A stretch of DNA of 64,000 nt from Chloroflexi bacterium RBG_16_56_11 (GCA_001796865.1 MGNQ01000051.1:65126-129125); one strand, 5' to 3'. Shown: positions 1 through 64,000, counted from the stretch's first letter. The notes: generated by a model from the sequence alone, not told the origin. Translations and numbers: made by a program.

Positions 1-552
1 CCGGATATTCCATTTCCCCCATTCCTTGGCCATGACCCGGGTCATGTGGATGACGGCCGCTTTGCTGATGCAATAGACGCCGAGGGTCTCTTCTACCCTG
101 ATGCCCATGTAAGAGGTGATGTTGATGATGCTGCCTCCTCCCTGCTCTTTCATGATGGGGGCGATGAGCTTGCACAGGAAGAACGGCCCCTTGAGGTTGA
201 CGTTCATGACGTTGTCCCACTGCCACTCCTCGACGTCAGTGAGGGGTACCATGAAACTGGAGCCGGAGCTGTTGACGACGATGTCGATGCGCTTGAACTC
301 TTTCATGATGCTGTCGACCAGCGCCTTGGAGTTGTCCAGCTTGGCGACATGCGAAGCCATCCCCACGACCTTCCCGCCGGTTACTCCCTTGATTTCCGCG
401 GCGGCCTTGTCCAGGTTCTCCTGCTTGCGGCTGCTGATAACGACATCAGCGCCGGCCCCGGAAAGGGACTGGGCGATGGCCTTGCCGATGTCCCCCGCCC
501 CGCCGATGACCAGGGCTACCTTGCCGTCAACCCGGTACTTCGAAATGTCCAT
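1..552 (-). CDS. Short-chain dehydrogenase/reductase (SDR); C-terminal part lies outside the window
   Basis: Not in the ORF track because there is no stop inside the window. My translation of the minus strand from the ATG at compl. 550-552 reads MDISKYRVDGKVALVIGGAGDIGKAIAQSLSGAGADVVISSRK... It has the Gly-rich Rossmann motif GGAGDIG and catalytic YxxxK (YCISK). The listed + ORF 46..633 is its antisense shadow. Confidence 0.8.
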   Translation of the reverse strand, partial: MDISKYRVDGKVALVIGGAGDIGKAIAQSLSGAGADVVISSRKQENLDKAAAEIKGVTGGKVVGMASHVAKLDNSKALVDSIMKEFKRIDIVVNSSGSSFMVPLTDVEEWQWDNVMNVNLKGPFFLCKLIAPIMKEQGGGSIINITSYMGIRVEETLGVYCISKAAVIHMTRVMAKEWGKWNIR

Positions 553-579
553 GTAATGCTCCTTTTTATATTTTTAGAT

Positions 580-662
580 GTCATTGCGAGGAGCGTAGCG
601 ACGAAGCAATCCGCCTTTTCGTCTACGGTTTAACGGATTGCTTCGCTGGCGCTCGCAATGAC
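580..662. repeat. Family-A palindromic intergenic element (GTCATTGCGAG ... CTCGCAATGAC)
   Basis: Termini gtcattgcgag / ctcgcaatgac and inner arms gaagcaatcc / ggattgcttc are reverse complements. The same modules recur at 18201, 28597, 36940 and elsewhere. Confidence 0.85.
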
Positions 663-678
663 AACAAAAACAATTGCT

Positions 679-1896
679 TTACTCCGCCTTGATAATGCAG
701 GCATCGGCCTGGGCCAGGCCGCCGCACAGCGAGCCCATGGCGTAGCCTCCCCCCCGCCGCCGCAACTCGTACATCAGGTTCATCACTATCCTGGCGCCGC
801 TGGCGGTGTTGGGGTGGCCGATGGCGATGGCGCTGCCGTTCGGGTTCATCCTCTCGGTGAGGGACCGGAACAGCTTGTCATCGCCGCGGGCGGCCACCTT
901 CATGGAGACGCAGGGCACGCAGGCAAAGGCCTCGTTGATTTCCATCGCGGCCATGTCGTCGAAGGTCAGGTTAGCCTTCTCCAGCGCCTTGAGCATGGCA
1001 AACCCGGGACCTTCAGGCATGCGGCTGGCGTTGATGGCCAGCGATACTGATGCCACGATAACGCCGAGGATGTCGAGCCCCAGCTCTTTAGCCTTCCGCC
1101 GCGTCATGAGCAGGATGGCCGTGGCGCCATCGTTAAGGCCCGGGGCATTGCCGGCGGTTATCATGCGTGTATTGTAAACGGTTTTCAGGGCGGTCAGCCT
1201 CTCCATCGTGGTATCGGGGCGGTACTGCTCATCGATTTCCAGTGCCCTGGCCTCGCCCTTGGGCTGGGGAATCGGGAGTGGCATTATCTCTTCCTTGAAT
1301 TTCCCGGCGTTCCAGGCCTTGCCGTAGTTCTGGTGGCTCTTGAACGCGACCTCATCCAGGTCTTTCCGGGTGAACCCGTATTCGTGGGCGACGTTGTCGC
1401 TGTCCACAGACACGGGATTGAAGTCCTTGTAGCCGAGGGCGTAGAGCGGGTCCTCCATCTTGACGTCGCCCATGCGGAAGCCGTTAAAACGGAGCCCGCG
1501 GACGACCATCGGCGATTGCCCGAAGGACGTGGCGCCGCCGGCGATGGCGACCTCTATTTCCCCGGCTTTCATCGCCATGGCCGCCAGCTTGACGGCGTGC
1601 ATGGCGGACACGCAGGCCATGTCGAAAGACATCGACACCGTCTCGTGGGGCAGGCCGGCCCGGATAAGTGATTGCCGGGCGGCGACCGGCGTATACGGGT
1701 CGCGGCAGGCCGAGGTATCGCCGACGCCCCAGAAAACTTCCTGGACGGTACTGGCGGGCACTTTCGCCCTCTTGACGACCTCCCGCATCGGGATGGCACC
1801 CAGCTCGTAGTAGTCGATATCCCGCAGGGAGCCGCCGAACCTCCCGAACGGCGTCCTGGCCGCGCTTATAATCACGACATCATTAGCGTTTGCCAT
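679..1896 (-). CDS. Acetyl-CoA acetyltransferase (thiolase)
   Basis: 405-aa ORF. The N-terminus VVIISAARTPFGRFGGSL, the active-site Cys region and the C-terminal GGGYAMGSLCGGLAQ are typical of thiolase II. Confidence 0.9.
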   Translation of the reverse strand: MANANDVVIISAARTPFGRFGGSLRDIDYYELGAIPMREVVKRAKVPASTVQEVFWGVGDTSACRDPYTPVAARQSLIRAGLPHETVSMSFDMACVSAMHAVKLAAMAMKAGEIEVAIAGGATSFGQSPMVVRGLRFNGFRMGDVKMEDPLYALGYKDFNPVSVDSDNVAHEYGFTRKDLDEVAFKSHQNYGKAWNAGKFKEEIMPLPIPQPKGEARALEIDEQYRPDTTMERLTALKTVYNTRMITAGNAPGLNDGATAILLMTRRKAKELGLDILGVIVASVSLAINASRMPEGPGFAMLKALEKANLTFDDMAAMEINEAFACVPCVSMKVAARGDDKLFRSLTERMNPNGSAIAIGHPNTASGARIVMNLMYELRRRGGGYAMGSLCGGLAQADACIIKAE

Positions 1897-1949
1897 ATCT
1901 TTTTCCTTTCCTTTTCAAGACTTAACTTAAAATCGGGACATTTATTATC

Positions 1950-2066
1950 GCTCATGGTGAGACCTCGGCTTGAGCTCGGTCGAACGCCTGTCGACCCATA
2001 GCGCTTATTGGATGTGCCCTTCGACAAGCTCACTTCGTGGTGACTCAGTGGAACCAGGGTGAGCGA
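1950..2066. repeat. Family-A long element (GGTTCCACTGAGTCACCACGAAGTGAGC module)
   Basis: An inverted copy with conserved ~37-nt termini is found at 58118-58262, and a partial copy at 31794-31821. Confidence 0.8.
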
Positions 2067-2107
2067 AAGATTTAAATTGATAATTATGGCTAAGCGACCT
2101 CTTGAGT

Positions 2108-2959
2108 CTATTTCTGCGTATAATCGTAAAAGCCGCGTCCTGTCTTACGTCCCAGGTCGCCGGAGCGCACCATGTTCCTGAGTAGCGGGGCGGGCATCAG
2201 GCGTTCCCCGAACTCCTCGTACATTGTCTCCAGCCCGTGCATGACGATATCGGCCCCGGCCAGGTCGCAGAGCTCCAGCGGGCCCATCGGGTGGTTCAGG
2301 CAGAGCTTGACGGCCTTGTCGACCTCCTCCGGCTTGTTCCCGTCCATGACGCAGTAGAAGGCCTCGTTCATCAGGGCATCCACCAGCCTCGACACGATAA
2401 AGCCGGCGTAATCTCGGGCCTCGCACGGCTCCTTGCCAATCTTTTTCACGTATTCCTTGGAAGCTTCGAGGACATCGGCGGCGGTTCGCCGGCCCGGTAT
2501 CACCTCGACGCCCTTCATCACCGGCACCGGATTCATGAAGTGGATGCCGATGACTTTCTCCGGACGTTTCGTCGAAGCGGCGATAGCCCCGATGGGCAGC
2601 GAGGAAGTATTGGTGGCCATGATAGCCCCCGGCTGGCATATCTCGTCGAGCTGTTTGAAGATGCTTATCTTCAGGTCCAGCACCTCCGGCGCCGCCTCGA
2701 TAACCAGGTCGGCGGCGGCCGCGTCTTTCATGTTCAACGTGGTCTTGACGTGGGCGATGATGGCCTTTTTCTCGCTTTCCTGCATCGTGCCCTTTTTCAC
2801 GCCGCGGTCGAGGCTTTTTTCGATGGCCGCCATGCCCTTCTGGATAAACTCGTCCTTAACATCGGACATGGTTACGTTATAGCCCGCCTGGGCGCTGACC
2901 TGGGCGATGCCGTTGCCCATCGTCCCCGCCCCGATGACAAATACGTTCTTTATCGCCAC
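2108..2959 (-). CDS. hbd: 3-hydroxybutyryl-CoA dehydrogenase
   Basis: 283 aa. The N-terminal NAD fold VFVIGAGTMGNGIAQV and overall 3-hydroxyacyl-CoA dehydrogenase architecture fit. It lies between thiolase and crotonase. Confidence 0.9.
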   Translation of the reverse strand: MAIKNVFVIGAGTMGNGIAQVSAQAGYNVTMSDVKDEFIQKGMAAIEKSLDRGVKKGTMQESEKKAIIAHVKTTLNMKDAAAADLVIEAAPEVLDLKISIFKQLDEICQPGAIMATNTSSLPIGAIAASTKRPEKVIGIHFMNPVPVMKGVEVIPGRRTAADVLEASKEYVKKIGKEPCEARDYAGFIVSRLVDALMNEAFYCVMDGNKPEEVDKAVKLCLNHPMGPLELCDLAGADIVMHGLETMYEEFGERLMPAPLLRNMVRSGDLGRKTGRGFYDYTQK

Positions 2960-2996
2960 TTTATAACAACCTCCTTCAAAATAATTACCGTATTGC

Positions 2997-3063
2997 CATT
3001 CCGTACTTGATACGGAATCCAGGTGGGGCTGGAGGACTGGATTCCCGCCGGCGCGGGAATGAC
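2997..3063. repeat. Family-A element (CATTCCGTACTTGATACGGAATCCAGGT + short CTGGATTCCCGCC..GGGAATGAC module)
   Basis: The first 28 nt are identical to 31641-31668. The second module is the short form of the 80-bp element at 31686 and 36678. Confidence 0.85.
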
Positions 3064-3072
3064 GTGTTAGAG

Positions 3073-3855
3073 TTACTTGTTTTTAAATTCCGCTTTTCTC
3101 TTGTTGAGGAAGGCATTCATGCCCTCTTTCTGGTCCTCGGTAGCGAAGCAGAGGGCGTTGCAGCGGGTTTCCACGCTTATCCCGGAGGCGATATCCGTAT
3201 CGAGGCCGGTGTTGATAGCCAGCTTGGCCATGGCGAGCACCGGGCCGGACCAGCCGGCCAGCTTTTTCGCCCAGGCCATGGCCTCATCCATCAGTTTTTC
3301 GACGGGGACCACCTTGTTGACCAGTCCCAGGTTCAGGGCCGTAGCGGCGTCTATCATATCTCCGAGGAAAATCATCTCCTTGGCCTTGGCGGCGCCGATG
3401 AGCCGGGGCAGCCGCTGCGTGCCGCTGGCGCCGGGTATCAGCCCCAGCGTAATCTCCGGCTGGCCGAACCGGGCTTTTTCCGAGCATATCCGCAGGTCGC
3501 AGCACATGGAAAGCTCGCAGCCGCCGCCGAGGGCATAGCCGTGAATGGCGGCGATGGTGGGTCTGGTGAGGGAGTAAAGATAGTCCGAAGTCTTGCGGAT
3601 GGTAGCCATGAACTGCTGGGCCTCGATGGGGCCCATTTTCTCCATCTCGGCGACGTCGGAGCCGGCGGCGAAGGCCCTCTCGCCGGCGCCCGTGATGACT
3701 ACCACGCGGACCTCCGGGTCGTTTTCGATGGAGGTGAAGGCGTCGTAAAGCTCGTTATAGACGGTGCTGTTGAGGGCGTTCAGTTTGTCCGGGCGATTGA
3801 GGGTGACTTTAGCGATGCCGTCGGCTTTTTCGTATAGAATGGTCCGGTAAGTCAC
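3073..3855 (-). CDS. Enoyl-CoA hydratase (crotonase family)
   Basis: The ORF extends to 3900, but the GTG at compl. 3853-3855 is preceded by AGGAGA at about 8 nt. The sequence ILYEKADGIAKVTLNRPDKLNAL ... ITGAGERAFAAGSDV is classic crotonase. Confidence 0.88.
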   Translation of the reverse strand: MTYRTILYEKADGIAKVTLNRPDKLNALNSTVYNELYDAFTSIENDPEVRVVVITGAGERAFAAGSDVAEMEKMGPIEAQQFMATIRKTSDYLYSLTRPTIAAIHGYALGGGCELSMCCDLRICSEKARFGQPEITLGLIPGASGTQRLPRLIGAAKAKEMIFLGDMIDAATALNLGLVNKVVPVEKLMDEAMAWAKKLAGWSGPVLAMAKLAINTGLDTDIASGISVETRCNALCFATEDQKEGMNAFLNKRKAEFKNK

Positions 3856-3993
3856 GGTCTTATCTCCTCTCTGCGGGCATGGATTGTCCGGATAGCGCAC
3901 ACGTTATCATTGCGGAGAACAACGGGGGTAACCACTGGCACGGAAATTTCTTATCATAGTTTAGGTTATCAGGCTCATATATGTCAAGGTAAA

Positions 3994-4022
3994 TTGACAA
4001 CAAGCCGCCTGTCCTCTACACT
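3994..4022 (+). promoter_or_regulatory. Candidate sigma70-type promoter of tldD-pmbA (TTGACA-17-TACACT)
   Basis: TTGACA at 3994-3999, a 17-nt spacer, TACACT at 4017-4022, about 45 nt upstream of the tldD ATG. Confidence 0.4.
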
Positions 4023-4066
4023 AAAATTTGTACAAGCGTTCACCGTGTTTCAGCGAGGGAGCGTCT

Positions 4067-5443
4067 ATGCCGGACATCGCCACTATCGCCGCCAGCCTGG
4101 AGGGGAAACTGAAAAAGCCCCGCGCCGATTACCTTGAGGTCCGCCTCGAGGAGAGCCAGACGAGCCACATCACCTACCGGGGCAGGAACCTGGAGTCCAT
4201 TGGCCGGTCCAGCGCTACCGGCGGCTGCGCCCGTGCCCTGGCAAAAGGGGGGTGGGGATTTACCAGCTTCAACAGCTTCAACCGACTCTACGGTCGGCTG
4301 GTCCTGGCCGCCGGGCAGGCGAGGTCCGCCGGCACCGGCAAAAGCGCCCTCGCCGCCGTAGAACCGGTGGTTGATAATGTCCCCAGCGGGGTCACGAAAA
4401 ATCCCGTAACCATTCCCCTGGCGGAAAAGAAACGCCTGTTGGAGGAGTACAATGATATCATCTGGAGCGTCCCCGGGATAAGGACTGCCAATATCGGTTA
4501 CTCGGACAGTCGCAAGAAGGTGATTTTCCTGAGCTCGGAAGGCAGCCGGATTACCCAGGAACGGGCTGATGTCGCCCTGCGGCTGACGGCTATCGCCGCT
4601 AAGGACAGCGAGGTGCAACAGGTGGGACTGAGCCTGGGGAGCCGGGGGAACTTCGAGGCCATTCGGGACCTGGACAAGCAGGTAACCGGGATGGCCCGGC
4701 ATGCCGTGGAGCTGCTCTCCGCCCCGCAGGTCAAAGGCGGCGAATACACGGTGGTGCTCGACCCCGTCCTGGCCGGTGTTTTCGTCCACGAGGCCTTCGG
4801 CCACCTTTCCGAGTCCGACTTCGTCTACGAAAACGACCGCATGCGGGAGATTATGGTGCTGGGCAAACAGTTCGGCGCCGGGCACCTCAACATCGTCGAC
4901 TCTGCGGCGGAGCCGGGACTACGCGGCAGCTACAAGTACGATGACGAGGGCGTGCGCGCCGTGAAGACCTACCTGATACGGGAAGGGAAACTCGTCGGCC
5001 GGCTGCACTCGCGGGAGACCGCCGCTAAGATGAGCGAAAACACCACCGGCAACGCCCGGGCCATCAGCTATCACTTTCCGCCCATCGTGCGCATGACCAA
5101 TACCTACATTGAGCCCGGCAAACTCTCCTTCGATGACATTATCGCCGATATTAAAGAAGGACTTTATGTCAAGAACTGGTACGGCGGCGTGACCAGCATG
5201 GAGATGTTCACCTTTTCCGCCGGCGAGGCTTACATGATTCGCCACGGTAAAATCGCCGAGGCCGTCCGGCCGGTCGTCCTCACCGGCAACGTATTCACCA
5301 CGCTGAAAAACATCGACGCCGTCGGCAATGACCTGGACATGAACCAGGGCGGCGGTTGCGGCAAAGGGGGCCAGATGCCCCTCCCCGTTTCCAACGGCAG
5401 TCCCCACATCCGTATCCGGCACTGCCTGGTCGGAGGTAAGTAA
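4067..5443 (+). CDS. tldD: TldD-family metalloprotease
   Basis: HEAFGH zinc motif and TldD/PmbA fold signature. I prefer the start at ATG 4067 (GAGGGA RBS) over ORF-track 4028. It is followed by its usual partner pmbA with a 1-nt overlap. Confidence 0.88.
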   Translation: MPDIATIAASLEGKLKKPRADYLEVRLEESQTSHITYRGRNLESIGRSSATGGCARALAKGGWGFTSFNSFNRLYGRLVLAAGQARSAGTGKSALAAVEPVVDNVPSGVTKNPVTIPLAEKKRLLEEYNDIIWSVPGIRTANIGYSDSRKKVIFLSSEGSRITQERADVALRLTAIAAKDSEVQQVGLSLGSRGNFEAIRDLDKQVTGMARHAVELLSAPQVKGGEYTVVLDPVLAGVFVHEAFGHLSESDFVYENDRMREIMVLGKQFGAGHLNIVDSAAEPGLRGSYKYDDEGVRAVKTYLIREGKLVGRLHSRETAAKMSENTTGNARAISYHFPPIVRMTNTYIEPGKLSFDDIIADIKEGLYVKNWYGGVTSMEMFTFSAGEAYMIRHGKIAEAVRPVVLTGNVFTTLKNIDAVGNDLDMNQGGGCGKGGQMPLPVSNGSPHIRIRHCLVGGK

Positions 5444-6744
5444 TGGAAAGAATCCTGGCGCTGGCCACCAGGGCCGCCGAGGAAGCCGAGGTCTTCGAGG
5501 TCTCGTCGGAGGAGACCCAGGTCCGCTTTGAAGCCAATAAACTGAAACAGCTCCAGACCAACCAGCAGACGAGTGTCGCCCTGCGTATCATCAAGAACGG
5601 CCGGCTTGGCTATGCCACGGCCACCGGCACCGGCGGCGCCAGGGACCTGGTCGCCGGCGCCGTGGAGACCGCCGCGTTCGGAACAACCGCCCGGTTCCAT
5701 CTGCCGGAGATGAGTGAGTTCCCCACCGTGGATATTGTCGACGCCGCCGTCGCATCGGTCGCCATTAAAGATATGGTACGTCTCGGAGAAGAGATGATAT
5801 CAGTGGTTACCCGCCACACCCCGGGTATCCTGTGTGACGCCGGCGCGAGCCGGGGGACTGTCAGCGTCCGGCTGATTAACTCCCGCGGAGGACAGGCCGA
5901 ATACCGCAAGACTTTCTTCGGCCTGGATATCGGCGGCACGCTCATCCAGGGAACGGACATGCTTTTCGTCGGCGAGAGTGAAAGCTCCTGCCATCCTGTG
6001 ACGGACGCGAAAAAGCTGACGGATGTTGTCCTGCGGCAGCTTGAACGCGCCAAAGAGCGGGCGACGGCGCCGACGCGCCAGTTACCTGTCGTCTTCACGC
6101 CGGATGGCGTCACCGCCCTCCTGGCGCCGCTGATGTCCGCCTTCAACGGCAAGACCGTGCTGGAAGGCGCCTCACCTGTCGGCGATAAGCTCGGCAAGGT
6201 CGTCTTCGATAGCAGGTTCAGCCTGCACGACGACCCCACCATCCCCTACCGGCCGGGGAGCCGCCCCTGCGATGACGAGGGCGTGCCCAGCCGGCGCACC
6301 GCTCTCGTGGAAAACGGCGTCGTCGCCGGTTTTTTCTACGATCTCCAGACGGCCGGTCTGGCCGGGAAAAAGAGCACCGGCAACGGTAGCCGGGGCAGGG
6401 GCAGCCTGCCCGCCCCCGGCCCCAGCGCCTTCGTCGTGGCTCCGGGAGCGGTCACCTTCGACGACATGGTGCAGGACATGAAAGAAGGCCTGGTCATCGA
6501 GCAGCTCATGGGTGCGGAGCAGGGCAATATCCTCGGCGGCGATTTCTCCGGCAACGTCCTGCTCGGCTATAAAGTCGAAAACGGCAAAATAGTCGGCCGG
6601 GTGAAGGACACGATGGTCTCCGGGAACGTCTATCAAATACTCAAAGACATTGCCGCCGTCGGTAGCGAGTCCAAGTGGGTGGGCGGTATGCTCCAGACCC
6701 CGCCCATTTACTGCCGGAGACTGGTGGTTTCCAGCAAGGGATAG
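5443..6744 (+). CDS. pmbA: PmbA/TldE-family protein (TldD partner)
   Basis: 433 aa, a paralogue of TldD lacking HExxH, directly coupled to tldD (ATG overlaps the TAA). Confidence 0.85.
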   Translation: MERILALATRAAEEAEVFEVSSEETQVRFEANKLKQLQTNQQTSVALRIIKNGRLGYATATGTGGARDLVAGAVETAAFGTTARFHLPEMSEFPTVDIVDAAVASVAIKDMVRLGEEMISVVTRHTPGILCDAGASRGTVSVRLINSRGGQAEYRKTFFGLDIGGTLIQGTDMLFVGESESSCHPVTDAKKLTDVVLRQLERAKERATAPTRQLPVVFTPDGVTALLAPLMSAFNGKTVLEGASPVGDKLGKVVFDSRFSLHDDPTIPYRPGSRPCDDEGVPSRRTALVENGVVAGFFYDLQTAGLAGKKSTGNGSRGRGSLPAPGPSAFVVAPGAVTFDDMVQDMKEGLVIEQLMGAEQGNILGGDFSGNVLLGYKVENGKIVGRVKDTMVSGNVYQILKDIAAVGSESKWVGGMLQTPPIYCRRLVVSSKG

Positions 6745-6754
6745 AAAAACAGTT

Positions 6755-6792
6755 CTCCTCTCCCCATTGAGGGAGAGGATTAAGGTGAGGGG
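6755..6792. repeat. Family-B hairpin element, left arm (CTCTCCCC-ATTG-AGGGAGAG..GTGAGGGG)
   Basis: Inverted partner at 6977-7014. The same arm pair occurs at 41662-41753. Confidence 0.8.
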
Positions 6793-6801
6793 AAAAATAA
6801 A

Positions 6802-6975
6802 ATGGAAAATACCCGTCATCTGAATTTAGTAAAAGAACTCCGGCGAAGACAAACTGAAGCTGAGAAAATATTCTGGAATAAGGTACGTAACAGTTCTGCG
6901 ATTCTGGAACAATGATGTTTTGGAAAATCTTGATGGCGTCTCAGAAAACATTAGAGAAGTGCTCAAACGGAATCA
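6802..6975 (+). pseudogene. DUF559 (Vsr-like endonuclease domain) gene remnant with the core deleted
   Basis: 6802-6909 reads MENTRHLNLVKELRRRQTEAEKIFWNKVRN, a typical DUF559 N-terminus. It then runs directly, in another frame, into VLRFWNNDVLENLDGVSENIREVL, a typical DUF559 C-terminus. The roughly 75-aa catalytic core is missing. Confidence 0.7.
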
Positions 6976-6976
6976 T

Positions 6977-7014
6977 CACCCTCACCCTTGCCTCTCCCCT
7001 CAAGGGAGAGGTGG
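6977..7014. repeat. Family-B hairpin element, right arm
   Basis: Its reverse complement (ccacctctcccttgaggggagaggcaagggtgagggtg) matches the left arm at 6755-6792. Confidence 0.8.
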
Positions 7015-7029
7015 TAAGAGGTAATTGAA

Positions 7030-7842
7030 ATGAGTGATTTAGTTAAAATAACCGCCCGCCCCAAGCTCCGCTCCCCGAACCTGCTGGCTGCCTGGCCCGG
7101 CATCGGCAACGTCGCCATGATTATCGCCACCTATCTCAGGGCCAAGCTTCCCTTCAAAGACCTGGGATACCTGGAGCCTTCGTATTTCTTCGACCCCATC
7201 GGCGTGCTCGTCAGGGACAACCTGGTCGAAGCGCCCAGCTTCCCTGTGAGCCAGTTTTACTACTGGAAAAACGATGCCGGCAAAGACCTCATTCTCTTTA
7301 TCGGGGAAGACCAGCCTACCGCCAAGGCCTACGAGCTGGCCAACTGCGTCCTGGATGTCGGCAACAGGTTCGGGGTGGAGCGTATTTACACCTGCGCCGC
7401 GGCCATGACCCGTATCCATCACACCGAGCCGCCCAAGGTCTGGGGAGTAGCCACCGGCCACCTGGTCACTCCCGATCTTAAAAAATATAACCTGGAACAC
7501 GCCAGCAGTCTCCAGATTGCGGGACTTAATGGCCTGCTGCTGGGCGTGGCTAAAGAAAGAGATATCGATGGCGTTTGCCTGCTGGGCGAAGTACCCATGT
7601 ACGCCAGCCGCATGCCTAATCCTATGGCGGCCCTGGCCGTCCTGAAAGTCCTGGCCGCCATGCTGGAGATGAAAATCGACCTGGCAGAGATGGCGAGGAT
7701 GGCCGTGGAGGCTGCCGAAAGGATAAAGCAGGTGGCCGCCCAGGCCATGGAGGAATACATCGATAACTTTACCGAACCTATATGGGAGAGCAGTGAACAG
7801 TACGAGGAAGAAGAGGGAGAAGAGGATGAGGGGAACAACTGA
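7030..7842 (+). CDS. PAC2 (proteasome assembly chaperone 2-like) family protein
   Basis: 270 aa. LRSPNLLAAWPGIGNVA near the N-terminus and an acidic C-terminal tail EEEEGEEDEG resemble bacterial PAC2/DUF75 proteins. Confidence 0.6.
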   Translation: MSDLVKITARPKLRSPNLLAAWPGIGNVAMIIATYLRAKLPFKDLGYLEPSYFFDPIGVLVRDNLVEAPSFPVSQFYYWKNDAGKDLILFIGEDQPTAKAYELANCVLDVGNRFGVERIYTCAAAMTRIHHTEPPKVWGVATGHLVTPDLKKYNLEHASSLQIAGLNGLLLGVAKERDIDGVCLLGEVPMYASRMPNPMAALAVLKVLAAMLEMKIDLAEMARMAVEAAERIKQVAAQAMEEYIDNFTEPIWESSEQYEEEEGEEDEGNN

Positions 7843-7860
7843 AGGCGGTGCTGCCGCGCC

Positions 7861-8451
7861 GTGAAATCTCAGAAAAAACAAAACAAGTTCCACTTTAAAC
7901 CGCCCCGGGGCGAAGCAATCAGCGGGGAAAAGGTCAAGCTCCGCGATAAGAAGCTGTCCGACGTCCGCAACGACTTCAAATGGCAATCCGACCCCGAACT
8001 GGCCAGGCTCGATGCGGCCCCGGTGCTCATTATTTCTTTCGCCTTGTTCCTGCTCGACTATGCCACGGAGCTGCACGGTCCCCGGCATGACCGTTACCCA
8101 CTGGCCGTGGAAACGGTCGACGGCATCCATATCGGCAACTGTAGTTGCTACGATGTCGATGAGACGAAAGGCGAGGCCCAACTGGGTATCATGATAGGCG
8201 AACGGGAATTCTGGGATAAGGGCTACGGCGCCGATACCGTAAACACGATGGTTGACCACCTTTTCAGTACCACCGGACTGCAACGTCTCTATCTCAAAAC
8301 GCTGGACTGGAACCTGCGGGCGCAGAGGTGTTTCCAGAAATGCGGGTTCGTTCCCTTTGGAAACTTGAAACGAAACAGTTATACCTTCGTGCTCATGGAA
8401 ATGAAACGCGGGCAGTGGGAAAAGATACATAACAGCGAAAAATCATCATGA
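7861..8451 (+). CDS. GNAT family N-acetyltransferase (RimJ/RimL-like)
   Basis: 196 aa with a GTG start. WDKGYGADTV acetyl-CoA loop and typical GNAT length. Confidence 0.75.
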   Translation: MKSQKKQNKFHFKPPRGEAISGEKVKLRDKKLSDVRNDFKWQSDPELARLDAAPVLIISFALFLLDYATELHGPRHDRYPLAVETVDGIHIGNCSCYDVDETKGEAQLGIMIGEREFWDKGYGADTVNTMVDHLFSTTGLQRLYLKTLDWNLRAQRCFQKCGFVPFGNLKRNSYTFVLMEMKRGQWEKIHNSEKSS

Positions 8452-9035
8452 AAGCCGGCAAGATTGCTTTTAAGCGACTTAAAGAAACTGACCTGCCTCT
8501 AATGCACCGGTGGTTGAACACGCCACATGTGAGTGAATGGTGGGAAGTCTCCGGCAAGAAACTGCCTTCTCTCGAAACAGTGAGAGAAAAATACTTACCA
8601 CGCATCAAAGGCAATGACCCCGTCGATTGTTTCCTGATAGCGTACGATGGCATGCCCATCGGCATGGTACAGTCCTGTAAAATGGATGACTTCCCCGCCG
8701 AAAAAGCAAATTTTAACCTCGACCAGAGCTGCGCTGCCATCGATATTGTTATCGGCGAGGAAGACTACGTTCACCGCGGCCTGGGCAGCAGCATTATTAG
8801 GGAGTTTCTAAAAGAAGTTATTTTTAAAAAGTACGCTGTAGATTGTTGTATCGTCGATCCATACGTGGAAAATGAAATCGCTATCAGAGCTTACAATAAG
8901 GCGGGGTTTAAATATTTAAAGACTGTCTGGTATGAAAAAGAGAGCAGGCGGGAACACATTTTAAGTATCAATCGCGATGAAATCGAACTCGACAAGGAAA
9001 AAGGGGGAGTAAAATATAAGGGGTTAGACACGTGA
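8448..9035 (+). CDS. GNAT acetyltransferase, Acetyltransf_8 / AAC(6')-like subgroup
   Basis: The motifs LPLMHRWLNTPHVSEWW and HRGLGSSII resemble the IucB/AAC(6')-type GNAT subgroup. There is a 4-nt ATGA overlap with the preceding GNAT. Confidence 0.65.
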   Translation: MKAGKIAFKRLKETDLPLMHRWLNTPHVSEWWEVSGKKLPSLETVREKYLPRIKGNDPVDCFLIAYDGMPIGMVQSCKMDDFPAEKANFNLDQSCAAIDIVIGEEDYVHRGLGSSIIREFLKEVIFKKYAVDCCIVDPYVENEIAIRAYNKAGFKYLKTVWYEKESRREHILSINRDEIELDKEKGGVKYKGLDT

Positions 9036-10081
9036 GAAAAGGCTGCCAGCCAGTCGCCTGGCACGGCGACCACGTCGTTATCATCGACCAGACGAGGCTG
9101 CCCGGCGAGGAGGTATACCTTAAGCTCGATGATTACCGGGAAGTGGCCGCTGCCATCCAGGAACTCAAAATCCGCGGGGCACCGGCCATCGGCATCGCCG
9201 GGGCGTATGCCGTCGCCCTGGGCGCCCGGAGAATCAAAACAGCGGAGCCGGGAAGATTCCGCAGGGAGCTACAGGATATTATCGATGCCATAGCCGCTAC
9301 GCGTCCTACGGCCCGTAACCTCTTCTTCGCCCTGGAACGTATGAAAAAGGCCGCCATGCCCGGGCACAGCCCCGCTGATATCAAGCAAGCCCTGGTCGAC
9401 GAGGCTGTCAGGATACACGAAGAAGAAGCCGACGCCACGCACCACCTGAGCCTGTTCGGCGCGGGACTAATCGGGGACGGATGGACGGTGCTGACCCACT
9501 GCAATACCGGGCCTCTGGCGACTTCTGGTTTTGGTACCGCCCTCGGCGTCATTATCGCCGCACGCGATCAGGGCAAACTGGTCAAAGTCCTGGCCACGGA
9601 GACCCGCCCGCTTTTGCAGGGGGCGCGGCTCACCACCTGGGAGTGCCGCCAGGCCAGTATTCCGGTAACGCTGATTACCGACTCCATGGCCGGTTATTTC
9701 ATGCGAAAGAGGGAAGTAAACGCCGTCATCACCGGGGCCGACCGCATCGCCGCCAACGGGGATACGGCCAACAAAATCGGGACGTATACACTGGCGGTGC
9801 TGGCGCGGGAAAACAGGATACTTTTCTACATCGCCGCCCCTACTTCCACCATCGACGGTTCGGTAAAGACGGGCGACGCCATCCCTATCGAGGAGCGCAA
9901 CCCCCGGGAGGTGACCTGCATCCAGGGCGTGCCTATCGCCCCCGAAGGGGTCGAAGCCGCCAATCCCGCCTTCGACGTTACCCCGCACCGGTACATCACC
10001 GCCATCATCACCGAGAAAGGCATCATCGGCAAGCCATTCCGCGAGGGAATTAAAAAACAGCTTGAAGGAGACGCACGATGA
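9032..10081 (+). CDS. mtnA: S-methyl-5-thioribose-1-phosphate isomerase
   Basis: 349 aa. VIIDQTRLPGEEVYLKL ... IRGAPAIGIAGAYAV ... ANKIGTY are typical of the eIF-2B/MtnA family. Confidence 0.88.
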   Translation: MRKGCQPVAWHGDHVVIIDQTRLPGEEVYLKLDDYREVAAAIQELKIRGAPAIGIAGAYAVALGARRIKTAEPGRFRRELQDIIDAIAATRPTARNLFFALERMKKAAMPGHSPADIKQALVDEAVRIHEEEADATHHLSLFGAGLIGDGWTVLTHCNTGPLATSGFGTALGVIIAARDQGKLVKVLATETRPLLQGARLTTWECRQASIPVTLITDSMAGYFMRKREVNAVITGADRIAANGDTANKIGTYTLAVLARENRILFYIAAPTSTIDGSVKTGDAIPIEERNPREVTCIQGVPIAPEGVEAANPAFDVTPHRYITAIITEKGIIGKPFREGIKKQLEGDAR

Positions 10082-10800
10082 ACGACCGGTCGCTGGAGTC
10101 CCGCCTCAAGACCCTCGAAGGCGATGTGAAGTCGCTCAGGAAACAGGTCGAAGACAGGGACCGCCAGCTGCAGACACTCCAGGACATCGAAGACATCAAG
10201 CGGCTGCAGTGCGCTTACGGTTACTACCTGGAGCACTGGATGGCCGAGGAAATCATCGACTGCTTTTCGAACCGCCCGGAGGTCTCCGCCACCTTCGTCG
10301 AGGGGACTTATACCGGGCCGGAGGGCATCCGCCGGTACTTCAAGCCGGGGAGAGTAGTGCCGCCGGAGTTCCTCCACATGGTGCTGCAGGTATCGCCGGT
10401 GATTACCGTTGCGCCGGACGGCGCCCGGGCCAGAGGGAGGTGGTACGGCTACGGCAACGTCCTCTCCCGCTATACCGTCCCCCTCGACCACGCTTACATG
10501 GCGGTCATCTACGAGATGGACTACATCAAGGAGGATGGAGTCTGGAAGATACTGATTTTCCGGCTACTGATGCACTACGCGTATACGTCCGGGAGGACGC
10601 CACAAGGACCGCCGGAGACCGGAGAGGGACGAGAGCGACCCACGCTCAGCCCGGACGTCTGGGCGGAGTACGATACGGAGTACCCCTCCGGCTATATCTA
10701 CCCCTTCCACTTCGTGCACCCGGTCACCGGCCAGCCGACCTCCGAGGCCAGGCGCAACGCCGGGCTAAAGCTCAAACCGAACAGATTCCGGCGCCGGTAG
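10078..10800 (+). CDS. SnoaL-like / NTF2-fold protein with N-terminal coiled coil
   Basis: 240 aa. A heptad-like N-terminus (LESRLKTLEGDVKSLRKQVEDRDRQLQTLQ) is followed by IKRLQCAYGYYLEHW, typical of the SnoaL_4/NTF2 superfamily. Confidence 0.55.
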   Translation: MNDRSLESRLKTLEGDVKSLRKQVEDRDRQLQTLQDIEDIKRLQCAYGYYLEHWMAEEIIDCFSNRPEVSATFVEGTYTGPEGIRRYFKPGRVVPPEFLHMVLQVSPVITVAPDGARARGRWYGYGNVLSRYTVPLDHAYMAVIYEMDYIKEDGVWKILIFRLLMHYAYTSGRTPQGPPETGEGRERPTLSPDVWAEYDTEYPSGYIYPFHFVHPVTGQPTSEARRNAGLKLKPNRFRRR

Positions 10801-10813
10801 AAAGGTCAAAATC

Positions 10814-11079
10814 CACCCCCTTTGTCCCTCTCCTTTACGAAAGGAGGGGGAATTTTTATGAGAGGGGTTGCACCAGTCTCGGAGCTATCCTATACTTTAG
10901 ATACGTTGGGAATAGACAAAATCCCCCTTTTTCCCCCTTTTCCAAAGGGGCATGTTAGTTTCTCCCTTTAGTAAAGGGAGATTAAGAGGGATTTTATCGG
11001 GGCGTCTAAGAGGGGCGACGCCCCTCTTCTCTATCCTTCCCCCTCTCCTTTGAAGGAGAAGGGGATTAAGGGGGTGAGG
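10814..11079. repeat. Cluster of family-B hairpin elements
   Basis: At least four short GC hairpins: ccctctcctttacgaaaggaggggg, tctccctttagtaaagggaga, ggggcgtctaagaggggcgacgcccc and ccctctcctttgaaggagaagggg. The motif ggggcgtctaagagggg recurs at about 36774. Confidence 0.8.
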
Positions 11080-11086
11080 TAGAATA

Positions 11087-11761
11087 ATGGATAAAAAACA
11101 TCTAATAATATCGCTTTGTATTCTCGTTATCGGTGGAATATTTGCTGTTGCAGTAGTGGTAACACCATTTTTTTTATATCCAAGTTCAGATGAATCAATA
11201 AATTGGGCGCGAGCTAGAACAACGCTTAGTGCGGTAACAATTCCGATAGTCATATTTGGTTTCTATTTCACAACGATTCAATTCCGTAAATCGTTAGCTA
11301 AACCTAGGATAAAAGTGGTTTTTAATGAAAAGGGCGAACAACAAGCAATTGTAGAGTATACTGACGAAAATAGGGGTGCCTTGCCACATCCTTTCATGAT
11401 AAACGAAGGAACTGCCGTAGCAAGATTCTTTCAAATAGTCGTGACAATACCAAAAAATATTGGGAATTATAGAGCAAGAGATTATTTAGCCGATGCCCGT
11501 TACGTTTCGCTTGATGATTTTGATACCGATAATTATGTTTTTACCTATACAAACGATGGAAGATACACATTGTTTGTTAAGAAACCCTATTCTGATCCTG
11601 TGTTCTCACTTGAATCGGTGTTAGATTATAAAAAATGTATCGAATTATTCAATACCGGTTTCACATTAAAATATGAAATTTACGGTGATTGGGGAGAACC
11701 ACAAAAGGGCGAACTTAAGGTAATTTTAAAAAAACAGGAGGCCCTCCATGCCCATACCTGA
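11087..11761 (+). CDS. Orphan membrane-anchored protein on an AT-rich islet
   Basis: 224 aa with two N-terminal hydrophobic helices; I recognise no family. Codon usage is clearly AT-rich compared with its neighbours. Its end overlaps the mtnP start by 14 nt. Confidence 0.55.
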   Translation: MDKKHLIISLCILVIGGIFAVAVVVTPFFLYPSSDESINWARARTTLSAVTIPIVIFGFYFTTIQFRKSLAKPRIKVVFNEKGEQQAIVEYTDENRGALPHPFMINEGTAVARFFQIVVTIPKNIGNYRARDYLADARYVSLDDFDTDNYVFTYTNDGRYTLFVKKPYSDPVFSLESVLDYKKCIELFNTGFTLKYEIYGDWGEPQKGELKVILKKQEALHAHT

Positions 11762-12623
11762 AGCCAGGCTTGCCGTCATCGGCGGGACGGGGCTATACGA
11801 TATCGAGGGGCTGACGGACGTTACCGAGGTCAGGCCGGAGACGCCGTTCGGCAGGCCTTCCGACATAATCGTGGTGGGGCGGCTGGGCGAGGTGGGCATC
11901 GCCTTTCTGCCCCGGCACGGCAAAGGCCACCGTATCTCCCCTACCGGGGTCCCCTCCCGCGCCAATATCTACGCCCTTAAAGCGCTCGGCGTGGAGTTCA
12001 TCATCTCGTCAAACTCGTGCGGCAGCTTCAAGGAGGAGCTTAAACCCGGGCACCTGCTCGTGCCGGACCAGGTCATCGACCGCACCCGGCAGCGCGCCAG
12101 CACCTTCTTCAGCGAGGGAATCGTCGCCCACATCCAGTTCGCCGACCCCTTCTGCCCGGTGCTGAGCCGCATCGTCTACGAGTCCGCCGTGGCGGCCGGG
12201 GCCACCGTTCACCGGGGCGGCACCTTCGTTGTCATGGAAGGGCCAGCCTTCTCCACCCGCGCCGAGTCGAGGCTGTACCGCTCCTGGGGCGCCGATGTCA
12301 TCGGCATGACGGTCCTGCCGGAAGCCAAGCTCGCCCGCGAGGCGGAAATCTGCTACGCGTCTATCGGCTGCATCACCGACTACGACTCCTGGCACGAGAC
12401 CAGGGAGACGGTCACCGTCGAGGCAATCCTGACAACCATGCGCAACAACATCGACCACGCCAGGAAGACCATACGGCTGGCGGCGGGGAAGATACCGGAA
12501 AAGCGAGATTGCGCCTGCGCCACCGCTTTAGGACCGGCCATCGTCACCGACCTTTCCCTGGCGCCCGCCGCGCAGAAGAAAAAGCTCGACCTGCTCATCG
12601 GAAAATATTTGAAGAAGGCATAA
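11748..12623 (+). CDS. mtnP: S-methyl-5'-thioadenosine phosphorylase
   Basis: 291 aa. VIGGTGLY ... GRPSD ... FLPRHGKGHRISP ... matches the PNP/MTAP family signature. Confidence 0.88.
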   Translation: MPIPEARLAVIGGTGLYDIEGLTDVTEVRPETPFGRPSDIIVVGRLGEVGIAFLPRHGKGHRISPTGVPSRANIYALKALGVEFIISSNSCGSFKEELKPGHLLVPDQVIDRTRQRASTFFSEGIVAHIQFADPFCPVLSRIVYESAVAAGATVHRGGTFVVMEGPAFSTRAESRLYRSWGADVIGMTVLPEAKLAREAEICYASIGCITDYDSWHETRETVTVEAILTTMRNNIDHARKTIRLAAGKIPEKRDCACATALGPAIVTDLSLAPAAQKKKLDLLIGKYLKKA

Positions 12624-12627
12624 CGCT

Positions 12628-13665
12628 ATGTCCATTATAGAGTTCAACTGCCTGCCGACCAACATCGGCAGCCTGCCCTACACCGACCCCGTCAAGGCGT
12701 GCTCGGTGGTCGCCCGGCACCTGAAAGACATCCCCGTCTGGCCCCAGCTGCCACGCCGGTCCTTCCTGGAAAACCTGTACGTCCAGGCCAGCGAGGGCTT
12801 CCCCGGCCTGGTCGTTGAAGTCGACCGCGTTTATGTCAACACGGCCGCAGATTTTCAGAAGCCGCTGGAGGAGCTTTATGCGGCATATCTGGAGAACGAC
12901 ATCGGGCGTTTCCCCATCGGCCGGGACCACGCCGCCGGGCTGTACGAGTTCCTGGGGAAGACGGACCTCACGCCGCGCGCCGTCAAGGGCCAGGTCATCG
13001 GGCCGCTCTCCTGGGGGCTGACCGTCACCGACGAAAACAGGCGCGCCATCCTCTACCACGAAATCCTCGGGGACGCCGTGCCTAAATTCCTCAAGCTCAA
13101 GGCCGCCTGGATGGAAAGGGAGCTTGCCCGCGTCTCGAAGAATACCATCATCTTCGTCGACGAGCCGATAATGGCCTCCTACGGGTCGATTGTCGCCACC
13201 GGCCCGTTCTCCAATCCTGAGAAAATCGCCGGAATGATCAACGAGGTCTTCGAGGGCATCCGGGGACTGAAGGGAACGCACTGCTGCGGCAACACCGACT
13301 GGTCGGTGCTGCTCAAGACGAACCTGGACATCCTCAACTTCGACGCTTACAGCTACGCGGAGTCGGTCAGCCTCTATCCCGAAGAAATCAAGCGGTTCCT
13401 GGCCCGCGGCGGCTGTATCGCCTGGGGCATCGTGCCCAACGACGCGGAGTCCATCGGCCGGGAGATGGTAGCCAGCCTGAAAGACCGCCTCGAAGAGGCC
13501 ATGGCCCCCTTTACCCGCCACGGCGTCCGCTTCCGGGATCTGGCGGCGCAGAGTCTCATCACGCCGCGCTGCGGCCTGGACGGCCTTACCGAAGACGGCG
13601 CTGAAAAGGTCCTGGAATTGCTGACCGGTCTTTCCGGGGAGATGAGGCGAAAATATGGACTGTAG
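12628..13665 (+). CDS. Core-MetE-like protein (cobalamin-independent methionine synthase catalytic-domain-only homologue)
   Basis: 345 aa. The GTHCCGN (His-x-Cys zinc ligands) and ITPRCGLDGL (compare PDCGLK) motifs resemble the MetE C-terminal domain, and the length fits N-terminally truncated core MetE proteins. Confidence 0.6.
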   Translation: MSIIEFNCLPTNIGSLPYTDPVKACSVVARHLKDIPVWPQLPRRSFLENLYVQASEGFPGLVVEVDRVYVNTAADFQKPLEELYAAYLENDIGRFPIGRDHAAGLYEFLGKTDLTPRAVKGQVIGPLSWGLTVTDENRRAILYHEILGDAVPKFLKLKAAWMERELARVSKNTIIFVDEPIMASYGSIVATGPFSNPEKIAGMINEVFEGIRGLKGTHCCGNTDWSVLLKTNLDILNFDAYSYAESVSLYPEEIKRFLARGGCIAWGIVPNDAESIGREMVASLKDRLEEAMAPFTRHGVRFRDLAAQSLITPRCGLDGLTEDGAEKVLELLTGLSGEMRRKYGL

Positions 13666-13850
13666 CATCACCACAAAAAAAGCCCGCTGCATCTGAACCT
13701 GTGAGCCCTGCCCGCGCGGGGGCAATGCTGCGAGTGTACCGCCTACCCCCTGGAAAACCACGGGCTACCTGTGTGCGCCTTCCTGCCGGAGGTGGAACGC
13801 ACGTACGACCGGTCGTTCCAGCGCTTCGCGGTGTGGGTGAAGGAGAAGTA

Positions 13851-14621
13851 GTGAAAAAAGCTGACTACAGTAAAATCGCGCCACTCTATGATAAAGGTCG
13901 TTCTCTATCGGAAGAAAACATCGACCTGTGGCTTAAGATAATTTCACGGTTATCCGGCGCCAGAGAAGGGGCCCGGCTGCTCGACCTCGGTTGCGGCACG
14001 GGAAGATTTGCCATCCCGCTAGCAACAAAACTGAATTACAGCGTCACTGGGGCGGATTCGTCAAAAGAAATGCTCGCCAAAGCCAGAGAAAAAGATGCCA
14101 ATAGGCTGGTGAAATGGGACATTGAGGACGCCCAGAGCTTGTCCTATCCCGATAAGTCTTTTGACCTGGTCTTTATGTCTTTCCTCCTGCAACATTGCGA
14201 AGACCCGGCCAGAGCCCTCCTCGGATGCCGGCGCGTTCTTAACGACCGGGGAGTAATTCTCATCCGGCATGCGGAAATCGAACAGATTCAAGATGATGTT
14301 GTGCATACGTTCTTTCCGGAAACGCTCGCTATCAATGTCGCCAGACCCGCTTCCGCCAAAAGAGTGGAGAGTTGGCTGAGTGAAGCCGGGTTCTCTCACA
14401 TCATATCAGAAGAGATAGCTCAGCAGACCTACACTACCGGAGCGGCGCGCCTGGAAGCAGTCTTGTTAAAAGGTGTTTCCACCCTGACCATGATACCGCA
14501 GGAAGCCTTCGAACGCGGCGTTAAAAAACTGAAGCAATATATTCATAAAAACCCGGATGACCCCTGGCTGCTATATGACAGAATTACCCTGACCGCCGGA
14601 TATAAATCTAAAACTGCCTAA
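13851..14621 (+). CDS. Class I SAM-dependent methyltransferase
   Basis: LLDLGCGTGRFAIPLA motif I. I prefer the GTG at 13851 (AAGGAGAAG RBS) to ORF-track 13701, because the extension is Arg/Pro-rich and non-protein-like. Confidence 0.8.
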   Translation: MKKADYSKIAPLYDKGRSLSEENIDLWLKIISRLSGAREGARLLDLGCGTGRFAIPLATKLNYSVTGADSSKEMLAKAREKDANRLVKWDIEDAQSLSYPDKSFDLVFMSFLLQHCEDPARALLGCRRVLNDRGVILIRHAEIEQIQDDVVHTFFPETLAINVARPASAKRVESWLSEAGFSHIISEEIAQQTYTTGAARLEAVLLKGVSTLTMIPQEAFERGVKKLKQYIHKNPDDPWLLYDRITLTAGYKSKTA

Positions 14622-14689
14622 TCCTTCCTTTAAATAGGTCCTTTAATCGGGACTGGCGGTAAATCCTGATTTGAGCTATAGTATTAACG

Positions 14690-14785
14690 ATGAACAAATC
14701 CAAACGAAACGCCTGGCACAAGCACCTGAAACGGGGCAAAAAGGTCAAAGAGCAGCGAAAAGCCCTGGCTAAAACAGTTAGATAA
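14690..14785 (+). CDS. Small Lys/Arg-rich protein (31 aa)
   Basis: Below the ORF-track cut-off. ATG 14690 ... TAA 14785 encodes MNKSKRNAWHKHLKRGKKVKEQRKALAKTVR. TATAGT lies 7 nt upstream of the ATG. Confidence 0.4.
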   Translation: MNKSKRNAWHKHLKRGKKVKEQRKALAKTVR

Positions 14786-14854
14786 AGCCCGGCAACCCGG
14801 CAACGGGTACGGACCGGGCGCGACCGGCGTCACGACCGATAGTTGGCGGCAGGC

Positions 14855-15424
14855 ATGAAGCCAGTTTATCTCCTGACCGGCAGGCCCGGGACCGGCAAGA
14901 CCAGCATCATCAAGCAGGTGGCAGCCGATCCCCGCATCAAGGCAGACGGGTTCTTCACCGAAGAAATAAGGGAGCGGGGAACCAGGGTGGGGTTCCGGCT
15001 GGTCACCCTAGACGGGCTGGAGACTGTCCTGGCACACGTCAATTTCAACAAGAGATACCACGTCGGCAAATACGGTGTGGACGTGGCCGCCCTGGAAGAG
15101 GTCGGCGTCCCCGCCCTCCTCACCCCTGCCCGGGACGGGCTCACCATCGTCGACGAAATAGGCAAAATGGAGCTCCTGTCCGCGGCTTTCCGGGAAGCCG
15201 TCAAACGAATAGTCGACGGCGGTAAAAAGGTCCTCGGAACGATAACATCCGACCCGCACCCCGACGCCGACGCCATCAAGCTGCATCCCAACGTGAAAGT
15301 GATTAATCTGACCCGGGAGTACTATCCACAGGTGGTGGTCGACCTCTACGGCTGGCTGGGGATAACACCCAACCCCGACCTGAGATTTACGTTATATAAT
15401 AAAAATGCCCGCATAGTGAGTTGA
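14855..15424 (+). CDS. THEP1-like nucleoside-triphosphatase
   Basis: Walker A GRPGTGKTS, then DGFFTEE.. and Walker B IVDEIGKMEL, typical of the NTPase_1/THEP1 family. Confidence 0.75.
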   Translation: MKPVYLLTGRPGTGKTSIIKQVAADPRIKADGFFTEEIRERGTRVGFRLVTLDGLETVLAHVNFNKRYHVGKYGVDVAALEEVGVPALLTPARDGLTIVDEIGKMELLSAAFREAVKRIVDGGKKVLGTITSDPHPDADAIKLHPNVKVINLTREYYPQVVVDLYGWLGITPNPDLRFTLYNKNARIVS

Positions 15425-15447
15425 ATAGTATTGGTGGAGATAATTTC

Positions 15448-16461
15448 ATGCCCGAGCTTCCTGAATTAATGCAGGCCCTTCTCGACCCGCAGGCCTATCC
15501 GGAACCGCCGGAGCGGGTGGAGATGGTGCAGACCCAGATATCCTACGTATTCTTCGCCGGCGACCGCGTTTATAAAATTAAAAAGCCGGTAGACATGGGC
15601 TTTCTCGATTACACCACGCTGGAGAAACGCCTGCATTTCTCCCGGAAAGAGGTCGAGTTAAACCGGCGGCTCTGCGCCGACGCGTACCTGGGCGTAGTGC
15701 CGGTCACCGACGACCGCGGCCGCATAAGCATCGGCGGCGACGGCAATATAGTCGAGTACGCGGTGAAAATGGTCCGCCTGCCCCGCGAGGCCATGATGGA
15801 CGTCCTGCTGGCACAAAACCGGGTGACGCCCGAGATGGTACGGAGCGTGGCGGAGAGGCTGGTGGAGTTCCACCGGAGCGCGGAGACCGGGGAGGAAATC
15901 AACACCTTCGGCAGCATCGAGATGGTCACCAAGACGACGCTGGAGGAAAACTTCGGCCAGACAGAAAAGTACGCCGGCAAAATTGTCCCGGCGGCGCAGT
16001 ACCGGCGCCTTCGGGGTTACACCGAGCGGTTCCTGCGGGAAAATACGGCGGTTTTCGAGCGGCGGGTGAAGGACGGCCGGATACGGGACTGCCACGGCGA
16101 CCTCCACGCCGACCATGTCTGTTTTTGGAAGGGCATCTGCATCTACGACTGCATCGAGTTCACCGACCGGCTGAGGTACATCGACGTGGCCGCCGAGGTC
16201 GCTTTCCTGGCGATGGACCTCGACCACTACGGGCGGCGCGACCTTTCGGGGACGTTCATCAGGGCGTATATTGAAAAAAGCGGCGACCAAGAGCTGATGA
16301 AGCTGCTCGACTTTTATAAAAGCTACCGGGCCTACGTGCGGGGCAAGATTGGCTGTTTCCAGTACGACGACCCGTACATACCCGCGGCGGAGAAAGAAAA
16401 AATCCTGGCCAACGCCCGCAGCTACTTCGACCTGGCGGAATCTTGTACCAGGACCGGCTGA
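15448..16461 (+). CDS. APH-like phosphotransferase (kinase) domain protein
   Basis: VYKIKKP ... CHGDLHADHVCF (HGDLHxxN-type catalytic loop). It resembles the N-terminal half of bifunctional aminoglycoside phosphotransferase/ATP-binding proteins. Confidence 0.65.
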   Translation: MPELPELMQALLDPQAYPEPPERVEMVQTQISYVFFAGDRVYKIKKPVDMGFLDYTTLEKRLHFSRKEVELNRRLCADAYLGVVPVTDDRGRISIGGDGNIVEYAVKMVRLPREAMMDVLLAQNRVTPEMVRSVAERLVEFHRSAETGEEINTFGSIEMVTKTTLEENFGQTEKYAGKIVPAAQYRRLRGYTERFLRENTAVFERRVKDGRIRDCHGDLHADHVCFWKGICIYDCIEFTDRLRYIDVAAEVAFLAMDLDHYGRRDLSGTFIRAYIEKSGDQELMKLLDFYKSYRAYVRGKIGCFQYDDPYIPAAEKEKILANARSYFDLAESCTRTG

Positions 16462-16462
16462 A

Positions 16463-16987
16463 ATGAAAAAGCTCATCATCATAATATTCATCTTCGTAGT
16501 GACATTGAACGGGGCATCCGGTTGCACACAGCCCACAACTCCGCAGCCCCCCGCCACAACGCCAGCCGATTTCAACCTGATTTTCAAATACGGGATTACC
16601 GCCAGGAACACGCTGGACACGTTCCAGGGCATGTATACCAAGGACATGATACTCGACCCGGCGATTACCGTGGAGTTGAGTTTAACACAGGAAGAGATGG
16701 ATAAAATCTACCAGAAAATGCGGGAAATCGATTTTTTCAGCTACCCCGTCAAGTTCGCGGTCGGCGCGGGCCCGGGTGAGCCGGTCAGCGAGGTAACACC
16801 CTACTCCACCTATTTTTTCAAGGTCACCTACGACGGCCACACCAGAGAGCTGCTGTGGGATGATAAAATCATCAAAAAGGATGAAAAGGCGGACAGACTA
16901 AGGGAGCTTATCGAGTTTATCCGGGGCATGGTCGAGGCGAGGGAGGAATATAAAAAGCTGCCGGAGCCGAGGGGCGGGTATCTGTAG
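16463..16987 (+). CDS. Lipoprotein, unknown function
   Basis: MKKLIIIIFIFVVTLNGASGC is a signal peptide with a lipobox (L-N-G-A-S-G-C). The ORF-track start at 16349 lies inside the upstream gene. Confidence 0.6.
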   Translation: MKKLIIIIFIFVVTLNGASGCTQPTTPQPPATTPADFNLIFKYGITARNTLDTFQGMYTKDMILDPAITVELSLTQEEMDKIYQKMREIDFFSYPVKFAVGAGPGEPVSEVTPYSTYFFKVTYDGHTRELLWDDKIIKKDEKADRLRELIEFIRGMVEAREEYKKLPEPRGGYL

Positions 16988-17086
16988 TTGATAAGGCAAA
17001 TATCAATAGTAAAAGGCCAAACACGCAGATAAAAGCTTAAAACTGATAAATTATTGCCGAACCGGCAGGATAGATTTTTTAAATCC

Positions 17087-17569
17087 ATGAAATTTTTTCA
17101 AATCAGGCCAATAAATACAGACGACAAAGACTGGATAGTTGGTCTTTTACAGGAGTGGTGGGCCGGCCCGAGAATAGTCACCCGCGGTAAAGTGTACCGG
17201 GCCGATGAGCTTCCGGGGTTTATAGCTATACAAAAAAACAAACCCGCGGGGCTGATAACCTACCGAGTAAATAGCAATGAGTGCGAGATCGTGACCATGA
17301 ACAGCCTCGTGGAAAGAACCGGCATCGGCTCGGCCCTGATTGACGCGGTGAAAAAGGCCGCTGGTGCGGCGGGTTGCCGGCGACTGTGGCTGATAACGAC
17401 GAACGATAATACGGCGGCGTTGCACTTTTACCAGAAGCATGGTTTCCGGCTCGTGGCGGTGCACCGGGACGCCATCGGGCAATCGCGCCGCCTCAAGCCG
17501 GAAATCCCGCTGACCGGCAACGACGGGATACCCATCAGGGACGAGATAGAGATGGAGTTGATATTATAG
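17087..17569 (+). CDS. GNAT family N-acetyltransferase
   Basis: 160 aa from ATG 17087. ERTGIGSALIDAV acetyl-CoA loop and FYQKHGF. Confidence 0.75.
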   Translation: MKFFQIRPINTDDKDWIVGLLQEWWAGPRIVTRGKVYRADELPGFIAIQKNKPAGLITYRVNSNECEIVTMNSLVERTGIGSALIDAVKKAAGAAGCRRLWLITTNDNTAALHFYQKHGFRLVAVHRDAIGQSRRLKPEIPLTGNDGIPIRDEIEMELIL

Positions 17570-17588
17570 GCAATACGGGGAGGCATCC

Positions 17589-18197
17589 ATGAGAGAACCA
17601 TTCGCCAAGTTCATAAAGTCGCAGATGAAGCCCGGGTTCCTGCTCATCGCCTGCGGGCTGCCCGGCACCTGGAAAACGGAGACGACGGAGGAAGTGGCTA
17701 AAATCAAGGGCTGCAAGCTCCTCCGGTCCGACCTCATCCGGCTGGAGGTGCTGAAAAACGAAGACGTTTTCGACGCGAAGGTAGCCGGCGACATGAAGAA
17801 ACGGACACAGGTTTACGACGTCATGTTCGAGCAGGCGGACGAGGCCATGAAAAGCGGCAACTGCGTCATCCTGGACGCCACCTTCGTCACGCAGGCGTTG
17901 CGCCAACGGGCGGCGGCCATCGCCGCTAAACACGGCAAGACCTTCGTCATCCTCCAGACCGACTGCCCGCAGGAGGTCTCCATCCGGCGGATACTGGCGC
18001 GCGATAAAGAGAACTACGTCTCCAACGCCCTGACCGAAGAAGCGTACCTCAACAACAAGAAGAAGTTCGAGCCGGTGGACCTGGCCGACCTGAAAAAAAA
18101 GAGCCCCGGTCTCAAGGTCGTCCACCTGGTCGTGGATACCTCGCAGGACCCGCCGGCAAAGTGGTATATCACGAGTGAGAAAGGCAATAAACTGTAG
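17589..18197 (+). CDS. AAA_33-type P-loop kinase
   Basis: P-loop GLPGTWKTE and ILDATF Walker B-like motif. It resembles the C-terminal half of bifunctional APH/ATP-binding proteins. Confidence 0.65.
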   Translation: MREPFAKFIKSQMKPGFLLIACGLPGTWKTETTEEVAKIKGCKLLRSDLIRLEVLKNEDVFDAKVAGDMKKRTQVYDVMFEQADEAMKSGNCVILDATFVTQALRQRAAAIAAKHGKTFVILQTDCPQEVSIRRILARDKENYVSNALTEEAYLNNKKKFEPVDLADLKKKSPGLKVVHLVVDTSQDPPAKWYITSEKGNKL

Positions 18198-18200
18198 ACT

Positions 18201-18308
18201 GTCATTGCGAAGAGTCCCGATGAAATCGGGACGACGAAGCAATCTCACTGGTCGTTTTGGGTTATCTTTGAGATTGCCACGCCCCGACCTATCGGGGTTC
18301 GCCATGAC
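18201..18308. repeat. Family-A palindromic element
   Basis: gtcattgcgaagag...gaagcaatc...gagattgccacg...gccatgac. The GAGATTGCCACG module is shared with 28640 and 36940. Confidence 0.85.
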
Positions 18309-18365
18309 ACTATTATTCGTTATTTTTTGTAAAACTAAAAATTATATACGGATAACGTAAGGCAC

Positions 18366-19232
18366 ATGAAAATCGACCTGCACATCCATACCAGCACCGG
18401 CTCCGACGGCGGACTTCCCATCGATGAAGTCTTCCGGGCAGCGGGTCAGAGGGGCATCGGTTTGATATCGGTGACCGACCACGACGCCATCGACCACCAG
18501 GGACAGGCCATCAACACGGCGACGGAGTACGGTCTCCAATATATCAGCGGGGTCGAGCTCAACGTCACCTTTCCGTGCCGGGGCAAGTCCGTTTCCCTCG
18601 ATTTCCTGGGATACGGATACGATTACACCGACCGGACGCTGCGGGAAAAACTACAACTCATAAGAGAGCACCGGGAAGTCAGGGCGCGGCAAATAATGGC
18701 CAACCTGAACACCGAGTTCGAGCGGGAAGGCCGGCCCTTGCTTACCGATACCGACCTCGCCAGAATGCAGGAAGGGGTCGACGGGATACTGAGTCGGCCT
18801 CACATCGCCGACTACCTCATGAAAAAAGGCGTCGTTTCCAGCCGGCAGGAAGCCTTCGACAGGTACCTGGTCAAGTGTGACGTGCCCAAGTACCCGCTAT
18901 CCCTGGAAGAGGCCGCGAAACTGGTGAGGAACGCCGGCGGCCGGCTGGTGCTGGCCCACCCCAGCGACCCTAACGGGACTTCGCTGGTGGGCGTCACCCG
19001 CGACCTCGAAGGGCAGACGGAGATAATCAAAACCAAAATGCTGGGACTTATCGACGGTATCGAGTGCTGGCACTCGCGGAGCGACGCTTCGGTAACGGCC
19101 CACTACATCGAGTTCTGTAAAAAATTCCGCCTGCTTATGACCGGCGGCAGTGATTGCCACCAGCAGCCGATACTGATGGGGACAGTGGACGTGCCGGACT
19201 TCGTGGCGGGGCAGTTCCACATGGACAGGTAG
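18366..19232 (+). CDS. PHP-domain phosphoesterase (TrpH/YciV-like)
   Basis: The metal motifs DLHIHTSTGSDG and SVTDHD are typical of the PHP family. Confidence 0.8.
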   Translation: MKIDLHIHTSTGSDGGLPIDEVFRAAGQRGIGLISVTDHDAIDHQGQAINTATEYGLQYISGVELNVTFPCRGKSVSLDFLGYGYDYTDRTLREKLQLIREHREVRARQIMANLNTEFEREGRPLLTDTDLARMQEGVDGILSRPHIADYLMKKGVVSSRQEAFDRYLVKCDVPKYPLSLEEAAKLVRNAGGRLVLAHPSDPNGTSLVGVTRDLEGQTEIIKTKMLGLIDGIECWHSRSDASVTAHYIEFCKKFRLLMTGGSDCHQQPILMGTVDVPDFVAGQFHMDR

Positions 19233-19277
19233 CCGGGGCGGAGTAGCTCCAGGGACCGAGAATGACTGTAAAGTAAC

Positions 19278-19300
19278 GGGGCACGGTTATCACCGTGCCC
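19278..19300. terminator. Hairpin between convergent genes (possible bidirectional terminator)
   Basis: A 9-bp stem gggcacggt / accgtgccc with a 4-nt loop, followed by gctcgctttt on the + strand. Confidence 0.4.
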
Positions 19301-19330
19301 GCTCGCTTTTAACCGTCTGGGATAAAGTCT

Positions 19331-19852
19331 TTATCCCTCGCCGCCTTGGTCAAGCTCAAGCTCAAAATAAGTCGCCCAGTTCGCGCCCTTGCCGATGGGA
19401 TATTCGCCCTGGGCCCAGGTCGTCTCGTAAACGTAGACCGGCTCATCCGCCCCGTCTACGCCGCTCTGCATAACTAACCGGGCGTGGGCAGCGACATAAA
19501 CAATTTCATCGCCATCTAAATCAATTTCACTCAGGTCAATAACAAATTCGTCCAATAACGTACCGCCCAAATCCTGGTGTTTATACGGGAACCTGCCCGG
19601 AGCGCTCTTCGCTGGAGGCGTATCACCTACATACAGGTGCATCTCGTCCAGCCGCCAGTCAGTAGCGGTGTCATCAATCAATAAGGCGAAGGTGGCTTCG
19701 CTTCCCGATATAGTAACGGTAAAACCACCCACGTCGACCTCATCCCGGCCGACGTTCAGCTCATAAGAGAAGCTTTCATCAGCCGCAACCGGTGTCACCG
19801 GTACCGCCAGCAACACGGGCAAAGCCATCAGAACAAAAAGAGCCTTCTTCAT
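19331..19852 (-). CDS. Secreted protein, unknown function
   Basis: Signal peptide MKKALFVLMALPVLLAVPVTPVAADE. The protein is acidic and looks beta-rich; I recognise no family. Confidence 0.55.
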   Translation of the reverse strand: MKKALFVLMALPVLLAVPVTPVAADESFSYELNVGRDEVDVGGFTVTISGSEATFALLIDDTATDWRLDEMHLYVGDTPPAKSAPGRFPYKHQDLGGTLLDEFVIDLSEIDLDGDEIVYVAAHARLVMQSGVDGADEPVYVYETTWAQGEYPIGKGANWATYFELELDQGGEG

Positions 19853-20039
19853 TTTACCTCCTCTTTATTATCGTCATGGCAACGTTCCCGGTTAAGTCAC
19901 TGCACATAATTCTAAGATAGAAGCGGAGGATGCGCAATGTGAAAAAGGTAATGGTCCGTCGTGAAGAAAGGTCGAGGTACTTTACTCCTACACACGATGA
20001 TGTGAATACAGAAATAGTGAGGCCGCGGGGAAACTGTCT

Positions 20040-20549
20040 CTAGATATTCTCCCCCTGATAGACGCCGTTATAGCCTTCCGACTCTCCGGTCAGCTCGAAG
20101 AAGACGAGCTGGGTGACGCGGGCGTTTTTCTCCACGCGGAATCCCCGGTAGTTATAGACCACCAGCAGGGACTGCGAGCGTCCCTCGTAGCCGGCGTCCC
20201 AGACGGCCGTGCCGACGTTGACACCGCAGCGCAGCAAGCTGGAGCGGGGGCGGCCCAAAGCCATGATATTCTTCGGCAGGTGGACGATTTCGTTATAGGT
20301 GATAATATAAATCCCGGGGATAAGGTCGATACCGCCGGAAGTATCGAATAGCAGCGGGGAGAGTTCGGAGACTGCCCTCCGGCGGTTGTCCGCCGTGACC
20401 GCGCCCGCCGACTGCATCACGGCGATGTCCCGCAGCGTAAGGTCGAAGCCGTTGGCCTGGACCTGCGCCGGGAGGTCAACCCACCCCTCGACGAGGGGAG
20501 GAACACCGCTAATCAAGCGCCTGATGTCATTACCGGAAAGAACGGACAT
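20040..20549 (-). CDS. dCTP deaminase / dUTPase-superfamily protein
   Basis: 169 aa. The N-terminus MSVLSGNDIRRLI and ANGFDLTL match single-domain dCTP deaminase/dUTPase enzymes. Confidence 0.7.
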   Translation of the reverse strand: MSVLSGNDIRRLISGVPPLVEGWVDLPAQVQANGFDLTLRDIAVMQSAGAVTADNRRRAVSELSPLLFDTSGGIDLIPGIYIITYNEIVHLPKNIMALGRPRSSLLRCGVNVGTAVWDAGYEGRSQSLLVVYNYRGFRVEKNARVTQLVFFELTGESEGYNGVYQGENI

Positions 20550-20690
20550 TTAAACACTTACCGAACGGGGATTTTGCTACGTTAAGGAAATTATAGCAGA
20601 TGAGGAGAACAGCGAAAAGTCGAAAATCAAAACCACGGATAAAAAGTAAAAAATAGGGGAAGGCAAAATGATGGGGATTCTTAATTGCCG

Positions 20691-20891
20691 AGCATCTTGA
20701 TGATATACTTGGCGAGACTATCGGTTATTTCACGATGTCGCGGGGTCTGTACTGCGGTCCTGATAGAGGTCGTTTAAATTTTCCTTGAGTTCATCCAGAC
20801 TAGCGCCTTGCGTGCGGTAATCAGGGTAATCTTCCAGCCAGCCGACCAGCATGTCGTTTTCCTGGTAATAAACGAACTTTGTTGATTCCAT
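20691..20891 (-). pseudogene. Toxin-antitoxin remnant: HicB-like antitoxin 5' part joined out of frame to a HicA-like toxin 3' tail
   Basis: My translation of the minus strand 20891->20730 reads MESTKFVYYQENDMLVGWLEDYPDYRTQGASLDELKENLNDLYQD, a short HicB/UPF0150 pattern. It then diverges and stops. A different frame continues as TPRHREITDSLAKYIIKMLGN*, which resembles a HicA C-terminus. Confidence 0.4.
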
Positions 20892-20962
20892 TTTTACTCC
20901 AAACCGAATCCGGTAGATATATTATAGCAGATAATCCCAATTGGGAAGGAACAGGAACAAAA

Positions 20963-21030
20963 TCCCCCTCCTTTTTCATGGGAGGGGGACAACAGGGTCT
21001 GGATCCCGACTTTCGTCGGGATGATGTCAT
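20963..21030. repeat. Family-B hairpin plus family-A module
   Basis: tccccctcctttttcatgggaggggga, then ggatcccgactttcgtcgggatgatgtcat. Confidence 0.75.
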
Positions 21031-21033
21031 TTA

Positions 21034-22602
21034 TTACGGCTTCCCGTACTTCTCTCTTATCTCCCGCTTGATGAGCTTGCCCATGGGGTTGCGGGGGAGG
21101 TCGTCCACGAAGACAACGGTGCGCGGGCGCTTGAAGCTGGCCAGCGTCTGGCGGCAGTGCTCCATGATTTCGTCCTCCACGGCCTTGGACTTCGGGATGC
21201 CCTTCTTGAGAATCACCACGGCGCGCGGCTCCTCGCCCCAGGTCTCATCCGGCACGCCGATGACGGCCACGTCCTCCACCTTGGGAAACTCGCGGATAGC
21301 GTTTTCCAGCTCCTCCGGTGAGATGTTTTCCCCGGCGCGGATGATGATATCGCTGGAGCGGCCGGCCAGGAAATAGTAACCGTCATCGTCGACGTAGCCG
21401 ATATCGCCCGTGTGCACCCAGCCGTCCTTATCGATGGTCTTCTTTGTCTTTTCCTCGTCCTTCCAGTAGCCGCTCATGACGCGCGGGCCGCGGGCGAGAA
21501 TCTCGCCCACCTCGTTGGGCCCCAGCGTCTTACCGGTCTCCTGGTCGATGACCTTCATCTGGATATCGGACATGGGCTTGCCGATAGAGGCCAGCCGCTT
21601 GAGCTTCTTCTCCCGCTCCTCCGGCGTGCCGGTAAGGACATGGTCTTCCGGCCCGAGGGCGGTGATGGTGGAGGCCGTCTCCGTCTGGCCGAAGGCATTG
21701 ATGAAACTCACTCCGGGAAACTCTTCCAGGGCCTTTCTGATGACGGGCAGGGGCATGGGGGCGGCGCCGTAGGTGATGACCTTGAGGCTCTTGAGATTAT
21801 GTTTCTTGAAATTGGGGTGGTCGAGGAGCTGCTTGAGCATGGTGGGCACCATCATGGCGCGGTTGGCCTTTTCGCGCTCGACCAGGGTCATCCACTCCTC
21901 CGGCTCGAACTGGCGCTCCATGACCAGTGTGCGGGCGCCGTAGATGGCCGCCATCATCGCCTGGATGCCGGCGACGTGGTACAGCGGCACGGTGAGGATA
22001 TTCCTTTCGTCGTTTTCGGGGTCGGGTGGGGAGACATTTTCCAGCACGTATATGCTGAAGCTGTTATGGGCCAGCATCACCCCTTTGGGGAACCCGGTGG
22101 TGCCGGCGGTATACATCAGGATAGTGGTATCGTTGTCATCGATGGCCGCGACCACCTCTTCAGGCGACGCCTTCTTAATCAGGTCTTCATAAAAATGCAT
22201 GTCCGGGTGGGGTTTTTCGATAGAGACAAGGTGCTTGAGAGAGTGCAGCTCGGGGCGGATGGCCTGGATCATGGAGACGTAGCGCTCACCAGCGATGAGG
22301 ACCGTGGCCTCCGCGGTGTTGAGCATATAGGTGAGCTCTTTTTCCTTGGCGCGGAAGTTGAGCGGCAGGTAGATACCGCCCATCTTGGCGACAGCGAAAT
22401 ATGTCTCGACGCACTGGTTACAGTTGACCTGCAAAAACGCCACGCGGTCACCCTTTTTCACGCCTAGCGTTAGGAGGGCGTTGGCGAGGCGGTTGACACG
22501 CTCGTTGAGCTGTGAGAATGTATAACGCTTGTCCTCGAAGACGATGGCGGCCTTATCGGGGCAGATGGCCGCGGCTATATTCAGAAAATCGGTGGTATTC
22601 AC
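21034..22602 (-). CDS. AMP-dependent acyl-CoA synthetase/ligase
   Basis: Contains MYTAGTTGFPKGV (AMP-binding motif), GDIGYVDDDGYYF and a C-terminal ..GKLIKREIR. I prefer the GTG at compl. 22600-22602 (GGAGG RBS). The ORF-track extension to 22773 crosses repeats. Confidence 0.88.
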   Translation of the reverse strand: MNTTDFLNIAAAICPDKAAIVFEDKRYTFSQLNERVNRLANALLTLGVKKGDRVAFLQVNCNQCVETYFAVAKMGGIYLPLNFRAKEKELTYMLNTAEATVLIAGERYVSMIQAIRPELHSLKHLVSIEKPHPDMHFYEDLIKKASPEEVVAAIDDNDTTILMYTAGTTGFPKGVMLAHNSFSIYVLENVSPPDPENDERNILTVPLYHVAGIQAMMAAIYGARTLVMERQFEPEEWMTLVEREKANRAMMVPTMLKQLLDHPNFKKHNLKSLKVITYGAAPMPLPVIRKALEEFPGVSFINAFGQTETASTITALGPEDHVLTGTPEEREKKLKRLASIGKPMSDIQMKVIDQETGKTLGPNEVGEILARGPRVMSGYWKDEEKTKKTIDKDGWVHTGDIGYVDDDGYYFLAGRSSDIIIRAGENISPEELENAIREFPKVEDVAVIGVPDETWGEEPRAVVILKKGIPKSKAVEDEIMEHCRQTLASFKRPRTVVFVDDLPRNPMGKLIKREIREKYGKP

Positions 22603-22740
22603 TCCACACCTCCTGGGCGAAATATTAACGACTAATTCTAACCCAAGGGGAAGGGAAAAATCAAACCGGAGGACGATGTGATCAGTCAACAACGGGTCTT
22701 TTTCGGGCCTGGCCGGAGAACGCAAACCAACCCGGCCTCC

Positions 22741-22805
22741 CCGGATTCCGTCCTGTGCCGGAATGACAGGCAATTCCCCTTCGGCAGGCTCAGGATGAGC
22801 GAGGT
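22741..22805. repeat. Family-A modules
   Basis: ccggattccgtcctgtgccggaatgac hairpin plus the cttcggcaggctcaggatgagcg module. Confidence 0.7.
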
Positions 22806-22844
22806 GGGCTACTACCTGAGCCGAACGATATCCGAGCCTGTAAC

Positions 22845-22873
22845 TTGATAAATTCGGCGCTTGATTGTATAGT
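22845..22873 (+). promoter_or_regulatory. Near-consensus promoter TTGATA-17-TATAGT, 7 nt before the cca ATG (leaderless candidate)
   Basis: TTGATA at 22845-22850, a 17-nt spacer, TATAGT at 22868-22873, ATG at 22881. There is no Shine-Dalgarno sequence in between. Confidence 0.45.
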
Positions 22874-22880
22874 TTAACAG

Positions 22881-24398
22881 ATGCCTGTGAGAACCATGGA
22901 AAGCGTAAGACTGGTCGTCAAGCCTGCCGCTTCCCGACTCATCAGCAAAGTCAGCCGCCTGCTTACCGAAGAAGGTACGGCGGCGTACCTGGTGGGCGGG
23001 TTCGTGCGCGACATACTGCTGGGACGGGACACGGCGGATATCGACATCGCGATTGCCGGCGACGCCACGGGGGTCGCCCGGAGAATGGCCGCCGCTCTGG
23101 GCGGCAAATATATCCCGCTGGACGAGCAAAACGGCGTCTACAGGGTCGTCCCGCCGGACAGCAAGTGGCAGATAGATTTCACGCGACTCGAGGGAGACAT
23201 CCGGCACGACCTGCGGCGGCGCGATTTCACCATCAACGCCATGGCCCTGGCGCTGGATAACCGGGGCGGTCCGGTGACCGCGGAAGGGCTCATCGACCCC
23301 TGTCAGGGGCTCGAGGACCTGCGCCGGAGAGAGCTCAAGGCCGTGAGAGACGGGGCGTTCCGCGCCGACGCCGCCCGCCTGCTGCGCGCCGTGCGCATCG
23401 CCGCCGAACTGGATTTTGATATCGAGAGCTCGACCGAAAGCCTGATAACCCGCGACGCCGGGCTGATTACCGGCGTCGCCGGAGAGCGCACCAGGGAGGA
23501 GCTCCTGCGTATCCTGGCGATTAGCGGCGCCGGGGGCCGGCTGATATACCTGGACAACCTGGGACTGCTCACAGCGTTGATACCGGAGATGGCCAGGGCC
23601 AGGGGAGTCGCCCAGCCGGTCGAACATACCTGGGATGTCTTCGAACATTCGATTCAAACGGTCGGGGCCACCGAATTTCTCCTCAGGGAAGGCCCCTGGG
23701 AATACGGCATCGAGGAGGTGCTCGCCACGGTGCCGTGGTCCTTAAAACTGAGCGAACACTTCGACGAGTCCATCAGCAGCGGCAGCACGAGGCGGACATT
23801 GCTCAAGCTGGCGGCGCTCTTCCACGATATCGCCAAGCCCCAGACAAAGTCGACGGAGGCCGACGGACGGGTGCGTTTCCTGGGACACCCCACCGAAGGC
23901 GCCACGGCCGCTTCCATAATACTCGAGAGAATGAGATTCTCCAACCGGGAAATCAAGCTGGTAGAGCTCCTCGTCAGGTACCACCTGAGGCCGACACAGA
24001 TGAGCCAGGAAGGACTACCGACGGCGCGGGCAATCTACCGCTTTTTCCGGGACACCGGCGAGGTCGGCACGGACGTGCTGTTCCTGTCACTGGCCGACCA
24101 CCTGGCCGCGAGGGGCCCGCAGTTGGATTTAACCGAGTGGCAGCGGCACACGGCCGTCACCGGGCACGTCCTGGCGGAACGCGAAGCGGCGGTACTTTCG
24201 CCGCACCTCGCGCCGTTGCTCGACGGGCACGAGATAATGAAGGCCCTCGGAATCAGCCCCGGACCGAAGGTAGGCAAGCTCCTCGAGGCGGTCAAAGAAG
24301 CGCAGGCCTCCGGGGAAATTTCCGATAGGCAGGGGGCGCTCAACTACGCGAAACAGCGGCTGGCCGACGCCAATATTTCAGAAAACGAAGGTGTTTAA
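22881..24398 (+). CDS. cca: CCA-adding tRNA nucleotidyltransferase with HD domain
   Basis: YLVGGFVRDILLGRDTADIDIAI (polymerase beta head), RRDFTINAMA and an HD region LFHDIAKP. Confidence 0.88.
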   Translation: MPVRTMESVRLVVKPAASRLISKVSRLLTEEGTAAYLVGGFVRDILLGRDTADIDIAIAGDATGVARRMAAALGGKYIPLDEQNGVYRVVPPDSKWQIDFTRLEGDIRHDLRRRDFTINAMALALDNRGGPVTAEGLIDPCQGLEDLRRRELKAVRDGAFRADAARLLRAVRIAAELDFDIESSTESLITRDAGLITGVAGERTREELLRILAISGAGGRLIYLDNLGLLTALIPEMARARGVAQPVEHTWDVFEHSIQTVGATEFLLREGPWEYGIEEVLATVPWSLKLSEHFDESISSGSTRRTLLKLAALFHDIAKPQTKSTEADGRVRFLGHPTEGATAASIILERMRFSNREIKLVELLVRYHLRPTQMSQEGLPTARAIYRFFRDTGEVGTDVLFLSLADHLAARGPQLDLTEWQRHTAVTGHVLAEREAAVLSPHLAPLLDGHEIMKALGISPGPKVGKLLEAVKEAQASGEISDRQGALNYAKQRLADANISENEGV

Positions 24399-24407
24399 GG
24401 GACAAAA

Positions 24408-25970
24408 ATGGCACGAAGAAATGGACTCGTATTCGTTATCATCCTGGTAATTTTCGTATTTACACTGTGGGTCCTGCTGCCCATTAAAGGCGAAAGGCTG
24501 GGGAGGACGGGGCTTCGACTCGGGCTGGACCTGGTGGGCGGGGTGCACCTGGTGTACCAGGCGCAGTTTTCCGAGAACGCGACGGCTGCCGATAAATCCG
24601 CCGCCGTGGGCCGAGCCCTGATTACCATCGAAAAGCGTATCGATACCTACGGCGTGATCGAGCCGATAATACAAAAGCTCGGGGAAGACCGCATACTGGT
24701 GCAGCTCCCCGGCTACACCGACATCGACGCCGCCAAAAAGCTCGTGGAGCAGACGGGTTTCCTCGAGTTCAGAGAAGTAGAGAAAAGCCCGGCGGGGCAA
24801 CTGGTCTATCTCAGCAGCTACCTGGAAAGCACCAACAACGACTTCATCAACCCGAAGGAGGCCGGGAACCGCGTGTTCGTCAACACTGAGCCGGACGAGA
24901 AGGGGACAAGCCGGCCCGCGGTTTTCCTGACGAAAGATGAAAGCGGACTTAAATACACGGATATCGAGGGCAACACGGTCGACAACGTGACGCTGCAACA
25001 GTATTCGCGGGCGCCAGCCTGGGTCGTCTCGCGGGGCGACGACGGCACGCCGCTGACGGGCGACCTGCTCTCCGACGCGCAACCCGGCATCAGCGACACG
25101 CTTACCGGAGCGCGGCCCGAGGTGAATATCAAATGGAACGCCAGGGGGACGGTGCTTTTCGACCAGATTGCGGCCCGCCTTTACAATCCGGGAGGACAAG
25201 CAGCGGCATATTCCCTGGACCATGTCCTGGGTATCTTTCTGGACAACGCCCTGATTTCCGACCCCCAGATTCTGGCGCAAAAATTCCAGGGTACCGGGGT
25301 CATTAGCGGTAGCTTCACCACCGACTCCGCTTCCGAGCTGGCCAACCTGTTAAAATCAGGCTCGCTGCCGGTGCAGCTCAAGAAGCCGCCGCTCTACCAG
25401 GAGAAGGTCTCCGCGACGCTCGGGGCCGAGTTCGTAAACAACAGTTGGAAGGCGGGACTCATCGGGCTGGCGCTGGTGATGCTGTTCATGATTGCTTACT
25501 ACCGGCTGCCGGGCCTGCTGGCCAGTCTGGCCCTCATCTTTTACGGGACACTGACGCTGGCCATCTGCAAGCTGTGGCCGATTACCCTGAGCCTCGGCGG
25601 CATTGGCGGGGTTATCATCTCCATGGGCATAGCGGTCGACGCCAACGTACTTATCTTTGAGAGGATGAAAGAGGAGTTCCGGGCGGGGCGGACGCTGGGC
25701 GCGGCCATCGAAGCCGGGTTCCACCGGGCCTGGACGGCCATCTGGGATAGCAACGTCACCACGTTCATCGCCTGCATCATCCTTTACTGGTTGGGGAGCT
25801 CGGCGATGCACAACGCGGCCGTCACCGGTTTCGCGGTCACGTTGTTCATCGGGGCCGTGGTCAGCATGTTCACGGCGGTATTGGTGACCAGGACGCTGTT
25901 ACGCCTGTTCATCGGCAGCTCAATGTCCAGCAACCCCTGGCTATTTTCCGTTACCGGAGGTAAGAAATAA
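24408..25970 (+). CDS. secD: Protein translocase subunit SecD
   Basis: 520 aa. LGLDLVGGVHLVY, a large periplasmic loop and six C-terminal TM helices. It is followed by secF. Confidence 0.92.
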   Translation: MARRNGLVFVIILVIFVFTLWVLLPIKGERLGRTGLRLGLDLVGGVHLVYQAQFSENATAADKSAAVGRALITIEKRIDTYGVIEPIIQKLGEDRILVQLPGYTDIDAAKKLVEQTGFLEFREVEKSPAGQLVYLSSYLESTNNDFINPKEAGNRVFVNTEPDEKGTSRPAVFLTKDESGLKYTDIEGNTVDNVTLQQYSRAPAWVVSRGDDGTPLTGDLLSDAQPGISDTLTGARPEVNIKWNARGTVLFDQIAARLYNPGGQAAAYSLDHVLGIFLDNALISDPQILAQKFQGTGVISGSFTTDSASELANLLKSGSLPVQLKKPPLYQEKVSATLGAEFVNNSWKAGLIGLALVMLFMIAYYRLPGLLASLALIFYGTLTLAICKLWPITLSLGGIGGVIISMGIAVDANVLIFERMKEEFRAGRTLGAAIEAGFHRAWTAIWDSNVTTFIACIILYWLGSSAMHNAAVTGFAVTLFIGAVVSMFTAVLVTRTLLRLFIGSSMSSNPWLFSVTGGKK

Positions 25971-26887
25971 TGCTCGACATCATCGGTAAGAGGTTCTGGT
26001 TCTTTCTTATCTCCGGGGTCTTCATCGTCATCGCCATCGTTTCGCTGGCGACCTTCGGGCTCAAGCCGAGCATCGAATTCAGCAGCGGGTCGATACTTTC
26101 CGTCAGGTTCGAAAACCCGGTAGATTACGGGGAGTTCCAGCAGGAGATGGCCAGCCTGGGATACTCGGACGCCATTATCCAGAAGACGGGCGCCGAGGAC
26201 TATCTCATCCGCACGGAGGAGCTGAGCGAAGAGGCCAAGGCGAGCCTGGAGGCGGCCCTGGCGGCGCGGTTCGGGGCGCTGTCCGAGGCGCAGTTCAACT
26301 CGGTGTCCCCGATGGTGGCGTCCGAGACGGCGCGCAACGCGGCCATCGCCGTGGCCATAGCCATGGTGGGCATGCTGCTCTATGTCACCTGGGCGTTCCG
26401 CCGGATGCCGAGTCCGTTCCGCTGGGGGGCCTGCTTTACAATCGCCCTTTTCCACGACATACTGGTGACCGTGGGGCTTTTCTCGCTTTTCGGGCACCTG
26501 CTGGGCTGGGAAATGAACCTGATGTTCATCACCGGCATCCTGGGTATCGTCGGGGTGAGCCTGGACAACACGATCGTGGTCTTTGACAGGATGCGGGAGA
26601 ACCAGAAACTGGGGATGAGCCGCGACTTCGAAATGGTGGTCAACCGGAGCCAGATAGAGACGCTGGGACGCTCCCTTAATACCAGCCTCACAATATTGAT
26701 AACCTGCATCGCCCTCCTGTTGTTCGTCGGCGGCACCATCCAGAACTTCGTCATCGTGCTGCTCATCGGGCTTATCGCCGGTACGTTCGATTCCGTTTTC
26801 GTAGCGCCGGGGCTGCTGGTGGTCTGGGACAAAGGGGAGTGGGAGAGGTTCCTACCCTGGCGCCGGCCTTCCGCGCAGAAAGCCTGA
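25970..26887 (+). CDS. secF: Protein translocase subunit SecF
   Basis: 305 aa with SecF-type TM topology. Its ATG overlaps the secD stop. Confidence 0.92.
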   Translation: MLDIIGKRFWFFLISGVFIVIAIVSLATFGLKPSIEFSSGSILSVRFENPVDYGEFQQEMASLGYSDAIIQKTGAEDYLIRTEELSEEAKASLEAALAARFGALSEAQFNSVSPMVASETARNAAIAVAIAMVGMLLYVTWAFRRMPSPFRWGACFTIALFHDILVTVGLFSLFGHLLGWEMNLMFITGILGIVGVSLDNTIVVFDRMRENQKLGMSRDFEMVVNRSQIETLGRSLNTSLTILITCIALLLFVGGTIQNFVIVLLIGLIAGTFDSVFVAPGLLVVWDKGEWERFLPWRRPSAQKA

Positions 26888-26904
26888 GAGCGGAGGAAAA
26901 AAGG

Positions 26905-27819
26905 GTGTTTTCCGGCAGGACCGGGGCAGCCCGGCTCTCGATAGTTATCGTCGTTGGCCTCATCATCGTCAAGGTGGTGGTCGGGACCATCACCGGCAGC
27001 CTGAGCGTCCTGGCACAGGCGGTGGACAGCTTCCTTGACCTTTTCGCGGTGAGCATCACCTTCCTGGCGATACACGTCGCCGCCAAGCCGGCGGACGAGG
27101 AGCACCCCTTCGGGCACGGCAAGGCGGAGAACGTCGCCGCCATCGTGCAGGCGGCGCTGATATTCATCGCCGGCGGCGTCATCATCTACCAGGCAATCAG
27201 GCGCGCCCAGACCGAGGCCGCGCTGAGCATGACCGAGGCCGGCATCGGTGTAATGGCCGCGTCCATCATCGCCAGTATATTTCTCTCACGCTACCTGAGG
27301 CGCGTGGCCAAAAAAGAGGACTCGGCGGCGCTGGAGGCCAGCGCCCACAACATCGCCGCCGACGTCTATTCGGCCGCGGCGGGGTTCATTGGGCTCATCG
27401 TAGTCCGCATTACCAGCCTGCACATTATCGACGACATCCTGGCGGGAATCGTCGCACTGTTCATCATCAAGGTGTCCATCGACATCCTGCGGAAGTCATT
27501 CGGGGGGCTGGTGGACGTGAAGCTGCCGGAGGCCGAGGAAAAGAAAATCGAGTTGGCCATCACCGAGCATTTCGACGGGGAGGTGGTGAGTTTCCACAAG
27601 CTGCGCACCCGCAAGGCCGGCCCGCAGCGCTATATCGACCTGCACCTGGTGATGCCGCGGCACGTGAGCATTGAAGAAGCGCACCAGATGTGCGACCACC
27701 TTGAGAAGGACATCCGCCACCGGCTCATTCGGACGGACGTGACGATACACGTGGAGCCCTGCGACGGCACATGCGCGGCGTGCAAGATCACCTGCGACGA
27801 GAGGAAGACTGAAAACTAG
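26905..27819 (+). CDS. Cation diffusion facilitator (CDF) family transporter
   Basis: Contains SLSVLAQAVDSFLDL, HPFGHGKAE, and a C-terminal cytoplasmic domain with IHVEP. The GTG at 26905 follows a GGAGG; ORF-track start 26839 overlaps secF. Confidence 0.85.
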   Translation: MFSGRTGAARLSIVIVVGLIIVKVVVGTITGSLSVLAQAVDSFLDLFAVSITFLAIHVAAKPADEEHPFGHGKAENVAAIVQAALIFIAGGVIIYQAIRRAQTEAALSMTEAGIGVMAASIIASIFLSRYLRRVAKKEDSAALEASAHNIAADVYSAAAGFIGLIVVRITSLHIIDDILAGIVALFIIKVSIDILRKSFGGLVDVKLPEAEEKKIELAITEHFDGEVVSFHKLRTRKAGPQRYIDLHLVMPRHVSIEEAHQMCDHLEKDIRHRLIRTDVTIHVEPCDGTCAACKITCDERKTEN

Positions 27820-27877
27820 TACACACGCGTGGACTTCTCACCCTTCAACAGGCTCAATGTGAGCGGCTAATATAGAG

Positions 27878-28525
27878 CTACGCGTAGGCGATAATCCCTT
27901 TGACAATGAACTGCCCGCCGAAGTAGAGCAACGCCAGGCTCAGGATGATGAAGACCCACTCCTGCAGCCGCGGCCCCCAGAACGAGTGCGTCCGGTAGAT
28001 GGTATAAGATACTACCGACAGCCAGGCGAGGTCGCACAGCCAGTGCACGACGATAAAGAGGGGCAGTCCCCACGCTCCGACGGCGTCCAGAAAGTTCATC
28101 AACAGCAGGCTACCGACTGTCACCCACCACACCAGGAAAAACGGATTGAGACCGCTCATCAGGATGCCGGCGGTGAAGGCGTTGTAGCGCGCGTCTTTGC
28201 CTTCCCGCGCCAGCTCTTTACGGGAGCGGAAGAGTCCGTAGCCCATCCACACAATCATGCCGCCGCCAAGGACGCTCAGCGCCAGCTGGACGATGTCATT
28301 CTTGAAGAACTGGGCCAGTCCGAAATAGACCAGGAGTATCAACGGCACCTCGATGACGGCATGGCCCAGGGACACCTGGACGCCGGCCCACGGCGACTTC
28401 AGGCTCTTGGCCAGGGTCACGGTGAACATGGGTCCGGGGGCCATGACTCCCGATAACGACGTGACGATAACGGTGCCTAACGCGGCGAGCATAAATTTCC
28501 TGAAGTATTTAGAATCTGTTTCCAT
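27878..28525 (-). CDS. LysE/RhtB family amino-acid exporter
   Basis: 215 aa and six hydrophobic segments. The N-terminal PGPMFTVTL motif is typical of LysE-type translocators. Confidence 0.75.
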   Translation of the reverse strand: METDSKYFRKFMLAALGTVIVTSLSGVMAPGPMFTVTLAKSLKSPWAGVQVSLGHAVIEVPLILLVYFGLAQFFKNDIVQLALSVLGGGMIVWMGYGLFRSRKELAREGKDARYNAFTAGILMSGLNPFFLVWWVTVGSLLLMNFLDAVGAWGLPLFIVVHWLCDLAWLSVVSYTIYRTHSFWGPRLQEWVFIILSLALLYFGGQFIVKGIIAYA

Positions 28526-28596
28526 TATAACAGTAATTCCTATTATTCCGAAAAATTCCTAAAAAAGTCCGGACGAATGAAGAACCCGCTCGATCT

Positions 28597-28706
28597 GTCA
28601 TTGCGAGCCATTCCCGAAGGGAAGGCGTGGCAATCTCCAGTCTGAGTCGAGTCAACGGATGAGATTGCCACGTCGCCCCGACTTCATCGGGACTCCTCGC
28701 AATGAC
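28597..28706. repeat. Family-A palindromic element
   Basis: gtcattgcgagcc ... gagattgccacgtcgccccgacttcatcgggactcctcgcaatgac. The last ~45 nt are nearly identical to 36947-36992. Confidence 0.85.
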
Positions 28707-28763
28707 TCTTGCTTGAGTTGATTTTCCTGTTGCACTATACTTGGGGAAAAGGGGGGAAGACAA

Positions 28764-29960
28764 TTGTCACTCGACCTCACCAGGGTAGCGGGACAGGTCA
28801 GCGCGATGATATCCCGGTTGGGCGACGGCCGCGACGAGGACCGGCGGCGACTCCGCTTCGCCGTGGACACGCTCAACAGTCCGGCCATCAACCTGGAGGC
28901 CCTGAAAAGGAAAATCGCCGCGAGCCGGACGACCTGGCTCGTGGCCGAGCTCGTCGAGGGGCTGAACCGGCACTACCCGTCCCCGCCCCTGCCGCGGGAC
29001 TTTACCGTCATCGCCGCCGACGGCTCACACATCGATGTCGACCGGCACCATTCGACCCGCTGCTATCTCATCAACATCGGCGCGGCGGTCATCAAATACG
29101 GGAACCAGCCGGACGCCTGCCTGTCCAGCCTCCCCCGCCTCTACTCCGAGGATAAAGACCTGGCGATTACCCCGCCGGGAAACGGGCGGCGGCAGCCCGT
29201 CGAGGGGACCATCCTCGGGGTCAAGCGTAGCGTCGAGGAGTGCCAGCGCCTGGCCGAGCTGACCGCCGGCGCGCCCGACGGCAGCGACTGCCTGGCCCTG
29301 CTCGACGGCACGCTTATCCTCTGGGGACTGGAGGCCTACCCGGACTTCGTAACGGACGTCCTGCTGAACAACGGCCTGCTGAAATGCCTGGGAGCGATGA
29401 AAAAGCTCAACGCCGGAAGAAGGGTCGCCATGGCCAGCTATATCAGTTTCCCGCGCAGCACCGATGTTGTGAACGTGCTGCGGGTGGCCATCTGCCCCAA
29501 TGACGCGCCCGACTGCGACCGTGACTGCCCGCCCGGCAGGGAAAGGGACTGCGAAGCAGTAGCCGACGTGCGCGACCGCGATATCTTTATGGACCTGCTG
29601 GAGACAGGGGAGAGGTCGGCGCTGTTCATCAGCCCGTCGCGAATCGTCAAGGAGCGTTACGGCGAGCACCGCATCTATTTCTTCTATCTCAGGGCCGGCG
29701 ACGAGATAGCCCGCATCGAGATACCGCAGTGGGTGGCGGAGAGCCAGCCCCTGCTCGATTTAACGCAATGCCTGGTGCTCGACCAGGTTAAACGGGGGCA
29801 GGGGTATCCGGTCGTCCTGAGCGAGGCGCACGAGCAAGCGGTGGTGACCGGGGCGGACCGGGAAAGCTTCTGGGAGCTGGTCGAGGTGTCCCTGGTAGAG
29901 GAGCACCTGCCCGGGACCGGTTCCGCCAAGAGCTTCAGCAAACGGACGAGGTGGATATAA
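28764..29960 (+). CDS. nurA: NurA-family 5'-3' nuclease
   Basis: 398 aa with a TTG start after a G-rich RBS. FTVIAADGSHIDV (catalytic DGS) and CLALLDGTLILWG are typical NurA-domain motifs. Confidence 0.75.
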   Translation: MSLDLTRVAGQVSAMISRLGDGRDEDRRRLRFAVDTLNSPAINLEALKRKIAASRTTWLVAELVEGLNRHYPSPPLPRDFTVIAADGSHIDVDRHHSTRCYLINIGAAVIKYGNQPDACLSSLPRLYSEDKDLAITPPGNGRRQPVEGTILGVKRSVEECQRLAELTAGAPDGSDCLALLDGTLILWGLEAYPDFVTDVLLNNGLLKCLGAMKKLNAGRRVAMASYISFPRSTDVVNVLRVAICPNDAPDCDRDCPPGRERDCEAVADVRDRDIFMDLLETGERSALFISPSRIVKERYGEHRIYFFYLRAGDEIARIEIPQWVAESQPLLDLTQCLVLDQVKRGQGYPVVLSEAHEQAVVTGADRESFWELVEVSLVEEHLPGTGSAKSFSKRTRWI

Positions 29961-29970
29961 AAAATAAACC

Positions 29971-30112
29971 GTCATTCCCGCGAAGGCGGGAACCCAGTCT
30001 CCCGCCCCGTCATTCTGAGCGGAGTGAAGAATCCGGGTGTGGAGCGGTATTGTCCTGGATTCCCGGGTCAAGCTTTCAGGCTGAGGCCTTCTGGCTGAAG
30101 CCCGAGAATGAC
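29971..30112. repeat. Family-A composite element
   Basis: gtcattcccgcgaaggcgggaac, gtcattctgagcggagtgaagaatcc, ctggattcccggg ... gagaatgac modules. Confidence 0.8.
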
Positions 30113-30137
30113 GTTGATGTTTGGAAGGGGTGAAACA

Positions 30138-30950
30138 ATGGAAGAGCCGACAGCCAATGCGGTGAAAGACATGGCCAGGTACTTCGGGGCGGACCTGGTG
30201 GGGATTGCGTCCGTAGACCGCTTCGAAGGGGCGCCGGCAGGACACGGCCCGCTGGACCTCGTGCCGAAGGCAAAGTCAGTCATCGTGTCGGGCGTGAGGA
30301 TTCCCGACCCGGTCGTGGACTATGACGGCTATCATTTAAAGATGGCGGAGATGCCGCCGGAGATGGGCATCCACGCCAACATCGAGAACTTCTACATGCT
30401 CATGGGCCATTACACGCAGGACATGATGCTCAATATCATCGCCACGCGGCTGGCCAACCGGCTGGAGACCGGCTGGGGACTGCGGACGCTGCCGACCCCG
30501 AACGCCCAGCACACGGGGCTGGGTCACCCGGTGATGGCGGCGCCTTTCGGGTTTTTCTCGCAGCGACACGCGGCGGTGCGGGCGGGGCTGGGCGAGTTCG
30601 GGCTGAGCGGGCTGGTCATCACACCGCTGTACGGTCCGCGCGTCCGCTACGTCTCCATCATCACCGAGGCTGAACTGGAGCCCGACCCCCTGCTGGCGGA
30701 GAAGGTCTGTATGAGAGGGAAGTGCGGCGGGGACGCGGGGCCGAAGTGCCAGCAGAGATGTGCCAAAAAGGCCCTGAAATTGCGCCCGGAGACCGTCCTC
30801 AACGGCGGGATTTTCCTCAACGTGCCGGTGAGCCTCGACCGGCCGAACTGCATCTCGATGACTGGCGACCAGGGGAGCTTCGGCTGCACGTTCATCGGCA
30901 CCTGCATGAGGGAATGCCCGGTGGGACAGAAGGTGACGAAGAGGGGATAA
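30138..30950 (+). CDS. QueG/RdhA-like iron-sulfur protein (epoxyqueuosine reductase-like fold)
   Basis: FSQRHAAVRAGLGEFGLSGLVITPLYGPRVRYVSIITEAELEPD parallels the QueG core. There are C-terminal Cys clusters including GTCMRECPVG. ATG 30138 has an RBS. Confidence 0.55.
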   Translation: MEEPTANAVKDMARYFGADLVGIASVDRFEGAPAGHGPLDLVPKAKSVIVSGVRIPDPVVDYDGYHLKMAEMPPEMGIHANIENFYMLMGHYTQDMMLNIIATRLANRLETGWGLRTLPTPNAQHTGLGHPVMAAPFGFFSQRHAAVRAGLGEFGLSGLVITPLYGPRVRYVSIITEAELEPDPLLAEKVCMRGKCGGDAGPKCQQRCAKKALKLRPETVLNGGIFLNVPVSLDRPNCISMTGDQGSFGCTFIGTCMRECPVGQKVTKRG

Positions 30951-30964
30951 AAGGGGAGTGAGTT

Positions 30965-31492
30965 ATGGTAATTTGGGAGAATAGGGTTAATCCTGAGCGT
31001 TTAGGGTACATAATATATGAGTGTCCTGAGTGTAAAGTAAAAGGAACGTTCTCGGTAGAACAAATACGTAAAAAATTACATCTTTATTTCATACCAACTT
31101 TCAATTATTCAACAGAACAATATGTTACTTGTACAAACTGCAAGGCCACACTCAAAGTGCCTAAGGAACTGAAGTCAGAAATGTCCAAGAATCTCATAAG
31201 TCAAGAGGAATTATCCTCGGTACTACGAAAAGCAAATAATACTAAACCAATAAAAACCAACATAACACAAGAAAATAATCCTAACAATAATCAAAAAGTA
31301 GTTACTAAAAAAGATTCGGCACCCGCATTTGTGTGTTTATGTTGTGGTGCACCATATAATTCTCAATGGTGGGAGACGTATGGAGCAAGATACAGATGCT
31401 GTAGCGGTTTGCCGAATGTCGAGCAAGAAGAGTTATGGGATAATCGCTTATATCCAGAAATACCTCTTAATAATTGCCCGCATCAGCTATGA
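30965..31492 (+). CDS. Zinc-ribbon protein on an AT-rich islet, unknown function
   Basis: CPECKVKG ... LHLYFIPTF ... CTNCKATL resembles a zinc_ribbon_15-type domain. An Asn/Lys-rich linker is followed by a second Cys-rich region (CLCCG ... RCCSG). Confidence 0.55.
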   Translation: MVIWENRVNPERLGYIIYECPECKVKGTFSVEQIRKKLHLYFIPTFNYSTEQYVTCTNCKATLKVPKELKSEMSKNLISQEELSSVLRKANNTKPIKTNITQENNPNNNQKVVTKKDSAPAFVCLCCGAPYNSQWWETYGARYRCCSGLPNVEQEELWDNRLYPEIPLNNCPHQL

Positions 31493-31535
31493 TATTCGTT
31501 GAAATTATCAATAAATAAAACAGGAGGTCTAACTC

Positions 31536-31616
31536 ATGGGTAACAAAGGCAGAAAGAACGTCAAGAAACCCAAGCAGGCTAAAGGCAAGAAGGCAGAAGC
31601 CGGCAAGAAGAAATAG
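31536..31616 (+). CDS. Small Lys-rich peptide (26 aa)
   Basis: Below the ORF-track cut-off. CAGGAGG RBS at 31521-31527, then ATG 31536. Encodes MGNKGRKNVKKPKQAKGKKAEAGKKK. Confidence 0.4.
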   Translation: MGNKGRKNVKKPKQAKGKKAEAGKKK

Positions 31617-31640
31617 GGAAATAAATCTATCTAAAATTCT

Positions 31641-31865
31641 CATTCCGTACTTGATACGGAATCCAGGTAGAATGGGGTGGAGTAACTGGATTCCCGCCGG
31701 AGTTTACCCCGTTCACGGTGAATCCGTTCAGGGTGAACCCGTATTTGATACGGGGCGGGAATGACAGCGGTGCATGATTGCTTCGCCCTCGGGCTGGTTC
31801 CACTGAGTCACCACGAAGTGAACTCGGGCTGAAGCCCCCCGATTTTATCGGGTCCCGCAATGACA
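31641..31865. repeat. Family-A composite element including the 80-bp copy A (31686-31765)
   Basis: The modules in order are as follows. A 28-nt block is identical to 2997-3024. An 80-nt block is identical to 36678-36757. A partial copy of the 1950/58118 element sits at 31794-31821. The terminal module is ccgattttatcgggtcccgcaatgac. Confidence 0.9.
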
Positions 31866-31889
31866 CGGATGTAGGCAGATTATAAGGGG

Positions 31890-32489
31890 GTGAGGTCTAT
31901 CAATAAAGACTCTCCGAAAAAAATCGCGGAGGTGATAGAGGCGAGCGCGACGCAGTTCAGCGCCCAGTGCTACGAGCTTTACGAGATACCCCCGTTGGGC
32001 AGCCTGGTCAGGACGGGCGATATCTACGGGGTCGTCGCCGGGGCGGAGACCACCAGCCTGGAACCGGGGAGGAAGCCGATCGCCCGCGGGAAGGACGAGG
32101 CCTCGGAGGAAGCCGTTTATGAGTCCAGTCCCCAACTGGCGAAGCTCCTCCGCAGCGAGTTAACAGCAGCAGTGGTCGGCTTTAAAAACGGCGATAAAGT
32201 TGTTCAATACCTGCCCCCCCAACCCGCCCGCATCCACGGGTTTGTATACTTATGTCAACCTGACGAAATCAGGGATTTCAGCCGGTCGTTCGGGTTCCTC
32301 AATACTCTGATTGACGCCGACCTGCCCGTGCCGGACGAAGAAGTCGTTGCCGCCACTTTGAGGCAGATGAGCCAGGCCCACGGGGACAGCCGGACCTTCC
32401 TGGTAGCGGCGGGTAAAGAGCTGGCCGCCCTGCTCAGCAATGACTATCTCCGGCTGAAAAACATCCTGGGGAGGCTGACGCCGGCATGA
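31890..32489 (+). CDS. Stand-alone HAS-barrel-like protein (HerA N-terminal domain homologue), otherwise uncharacterised
   Basis: 199 aa with a GTG start after AAGGGGG. KIAEVIEASATQFSAQCYEL..LGSLVRTGDIYGVVAGAET ... AAVVGFKNGDKVVQYLPPQPARIHGFVYLCQPDEIRDF follows the beta-barrel pattern of HerA/ATP-synthase N-terminal domains. This is fold-level recognition only. Confidence 0.35.
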   Translation: MRSINKDSPKKIAEVIEASATQFSAQCYELYEIPPLGSLVRTGDIYGVVAGAETTSLEPGRKPIARGKDEASEEAVYESSPQLAKLLRSELTAAVVGFKNGDKVVQYLPPQPARIHGFVYLCQPDEIRDFSRSFGFLNTLIDADLPVPDEEVVAATLRQMSQAHGDSRTFLVAAGKELAALLSNDYLRLKNILGRLTPA

Positions 32490-33328
32490 AACCACAGGAA
32501 TATTACACGTCCCAAAGTGATATCTCCGACCCCGGAGAATACAAATACCTTTTTGTTGATTTACCGGATGACATTCCCTCACTCTGTAAAATCCTTCAGG
32601 GCTTGATTCTCCATATGCATTGGGCGGAACGCTACGGAGTAAAGCTGACCGGGGACATCTTCAAAGAGCACAAACTGCGCAGCACAGCGCGTCAGTTAGA
32701 AAAAATAATGGAGCGCGACGACAGTCCCCTGTCTGTTACCCGCCCGCCGGAACGCCGGTTAGTGGGTAACTGCCGGGACTTTTCCGTCCTGTTAACAGCT
32801 ATGTTACGGCACAAGGGTATCCCGGCGCGTGCCCGTTGCGGATTCGCGACCTATTTCATCCCCAGGCATTATGAGGACCACTGGGTCTGCCAGTACTGGA
32901 AACGAGATGAAAAAAGATGGATAATGGTCGATGCCCAGCTGGACGAGTTGCAGCGCGACACGATATATCTCAAATTCGACACGTTCGACATACCCAAAGG
33001 GTTATTCCTGCCGGCTGGAGATTCCTGGTTGATGTGCCGCTCCGGCAAGGCCGACCCCGAACTGTTCGGCTTTGGTGATTTCAACGGCCTATGGTTCATC
33101 GGTGGGAATTTGATACGAGACCTGCTTTCGTTGAATAAGGTAGAATTAACGTACTTTGATGATTGGGGTTTATTACCCGCGTTCAAACAGAAGGAATTTT
33201 CACCCGGGTATTTGGAAAAATTAGATGAAATTGCGGCGGCAACAAAGGGGAGCAATCCTTCCGCTGCTAAAGTGCAGTCGCTCTTTAAAAATAAAGAGCT
33301 AGCCACCCCGCCCGGCTGGCAACCTTGA
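32486..33328 (+). CDS. Transglutaminase-like cysteine protease superfamily protein
   Basis: A Cys-His-Asp triad in the canonical order: GNCRDFSVLLTAMLRHKGIPAR, HYEDHWVCQYW, WIMVDAQ. The ATG overlaps the upstream stop (ATGA). Confidence 0.7.
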   Translation: MKPQEYYTSQSDISDPGEYKYLFVDLPDDIPSLCKILQGLILHMHWAERYGVKLTGDIFKEHKLRSTARQLEKIMERDDSPLSVTRPPERRLVGNCRDFSVLLTAMLRHKGIPARARCGFATYFIPRHYEDHWVCQYWKRDEKRWIMVDAQLDELQRDTIYLKFDTFDIPKGLFLPAGDSWLMCRSGKADPELFGFGDFNGLWFIGGNLIRDLLSLNKVELTYFDDWGLLPAFKQKEFSPGYLEKLDEIAAATKGSNPSAAKVQSLFKNKELATPPGWQP

Positions 33329-33345
33329 AAAGCGGGAGACAATTG

Positions 33346-34962
33346 ATGGTAGAAAATCTAAAACTCGGCATTGTTACCGCTGCCTCACTGGAGAAGGGTG
33401 TGGACGTGCGGCTGGACGCCCCGGTGTCGGTGGAGGACATGGTGGTGGGCCGCTACGTCACCATCGAGGGGCAGAAACGGCGCTTCTTCGGCATGATAAC
33501 GGATGTCAGCCTGGGCGTCACCGACGAGCGACTCGCCATTTCACCGCCGGATGTCAACGACCCATTCATCGCCGACGTATTGACCGGCACGAGCACGTTC
33601 GGGACGATACACGTCACACCCATGCTGACCATCAGCGGTGACGCCAAAGCCGTGCTGGAAGGCCCGCAGCCGGTCAAGACCATCCCCGCCCATTTCGCCG
33701 CGGTCAACCTGGCCTCGGAACAAGATATAGAAAACGTTTTCGGTAAAGAGGATAAAGAGAGATTCAACATCGGCAACCCGCTGGACATGGAGACGAAGCT
33801 CTGCCTCAACCTGGTCGAGCTCGTCAAGCGTTCCAACGGCATCTTCGGCAAGAGCGGCACAGGCAAGACGTTCCTCACCCGCATCCTGCTCATCGGGATG
33901 TTGCAAAAGAGCCAGGCGGTCAACCTGGTCTTCGACATGCACAACGAGTACGGCTGGATAGGTACGCGCGAAGGCGGAGGGACAGCCAAGGGGCTGAAAC
34001 AACTCTTTCCAGCGAAGGTGGCCGTCTTTACCCTCGACGAGGAAAGCTCACGGCGACGCAAGGTAAGCACGGACTTCGTGGTGAAAATAGGACTCAACGA
34101 GATAATGCCGGAGGACATCTCCATCCTGCGCTCGACTTTTAATCTCACAGATCTGGCCGTGGAAGCTGCCTACCAGCTTTACAAAATCCTCGGGCACGAC
34201 TGGCTAAACAAAGTGCTTAACCTAGGAGAAGAGGAACTTGAAGAACTGCTAAAGGGAGCAACCATTCATGAAGGTTCCTTCGAGAACCTCAAGCGCGGCC
34301 TGGGCTCCATTGGCCGACTCGGCTTCGTCGTGCCGGAAGCAAAAGGTGACTCCGTAAAGAATATCCTGGATTTTCTCTTACAGGGGCGTAATGTCGTCCT
34401 AGAATTCGGGCGCTACCAGGAAATCGGCGCTTATCTGCTAGTAGCTAACCTGCTTTCCCGCCGTATCTATTCCCGTTACAAGGAGCAGATGGAAGAAGCC
34501 ATCGCCGTGGATAACGAGGCACTAAAGCCAAGACCACTCGTCATCACTATTGAAGAAGCACACAAGTTTCTGAACCCCGAGGTGGCGGATAAGACTATCT
34601 TCGGCACCATCGCCCGGGAGATGCGCAAGTACAATGTCAGCCTGCTGGTCATCGACCAGCGTCCCAGCGGCATCAGCGAAGAGGTGATGTCGCAGATGGG
34701 CACGAAGATAACCTGCCTCCTCGATAACGAGAGGGATATCGACAGCGTCCTGGCCGGGGTCTCCGGCAAGAACGAGCTGAAGTCGGTGCTGTCCCGGCTG
34801 GCGCCCAAGCAGCAGGCGCTCATCTTCGGCCACGCGGTGCCCATGCCGGTAGCGTTCCAGCCCGTCGCCTACGATGCCAAGTTCTACGCCAGTCTGACAG
34901 GAGCTGGGCAAAAATCAACCACGGAACAGGTCGAAAAGGATATCGAAGAGCTCTGGAAATAG
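33346..34962 (+). CDS. herA: HerA-like (DUF87, FtsK-HerA superfamily) ATPase
   Basis: N-terminal HAS-barrel pattern, Walker A GKSGTGKT (33847-33870), Walker B-type PLVITIEEAHKF, SLLVIDQRPSGI. I prefer ATG 33346 (GGGAGA RBS); the ORF-track TTG at 33325 overlaps the upstream stop. Confidence 0.8.
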   Translation: MVENLKLGIVTAASLEKGVDVRLDAPVSVEDMVVGRYVTIEGQKRRFFGMITDVSLGVTDERLAISPPDVNDPFIADVLTGTSTFGTIHVTPMLTISGDAKAVLEGPQPVKTIPAHFAAVNLASEQDIENVFGKEDKERFNIGNPLDMETKLCLNLVELVKRSNGIFGKSGTGKTFLTRILLIGMLQKSQAVNLVFDMHNEYGWIGTREGGGTAKGLKQLFPAKVAVFTLDEESSRRRKVSTDFVVKIGLNEIMPEDISILRSTFNLTDLAVEAAYQLYKILGHDWLNKVLNLGEEELEELLKGATIHEGSFENLKRGLGSIGRLGFVVPEAKGDSVKNILDFLLQGRNVVLEFGRYQEIGAYLLVANLLSRRIYSRYKEQMEEAIAVDNEALKPRPLVITIEEAHKFLNPEVADKTIFGTIAREMRKYNVSLLVIDQRPSGISEEVMSQMGTKITCLLDNERDIDSVLAGVSGKNELKSVLSRLAPKQQALIFGHAVPMPVAFQPVAYDAKFYASLTGAGQKSTTEQVEKDIEELWK

Positions 34963-34973
34963 GTGTTAATAAA

Positions 34974-35789
34974 ATGTCTACCCGGAAGAAAATCGGACTG
35001 GCGCTGAGCGCCGGGGCCGCCCGCGGCCTGGCGCACATCGGGGTGCTCCACGTCCTGCAAAGAGAGGGCATACCCATCGACCTGATTGCGGGCACCAGCG
35101 CCGGGGCGGTCATCGGGGCCATCTACGCCAGCCGGGGGGACGCCTCACGCATGAAGCGAGAGGCCCTGGCGATAAGCTGGAAAACAAGGGCGGGGCTTCT
35201 CGACCCCTCTTTACCCCGCAGCGGCCTCATCAAAGGGAAAAGAATCGAGAGTCTGTTTAAGCGGTACATCGGCGGGAACCTGACTTTCGGTGAGCTCAAG
35301 ATACCGTTTGCCTGCCTGGCGACGGACATCGACAGCGGCGAGGAAATCGTCATCCGGGAAGGCCCGGTGACAAAAGCCCTGCGGGCCAGCATCGCCATCC
35401 CGGCCATCTTCACCGTGGCCGAGCGCGACGGCCGGTACCTGGTCGATGGCGGGCTGACCACGCCGGTACCGGTGAACGTGGCGCGGGACATGGGGGCGGA
35501 GGTGGTCATCGCGGTGAACGTGACGCCGCAGGTGACCGACCGCAATATCCGGCAAACGGAAAAGCGCGCCCGCAAACCGAAGGAGCCGGGCATTTTCTAC
35601 GTCATCACGCAATCGATATACATCTCGACGTACTGCCTGGCGCAGGGCAACCTGCAAAACGCCGACATCGTCATCGAGCCGGCGGTGGGGCACATCGGCG
35701 CCGGCGACTTTACCAGGATTAAAGACCTCGTCCGTCTGGGGGAAGAGGCGGCGCTAAAGGCGATACCGGAGATAAAGCGGAAGATATAA
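34974..35789 (+). CDS. Patatin-like phospholipase
   Basis: Oxyanion region LSAGAARGLAHIGVL, nucleophile elbow GTSAG and catalytic Asp in LVDGGL. Starts 11 nt after herA. Confidence 0.85.
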   Translation: MSTRKKIGLALSAGAARGLAHIGVLHVLQREGIPIDLIAGTSAGAVIGAIYASRGDASRMKREALAISWKTRAGLLDPSLPRSGLIKGKRIESLFKRYIGGNLTFGELKIPFACLATDIDSGEEIVIREGPVTKALRASIAIPAIFTVAERDGRYLVDGGLTTPVPVNVARDMGAEVVIAVNVTPQVTDRNIRQTEKRARKPKEPGIFYVITQSIYISTYCLAQGNLQNADIVIEPAVGHIGAGDFTRIKDLVRLGEEAALKAIPEIKRKI

Positions 35790-35797
35790 GGCTGAAT

Positions 35798-36643
35798 ATG
35801 AGAGCCGCGCGACTTTACGCTCAACTGGAGAGGGACTTCATCACACCGGCGTTAAGCGATGAATGGGCAAAACACATGACGCCGATAGCCGAATTCCTCA
35901 CCGAAAATTACAAAAAGCGCTCGATGGGGTTGGTTTGCGATAACTCTCCCGAAATAAGAAGGGTCTACACCGCGGTGTTTCCATCGAACGATGTTATGCA
36001 ATCTATCCTGGATAAAGGTGAGAAGGAAGTGATGCTATTCGTGCACCACCCTTCAGTCTGGGATATCACTTTGGGCGGATTCCAGCAAATGGATCGAAGC
36101 CTGCTGGAAAAATTCAAAGAATGTGAAATTTCCGTCTATAATCTCCATGTCCCCTTGGATAATTACGGGAGCTATTCTACCAGTGTGACTCTGGCGAAAG
36201 CAATGGGTCTGACAGAATTGCGGCCTTTTCTGGAATATTACGGTAGTTTAGCCGCCGTCTTCGGTAACACTGAATCGACTACAGTTCAGGAAATGTCAGA
36301 GAGGTTCACGGCTGTAATCGGTCACGGGACGAGTCTTTATCAATACGGTACAGACCGGATAAAGAACGGTATCGTTGCCGTAGCCGCCGGAGGCGGTAAC
36401 ATAGTCGAGGTACATGAAGAAATAGCCCGCGAGGGTATTAATTTATTAATCACGGGAATCACTGTTAAAAATCCCTTTACCATGAAAGCCCACGATTTCG
36501 CGAAAGAAAAGCGAATCAATATTCTGGGGGGCACCCACTATACTACAGAGAAACCCGCCTGCCAGGCTATGTGCAACTATTTCCGTAAACTTGGCTTGCC
36601 CTCCGAGTTTATCGCCGGCACGCCGGGTCTTGAGGATTTATAA
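35798..36643 (+). CDS. NIF3 (YbgI/GTP cyclohydrolase 1 type 2 homologue) family protein
   Basis: 281 aa. MLFVHHPSVWD and a C-terminal GGTHYTTEK are typical of the NIF3 dinuclear-metal family. Starts 8 nt after the patatin gene. It looks less GC-rich than herA by eye. Confidence 0.7.
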   Translation: MRAARLYAQLERDFITPALSDEWAKHMTPIAEFLTENYKKRSMGLVCDNSPEIRRVYTAVFPSNDVMQSILDKGEKEVMLFVHHPSVWDITLGGFQQMDRSLLEKFKECEISVYNLHVPLDNYGSYSTSVTLAKAMGLTELRPFLEYYGSLAAVFGNTESTTVQEMSERFTAVIGHGTSLYQYGTDRIKNGIVAVAAGGGNIVEVHEEIAREGINLLITGITVKNPFTMKAHDFAKEKRINILGGTHYTTEKPACQAMCNYFRKLGLPSEFIAGTPGLEDL

Positions 36644-36677
36644 AATAGATTCTTGTGGTTTTTTGCCATTTCCCGCC

Positions 36678-36992
36678 CTGGATTCCCGCCGGAGTTTACC
36701 CCGTTCACGGTGAATCCGTTCAGGGTGAACCCGTATTTGATACGGGGCGGGAATGACGCCCATTCTTAGAACGGGGCGTCTAAGAGGGGTTCATCCTGAA
36801 TGTTCACCCTGAAGGGTGCAGACCCCTTTTTTCTTTGTGCCCCCTTCCTTTCATAAAGGAAGGGGGCCAGGGGGATGGATTTTCGAAAAGGCCAGGGGAT
36901 GAGGCTACTGGATTCCCGCTTCCGCGGGAATGACAAACCACACATCGAGATTGCCACGTCGTCCCGACTGCATCGGGACTCCTCGCAATGTC
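36678..36992. repeat. Composite repeat cluster including the 80-bp copy B (36678-36757), family-B hairpins and a family-A terminal module
   Basis: 80 nt are identical to 31686-31765. Then come the ggggcgtctaagagggg module, the ccccttcctttcataaaggaaggggg hairpin, ctggattcccgcttccgcgggaatgac and gagattgccacgtcgtcccgactgcatcgggactcctcgcaatgtc. Confidence 0.9.
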
Positions 36993-37012
36993 AGGGGGAG
37001 CAGGGCTCTGGT

Positions 37013-37042
37013 TTGTCTAATCTTCTACCCGCAAGCTATAAT
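37013..37042 (+). promoter_or_regulatory. Candidate promoter TTGTCT-18-TATAAT, 9 nt before the plsC ATG
   Basis: TTGTCT at 37013-37018, TATAAT at 37037-37042, ATG at 37052. No Shine-Dalgarno sequence. Confidence 0.4.
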
Positions 37043-37051
37043 TACTAGCAA

Positions 37052-37702
37052 ATGCACTTTATATATTATTTCGGCAGGGGACTGATACGCACCCTGGCGG
37101 TACCCTTCGGGGGGTGGAAAACGATAGGGCGGAACACCGTCTCCGGAAAGGGGCCATTCCTTATCGTTTGCAACCACCTGCACATCGCCGACCCGCCGAT
37201 TGTCGCCGCCAGCCTGCCCCTGAAATGCGTCATCATGGCTAAAGAAGATTTATGGCAGGATAAATGGTCGCGGTTCTGGGTGAGCCACTTCGGGGCTTTC
37301 CCGGTGCGGCGGGGCGGCGTGGATAGAGAGTCCTTCCGGCAGGCGGAATACTGGCTCAAGCGCGGCGTCTCCGTTATCATGTTCCCGGAAGGGGGTAGGA
37401 GTCGGACGGGGCAGATACAGCCGGCCCTACCCGGGGCGGCACTCATCGCCGCCCACCTGGGCGTCCCGGTCCTGCCGGTGGGTATTACCGGCACCGATAA
37501 ACTGAGAAATCTAAGAAAGGCCTTTTTCCATCACCCGAAGATAACAGTCACCATAGGGGAGCCGTTTGTGCCTCAAGTTCCCGTCGGTAAACTGAACCGG
37601 GAACAGCGCAGCCAGCTGATGTTCGATATCATGAGAAGAATCGCCGCTTTACTGCCCCCGGAATACCGCGGCGTCTACGGGAAAGAAAATGCCCCGGATT
37701 GA
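37052..37702 (+). CDS. plsC: 1-acyl-sn-glycerol-3-phosphate acyltransferase
   Basis: NHLHIADP (HX4D acyltransferase motif) and FPEGGRS. Confidence 0.85.
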   Translation: MHFIYYFGRGLIRTLAVPFGGWKTIGRNTVSGKGPFLIVCNHLHIADPPIVAASLPLKCVIMAKEDLWQDKWSRFWVSHFGAFPVRRGGVDRESFRQAEYWLKRGVSVIMFPEGGRSRTGQIQPALPGAALIAAHLGVPVLPVGITGTDKLRNLRKAFFHHPKITVTIGEPFVPQVPVGKLNREQRSQLMFDIMRRIAALLPPEYRGVYGKENAPD

Positions 37703-38537
37703 AAAGGCGGGCAAGACAGGGTTCTGCTTCGGGGTGAAGCGCGCCATCAGCCTCCTGGAAAAAATCGCCCGCGAGCGGGGAGAGGTGGAAACGCTCGGGG
37801 CGGTCGTGCACAACCAGCAGGTCCTCGATAAGCTGGCCGCCATCGGCGTCAGCGTCGTCAACAGCGTCGATGACGTCAGGGGCGGGACCGTGGTCACCAG
37901 CACCCACGGCATCAGCCCGGATGTCGAGGAAAAAATCCGCGCGCGCCAGATAGAAGTCGTCAGCACCACCTGTCCGTTCGTCCGCCGGGCGCAGCTGGCC
38001 GCCCACCGCCTGGCGGAGTCCGGTTTCTTCGTGATAATCTACGGCGACAAGGACCACCCGGAGGTGAAAGGCATCCTGGGCTGGGCGGGCGGGAAAGGGC
38101 TGGCCACCACCGACGAAAAGCCCGTTGCCGCCCTCGACCCCATCCCCCGCCGCCTGGGAATCCTTTCGCAGACCACCCAGGTGCCGGGCCGCTTTACCGG
38201 GTTCGCCAAGAGTATCCTCGACCTGGCCCTCACCCAGGACGCGGAGATACGCATCATCGACACCATCTGCCACGATATCCCCGAGCGGCAGGCGGCCGCC
38301 ATTGAGCTGGCTAAACGCGCCGACCTTATGCTCGTGGTCGGGGGCAGGTCGAGCGCCAACACCAACCGCCTGGCCGAGCTGTGCTCGCGGGTGACGGAGA
38401 CCCACCTCATCGAGACGGCCGCGGAAATAAAGGCATCCTGGATAAAGGGCAAGAATCTCGTCGGGGTAACCGGCGGTGCTTCGACCTCCGAGGAGACGGT
38501 GGAGGAGGTCATGAAGAAGCTGGCGGAGATGGCCTGA
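37689..38537 (+). CDS. ispH: 4-hydroxy-3-methylbut-2-enyl diphosphate reductase
   Basis: GFCFGVKRAI, VHNQQV and TCPFV are typical LytB/IspH Cys-containing motifs. Confidence 0.9.
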   Translation: MPRIEKAGKTGFCFGVKRAISLLEKIARERGEVETLGAVVHNQQVLDKLAAIGVSVVNSVDDVRGGTVVTSTHGISPDVEEKIRARQIEVVSTTCPFVRRAQLAAHRLAESGFFVIIYGDKDHPEVKGILGWAGGKGLATTDEKPVAALDPIPRRLGILSQTTQVPGRFTGFAKSILDLALTQDAEIRIIDTICHDIPERQAAAIELAKRADLMLVVGGRSSANTNRLAELCSRVTETHLIETAAEIKASWIKGKNLVGVTGGASTSEETVEEVMKKLAEMA

Positions 38538-38547
38538 GCAGCCGGAT

Positions 38548-39543
38548 ATGAAGTCCGTGAACAGCTGGAGAGACCAGCTACGCTACGACGTCCTCCCGGC
38601 GCTCCTGAACTCCGGGAACGAGGCCATTATTTATTTCGTTAGCCGCGACCTCCTGGATGAAAAGGCCAGCCCAGCGGATTTCATCCGACAACTTCCAGAA
38701 TCGCAGAAGATAACAAAGAAACAACGCCCCGATGGTGCCTGGAAGAAACCCGGTAAAAACACAACGGTCTATCCTCCGAATTACTACCTCCTCGTGGAGA
38801 CATTTAAAAACTTCAGGATGCTTGTTAAAAGATACCAGTTCACCCGCGACCACCCGTCCGTACAAAAAGCCGCCGAAGTCCTGTTATCTTTCCAGACTGA
38901 GGACGGCGATATCCGCGGTTTTCTCGGTTCCCAGTACGCCACCTACTACACCGGCGAGATTTTATCCCTGCTCATCAAGGCGGGCTACGAGGATGACCCG
39001 CGAGTGGAAAGCGGCATGCGATGGCTCCTGTCCATGCGCCAGGACGACGGCGGCTGGACAATCCCTATCCTGACGCACCGGTACGATAAAGAGACAACGC
39101 ACCGGCTGACCTCACAATACGCCGGACCAGTCGAGCCGGACAGGACAAGGCCGTTTTCCCACAACTGGACGGACATGGTACTGCGGGCTTTCGCCGCCCA
39201 TCCGGGCTACCGGAAATCACCGGAAGCCAAAGCGGCGGGTAATCTCCTGAAATCAAGCTTCTTCCAGCCGGATAATTATTCTTCCTACCGGGCGGCCAGA
39301 TACTGGACCCGATTTGCCTTCTGGTGGCCGAATCTACTGACCGCTCTCGACTCCCTTTACTGGTTGGGATTTACGCGGGACGACCCGGACATCGGCAAGG
39401 GTCTTCAATGGTTTTTCAATAATCAGCAGCCGGACGGCCTGTGGAAACTTGAAAGCGATAAAGAAATAAAAGCCAAAGACGCCGAAGAAAGGACGTGGCT
39501 GGGGCTGGAGATATGCAGGGTGCTCAAGAGGTACGGAAGTTAA
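38548..39543 (+). CDS. Prenyltransferase/squalene-cyclase-like alpha-alpha toroid repeat protein
   Basis: Repeated QxxDGxW-type motifs (KQRPDGAWK, FQTEDGDIRG, MRQDDGGWTIP, NQQPDGLWK). Confidence 0.55.
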   Translation: MKSVNSWRDQLRYDVLPALLNSGNEAIIYFVSRDLLDEKASPADFIRQLPESQKITKKQRPDGAWKKPGKNTTVYPPNYYLLVETFKNFRMLVKRYQFTRDHPSVQKAAEVLLSFQTEDGDIRGFLGSQYATYYTGEILSLLIKAGYEDDPRVESGMRWLLSMRQDDGGWTIPILTHRYDKETTHRLTSQYAGPVEPDRTRPFSHNWTDMVLRAFAAHPGYRKSPEAKAAGNLLKSSFFQPDNYSSYRAARYWTRFAFWWPNLLTALDSLYWLGFTRDDPDIGKGLQWFFNNQQPDGLWKLESDKEIKAKDAEERTWLGLEICRVLKRYGS

Positions 39544-39561
39544 TGCCCTTTTCCCCTCGCC

Positions 39562-39591
39562 TTGACTCATCCACTCGGCACTCCTTATAAT
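39562..39591 (+). promoter_or_regulatory. Near-consensus promoter TTGACT-18-TATAAT upstream of the bcd-etf operon
   Basis: TTGACT at 39562-39567 and TATAAT at 39586-39591. A second extended -10 (TGATATAAT) lies at 39631-39639. Confidence 0.45.
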
Positions 39592-39718
39592 TTATTAAGC
39601 CTTATCTATAGACTCATCAACGCCCCGGCCTGATATAATCTACCGGAAAATATGATAAGAGGGTGAAGCTATTTTTTAATACGGTCTGCCGCCTTCTTCG
39701 CGGAGGAGGGAAAATACC

Positions 39719-40876
39719 TTGGATTACTTCTTCAATGAGCAGCAGAAGACAATAAAGGACCTGGCCCGGCGGATAGCCGAGGAAAAGGTCATCCCGGTAC
39801 GGGCGGAGCTCGACGAAAAAGAGGAGTTCCCCTGGGACATCGTCAGAGACCTGGCCGCCGCCGATATGTTCCGCGTCTTCATCCCCGAGGAATACGAGGG
39901 ACTCGGCGGAGGCTGCATGGAGCTCTGCCTGGTGGTGGAGGAGCTGAGCCGGGTGTGCAGCGGCGTGGCCGTTACTTACGCGGCCAGTGCCCTGGGCTCG
40001 ATGACCCTGATGGAGTACGGCACCGAAGAGCAGAAACGGCGTTTCCTCCCCGACATCGCCAGCGGGAAAAAGCTGGCGGCCTTCGCCATCACCGAGCCGA
40101 CCGCCGGCAGCGACGCCGGCAACATCAAGACGACGGCGGAGAAGGTGGCGGGGGGCTATCTCCTTAACGGCACCAAGCAGTTCATCACCAACGGCGGCGA
40201 GGCTGAGATATACACCGTCATCGCCCTGACGGATAAGGCCAGGGGCGCCCGCGGGGCCAGCGCCATCATCGTGGAGAAAGACACACCCGGCTTCGTCTTC
40301 GGCAAGAAGGAAAAGAAGCTGGGAATCCGCACCTCCGCTACCCGCGAGCTGGCCTTCCGCAACTGCCTCGTCCCAGAGTCGAACCTGCTGGGCCGGCCGG
40401 GACTGGGTTTCATCCAGGCCATGCGCCTCTTCGACCGCTCCCGTCCGGGCATCGGGGCGCAGGCGGTGGGGCTGGCCCAGGGGGCGCTGGAGGCCGCTAC
40501 GGACTACGCCCAGGAGCGCGTGCAGTTCAACCAGCCCCTGATAACCATGCCGGTCATCCAGCACATGCTGGCGGACATGGCGATACAGGTAGAGGCGTCA
40601 CGCGCGCTGGTCTATGCGGCCGCCAGGTACGTCGACAGCGGCGCCCGGAACGTCACCGAGGAGTCGGCCATGGCCAAGGTCTTCGCCTCGGACGCGGCCA
40701 TGAAAGTAACGGTCGATGCCGTGCAGATATGCGGCGGCGCCGGCTATATGCGGGACTATACCGTGGAGAAAATGATGCGGGACGCCAAGATACTCCAGAT
40801 ATACGAAGGCACCAACCAGATACTGCGGAACGCCATCGCCATCAGCCTGAGGAAACGCAGGGCCAGGACGGCATGA
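39719..40876 (+). CDS. Acyl-CoA dehydrogenase (butyryl-CoA dehydrogenase-like)
   Basis: 385 aa with a TTG start after GGAGGAGGG. ITEPTAGSDAG, GTKQFITNGG and the C-terminal QIYEGTNQI are classic ACAD motifs. Confidence 0.9.
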   Translation: MDYFFNEQQKTIKDLARRIAEEKVIPVRAELDEKEEFPWDIVRDLAAADMFRVFIPEEYEGLGGGCMELCLVVEELSRVCSGVAVTYAASALGSMTLMEYGTEEQKRRFLPDIASGKKLAAFAITEPTAGSDAGNIKTTAEKVAGGYLLNGTKQFITNGGEAEIYTVIALTDKARGARGASAIIVEKDTPGFVFGKKEKKLGIRTSATRELAFRNCLVPESNLLGRPGLGFIQAMRLFDRSRPGIGAQAVGLAQGALEAATDYAQERVQFNQPLITMPVIQHMLADMAIQVEASRALVYAAARYVDSGARNVTEESAMAKVFASDAAMKVTVDAVQICGGAGYMRDYTVEKMMRDAKILQIYEGTNQILRNAIAISLRKRRARTA

Positions 40877-41658
40877 ACATCGTCGCCTGCCTGAAGCAGG
40901 TGCCCGGCACCACCGAAGTCAAAATCGACCCCAAGACGAACACACTCATCCGTCAGGGCATCGAAAACATCATCAATCCCTTCGATACCTACGCCCTGGA
41001 AGAAGCAGTCCGATTGAAAGATAAACACGGCGGCAAGGTGACCGTCGTGACCATGGGGCCGCCCCAGGCGGACGCCGCCCTGCGCGAGGCCATCTCCCTC
41101 GGGGCCGACGAGGCTCTTCTACTGAGCGACCGCGCCTTTGCCGGCGCCGATACCTGGGCCACCGCCTTTACCCTTTCGCGGGCTATTGTCAAGCTGGAGA
41201 AAATCGACCTCGTCATCTGCGGCCGGCAGACCATCGATGGTGATACGGGTCAGGTCGGCCCGGAGATGGCGGAGATGCTCACCATGCCTTTCGTCGCCTA
41301 TGTCAGCCGGATAGAAGAGATAAAAGAGGCCTACCTGCGCGTGAGCCGCATGACGGAGGAAGGGCACGAGACAATCGAGGCCACGCTGCCCGCCGTCATC
41401 ACCGTCGCCAAGGAAATCAACGTGCCGCGGGTGCCTTCGCTGCGCGGCATCATGAGATCGAAGAGCGCGAAAATCCTTACCTGGGGCATCCAGGAGCTAG
41501 GTGTGGATAAAGACTCCGTGGGACTGGCCGGCTCGTCGACGCAGGTCATCAAGATATTTTTCCCGCAGCGCATCCACAAGGCCGAGATATTTTCCGGCGA
41601 CCTGGAAAAGCAGGCGGACGCGCTGATAGACCGTCTCAAGAGCGCGCGTATATGCTGA
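40873..41658 (+). CDS. etfB: Electron transfer flavoprotein beta subunit
   Basis: MNIVACLKQVPGTTEVKIDPKTNTL... is a typical EtfB N-terminus. The ATG overlaps the acd stop (ATGA). Confidence 0.9.
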   Translation: MNIVACLKQVPGTTEVKIDPKTNTLIRQGIENIINPFDTYALEEAVRLKDKHGGKVTVVTMGPPQADAALREAISLGADEALLLSDRAFAGADTWATAFTLSRAIVKLEKIDLVICGRQTIDGDTGQVGPEMAEMLTMPFVAYVSRIEEIKEAYLRVSRMTEEGHETIEATLPAVITVAKEINVPRVPSLRGIMRSKSAKILTWGIQELGVDKDSVGLAGSSTQVIKIFFPQRIHKAEIFSGDLEKQADALIDRLKSARIC

Positions 41659-41661
41659 GAT

Positions 41662-41753
41662 CCTCCTCTCCCCTTGTGGGAGAGGATTGAGGTGAGGGGA
41701 CAAATGTGAAAGAATCCCGCCCTCACCCTGCCCTCTCCCATGGAGGGAGACGG
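41662..41753. repeat. Family-B inverted arm pair with only a 20-nt spacer (cargo-less twin of 6755-7014)
   Basis: The left arm ctcctctccccttgtgggagaggattgaggtgagggg and right arm ccctcaccctgccctctcccatggagggagacgg correspond to the arms flanking the DUF559 remnant. Confidence 0.8.
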
Positions 41754-41761
41754 TAAATAAA

Positions 41762-41968
41762 ATGGGAGTCACGATTGATTTACTCAGATGCACCGGCTGC
41801 GGGGCGTGCACCTACATCTGCCCGGTCGGGGTGCTTTCCGTCGATGATATGAAGTGCCGGGTCAGCGAAGGGTGCATTTCTTGCGGTAAATGCGTGGAAC
41901 AGTGTCTCTGGCAGGCCATAGCTTTAGAAGAGAAACCGATGAAAAAGAGAAAAAAGAGAGATGAGTGA
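41762..41968 (+). CDS. 2x[4Fe-4S] ferredoxin
   Basis: 68 aa with CTGCGACTYICP and CISCGKCVEQC motifs. Confidence 0.8.
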   Translation: MGVTIDLLRCTGCGACTYICPVGVLSVDDMKCRVSEGCISCGKCVEQCLWQAIALEEKPMKKRKKRDE

Positions 41969-43148
41969 ACCGGGAATCAAGGTCAACCCCGACGAGTGCA
42001 TCGGCTGCGGCAACTGCACGTCGGCGTGCCCCTTCGGCCTGATAGAAATCGTCCGGGGCAAAGCGGTTATCAAGGAAGGCTGCACCTTCTGCGGCGCCTG
42101 CAAGGAGGCCTGCGGCTACTACGCTATCACCATCGAGACGCCGGAAAAAGCGGCGGCGCCGGAAAAGGCCAGCGGCGTCTGGGTCTTCGCCGAGCAGCGC
42201 GGGGGGGCCATCAAGGGCGTCTCTTTCGAGCTCCTCTGCCGGGGTCGCGAGCTGGCCGATAACCTGAAAACGGAGCTCGTGGCAATATGTTTCGGGAATA
42301 ATGTCCAGGGAGCAGACCGGCTCATCGCTCACGGCGCGAATAAAGTTTACCTGGTAGACAGCCCGGACCTGGCTGATAACCCGGAGGACCATCTCACCTA
42401 CAAGCTCGTCGAGATGGTCCGGGAATACCGGCCGGAGATCGTCCTGGCCGGAGCGACGGCACTGGGGCGGGCTTTCATCCCGCGGGTGGCGGCCATTTTG
42501 AATACCGGTCTTACCGCCGACTGCACCGGGCTGGACATCGACGCGGAAAAAAGGCTGCTGCTACAAACGCGCCCCACCTTCGGGGGAAACATCATGGCCA
42601 CGATTATCTGCCCGAATAAAAGGCCGCAGATGGCGACCGTCCGCCCGCGTGTCTTTAAAAAAGGAAACCCCGATAACAACCGGAAGGGACAAATCCTGAA
42701 AATCGATTTTAAAAAAGATGGCTTTACGGCCAGGACGAAACTGCTCAACTTTATCGAGGATGTCACCGAGAGGGTCAAGCTGGAAGACGCCGAAATCATC
42801 GTTTCGGGGGGGAGGGGCATGGGCAAACCTGAGAATTTCAAACTCATCGCCGAGCTGGCGGAGGCCCTGGGCGCAGCGGTGGGCGCTTCGCGGGCGGCGG
42901 TGGACGAGGGGTGGATCCCCTACAGCCACCAGGTGGGACAAACGGGCAAGACGGTCTGCCCCCGACTGTACATCGCTTGCGGCATCTCCGGGGCCATACA
43001 GCACCTGGCCGGGATGCAGACCTCGGACGTCATCGTCGCCATCAATGACGACCCCAACGCCCCTATCTTCCAGGTAGCCACCTACGGCATCGTCGGCGAC
43101 CTTTTCCAGGTTATCCCGATGCTGATTAAGAAACTGAAACAGGAATAA
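41961..43148 (+). CDS. etfA: Electron transfer flavoprotein alpha subunit with N-terminal ferredoxin domain
   Basis: N-terminal [12 protein letters not shown] / [12 protein letters not shown], then an EtfA core (..[39 protein letters not shown]). Confidence 0.88.
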
Positions 43149-43183
43149 AATAAAAGACAATAGAAAGAACAGGATTATTTAGC

Positions 43184-43204
43184 GAAAACCGAGTTTTCTT
43201 TTTT
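43184..43204 (+). terminator. Weak rho-independent terminator after etfA
   Basis: A gaaaac-cga-gttttc hairpin followed by TTTTTT. The stem is short and AT-rich. Confidence 0.35.
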
Positions 43205-43213
43205 AGATTATCG

Positions 43214-43576
43214 TTACTTAGGCGGTTCCCAGGGAGACATTACCTGGAAATAGTTGCCATCGGGGTCGGCAAACGTGCCAATCCAGGCGCCAGCCATTTC
43301 ATAAGGCTCCTCAATCACTTTAGCTCCCAGGTCTTTGATTCTTTTAAATTCTTTTTTTACATCTTTGATTTCAAAATTGATGATTACTCTCTGGGGTTCT
43401 TTAGCTTTACCCTTGACTTCCGAATGCTTCCCGATCATGAAATACATGTCTCCGACCTGCCACCCGGACCAACCGGCTTCAGCCCATTCGGCGGGTTTCG
43501 CAAAAACTTTAGCATAGAAGTCATTCAGAGCCTTGGGTCGGGCGGTACCAATCATAACCGAACTTACTTTCAACAT
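43214..43576 (-). CDS. VOC (glyoxalase/bleomycin-resistance) family protein
   Basis: 120 aa with a single VOC module. The C-terminal FADPDGNYFQV is typical. Confidence 0.7.
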   Translation of the reverse strand: MLKVSSVMIGTARPKALNDFYAKVFAKPAEWAEAGWSGWQVGDMYFMIGKHSEVKGKAKEPQRVIINFEIKDVKKEFKRIKDLGAKVIEEPYEMAGAWIGTFADPDGNYFQVMSPWEPPK

Positions 43577-43705
43577 TTACTAATTCCTCCTAAAATGTAA
43601 CCTTCCTGATATCCGATCCCACTTTTTTCATTTTAAGAAGCAACGAATATAATAGTTATAAAACCAGCAGCTAATTAGTTACAAAAGTATGACATTTCCA
43701 GGCGC

Positions 43706-43735
43706 TAGACACATCTTGTTCTAAAATCCTATAAT
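43706..43735 (+). promoter_or_regulatory. Promoter TAGACA-18-TATAAT, 7 nt before the hpt ATG (leaderless candidate)
   Basis: TAGACA at 43706-43711, TATAAT at 43730-43735, ATG at 43743. No Shine-Dalgarno sequence. Confidence 0.45.
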
Positions 43736-43742
43736 CCATGGT

Positions 43743-44276
43743 ATGGAACCAGATACCCGACTGAACATTCTCGTACGCAGGGGAGAAATCGAAGCCACCG
43801 TAGAGCGGCTGGCCGCGGAAATCACCCGGGACTACCGGGACAAAAATCCTATCATGATAGGAATCCTCAAAGGCTCATTCATTTTCCTGGCCGACCTGGC
43901 GCGGTTGCTCGATTTTCCGCTGGAGATAGACTTCGTCCGGCTGGCCAGCTACGGGAGCGGCCGGGAGACCTCGGGCATGGTGAAGATGTTGCAGGGCATA
44001 CGCTCCGGGGTCGCCGGCCGACACGTGCTGGTGGTCGAAGATATCGTCGATAGCGGCGTCACCGTGGCCTTTTTCCTGGAATCCCTCAAACGTAAGAAGC
44101 CGGACTCGGTGCGACTCTGCGCCCTGCTGGACAAACCATCGCGGCGGCGGGTGCCGGTAAATATAAATTATCTCGGCATGACCGTACCGGACAAGTTCCT
44201 GGTGGGTTACGGGCTGGACTACGACGAAAAATATCGGAACCTGCCGGATATATATTTCCTGGAAGAAGCAGTTTAG
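43743..44276 (+). CDS. hpt: Hypoxanthine phosphoribosyltransferase
   Basis: 177 aa. VLVVEDIVDSGVT is the PRPP-binding motif, and the C-terminal YRNLPDIY is typical of Hpt. Confidence 0.88.
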   Translation: MEPDTRLNILVRRGEIEATVERLAAEITRDYRDKNPIMIGILKGSFIFLADLARLLDFPLEIDFVRLASYGSGRETSGMVKMLQGIRSGVAGRHVLVVEDIVDSGVTVAFFLESLKRKKPDSVRLCALLDKPSRRRVPVNINYLGMTVPDKFLVGYGLDYDEKYRNLPDIYFLEEAV

Positions 44277-45082
44277 TGGCTACAGACCGAACGAATAAAT
44301 GGATATTCGAGTCCTTCATTAAAGAGGCCCGGGATACGCCTTTCTCCGGCTGGGATTTCTCTTATCTTATACGGACGGGCCGTATGGCGGAAGCCCCGCT
44401 CAGGTGGAACTATTTTAATGTGGTGCTGCCCTATCTGCGTAAAGCTGATACCATGCTGGATATGGGGACGGGGGGAGGGGAGGTGCTTGCCGGGTTTCAG
44501 CTTCTGCCGCCTGTCACCTGTGCTACGGAGCAATATCACCCTAACGTGGCTGTGGCCAGAAAGAGACTGGAGCCGCTGGGCGTGAAAGTCTTTGAAATCG
44601 AAGAGGAAAAGGAGCCTCCCTATAATGCCTCCCTGGCTTTCGATGACGCCTTCTTCGACCTGGTTATCAACCGGCATGAAGCTTATTACCCGCCGGAGTT
44701 GATGAGAATACTCAAGCCCGGCGGTACTTTTATTACGCAACAGGTGGGGAGCCTCACTAATGTCCCTCTCGTGCAGTTTCTCCTGGGCAAGACTATTCCC
44801 GTGTCTAATTGGAACCTAAAATCTGCCGTGGATGAACTTAAAGCAGCGGGATTCAAGATAATACAAAGTCAGGAAGATATCAAGTTTTATCGGTATTATG
44901 ATATCGGCGCTATTGGCTATTTACTTAAGGCAATACCTTGGACTATTGAAGATTTTTCGGTAGAAAAATACAGGGACAAGCTGTGGGAACTTCATATCAG
45001 GATTAGTGAGGATGGTTATTTTGATACGCCCCAGCACAGGTTTCTCATCTTAGCAAGAAAATATAATGACAAATATAAGTAA
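44276..45082 (+). CDS. Class I SAM-dependent methyltransferase
   Basis: MLDMGTGGGEVL motif I and LKPGGTFITQQ. GTG start. Confidence 0.7.
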   Translation: MATDRTNKWIFESFIKEARDTPFSGWDFSYLIRTGRMAEAPLRWNYFNVVLPYLRKADTMLDMGTGGGEVLAGFQLLPPVTCATEQYHPNVAVARKRLEPLGVKVFEIEEEKEPPYNASLAFDDAFFDLVINRHEAYYPPELMRILKPGGTFITQQVGSLTNVPLVQFLLGKTIPVSNWNLKSAVDELKAAGFKIIQSQEDIKFYRYYDIGAIGYLLKAIPWTIEDFSVEKYRDKLWELHIRISEDGYFDTPQHRFLILARKYNDKYK

Positions 45083-46778
45083 GGTACAAAAACTCATCTC
45101 CGTCGCCAGGGGCCAGGCATCCGCCGACCTGGTCCTGGCCAACGCCCGCGTGGTCAATACCTTTAACGGCAAGATAGAGAAGGTAGACGTGGCCATTTGC
45201 GGGGACAGGGTGGCCGGGCTTGGTGACTATAAACAGGCAAAAAAGGTCGTGGATTTAGCCGGAAGATACGTGGTTCCCGGGCTCATCAACGGCCATACCC
45301 ACATCGAAAGCTCGATGCTGGACGTCGGCGAGTATGCCCGGGCGGTTGTGCCGCACGGCACAGCAGCGGTGGGGACGGCCCTCCATGAGATAGCCAACGT
45401 CTGCGGAACGGAAGGCCTCAAGTACGTGCTGGACTCCGCCCGGCGTTTGCCACTGGACCTATTTTTAATGGCGCCTTCCTGCGTTCCCGCCACTCACCTG
45501 GAGACGTCCGGGGCGGCGATTGGTGTGGATGACATCCGGCGTATCCTGAGGTGGCGGGGTTGTATCGGGCTGGGAGAAGTGATGAACTATCCCGGCGTCC
45601 TGCTCGGCGACGGCGAGATACTGGGGAAAATAGCCGCGGCCCGGGGGAGGGTCATCGACGGGCACGCCCCCGGACTGAAGGGGAAAGACCTGGACGCCTA
45701 TATAGCGGCGGGCATCGGCTCCGACCACGAATGCGTCACACTGGCCGAGGCGGAGGAGAAGCTGCGGCGGGGGATGCACATCATGATAAGGGAAGGCTCG
45801 GCAGAGAAAAACCTCGAAGCACTGCTGCCGCTGGTGACCGACAGAACCTATACGCGTTGTTTGTTCGTCACGGACGACCGCCACGCCGAAGATATCCTCC
45901 GGGACGGAGACGTCGACGCCGTGGTACGGAAGGCTATCCGGCTGGGGCTGGACCCGGTGCGGGCCGTCCAGATGGCCACCATCAATCCCGCGGCCTATTT
46001 CCGGCTGGAAAGGCTCGGTGCGGTAGCGCCAGGCTACTATGCCAACCTCCTGGTGCTGGATGACCTCGCCGGTTTCACGGTGAATACCGTGTACTATCAC
46101 GGGCGTCCGGTAGCGCAAGAAGGCAAGCCGTTGTTCACACCCCGCCCCTCCCGAACTGCCCGGCCGACGCACACCGTAAACATCAAACCGTTTACCGTCG
46201 GGGCGCTGAAACTGAGAGCCAGGGGAGCGAATTTCCCCGTTATCGAAGTTATCCCCGGGCAAATAATTACGAAAAAACGGCAAATGAATATTATGGTAAA
46301 AGAAGAATTTATCGAGGCCGACGTGGAGAGAGATGTCCTTAAGGCGGTAGTGGTCGAGCGGCACCACGCCACCGGAAATATCGGGGTGGGGCTGGTCACC
46401 GGCTTCGGTCTTAAAAAGGGGGCGCTGGCCTCCTCGACGGCCCATGATTCGCACAATATCGTCGCCGTCGGCGCCAGCGATGAAGACATCTTCGCTGCCG
46501 TGAAGGAAATCGAGCGACGACAAGGCGGATTGGTCGCGGTGGCTGACCGCAGGGTTGTGGTTGGGCTGAGCACGCCCGTCGCCGGCCTACTGTCCACTGA
46601 GCCCCTGGAGGAAGTCGTGGCCGGGCTGGAAAGACTGGAAAAGGCGGCCAGAGGCCTGGGGGCCACATTACCCTCACCCTTCGCCACTCTTTCGTTCCTG
46701 GCGCTGCCGGTGATACCGGAACTGAGGCTGACAGACCTCGGGCTGGTGGATGTCAATGAGTTCAAGCTGATAACATAG
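45066..46778 (+). CDS. ade: Adenine deaminase
   Basis: 570 aa. PGLINGHTHIESSM metal motif, with amidohydrolase plus adenine-deaminase C-terminal domain architecture. Confidence 0.85.
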   Translation: MTNISKVQKLISVARGQASADLVLANARVVNTFNGKIEKVDVAICGDRVAGLGDYKQAKKVVDLAGRYVVPGLINGHTHIESSMLDVGEYARAVVPHGTAAVGTALHEIANVCGTEGLKYVLDSARRLPLDLFLMAPSCVPATHLETSGAAIGVDDIRRILRWRGCIGLGEVMNYPGVLLGDGEILGKIAAARGRVIDGHAPGLKGKDLDAYIAAGIGSDHECVTLAEAEEKLRRGMHIMIREGSAEKNLEALLPLVTDRTYTRCLFVTDDRHAEDILRDGDVDAVVRKAIRLGLDPVRAVQMATINPAAYFRLERLGAVAPGYYANLLVLDDLAGFTVNTVYYHGRPVAQEGKPLFTPRPSRTARPTHTVNIKPFTVGALKLRARGANFPVIEVIPGQIITKKRQMNIMVKEEFIEADVERDVLKAVVVERHHATGNIGVGLVTGFGLKKGALASSTAHDSHNIVAVGASDEDIFAAVKEIERRQGGLVAVADRRVVVGLSTPVAGLLSTEPLEEVVAGLERLEKAARGLGATLPSPFATLSFLALPVIPELRLTDLGLVDVNEFKLIT

Positions 46779-46805
46779 ACCGGGATATCTGATTAAGGAG
46801 ATTTA

Positions 46806-47516
46806 ATGCGCCACACCAGTGTCGAACCTATCTTCGAGAACCGCTTTGACGCCGGACGTAAGCTCGCCGAATGTTTATCCCAGTACACCGATAAGTCGGT
46901 AATCGTGCTGGGCATCCCCAACGGCGGGGTGGCCGTGGCCCTCGGGGTCGCCCTGGCCCTTAACGCCGAGCTCGACCTCATCATCTCGCGCAAGATACCG
47001 CTGCCGCTCAGCCCGGAGGGCGGGTTCGGCTCCGTCACCGACGATGGCACAACGATTTTAAACGAGGAGCTGGTAAAACACGCCGGCTTGAGCCGGCAGC
47101 AGATTGCCTACCAGGTCAACCAGGTCAGAGCCAACATCCGGCAGAGGAGCCTCCTTTACCATGACGATAGCCGCCCCCTGGCGGTAACCGGCCGGACAAT
47201 CATCGTCGTGGACGACGGCCTGGCTTCCGGCTACACGATGCGGGCAGCCATCGCTTCGCTCCGGCAGCGCCGGCCGGAAAAGATAATCGCCGCCGCGCCG
47301 GTGGGACCGGAAAAAGTAGTCGAGGAAATCCAGCAAGTAGCGGACAGCGTGGTGACGTGTGTCACCGGGAATGAAACCGTCTTCTACGTGGCGGACTATT
47401 ACCGCTACTGGCATGATGTCACGGACAAAGAGGTAATCAGCTGCCTCGATGAATGGCGGGTGAGAAAGCACGGAAGAAAGATTGAGTTGCCAGACAAAGA
47501 GCGGGAATCGATATAA
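46806..47516 (+). CDS. Phosphoribosyltransferase family protein
   Basis: FENRFDAGRKLA ... GIPNGGV ... TIIVVDDGLASGYT (PRPP loop). Confidence 0.75.
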   Translation: MRHTSVEPIFENRFDAGRKLAECLSQYTDKSVIVLGIPNGGVAVALGVALALNAELDLIISRKIPLPLSPEGGFGSVTDDGTTILNEELVKHAGLSRQQIAYQVNQVRANIRQRSLLYHDDSRPLAVTGRTIIVVDDGLASGYTMRAAIASLRQRRPEKIIAAAPVGPEKVVEEIQQVADSVVTCVTGNETVFYVADYYRYWHDVTDKEVISCLDEWRVRKHGRKIELPDKERESI

Positions 47517-47589
47517 GCTGTTCCACCCGCGTTGACATTGCATCGAGAATGACGGTGGTGAAAATTTTTCTTTCACCGGAGACGGTAGC

Positions 47590-48519
47590 ATGGACGTGAA
47601 ATTCAGGAAGTATAACGAAAATGATTACAATCGCGCGTTTAATTTCTTTCGTGATTTATATCGAGCGAGCGATAATGTACCCTTCTGGCTACCTTCACGC
47701 TGGGAGTATGCTGACTATCTTGTTTCGCCGTTGTTTAAGGACCGCGGTTCACTTATCGATTGGAAAGAAACCATTTACCTGTGGGAGACAGATAACGGCA
47801 CAATTGTAGCGATACTCTGCTCCGAGAATCCGGATGAAAATATATTTATTCATACAAAACCGGAGTTTAGATATCTGGAAGAGGAAATGATAACTGTTGC
47901 CGAAGAGAGAATAATCTCCGGCAATCTAAACCAAACAAGAATCAGCATCTGGTGTCAAAGCGGTGACCCTTACCGAGAATTGATACTGCAAAAAAGGGGA
48001 TATAAGAAGCAGATAGTTGCAGATTATTTGAATTGGCGGGACCTGGATGAGCCACTTCGCGAAATCAAAATGCCGGAAGGATATACTCTTCAAAACATGG
48101 TTAGCGAAGAAGGTCTGGACTTGCGGCACAAAATTTCCCGGATGACCGGCGCGTTCGGTTCTCCTAAACCATACCCGGTTGAAATCTATCGTAACATGCA
48201 GTCTGGACCTTCATATAGAAGGGAATTTGACCTGTACACAAAAGATAGCGGTGGGAACGTTACCTCATTTTGTATAATCTGGTACGATGAAGAATTAAAT
48301 ATTGGTTATTTCGAACCAGTAGGTACTGATGCCAGCCATCGCCATAAAGGGCTGGGAAGGGCAACTCTCAATGCCGGCCTTCGGTGTTTGAAACAAGCCG
48401 GAGTAAGCAGAGCCTATGTCGGGTCCTTCGGCGATGAGCGGATGTCGTTTTATCGCACCTCAGGTTTTACCAGTAGACTGGCCTTTCATCCCTGGACGAA
48501 AGAACTGGAGAAGGGATAA
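47590..48519 (+). CDS. GNAT family N-acetyltransferase (two-lobed, about 300 aa)
   Basis: HRHKGLGRATL acetyl-CoA loop in the C-terminal half. Visibly more AT-rich than its neighbours. Confidence 0.65.
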   Translation: MDVKFRKYNENDYNRAFNFFRDLYRASDNVPFWLPSRWEYADYLVSPLFKDRGSLIDWKETIYLWETDNGTIVAILCSENPDENIFIHTKPEFRYLEEEMITVAEERIISGNLNQTRISIWCQSGDPYRELILQKRGYKKQIVADYLNWRDLDEPLREIKMPEGYTLQNMVSEEGLDLRHKISRMTGAFGSPKPYPVEIYRNMQSGPSYRREFDLYTKDSGGNVTSFCIIWYDEELNIGYFEPVGTDASHRHKGLGRATLNAGLRCLKQAGVSRAYVGSFGDERMSFYRTSGFTSRLAFHPWTKELEKG

Positions 48520-48559
48520 ACCCCTCGCACCAGTAAGGGCAGAGGCTGTTTCTCTTTGT

Positions 48560-49309
48560 TCATCCGCTGGCCATGCCGCCGTCGACGCTGAGGACCTGGC
48601 CAGTGATGTAACGGGCCTCCTCAGAGGCGAAGAACGCCACTGCTTCGGCGACATCGCGCGGAGTGCCGGCGTATCCGACCGGTATGCGCTTGAGAAGCTC
48701 CTGCGACTGTTTTTCGTCGAGCTTCTGCGTCATCCTGGTATCGATATACCCGGGGGCGATGGCGTTGGCGGTGATGCCTCTCGAGGCCACCTCTTTCGCG
48801 ATGGAGCGGGTGAAGGCGATGACGCCCGCTTTGGCCGAGGCATAGTTGGCCTGGCCGGCGTTACCGATGATACCGACGACGCTGGCGATGCTGACAATAC
48901 GGCCGGAGCGCTGCTTGAGCATGTGCCTGACGACCGCCCGGGTACAGAGAAAAACGCTCTTAAGGTCGATGTTCAGGACGGTATCCCACTCTTCGTCGGA
49001 CATACGCATAACGAGCTGGTCGCGGGTAACTCCGGCGTTATTGACCAGGATATCGACGCGGCCGAACTGGCTGATGACGGTCTCGACGAGGCGGTTGACA
49101 TCCGCCGCCGAGCTCACATCGGCCGTAACGGCGAGACTCTGCCGCCCCAGTGACTTAATTTCCGCCGCCGTGCCTTCGAGGGCCTCGGCGGCGGACGGGA
49201 TATCGTTGACGACGACACTGGCACCGACCTCGGCCAGCTTCAAAGCGATGGCCCGGCCGATGCCCCGGGCGCTGCCGGTAACGATAGCTACTTTATTCGT
49301 GAGGTCCAT
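48560..49309 (-). CDS. fabG: 3-oxoacyl-[acyl-carrier-protein] reductase
   Basis: VTGSARGIGRAIA, NNAG and YASAKAG. It lies in a fabD-fabG context. Confidence 0.9.
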   Translation of the reverse strand: MDLTNKVAIVTGSARGIGRAIALKLAEVGASVVVNDIPSAAEALEGTAAEIKSLGRQSLAVTADVSSAADVNRLVETVISQFGRVDILVNNAGVTRDQLVMRMSDEEWDTVLNIDLKSVFLCTRAVVRHMLKQRSGRIVSIASVVGIIGNAGQANYASAKAGVIAFTRSIAKEVASRGITANAIAPGYIDTRMTQKLDEKQSQELLKRIPVGYAGTPRDVAEAVAFFASEEARYITGQVLSVDGGMASG

Positions 49310-49337
49310 ATTCCTACCTCCTGGGTACCTTTCTTTA

Positions 49338-49492
49338 CCTCACCCCCTGTCCCCCATCCTTAAAGGAAGAGGTGGAAGGACGAACAGAGGTGTCCGAAAA
49401 TTGTCATTCTGAGGGAACTCCGACTTGTCGGAGCGACCGAAGAATCCGTTCCCCCCAAGCGAAACCGGATTCTTCGCTACGCTCAGCATGAC
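49338..49492. repeat. Family-B arm plus family-A element between fabD and fabG
   Basis: cctcaccccctgtccccc..aaaggaagaggtgg, then gtcattctgagggaactccgacttgtcggagcgaccgaagaatcc ... ggattcttcgctacgctcagcatgac. Confidence 0.8.
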
Positions 49493-49528
49493 AACTTGTT
49501 GCTTTCTCTCATGGTTCAGGGGGATAGA

Positions 49529-50449
49529 TTACCTGAAACTTCTTATCGCCTCAAGGTCGCTTATGTTTATGGTCTTGACTTCTTTGTTGATACGCTTGAT
49601 GAGGCCGGTGAGCACCCTGCCCGGCCCTATCTCGATGAAAGTGGCTACTCCGCGGCCGACCATGTATTCGATGGTACGCTGCCACTGCACCGGGCTGGTG
49701 AGCTGGTCACGGAGCTCCGTCTTCACCTCTTCCGGGGTGGCAAGGGGTAAGGCGGTGACGTTGCCGATGACGGGAATGGAGGGTCGCTCAAAACGGGTGG
49801 CGTTGATATAAGCGGACATGCCTTCCACCGCGGGTTTCATGAGAGGCGAGTGGAAGGCGCCGCTTACCTGAATGGGGATAGCGCGGCTAGCCCCGGCCGC
49901 GGTTGCCAGAGCGATTGCCCGGGTGATGCTGTCAACGGCGCCGCTGATGACTATCTGTCCCGGCGAGTTGATATTCGCCATGACCGTGCCTGACTCGCGG
50001 CAGACTCCGGCCAGCCTGGCCTCATCCAGTCCGATGATGGCAGCCATGCCCCCCGGCCGCTTTTGCCCGGCCTCGTGCATCAGGCGGCCACGCTCGCGGG
50101 CGAGACGGACGGCGGTGGTAAAATCAAAAACACGGGCGACGGCCAGGGCGGTGTATTCACCAAGGCTATGCCCGGCCAAAAAAGTCGGAGAAGGTAATTT
50201 CGCCGCGGCGATTTCCCGGGCGGCCTCGAGACAGGCGAAGGCGGCGGTCACCAGGGCAGGCTGGGCGTTGATGGTCTGGCGGAGCTCTTCTTCCGGGCCT
50301 TCGAAGCAGAGCCTGGATATCGGAAATCCCAGGACCGCATCGGCACTTTCGAAGACGGCCCGGGCCGATTTTACGCTATCAAAGAGGTCGCGGCACATGC
50401 CAACCGATTGGGAGCCCTGCCCGGGGAATATCCAGGACACCTCCATCAT
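49529..50449 (-). CDS. fabD: Malonyl CoA-acyl carrier protein transacylase
   Basis: FPGQGSQSVGM and the GHSLGEYTAL active-site serine. The start is ambiguous among Met codons at 50476, 50458 and 50449. Confidence 0.9.
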   Translation of the reverse strand: MMEVSWIFPGQGSQSVGMCRDLFDSVKSARAVFESADAVLGFPISRLCFEGPEEELRQTINAQPALVTAAFACLEAAREIAAAKLPSPTFLAGHSLGEYTALAVARVFDFTTAVRLARERGRLMHEAGQKRPGGMAAIIGLDEARLAGVCRESGTVMANINSPGQIVISGAVDSITRAIALATAAGASRAIPIQVSGAFHSPLMKPAVEGMSAYINATRFERPSIPVIGNVTALPLATPEEVKTELRDQLTSPVQWQRTIEYMVGRGVATFIEIGPGRVLTGLIKRINKEVKTINISDLEAIRSFR

Positions 50450-50542
50450 CCCGGTCATCTGCCTCCTTAGAAACAATTACATCCCAGCGGAGTTCCACGG
50501 GGACCGGCAACCAAAGCAACAGGGGGCTTTTCGGAATGAGCT

Positions 50543-50743
50543 TCAGGCGGCCGGCTTTTTCTTTTCTTCAATCTTGACGACTTCCCGGCCGTTATAGGTG
50601 CCGCAGACCGGGCAGACATGATGGGGCAGCTTAGGGCTGTGACACTGGGGGCAGAGGACCATCGCCGGCGGCCTGACGGCGGTATGGCTTAAACGGTTGG
50701 CGGCGCGCGATTTACTTTTCTTTCTCTTAGGTAAAGGTCCCAT
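50543..50743 (-). CDS. rpmF: 50S ribosomal protein L32
   Basis: 66 aa. PKRKKSKSR ... CPQCHSPKLPHHVCPVCGTY zinc-ribbon form of bL32. Confidence 0.92.
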   Translation of the reverse strand: MGPLPKRKKSKSRAANRLSHTAVRPPAMVLCPQCHSPKLPHHVCPVCGTYNGREVVKIEEKKKPAA

Positions 50744-50780
50744 AAGATTACTCCATTCTCAGGCTATTTCCCTGCGGGGG

Positions 50781-51290
50781 CTATTGCAGTTTTGTCAGGG
50801 CCGACCAGCGGTGGTCAATCTCCGGTGCCGGGCAATCGCATTTCCCCTGGTTGAGGTTTTTCCCGCAGCTCTGGCAGATCCCGGCGCAGTCCTCATCGCA
50901 AAGCTCCTTCATGGGGACGGACATCAGGGCATACTGGCGTACTGCCTCGGACAGGTCCAGGGTATGGTGCTCGTCGATGGTAAAGGCGTGCGACTCTTCG
51001 GGCGGGGGCAGGGGCGTTCCGCTCAGTATATCCAGCGTGGGCAAGAACTCCTCTTCGAACCTTATCTCCAGCGGATAGCGGAACCGACACAGGCAGCGGC
51101 AACAGATGAGCGCCACCTCGGTCTTAAGCGAACAGGTGGCCAGGATGCTGCGGTCGGTGCGCAGCAGACGGCAATCGCCAGCGACGTTGTATTTATTGCC
51201 ATCTCCGATGATATCGGCCGGTTCGTCGACCCGGTACTCGCGTGTCGCCCCGATGGACTCTTTGAGTAGCTGGGATACATTTATCTGCAT
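50781..51290 (-). CDS. yceD: YceD/DUF177 family protein
   Basis: 169 aa with a C-terminal Cys-rich CDEDCAGICQSCGKNLNQGKCDC. It occupies the classic position upstream of rpmF. Confidence 0.85.
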   Translation of the reverse strand: MQINVSQLLKESIGATREYRVDEPADIIGDGNKYNVAGDCRLLRTDRSILATCSLKTEVALICCRCLCRFRYPLEIRFEEEFLPTLDILSGTPLPPPEESHAFTIDEHHTLDLSEAVRQYALMSVPMKELCDEDCAGICQSCGKNLNQGKCDCPAPEIDHRWSALTKLQ

Positions 51291-51375
51291 GAAATCCGTG
51301 TCCCGTTACTGGATACAACCCTTAATTATAAGGTAAAGGGCACGCCTGTGGCAAGCTGGTCAGTGTTAAGGCCAT

Positions 51376-51458
51376 CCCCGCAAAAGCGGGAATATGTGGG
51401 GAGGGGGCGGATTCTTCGCGGAGTTTACCCTGAGCGCAGCGTGAGGGCTCAGAATGAC
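51376..51458. repeat. Family-A modules
   Basis: ccccgcaaaagcgggaat hairpin, ggattcttcgcggagtttaccctgagcg ... ctcagaatgac. Confidence 0.75.
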
Positions 51459-51508
51459 ATTGATGGTGCCCTAGACTACCTCCGGGGAACGATTGATTGT
51501 TCGATTTC

Positions 51509-51550
51509 AAAAACACCGTGGCCGGATACCTTTTCTCGATATCCGGCCAC
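51509..51550 (-). terminator. Rho-independent terminator (minus strand) after the small membrane-protein gene
   Basis: An 11-bp stem gtggccggata / tatccggccac (51518-51528 / 51540-51550), followed on the minus strand by ggtgttttt. Confidence 0.6.
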
Positions 51551-51579
51551 AGTGGTCACTGTTCTTTTTTACGGGTGAT

Positions 51580-51732
51580 TCAGGCTACTATTTTGGCAGC
51601 TTCGGCCTTCTTTTCTCTGGCCTGGCGGACGGCCCTGACCATGCCGCCGATATTCAGGTACCAGACAAAAGCAGCGGGGAAGAGGATTAAGGGAATCGCT
51701 ACGGCGAGGGCTATAATTAACTCGGTCTGCAT
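51580..51732 (-). CDS. Small hydrophobic protein (50 aa), unannotated in the ORF track
   Basis: GGGAGG RBS 8 nt upstream of the ATG at compl. 51730-51732. Encodes MQTELIIALAVAIPLILFPAAFVWYLNIGGMVRAVRQAREKKAEAAKIVA: one TM helix plus a basic tail. A terminator follows. Confidence 0.5.
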   Translation of the reverse strand: MQTELIIALAVAIPLILFPAAFVWYLNIGGMVRAVRQAREKKAEAAKIVA

Positions 51733-52011
51733 TTTACTTTCCTCCCTTTTCTTATTTCCACTATTAGCTTAACATCCGCCTCGATAAACCTGCTTCCGCC
51801 TCGATACCTAATTCAACCTGCCGGAAACGCGTAATTTTCCAGCGATTCTCACGGCGGATTATGCTTAAGAATAACGGGGGAAATAAGTGGAAACACCTAC
51901 AGGAAGCCCATCAGCTCGTAAAAAAACTGAAACACCAGCCCGATTAACCAGCGTCTCGCAACATAGCCCCGTGCGCCGGAAAGAGGCAATAGTTGTTTTG
52001 TCGGTAAAGAG

Positions 52012-52566
52012 TTATTGAATTACTAATCTGGAAGAATAGCTGATAGCTCGAAGAGAGTCCTTTACCGGCGAAAGGTCTTCCGACATTTTTTGAGCCTGTT
52101 CCAGCTTTTCCCTCGGGGCTTTGCTTTTCACGATATGGGTCACTCTAAACGTCTGGTACCCCGGCCGGACTTTTCCCGGCTCCGGTAGTCCCAGCATGCC
52201 CTGAGGGTCAAGGTCGCCCTCGACTTCGATTCTCAGGCTTTCGATTTTGATACCGAGGAGAGCGCCCGCGGCTGCCCAACCACCGCCAATGCAGTGACCC
52301 AGGGCCGAGGCCAGCAACTCAACTGCGGATGGCCCTTTATCAGTGCCGAGAAAATCCCTGGGATGGTCACCCTCAACTTTAAAAGTCCTGGTGTGACTCA
52401 GCGTCGTGCCCCCGACCTTGAAATCTCTCACCTCCGCCACACAATTATAACCGCTTTTCCAGGTTGTGGCCGCATAAAACGTCGATTGGAAGGCGGCCGG
52501 GTTACTCCTGACATCATCGATCATTTTCTGAACGTTTTTCATTTCCAGACCATTTATTACTGCCAT
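52012..52566 (-). CDS. OsmC/Ohr family protein
   Basis: 184 aa. PSAVELLASALGHCIG and later Cys-free repeats are typical of the OsmC fold. Confidence 0.7.
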   Translation of the reverse strand: MAVINGLEMKNVQKMIDDVRSNPAAFQSTFYAATTWKSGYNCVAEVRDFKVGGTTLSHTRTFKVEGDHPRDFLGTDKGPSAVELLASALGHCIGGGWAAAGALLGIKIESLRIEVEGDLDPQGMLGLPEPGKVRPGYQTFRVTHIVKSKAPREKLEQAQKMSEDLSPVKDSLRAISYSSRLVIQ

Positions 52567-52705
52567 GTCACCATACCTCCCCGGGATTTATTATCAATTA
52601 TAGAATAAACAGGATTAAATAGTTATCTCTTTTCCCAGGGGAAAATAACAAATCCATTACATTCAGCAGTTGAGGCCAGGAGGTGAGACAGGAGAAAAAT
52701 AGATT

Positions 52706-52933
52706 TCAGGCTTTTTCCAGCTCTTCGACGGACACGTTCAGCTTAACACTTCCCGGCGCAGCCTCGCCGACCTGCCCGGGAGAAAAGAAGTACATCGTGT
52801 CGGGGCCCTCTTCCTCACGTCGGACCATGTATTTACGCGGCGTTCCTGTCCAGGTGTCCATGAAGATTTTTTCGACATTACCGATGGGCCGGCCGTCTTT
52901 GTCCACCACAGATGTCCCGAACTCAATATCCAT
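52706..52933 (-). CDS. Small PRC-barrel/DUF2171-like protein
   Basis: 75 aa. GTSVVDKDGRPIGNVEKIFMD resembles PRC-barrel proteins. The assignment is weak. Confidence 0.35.
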   Translation of the reverse strand: MDIEFGTSVVDKDGRPIGNVEKIFMDTWTGTPRKYMVRREEEGPDTMYFFSPGQVGEAAPGSVKLNVSVEELEKA

Positions 52934-52953
52934 CTCTGCCTTCCTTTAACTAT

Positions 52954-53979
52954 CTACTTTTGCGGCTCGATGACCACTTTAAGCGATTCTCCCGCCCCGG
53001 CGACGAGCTGAAAACCGAGGCCGGTCCCGGCGAGTCCCAGCCGGTGGGTAACCATCTCCCCGACCGGCAAGCGGCGGGCGTTAATGAGCTCCAGAGCGGC
53101 GGCATAGTCGGCCGGGCTTCCGGCATATGAAGTGGTCAAGGTAACATCATTACGCCAGAAAACATCGTTGACGGAAAGAGGCACCGTGACACCGGGGGAG
53201 GTGGGGGCGAAGAAAAGCACCGTCCCGCCCCGCTCGACGGCCGCCAGCGCCTTGACAAGGGCTGGCTCAGCCCCTGTGCAGACGATAACGAGGTCCGCCA
53301 GGTAACCTCCGTTAGCGTCACGGAGCCGGTCGACGTTGAACTCACCGGCGGTTATTGCCGTATCGGCCCCCAACTTTTGTGCCGTTTTCAGCCGGTAGTC
53401 ATTGATATCCACGGCCAAGATGCGGCCGGCGCCGAGCGCGCGGGCCAGCATGATATGGAGCAGCCCGGAAACGCCGCTGCCAATGACCAGGACGCTTTGG
53501 CCCGGGCGCAGGGCGGCGCGCCTCTGTCCCCTCAGGACGCAGGCCAGCGGCTCGATAAAAGTAGCTTCCTCGTAAGTCAACCCGGCGGGGAGGGGAAAGA
53601 CACCGCGGTCGACATTGATGGCGGGCAGGCGGACGTATTCAGCAAAACCGCCGGGGTCGAAGTTCGTCCGGCGCAGGGTCTCGCAGACGGTATGGTTTCC
53701 GGCCAGGCAGTAGCGGCAGGTATTGCAGGGCACGTGATGGGCGACGGCGACGCGGTCGCCAATCTTATATTTCACGCCCTCGCCCACCCCCGCGATTTCT
53801 CCGGCTATCTCATGTCCCAGGACCAGCGGGGCACGGCCGAGCCGGTACCACTCCATGACGTCACTGCCGCAGATGCCGCTGGCGATGACGCGGACCAGCA
53901 CCTCGCCGGGGCCGATTGACGGCACCGGCCTCTCTTCGATACGTACATCCCGGTTGCTGTACCAGACGGCTACGCGCAT
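52954..53979 (-). CDS. Zinc-dependent alcohol dehydrogenase (threonine/sorbitol dehydrogenase-like MDR)
   Basis: MRVAVWYSNRDVRIEERPVP ... GICGSDV ... GHEIAGEI ... GSGVSGLL. The start at Met-25 of the ORF (53979) abuts the upstream stop. Confidence 0.85.
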   Translation of the reverse strand: MRVAVWYSNRDVRIEERPVPSIGPGEVLVRVIASGICGSDVMEWYRLGRAPLVLGHEIAGEIAGVGEGVKYKIGDRVAVAHHVPCNTCRYCLAGNHTVCETLRRTNFDPGGFAEYVRLPAINVDRGVFPLPAGLTYEEATFIEPLACVLRGQRRAALRPGQSVLVIGSGVSGLLHIMLARALGAGRILAVDINDYRLKTAQKLGADTAITAGEFNVDRLRDANGGYLADLVIVCTGAEPALVKALAAVERGGTVLFFAPTSPGVTVPLSVNDVFWRNDVTLTTSYAGSPADYAAALELINARRLPVGEMVTHRLGLAGTGLGFQLVAGAGESLKVVIEPQK

Positions 53980-53980
53980 A

Positions 53981-54784
53981 CTAACGCCCCTTGCCCGACT
54001 CTTTCTTCGTGGCATCGTAAATCTGCTGCGCCTTCTCCGGCGTGGCGTCATCGTGGATTATGGCGCGAATGGCCTTAATCATGGCCACCGGGTGCTCGTT
54101 CTGCCAGATGTTCCGGCCCAGGTTCACGCCGATAGCGCCCTTCTGGATGCCATCATGGACGAACTGGAAGACCTGCATCTCGGTCTCGGTCTGGGGGCCG
54201 CCCGCCATGACGACGGGCACGGGACATCCTTTCACCACCCTCTCGAAGCCTTCGCACCAGTAAGTCTTGACGATACGGGCGCCAAGCTCGGCGGTGATGC
54301 GGCAGGCCAGGGCCAGGTAGCGGGCATCCCGCTTTTCCATCTCCCTCCCCACCGCGGTGACGGCCATGACTGGGATGCCGTATTTTTCGCCTTCGTTGAC
54401 GAGGCGGGACAGGTTGAGAAGCGAGTCTTTCTCATAGCTGGTGCCGATAAAGACGGAGAGACCCATGGCCGAGGCGTTGAGGCGGATGACCTCATCGATA
54501 TCCGTGGTAATGCCCTCGTTGGCGAGGTCGGCCCCGACCATGCTGGTACCACCGGAGACGCGTAAAATAATCGGCTTGGCCCCGGACGGGTCAATACACG
54601 AGCGCAGGACGCCCCGGGTGACGAAGACGCCGTCCGCATACGGCATTATCGGCTCAAGAGTTTTACCCGGTTGCTCCAGCATGCGGGTGGGCCCCTGAAA
54701 ATAACCGTGGTCGATGGGCATGAACAGACAGCGCCCATCCGACGGTATTAACCGGGCCAGACGGTTAGCCATTCCCCATTCCAT
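53981..54784 (-). CDS. DhnA/LsrF-type class I aldolase family protein
   Basis: 267 aa. FMPIDHGYFQGP, ILRVSGG and a Lys-containing VKTYW segment are typical of the DeoC/LacD-DhnA aldolase family. Confidence 0.7.
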   Translation of the reverse strand: MEWGMANRLARLIPSDGRCLFMPIDHGYFQGPTRMLEQPGKTLEPIMPYADGVFVTRGVLRSCIDPSGAKPIILRVSGGTSMVGADLANEGITTDIDEVIRLNASAMGLSVFIGTSYEKDSLLNLSRLVNEGEKYGIPVMAVTAVGREMEKRDARYLALACRITAELGARIVKTYWCEGFERVVKGCPVPVVMAGGPQTETEMQVFQFVHDGIQKGAIGVNLGRNIWQNEHPVAMIKAIRAIIHDDATPEKAQQIYDATKKESGKGR

Positions 54785-54914
54785 CGCCGGTCATCCTCCT
54801 AAAAGCAAACGTCATCTCTAATTTATGTGATGAAGGCGGCTTTGTCAAACGAGGTTCCTTTTATGAAATGGACTCCTATAATGTGGCCAACCAACAGGGA
54901 CGGCAATTGCGGGA

Positions 54915-54943
54915 TAGACAGGTAACAGCGGGTATGCCATAAT
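54915..54943 (+). promoter_or_regulatory. Candidate promoter TAGACA-17-CATAAT upstream of the TIR fusion gene
   Basis: TAGACA at 54915-54920, a 17-nt spacer, CATAAT at 54938-54943, about 50 nt before the ATG at 54994. Confidence 0.35.
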
Positions 54944-54993
54944 ACTGGCCAGAATTCGCCTTGAGGTTAGATAGCGTAAAGGGATAGCCACGT

Positions 54994-57672
54994 ATGGCTC
55001 ACGATATTTTTATTTGCTTTTCATCACTGGACAGGGCGGTAGCGGACGCCGTATGCACGCTATTGGAGACGAGGGGGATAAAGTGCTGGATAGCCCCGCG
55101 AGACGTCCCGCCCGGCAAATGGGGCGGAGCTATCATGGAGGCGGTTGCTCAGGCTCGCATTATGGTCCTGATTTTCTCGGTTAATTCGAACACGTCGGCT
55201 AATTGCCTTTCCGAAGTACACACTGCTTTCAGTAAAAATATTACAATAATTCCTCTGAGAATCGATAGCGCGACCCCATCTGGAGACATGGAATATTATC
55301 TTCAGACATACCACTGGCTGGATGCCCGTATGCCACCACTGGAAAACCAACTCAAGAAGTTAGCCAGCACGGTGGAAGGCATGCTGACAGAAGCTGCCGC
55401 CAAAGAGAAAACCAGGGAAGCTGAGTCCCGAGCCAGGCAGTCTGCCGAAGAAGCGACTCAAAAAAAGGAACTTCAGGAAGCGGAACCGGCCGGTACCAGG
55501 CAGGTTGAAGCTCAATCCATCGGGCCTCCCGCGGTGCCAAAAAAAATAGCTAAACTCCGCTGGCTCTGGTCGGGTATCGCGCTTTCACTGGCCGGTCTGG
55601 GCGCGGCATGGTTTTTCGCCCTTTTGTGGGGCACCGGCCTGGGAGGCGCGGAATGGCCGGAGCAGGAAACGTGGTACATGCTGTTTTTATACACGCTGAC
55701 GGGCATCGTTGTCGCTCTACCGGGGGTATGTTTCATACGGCGGGGCATTACCGGGTATTTCCTTAATAACCCTGCCAACGACAAAATATCAAAATGGTGG
55801 TGGTTCTTGCCGGTGGCCCTGGGTTTTATCGGGGGTGTTTCCGCCTGGTTAAAAAATAAAAACGTGAACTGGCGCCAGGCCAGGAACATGCTGACCGCGG
55901 GCATCCTGCTGACGTTAATCTTTACGGCGATTCCTTTAAAAGCGGGAGAACCCAAAATCCCACCGCCGGAAACGCCGATAGTAACGGCCCCTGGACCAAC
56001 TCCCACGCAAACCGTGGTAACGCCGCCGCCGACAACATCACCTCCGCCGACTGTGCCACCGGAAACCACGTTACCGGTGACGACGACACCACCGACAATT
56101 ACACCCGCACCGCCTCCAGAAATCACGGCGCTAGTTACAACAACACCAACCACAACAACCCCGGCTACAACAACACCAGTAAAAGTAGCCCCGTATGGCA
56201 CGATACGCATCGCCACTGCTGAATTCAGCTATGAATCGACTGACCCCATTTATTACGATTCATTCTGGGGCTGGTCGATGTACGACAGCCTCATCTCCTA
56301 TGATGCCGATGGGAACTATATCCCCCAGGTAGCGGAAAGCTGGTCGTTGAGCCCTGATGGCAACACCTGGACCTTTAAAATCCGCAAAGACATCAAGTTC
56401 CACAACGGCGACCCGCTGACGGCGCTCGATGTCAAGTTCTCCGTCGACCGATTTGCTTCAAAAGAGTCGACGAACCCCTGGTCGCCCTACCTCCGCAACA
56501 ACCTCAATCACACCGAGGTCACGGACGACTATACCTTCGTGTATGTGACCAACAAACCCGAGCCGCCGCTGGTAGTGCCCTTTGCCTTGACGCGCATCCT
56601 GCCCAAAAAGTATTTCGAGCGAGTCGGACAGGATGAATTCCGCAGGGCCCCGGTTGGCTCCGGTCCATGGAAATTCGTCAAACATGTCCCGGAGACGAGT
56701 TTCAAAATGGAAGCCAATATAAATTACTGGGGCCAGGTCCCCGCTTACCAATACGTCTGGGAAGCCCAAGTGCCGGAAGAATCGACCCGTATCGCCATGC
56801 TCAAGAGAGGCGAGGTAGACATAATCCAGGGGCTCTCATACGACTCGATTAAGGACCTGGTGAACGAGGGATACAGAACGGGAACTATCGGGCTCCCTAC
56901 CCTATCCAACATCAGTTTCCAGGGTACCTGGTTACAGCAGGCCGGGCCGACCGGAGACATCCGTATCCGCCAGGCCATGTCTTATGCCCTCAATCGCCAG
57001 GAAATCGTCGATACCTGGTTCCGGGGCTTCGGCAAACCGGGAGGCCAGTGGTGGATGCATCCGGGGAGCTACGGGTACACCGATGCCTTGGCGGCCGACC
57101 CGTTCGATCCGGACAAAGCCAGACAGTTGCTGGCGCAAGCCGGATATCCGGGTAAGTTCCTTGACCCGACCATCCACATCTACGCCACTGCCGCCACAGG
57201 CTCGACAGGGGGGCAGGACTACGTGACATTACTCACGGGCTACTGGGAAAAGGTTGGCCTTCAGGTTAAGCTGGAGGTTGTAGATTTAACGGTGTTTTCC
57301 ACCTATTTCTTCAGCTTCAACAGGTTGAAGGGGGGTGAGCCGAACGTAGGATGGATTGTCCCCTGGACATACCCAAGTGTCTTTAACTCCACCTACCACG
57401 CAGCCAACATGTACCTTTCGACCGGCGTGCATAACACCGGGAATGACCCGAAAGCGGACGAGCTCTATAAAAAAGCTACCGCCGAACTCGACCCCATAAA
57501 GGCCAGGCAGTACTACGCAGAGTTCCAGATTTATGCCCGTTCCATGTACGTCAACGTCGGAATCGCTAACGTAGACTCCCTTGTGCTCGTAAGCCCGGAT
57601 CTGGGAGAATTTACCGGCAAAAATTGGATGAGCCTTTACGATGCTTCTAACGGCATCCAGCATAAGAAATAA
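54994..57672 (+). CDS. TIR domain - membrane block - Pro/Thr linker - family-5 solute-binding domain fusion protein
   Basis: aa 1-115 form a TIR_2-type domain: DIFICFSSLDRAVADAV..GIKCWIAPRDVPPG..IMVLIFS..SANCLSEVHTA..IIPLRI..YHWLDA. aa 120-185 form a charged helix. aa 188-315 hold four hydrophobic segments. aa 318-398 form a P/T-rich linker. aa 399-892 form an SBP_bac_5-type domain: ..YIPQVAESWSLSPDGNTWTFKIRKDIKFHNGDPLTALDVKFS.. Confidence 0.8.
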   Translation: MAHDIFICFSSLDRAVADAVCTLLETRGIKCWIAPRDVPPGKWGGAIMEAVAQARIMVLIFSVNSNTSANCLSEVHTAFSKNITIIPLRIDSATPSGDMEYYLQTYHWLDARMPPLENQLKKLASTVEGMLTEAAAKEKTREAESRARQSAEEATQKKELQEAEPAGTRQVEAQSIGPPAVPKKIAKLRWLWSGIALSLAGLGAAWFFALLWGTGLGGAEWPEQETWYMLFLYTLTGIVVALPGVCFIRRGITGYFLNNPANDKISKWWWFLPVALGFIGGVSAWLKNKNVNWRQARNMLTAGILLTLIFTAIPLKAGEPKIPPPETPIVTAPGPTPTQTVVTPPPTTSPPPTVPPETTLPVTTTPPTITPAPPPEITALVTTTPTTTTPATTTPVKVAPYGTIRIATAEFSYESTDPIYYDSFWGWSMYDSLISYDADGNYIPQVAESWSLSPDGNTWTFKIRKDIKFHNGDPLTALDVKFSVDRFASKESTNPWSPYLRNNLNHTEVTDDYTFVYVTNKPEPPLVVPFALTRILPKKYFERVGQDEFRRAPVGSGPWKFVKHVPETSFKMEANINYWGQVPAYQYVWEAQVPEESTRIAMLKRGEVDIIQGLSYDSIKDLVNEGYRTGTIGLPTLSNISFQGTWLQQAGPTGDIRIRQAMSYALNRQEIVDTWFRGFGKPGGQWWMHPGSYGYTDALAADPFDPDKARQLLAQAGYPGKFLDPTIHIYATAATGSTGGQDYVTLLTGYWEKVGLQVKLEVVDLTVFSTYFFSFNRLKGGEPNVGWIVPWTYPSVFNSTYHAANMYLSTGVHNTGNDPKADELYKKATAELDPIKARQYYAEFQIYARSMYVNVGIANVDSLVLVSPDLGEFTGKNWMSLYDASNGIQHKK

Positions 57673-57785
57673 CGAGACAGTTTTTACCAAACCTCCTACA
57701 CTGCCGACAGTTCCAGTGGGGGCTTATCCGCTGGCGAACAGAACTGGTCTGGATGGAAAAGCACTGATTAAAAACAAACCCTGCC

Positions 57786-57815
57786 TTGACAGCATTACGG
57801 GTAAAAGACTATACT
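57786..57815 (+). promoter_or_regulatory. Near-consensus promoter TTGACA-18-TATACT for the small membrane-protein gene
   Basis: TTGACA at 57786-57791 and TATACT at 57810-57815. GGAGGG RBS at about 57831, TTG start at 57843. Confidence 0.45.
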
Positions 57816-57842
57816 CATTGCCAAACAACGGAGGGAAAACGG

Positions 57843-58085
57843 TTGGGCGTCATCGGTCTTATCATCAGCCTGATAGCGGTATTTTTCCTGATGATAGGGT
57901 TATTGCCGTTCCTGTGGTGGTTCAACCTTTTGACCACATTACCAGCCGCCCTGCTGGGAATAATAATCAGCGGTATCGCGGTGGCGCGTTCGCGGAGAGG
58001 CGCCGCGGTAACGGGCCTCATCATCAGCCTGGCGGTCTTTGCCATCGCCATCGTGAGAATGATAATCGGGGGAGGGGTCCTCTAG
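57843..58085 (+). CDS. Small integral membrane protein (DUF4190-like, internally duplicated)
   Basis: 80 aa from TTG 57843. There are two similar halves, GVIGLIISLIAVFFLMIG and AVTGLIISLAVFAIAIVRMIIG. ORF-track start 57786 lies inside the -35 box. Confidence 0.55.
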   Translation: MGVIGLIISLIAVFFLMIGLLPFLWWFNLLTTLPAALLGIIISGIAVARSRRGAAVTGLIISLAVFAIAIVRMIIGGGVL

Positions 58086-58117
58086 TCCCAGACGCATGAA
58101 AGTGCGTAACCGAAGAC

Positions 58118-58262
58118 CGCTCGCCCTGGTTCCACTGAGTCACCACGAAGTGAGCCTGCCTGCGGGCCGAAACGCCCTGCGGCGGGTAGGCCTGTCGAAG
58201 GGCGCCGCTCGTAGTTCGACAAGCGTTCGACCGAGCTCACGCCGAGGTCTCACCATGAGCGG
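58118..58262. repeat. Family-A long element, inverted copy of 1950-2066 with an internal insertion
   Basis: Termini cgctcgccctggttccactgagtcaccacgaagtgagc and gcgttcgaccgagctcacgccgaggtctcaccatgagc each match the reverse complement of 1950-2066 with one mismatch. Confidence 0.85.
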
Positions 58263-58290
58263 TCAATAATTACACGTTTTGCACCTAGTA

Positions 58291-58794
58291 CTAATCTATT
58301 CTCTTGAACTTGTTGCGGGGCGAGCCGCAGATGGGGCACCTGTCCGGTGCGGAGCCTTCCACGGTATTGCCGCAGACCTGGCAGACATAGTAAGGCTCGT
58401 CGCCGTGCTGTTTCCCCGCCGTGAGGTCTTTGAGCATCTCCTCGAAAAGACCATGATGAATCCGCTCTACCTGGTTGGCGAGATCGAAGCTGCGCCCCGC
58501 CGGTTGATTGTTCTCTTTCCTGGCGACGTCGATGAAACCCGGGTACATCTTGGTAAACTCGTAGTTTTCCCCGCCGATGGCCGCCTTGAGGTTATCTTTT
58601 TCCGACTTTATTTCGCCGAGCACTTTGAGGTGGTTGCGGGCATGGACGGTCTCCGCCTCAGCGGCGGCGCGGAAGAGCCGGGCAACCGCCTTATTCCCCG
58701 CCTCGTCGGCCTTTTCGGCGAAGAAAAGGTACTTGCGGTTGGCCTGGCTTTCGCCGGAGAAGGCCGCCTCCAGGTTCTCTTTGGTATTGGCCAT
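58291..58794 (-). CDS. rbr: Rubrerythrin
   Basis: 167 aa. An N-terminal ferritin-like diiron domain (ESQANRKY, EAETVHARNH) and a C-terminal rubredoxin-like CQVCGN...CPICGS. Confidence 0.9.
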   Translation of the reverse strand: MANTKENLEAAFSGESQANRKYLFFAEKADEAGNKAVARLFRAAAEAETVHARNHLKVLGEIKSEKDNLKAAIGGENYEFTKMYPGFIDVARKENNQPAGRSFDLANQVERIHHGLFEEMLKDLTAGKQHGDEPYYVCQVCGNTVEGSAPDRCPICGSPRNKFKRID

Positions 58795-58818
58795 ATTTTG
58801 CCTCCTTGCACATCGTTA

Positions 58819-58847
58819 ATAGTATTTCGCTATAAAAATGATAGCAA
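58819..58847 (-). promoter_or_regulatory. rbr promoter TTGCTA-17-TACTAT overlapped by a 13-nt motif that is repeated 66 bp upstream (candidate Fur/PerR-type operator)
   Basis: On the minus strand, TTGCTA lies at compl. 58842-58847 and TACTAT at compl. 58819-58824. The motif tataaaaatgata occurs at 58831-58843 and again at 58897-58909. Confidence 0.4.
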
Positions 58848-58918
58848 ATACCTGGGGTAATAAAAAAGGGGGACAGCCACGCCAAAACACTGATTTTATA
58901 AAAATGATACGCGGTAAG

Positions 58919-59713
58919 TCACGAAGGTAAAACCAGCACCAGGCTGATTTGAGTGGGCACCTCGACGACCCTGTCCAGGTCGCCGTATTGGTCCAGCAGT
59001 TCCCCCTCCAATTTTTCCACCACCTCCCGGTGCACCGCTTCAGGGACCTGATTAGTCGAGGAGTAATACCGGTTCTTAATATCGTTGAAGGCTTTATCAA
59101 CGCTGATCCGCTGATTCCACTTCCAGCGGTTATCGACTTTTTCGATACGGCGACCCAGGCTCCTCAAATAATCGTCACGCTCCGCGTCGTCGGTGACGCC
59201 GATATGTCTGGCCGGAAAACCGTGTGCGGTGCATATCTCCCGGTACCTGGTCTTGATAGCGGGGACCTCGGCGCCACTACCGGTCCAGAGCATAATCAAC
59301 GGGGCGCCCGGCCGGAGCACCCTGAGGGTTTCAGCGAGAGCTTTTTTCCAATCGCGAACCAGATGGTAGATGTGGACGGCGACGGCGATGTGAAAAGCGG
59401 CATCGGGGAATGGCAGGGCGGTAACATCGGCTTTTTGAAATGTTACCGGCAGTGGCGGGTTCCTCTTGCGGAGTTTTTCAGCCAGAACTTTCAGCATTTC
59501 ATCCGAAATATCCACGCCGGTAACATGATAACCTCTCTCGGCTAGGGGAATCGCAATCCTGCCCGTCCCTATCCCCGGCTCAAACAGCGTGGTAAACCGG
59601 GATGGAGGAAATTCTCCGGTAATAAAGTCCAGGGCAGCCCCAAAACAGGCGCTATCGAAGACACGGGTTTCATCAAATATCCCGGCCATGGAGTCGAAAG
59701 AATTTGATTCCAT
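58919..59713 (-). CDS. Class I SAM-dependent methyltransferase
   Basis: LFEPGIGTGRIAIPLA motif I and LRPGAPLIM. I prefer the start at MESNSFD. Confidence 0.75.
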   Translation of the reverse strand: MESNSFDSMAGIFDETRVFDSACFGAALDFITGEFPPSRFTTLFEPGIGTGRIAIPLAERGYHVTGVDISDEMLKVLAEKLRKRNPPLPVTFQKADVTALPFPDAAFHIAVAVHIYHLVRDWKKALAETLRVLRPGAPLIMLWTGSGAEVPAIKTRYREICTAHGFPARHIGVTDDAERDDYLRSLGRRIEKVDNRWKWNQRISVDKAFNDIKNRYYSSTNQVPEAVHREVVEKLEGELLDQYGDLDRVVEVPTQISLVLVLPS

Positions 59714-59739
59714 AAACCACCCCAATACAGATGAATAAT

Positions 59740-60144
59740 CTACCCTTTGGCCGCGACCATTTTTTTTATGGATTCTACAATCTCAGAGGTAGGCGTTCCC
59801 GGCCCGAAAACAGCTTTGATACCCATTTTTTCAAGGGCGGGGATATCTTCCTCAGGGATAATGCCGCCGGCGATAACGACCACGCCGGACATACCTTTTT
59901 GGTGTAACCCCTCCATCACGTCGGTAAAAAGCTCCAGATGGGCGCCGGAAAGGCAGCTTAGCCCGACAACATCGACGTCCTCCTGGACGGCCGTCTCGAC
60001 AATCATCGGCGGCGTCTGGCGGATGCCGGTGTAGATGACCTCCATACCGGCATCGCGCAGGGCGCGGGCCACCACCTTGGCGCCGCGGTCATGCCCGTCC
60101 AGTCCCGGCTTGGCGATGAGCACCCTGACTTTTTTACGGCTCAT
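59740..60144 (-). CDS. Methylmalonyl-CoA mutase small (cobalamin-binding) subunit
   Basis: 134 aa. [15 protein letters not shown] is the DxHxxG B12-binding motif, followed by GGIIP. Confidence 0.88.
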
Positions 60145-60180
60145 AAGAAGTTACTCCCCGTCTTACCATTGAAGTGTCCT

Positions 60181-60338
60181 GTCATTCTGAGCGAAGCGAA
60201 GCATCCGTTCTTTTTTCTGGATTCTTCAGTCGCTACGCTCCTTCAATGACGTACCCCCCAGCAAGCTGGGGGGCATCTCGGGTAAGGAAGCGACCCCACC
60301 ACCAGGTCATCTACGAGGCCGCTTTCCTCCCCTCAGCA
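60181..60338. repeat. Family-A element plus two 20-nt hairpins with an identical AGCAAGCT centre
   Basis: gtcattctgagcgaagcgaagcatcc...ggattcttcagtcgctacgctccttcaatgac (60181-60249), then ccccccagcaagctgggggg (60254-60273) and cccctcagcaagctgagggg (60319-60338). Confidence 0.85.
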
Positions 60339-60375
60339 AGCTGAGGGGTATCCAGCGGAGTTTGTTATGACATGG

Positions 60376-60783
60376 TTAATGCCCCTTTCTCGGCTGCACC
60401 AGCTCCACGAGGACACCGTTGACGGACCCGGGATGAAGGAAGCCGATTTGTCCCGCCACCCCCTCCCTCCCCTCTTTATCGATAAGCCGGACGCCTTTGG
60501 CCTCCATCGCTTTCAGCTCCCGGTCAACGTCATCCACTTCGAAGGCGACGTGGTGCAGGCCTTCCCCGCGTTTTTCCAGGAATTTCGCCACGGCGCTGTC
60601 CGGGCCGGTCGGTTCGAGGAGATTTAGCTCCACTTCCTCGCCGAACTTGAAAACGGCCTCGGTCACTTTCTGGCAGGGGGCGGCGGTGATGTGCGCATTG
60701 ACGCCGAGCAGTTTCTCAAAAAGTGCCGTGCTTTCTTTGAGGTTTTTTACGGCTATCCCGATGTGATGGACGCGCTTAATCAT
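60376..60783 (-). CDS. Methylmalonyl-CoA epimerase (VOC family)
   Basis: 135 aa. HHIGIAVKNL ... GEGLHHVAFEVDD ... in a mutase context. Confidence 0.85.
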   Translation of the reverse strand: MIKRVHHIGIAVKNLKESTALFEKLLGVNAHITAAPCQKVTEAVFKFGEEVELNLLEPTGPDSAVAKFLEKRGEGLHHVAFEVDDVDRELKAMEAKGVRLIDKEGREGVAGQIGFLHPGSVNGVLVELVQPRKGH

Positions 60784-60807
60784 TTATAGTTGACTCCATA
60801 AACTCGT

Positions 60808-60920
60808 GTCATTCCGAACCCTCGCACTACGCTCAGGGTAAACTCAGTGAAGAATCCGTTACCTTTATAAGAACGGATTCTTCGGTCGTCCCGACTTTGT
60901 CGGGGCTCCCTCAGAATGAC
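60808..60920. repeat. Family-A palindromic element
   Basis: gtcattccgaaccctcgcactacgctcagggtaaactcagtgaagaatccgtt ... acggattcttcggtcgtcccgactttgtcggggctccctcagaatgac. Confidence 0.85.
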
Positions 60921-60927
60921 AAAACCA

Positions 60928-62566
<1,639 letters not shown>

Positions 62567-62580
<14 letters not shown>

Positions 62581-63019
62581 TGCCCTTACCCCCGGACTTT
62601 TTCCGGCAATCATTACAAAGGCCGAAGATGCCCACATGTCTTAGCTCGGCCGCGAAAGCATAATCACGCAAGAGGATATTACGCAGCGAGGAAAGGGTAG
62701 CCTCATCGATATAAACGACCCGGTTGCAACCCTGACAGACCAGGTGGTGATGGTGCCCGCTGCTCTCGGCGTGGTAACGGATACGTCCTTCACCCAGGTC
62801 GATTTCGAAGACCATGCCCAGCCGCTTGAGCAACTCCAGGGTGCGGTAGACCGTAGAGATATTGACATGCGGGTATTTGGCGGCCACCTGGGCGTAGATT
62901 TCCTCGGCGCTGATGTGGTCGGCGCTGCCTTCGATGGCGGCAAGAATCATGAGGCGCTGGGGCGTGAGGCGGTAGCCTTTATCACCCAGCCGGCCGATGA
63001 TGCTGCTTTTTTCGTGCAT
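62567..63019 (-). CDS. Fur-family metalloregulator (Fur/Zur/PerR not distinguishable)
   Basis: 150 aa. [24 protein letters not shown] (wHTH), [13 protein letters not shown] and CNDC zinc motifs. Confidence 0.85.
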
Positions 63020-63040
63020 TATCCCTCGATTTTTTTACAG

Positions 63041-63868
63041 CTAAGATGAAGGGTGCCAGGTTATCCGGGCGGGACGGCGCGCCGGGATACGGGGATAGCC
63101 GAATTTCGGATAACCCAGCATCATACAGCCGCCGACGGCACGGCCTTCAGGAAGGGACAGGGCCTCTTTCATGGGGGGGAAGCCGGTAGCCATGAAATAG
63201 ACGAAGCCCGCCCAACAGCAGCCCAGTCCCAGGCTATTGGCGGCGAGGTCGAAATAACTGAGGGTGATGGTGCTATCAATCAAGGACATGGGGCCGGAGG
63301 GGCCGTAGGCCACGACGAGAGCGGGCGCCCCCCGTAAAAAAGTGGTGGGGTCTTTTTCGTGGCGCTTGAGGAGCATCTCCATTTCCATGGCCATGGCCAT
63401 CTGGGGTTGGGTCTTGATTACCGAGCGCATCCAGTCGACCCCGATAGCCTCCAGGCGGCGTAAATCCTGACGGTCGTCCAGCACCAACCACTCGACTTCC
63501 TGCATGTTATGGCCGGTCGGGGCATAGCGGGCGGTGTCGACAAGCCGGATGATAGTCTCCCGCGGCACCGGTCTATCCTGGTATTCCCGGATGGAGCGTC
63601 GGCCTTTGATAAGCTGTTCGACCTGCTCCGGGGTCGCTTCCAACTTTTTCTGCAAGGGCGGGCAACTTTCCAGCGGTATCTCCCGGTGGGCCAGGCTGCC
63701 CGACGGGCAGACGGCCACGCAGTGCCCGCACCGCAGGCAGTAATTCTCGACCTGCGGTATGGGCCGGGGATAGCCGCCCTTCTTGAACAAAAAGAAACCG
63801 CCGGGGCAGGCGGCCGCACAAAGCCCGCATTGCGTACAGGTGTCCCGGTCAACGGTTATCAACTCCAT
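63041..63868 (-). CDS. Nitroreductase-family protein with N-terminal 2x[4Fe-4S] ferredoxin domain
   Basis: CTQCGLCAAACP and CLRCGHCVAVCP, then RRSIREYQDRPVP ... ARYAPTGHN (nitroreductase). I prefer the start at MELITVD (RBS AAAGGGAG). Confidence 0.8.
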   Translation of the reverse strand: MELITVDRDTCTQCGLCAAACPGGFFLFKKGGYPRPIPQVENYCLRCGHCVAVCPSGSLAHREIPLESCPPLQKKLEATPEQVEQLIKGRRSIREYQDRPVPRETIIRLVDTARYAPTGHNMQEVEWLVLDDRQDLRRLEAIGVDWMRSVIKTQPQMAMAMEMEMLLKRHEKDPTTFLRGAPALVVAYGPSGPMSLIDSTITLSYFDLAANSLGLGCCWAGFVYFMATGFPPMKEALSLPEGRAVGGCMMLGYPKFGYPRIPARRPARITWHPSS

Positions 63869-64000
63869 GCCCGCACTCCCTTTAAAATCGTTATTCATAC
63901 CTTTTCGTGGGACCGGCAATAAGCTGGAAGACCGGTATCCTGACATTCCGGATAACCAGAGGGCCGTGCTGAATCCCGGGGGGAATATAGGCGGCGAAGG

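Follow-up and report, generated by a model that had tools for sequence, protein, structure and literature searches.

The locus lies within a 64,000-nt stretch of DNA (the window) from the Dehalococcoidales MAG RBG_16_56_11, and all of its features are read on the + strand. It opens with nurA (28764..29960), which encodes a NurA-family nuclease of 398 aa. After an intervening segment of variable cargo (30108..31620), a string of five genes begins with p199 (31890..32489), encoding a stand-alone HAS-barrel protein of 199 aa with a helical tail. This is followed by a gene for a transglutaminase-like Cys-His-Asp enzyme (32486..33328; 280 aa), herA (33346..34962), encoding a HerA/DUF87 hexameric translocase ATPase, a gene for a patatin-like phospholipase, putatively of the RssA type (34974..35789; 271 aa), and a NIF3/YbgI-family gene (35798..36643; 281 aa). 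The spacings from p199 to the NIF3 gene are, in order, a 4-nt overlap and gaps of 17, 11 and 8 nt. The length of HerA, 538 aa, is counted from an ATG, with an alternative open TTG at 33325. The first terminator-like site on the + strand past the gene string, a hairpin followed by a T-run, is located at 36811..36829 by consensus match only. The genes, motifs and spacings described in an earlier sequence-only reading of the window are real, with the open reading frames in place on the + strand, and the NurA, Transglut_core, DUF87, Patatin and NIF3 profiles that it had proposed for Pfam searches all exceed their gathering scores, as does the HAS-barrel profile in HerA.

NurA and HerA both carry intact catalytic features. 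The match of NurA to PF09376 is strong (E 4.7e-28; 98.8 bits, cut-off 21), and its catalytic residues D86 and D181 are retained by every one of 52 orthologues; no sequence match is found in the PDB. HerA combines DUF87 (PF01935, E 1.1e-25) with a HAS-barrel of its own (PF09378, E 2.7e-7). Among 13 orthologues, no variation is seen in its Walker A motif GKSGTGKT (encoded at 33847-33870), in the EE of LVITIEEAH or in R439. Orthologues of HerA are 52-88% identical over Dehalococcoidia and Anaerolineae, with 72-88% identity among the best-scoring 120 protein clusters. Solved HerAs are only remotely related, the best match reaching E 3e-22 over ~110 residues, and the Deinococcus HerA is not recovered as a sequence match at E <= 1e-5.

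The 199-aa protein had been called HAS-barrel-like, a call that sequence comparison does not bear out. No match is detected in Pfam (E <= 0.01), NCBIfam, PADLOC or PHROG, and the hhalign comparison of p199 with the HerA N-terminus is not significant (E 0.035-0.045, probability 1-1.5%). In contrast, structure prediction upholds it. The AlphaFold2 model (mean pLDDT 92.8) displays a beta-barrel spanning residues 11-121, and each of the 50 Foldseek matches in the PDB at E <= 0.001 is a chain of HerA or of a HerA-like translocase, TdpAB being one of the HerA-like families. These matches have a probability of 1.00 over 123-164 aligned columns, with 9x1l_A at the top (E 4.7e-7). The TM-score against the HAS-barrel is ~0.44, normalised to the query, which is a predicted and not a solved structure. 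As HerA chains are the only PDB matches of the confident predicted structure, we regard p199 as a stand-alone HAS-barrel protein, with a predicted fold resembling the HerA N-domain, the nuclease-docking domain. Its family comprises 730 representative clusters.

To follow the arrangement beyond the window, we surveyed the synteny of 82 HerA-orthologue loci together with four loci from the nearest relatives. Among the loci having upstream DNA, p199 is detected in 63/70, lying <= 60 nt from herA in 51, and it is the immediate upstream neighbor of herA in 58 of the 62 loci where it is found. In Chloroflexota, the two genes often overlap. Of the 52 loci whose upstream sequence extends for 4 kb or more, 42 have a nurA gene upstream of p199-herA on the same strand; NurA and p199 are both present in 42, both missing in 6, with p199 alone in 4 and NurA alone in 0. 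In Dehalococcoidia loci at greater distance, where HerA is 53-57% identical, the trio is contiguous, with gaps of -18 to 95 nt. Its linkage persists in five Anaerolineae/Chloroflexota loci, where p199 is 26-34% identical and all other synteny is gone. In the window, the nurA-p199 distance amounts to 1.9 kb, and the cargo, p199 and the transglutaminase-like gene stand between nurA and herA. The housekeeping flanks are likewise conserved, with SecDF, a cation-efflux gene and LysE upstream, and PlsC, LytB, acyl-CoA dehydrogenase, ETF and PlsY downstream. Linkage to mre11/rad50 is an archaeal hallmark and is unnecessary for the bacterial (Deinococcus) type; these genes (SbcCD) are not among the recurrent neighbors up to six genes from herA in the 80+ loci. 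The NurA nuclease, the HerA motor and p199 are the sole unit kept together across Chloroflexota. The earlier suggestion that the arrangement is undescribed remains standing for this trio and for the 199-aa family, since neither has a family model, and our literature search found no paper on them. We read p199, which belongs to an uncharacterised family, as a new third component of the NurA-HerA module.

The segment between nurA and p199 is not a component of this system. It contains an ORF of 280 aa that matches a reductive dehalogenase weakly and in part, a 175-aa zinc-ribbon ORF in DNA of 43% GC and a 26-codon lysine-rich ORF (31537-31617). Across relatives, the nurA-p199 gap varies from -18 to ~2500 nt with different genes in each, and the 280-aa gene is found in the matching slot of only one other locus (L032). 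The identical repeats reported to bracket the five genes are confirmed as an 80-nt direct repeat with REP/MITE-like hairpin character (31686..31765 and 36678..36757). The left copy folds with -21.9 kcal/mol (z -3.8), and the terminal arms recur in shorter copies at 3037-3063, 29971-29998 and 36908-36934. We considered the repeats as the ends of a mobile cassette and rejected this, because p199-herA-patatin keep one chromosomal position in relatives; the repeats belong to a hairpin-forming intergenic family.

The transglutaminase-like gene at the p199-herA junction offers a more complex picture. Its product matches PF01841 (E 2.5e-9; 37.8 bits, cut-off 23), and the triad C96/H132/D149 is invariant in 16 sequences. 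With the PF01841 superfamily it shares the Cys-His-Asp triad and the transglutaminase core fold, as in PDB 3isr, a putative cysteine protease and the best Foldseek match (E 2.4e-3); the fold also matches transglutaminases. It differs in belonging to a cytoplasmic, as yet uncharacterised Chloroflexota family of ~280 residues with additional helical segments. The enzyme might have a real accessory function in the p199-HerA machine of the lineages carrying it, where it could act as a protease or cross-linker on HerA, p199 or NurA, or as a Rad4/PNGase-like adaptor. About 15 of 84 homologue loci occupy the p199-herA slot, in lineages whose HerA is only 62-74% identical to that of the window and which fall on four or more branches of the HerA tree, and this recurrence is what suggests an accessory. 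Only HerA and p199 recur strongly as neighbors of the family, all 13 homologue loci with >= 53% identity to the window protein are in this locus (11 shown, 2 likely), and a related FtsK translocase follows the gene in 3-5 further loci. The invariant triad and the translational coupling, an ATGA overlap with p199 and then 17 nt to herA, point in the same direction.

However, the gene is missing from all 82 species-representative HerA loci, and ~66/84 homologue loci have unrelated, non-recurrent contexts. The window's nearest relatives (HerA 85-88% identical) carry p199-HerA-patatin, but lack both the transglutaminase-like gene and the NIF3 gene. The slot also accepts unrelated AraC, DLH, radical SAM, GNAT and PNP genes, with 6.5 kb of unrelated genes in one locus (L086), and the structural match extends to the generic fold only. 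A genuine functional role in the machine is conceivable, though we judge it the less probable outcome. The lineages that bear the gene are a scattered minority, and their loci that read through herA have KsgA (and IspE), not patatin, one to two genes downstream. Since the relatives lack the transglutaminase-like gene and the loci bearing it lack patatin, the two are seen together solely in this window.

The patatin-like protein matches PF01734 (E 5e-30), and S42 and D158 are invariant in 33/33 orthologues. It shares the GxSxG serine and the DGG aspartate of the catalytic dyad with RssA-type phospholipases, and RssA is its best NCBIfam match (NF007623, E 2.4e-43), yet its 148.5 bits fall below the equivalog cut-off of 272. 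A role as a CBASS CapV effector was considered and rejected, as the score against CBASS_lipase NF041079 is far below threshold (20.1 bits, cut-off 200), and the locus contains no cyclase (CD-NTase) or other signalling gene. Patatin follows herA in 25/62 loci, all with HerA >= 62% identical to that of the window, i.e., at the level of Dehalococcoidales. This adjacency is no more deeply conserved than the synteny with SecDF, the cation-efflux gene, LysE, PlsC and LytB, and patatin is an order-level neighbor travelling with lipid-metabolism genes (PlsC, PlsY, acyl-CoA dehydrogenase). In 17 loci, herA and patatin are 0-40 nt apart, a spacing that suggests co-transcription and lends some weight to a link between the two; patatin is probably co-transcribed with herA. 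In one locus (L170), the patatin gene appears split. The NIF3 protein matches its Pfam family (PF01784, E 4e-24; 86 bits, cut-off 23.4), and is a divergent member, as its score against the TIGR00486 equivalog is below the cut-off (63 bits versus 130.55). It is present in 1/82 HerA loci (L010, 79% identity), and is a sporadic insertion.

These distributions bear directly on the model put forward in the sequence-only reading, in which the five genes and nurA form one conflict or defence system, with a HerA ring licensing nuclease, transglutaminase-fold protease and patatin lipase activities. In its favor, the genes sit close together in the window and are probably transcribed as one unit, every enzyme retains its catalytic residues, known defence systems use HerA as a scaffold for a single effector, and patatin weakly resembles the PADLOC phospholipase effectors (E 2e-5). 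Nevertheless, among ~95 surveyed loci the combination is seen in this genome alone. That reading had itself named a lack of synteny in other genomes as a result that would count against it, and this is what the survey displays, with the transglutaminase-like gene in 0/82 loci and NIF3 in 1/82, both absent from the nearest relatives. In addition, transglutaminase-bearing loci lack patatin, which is apparently split in L170, no PADLOC system model fits the locus, and the chromosomal position is conserved between housekeeping flanks. We consider the five-gene defence model highly improbable and largely refuted by the synteny survey; of the proposed grouping, NurA, p199 and HerA hold together, while the five genes as one system do not.

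A narrower immune role would concern the trio itself, as a nuclease-translocase degrading invading DNA in the manner of TdpAB or DUF4297-HerA, with p199 as sensor or regulator. HerA stands at the same distance from repair-type as from anti-phage models (~80-86 bits, cut-offs of 800) and remains below both anti-phage equivalogs (NF042943, 85.7 bits, cut-off 800; NF042944, 56 bits, cut-off 850). The slots of the locus gather variable cargo as defence islands do, related Anaerolineae HerA genes adjoin genes for a TIR-domain protein or VWA proteins, and the Mre11/Rad50 genes are unlinked. Against this stand the class-wide conservation, the fixed chromosomal position and the high identity, unlike patchy, fast-evolving defence genes. 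HerA relatives are absent from IMG/VR viral contigs, plasmid matches are all < 30% identical, and the neighbors have no PADLOC match, apart from the weak phospholipase matches of patatin. An immune function of the trio thus appears improbable. A HerA hexamer with a partner-binding HAS-barrel face is a feature shared with Sir2-HerA/Nezha, DUF4297-HerA and TdpAB, and the predicted fold of p199 matches their HerA chains. Unlike in those systems, there is no Sir2, DUF4297 or TdpB-type partner, with no Sir2 or DUF4297 domain detected by Pfam among the locus proteins of the window, and the locus is conserved on the chromosome and does not form a variable island.

The closest parallel is found in DNA-end processing. 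In the archaeal and Deinococcus complexes, the HerA hexamer acts as a translocase for double-stranded DNA, which is digested by a NurA dimer bound to the HAS-barrel ring. The HAS-barrel has been described as the NurA docking surface, with a HerA:NurA stoichiometry of 6:2 (PMC9960219). The locus shares with the Deinococcus radiodurans (PMC9960219) and archaeal (Sulfolobus, Thermococcus) systems a NurA nuclease with the conserved catalytic Asp, a HerA with N-terminal HAS-barrel, Walker A/B and arginine finger, and the linkage of nurA and herA on one strand. It differs from them in a third conserved gene, encoding the stand-alone HAS-barrel, between nurA and herA, in the unlinked mre11/rad50 and in the remote HerA sequence.

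Taken together, we favor as the likely function of this locus, predicted from these comparisons, DNA-end processing by a NurA-HerA module that includes p199 and is inherited vertically on the chromosome of a Dehalococcoidales bacterium. The transglutaminase-like, patatin and NIF3 genes would then be lineage-specific neighbors not integral to the NurA-p199-HerA system, with the transglutaminase-like enzyme as a possible accessory of a scattered minority of lineages, placed in an insertion-tolerant slot. As p199 shares the predicted fold of the docking domain, it probably acts at the HAS-barrel/NurA interface. One possibility is that it forms an additional ring or an adaptor linking HerA to NurA; alternatively, it may serve as a cap or competitor that controls the loading of NurA.

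All open reading frames of the sequence-only reading are present, on the + strand: nurA (28764-29960), the gene of a 199-aa protein (p199, 31890-32489), a transglutaminase-like gene (32486-33328), herA (33346-34962), a patatin gene (34974-35789) and a NIF3 gene (35798-36643). The last five are spaced as described, with a 4-nt overlap followed by gaps of 17, 11 and 8 nt, and the motifs quoted for the proteins are there, with catalytic residues invariant across orthologues. Five of the six family assignments score above the Pfam gathering score (NurA, Transglut_core, DUF87 plus HAS-barrel for HerA, Patatin and NIF3); the sixth protein, p199, has no Pfam match. The sole informative outcome of promoter and terminator scans was a terminator-like site after the NIF3 gene. 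The deposited proteins A2Z29_11340 and A2Z29_11345, which match exactly or at 99%, assign the window to the Dehalococcoidales-type MAG Chloroflexi bacterium RBG_16_56_11.

A comparison of HerA loci displays a different grouping from the nuclease, protease and lipase system on a HerA scaffold that had been proposed from this packing. We surveyed HerA orthologues, 52 to 84% identical to the window HerA, at 82 loci (80 species-representative genomes and two contigs; Dehalococcoidia and Anaerolineae), added four nearest-relative loci with HerA 85-88% identical, and mapped the window proteins onto all of them. The five-gene system is not conserved as a unit: the transglutaminase-like gene occurs at 0 of the 82 loci and NIF3 at one, so that the proposed components are not syntenic in other genomes. 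Both genes are likewise absent from the four nearest relatives.

The gene of p199, by comparison, is found at 63 of the 70 HerA loci with upstream DNA, is at most 60 nt away from herA at 51, frequently overlapping it, and is the gene immediately 5' of herA in 58 of 62. NurA is encoded at 42 of the 52 loci having at least 4 kb upstream; both nurA and p199 are present at 42 loci, neither at 6 and p199 without NurA at 4, and NurA never occurs without p199. At more distant Dehalococcoidia loci nurA, p199 and herA directly adjoin one another (-18 to 95 nt between genes), and five Anaerolineae/Chloroflexota loci keep the linkage of the three at just 26-34% p199 identity, where all other synteny is gone. 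The trio of NurA, a stand-alone HAS-barrel protein and HerA is real and, to our knowledge, undescribed, and it appears to be restricted to Chloroflexota. In the literature collection searched, nothing relevant turned up on a third NurA-HerA subunit, HerA with transglutaminase, HerA with patatin, or TdpAB.

The call of p199 as HAS-barrel-like holds at the level of predicted fold but not of sequence. Pfam, NCBIfam, PADLOC and PHROGs contain no match, a PDB profile search gave nothing but chance matches to uS10, and hhalign comparison with full-length HerA and with its N-terminal 145 residues was not significant (E 0.035-0.045), though the alignment to the HerA N-terminus has the expected register. 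With 46 homologues aligned as input, structure prediction gave a confident model (mean pLDDT 92.8, pTM 0.86) that shows a beta-barrel at residues 11-121, followed by five helices. At E <= 0.001, Foldseek finds 50 matches to this model in the PDB, each of them a chain of HerA or of a HerA-like translocase; they come from archaeal HerA-NurA, from Deinococcus HerA and from the Sir2-HerA, DUF4297-HerA and TdpAB complexes (best E 4.7e-7; 123-164 aligned columns). We infer that p199 and the HerA N-domain share ancestry. As the HerA of the locus retains its own HAS-barrel in Pfam, p199 is an additional barrel rather than a piece split from HerA. The family comprises 730 representative clusters at E <= 0.001, and its named members are all 'hypothetical protein' from Chloroflexota, the marine SAR202 group among them. 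Domain fusions were considered as clues to function and rejected: in a 372-aa form (P0451) the NurA C-terminus is joined to p199 via an out-of-frame stretch, a gene-call or frameshift artefact, and the remaining long versions come from wrongly called starts or from insertions in loops.

Patatin is present at 25 of the 62 HerA loci with downstream DNA and adjoins herA in 17. It is confined to loci with HerA at least 62% identical to that of the window, that is, to Dehalococcoidales-level relatives, and its adjacency reaches the same depth as the synteny of SecDF, a cation-efflux gene, LysE, PlsC and LytB. The gene order in the nearest relatives is SecDF-CDF-LysE-NurA-(two variable genes)-p199-HerA-patatin...PlsC-LytB-ACAD-ETF-PlsY. 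In one close relative (L170, 9777-10600) the patatin 3' of herA is called as two pieces of 180 and 110 aa; it is intact in the near-identical L169, and the split reflects a pseudogene or an assembly error. Only one further locus, L010 (about 12078-13700), has NIF3 after patatin. Its NIF3 is 79% identical to that of the window, against 72% for HerA and 61% for patatin; the higher identity of NIF3 hints at its lateral movement.

The transglutaminase-like gene has its own history. Its nearest homologues also occupy the slot between the p199 and herA genes, either as such or in enlarged form. Of the 13 loci whose homologue has 53% identity or more to the protein of the window, 11 are demonstrably in the p199-herA locus, and the other two have slot cargo in common with loci placed there; two more, at 50-52% identity, are likewise in this locus, and the remaining ~66 (44-52%) have heterogeneous contexts. 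When the HerA sequences are arranged in a neighbour-joining tree, loci with the transglutaminase-like gene are scattered over four or more positions, and the window is nested among relatives that have no such gene, which points to repeated loss or to lateral acquisition at this one slot. In these loci KsgA (and IspE) is encoded within one or two genes 3' of herA, patatin never. The slot tolerates insertions, as its varied occupants indicate: in a complete Dehalococcoidales genome (L086, CP070842.1, 1673-10363) it has grown to 6.5 kb and holds AraC/GyrI-like, DLH, radical-SAM/SPASM, transglutaminase-like, GNAT, PNP_UDP_1 and DUF6886 genes. The same genome carries cNMP-binding and MazG genes between nurA and p199. 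The transglutaminase-like gene is the most persistent occupant of the p199-herA slot. Its catalytic triad is invariant, and its predicted fold (pLDDT 75) matches just generic transglutaminase and cysteine-protease structures. A functional tie of this protein to HerA is conceivable, although we consider it rather unlikely.

Outside the HerA locus the transglutaminase-like family has no recurrent neighbour except, faintly, FtsK, at 3-5 loci. FtsK and HerA are the two branches of one translocase superfamily (FtsK-HerA). In these metagenomic loci (L100, 3312-5717; L106; L113, 8850-11036; L114) ftsK follows, after 15-80 nt, a homologue that has ~50% identity to the window protein; all the loci may come from one lineage.

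The interval between nurA and p199 also varies. In the window it holds a 280-aa ORF (30108-30950) whose similarity to reductive dehalogenases is weak and partial (TIGR02486, E 3e-8 over 43 residues); another locus (L032, about 7377) has a gene 57% identical to this ORF in its own nurA-p199 slot. In the window, the ORF is followed by a low-GC segment (~43%, 30965-31620) that looks foreign. Two ORFs lie in this segment: one of 175 aa with a marginal zinc-ribbon match (PF17032), and a lysine-rich one of 26 codons, MGNKGRKNVKKPKQAKGKKAEAGKKK (31537-31617), with GGAGG in front.

The identical repeats reported to bracket the cassette are confirmed as 80-nt copies at 31686-31765 and 36678-36757, each folding as a strong hairpin (z -3.8). 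Their terminal arms, CTGGATTCCCGC...GCGGGAATGAC, are common to shorter copies at 3037-3063, 29971-29998 and 36908-36934; both 80-nt copies are thus a long-loop version, with a 56-nt structured loop, of a short hairpin repeat that recurs at dispersed sites of the window. The loop sequence is absent from the 170 related loci compared. We ruled out that the repeats are the ends of a mobile cassette: in relatives, p199, herA and patatin have the same place in the chromosome. Since the enclosed genes keep this ancestral position, the repeats belong to an intergenic family instead. A second repeat of 44 nt (28661-28704 and 36947-36990, 95% identical; inverted arm at 28619-28637) has an internal CCCGA...TCGGG hairpin, with one copy just 5' of nurA and the other 3' of NIF3.

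The same fixed chromosomal position, with housekeeping flanks, bears on whether the trio serves defence. HerA is highly conserved, with 72-88% identity among the 120 clusters that score best, no relatives occur on viral contigs, plasmid matches are all below 30% identity, and the neighbours have no PADLOC match apart from weak phospholipase matches for patatin. On the other hand, the locus HerA is remote from all solved HerAs and equally distant from repair-type and anti-phage HerA models, and mre11/rad50 were not found linked to the herA loci. Moreover, some Anaerolineae/Aggregatilineales HerA orthologues, 52-54% identical, have neither NurA nor p199 nearby and neighbour a VWA_CoxE protein 3' or a TIR-domain protein 5' (L075, 11624-12784; L079, 11614-12792; L077, 8760-9572), which may represent a different, conflict-type use of the same HerA clade. 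Taken together, we favor a housekeeping role and regard a defence system as improbable.

In Deinococcus and archaea, a NurA dimer binds to the pore face made up of the HAS-barrels of six HerA subunits, which gives a 6:2 complex, and ATP-driven HerA translocation passes DNA to NurA (PMC9960219). The predicted HAS-barrel fold of p199, its probable translational coupling to herA and its co-occurrence with nurA suggest that it would act at this docking interface, either as a stacked ring or adaptor, or as a cap or competitor regulating NurA loading. A bolder version, to which we give very little credence, is that p199, either as an additional ring of HAS-barrels or interspersed in the HerA crown, gates the docking of NurA everywhere and, in some Dehalococcoidales, also of the co-transcribed transglutaminase-like enzyme and patatin. 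Such gating of several partners would turn a housekeeping resection motor into a modular machine with several effectors that serves in conflict or in the response to stress.

Gene packing in a single genome is insufficient to define a system; the survey corrects an appealing but mistaken inference, and annotating the protease, lipase and NIF3 genes as HerA effectors would be unwarranted. NurA-HerA has been studied as a two-protein machine. If the proposed role of p199 is true, a class-wide conserved third partner, its predicted fold being that of the NurA-docking surface, would be an undescribed built-in regulator or adaptor of end resection, and would bear on how HerA rings recruit different partners in anti-phage systems.
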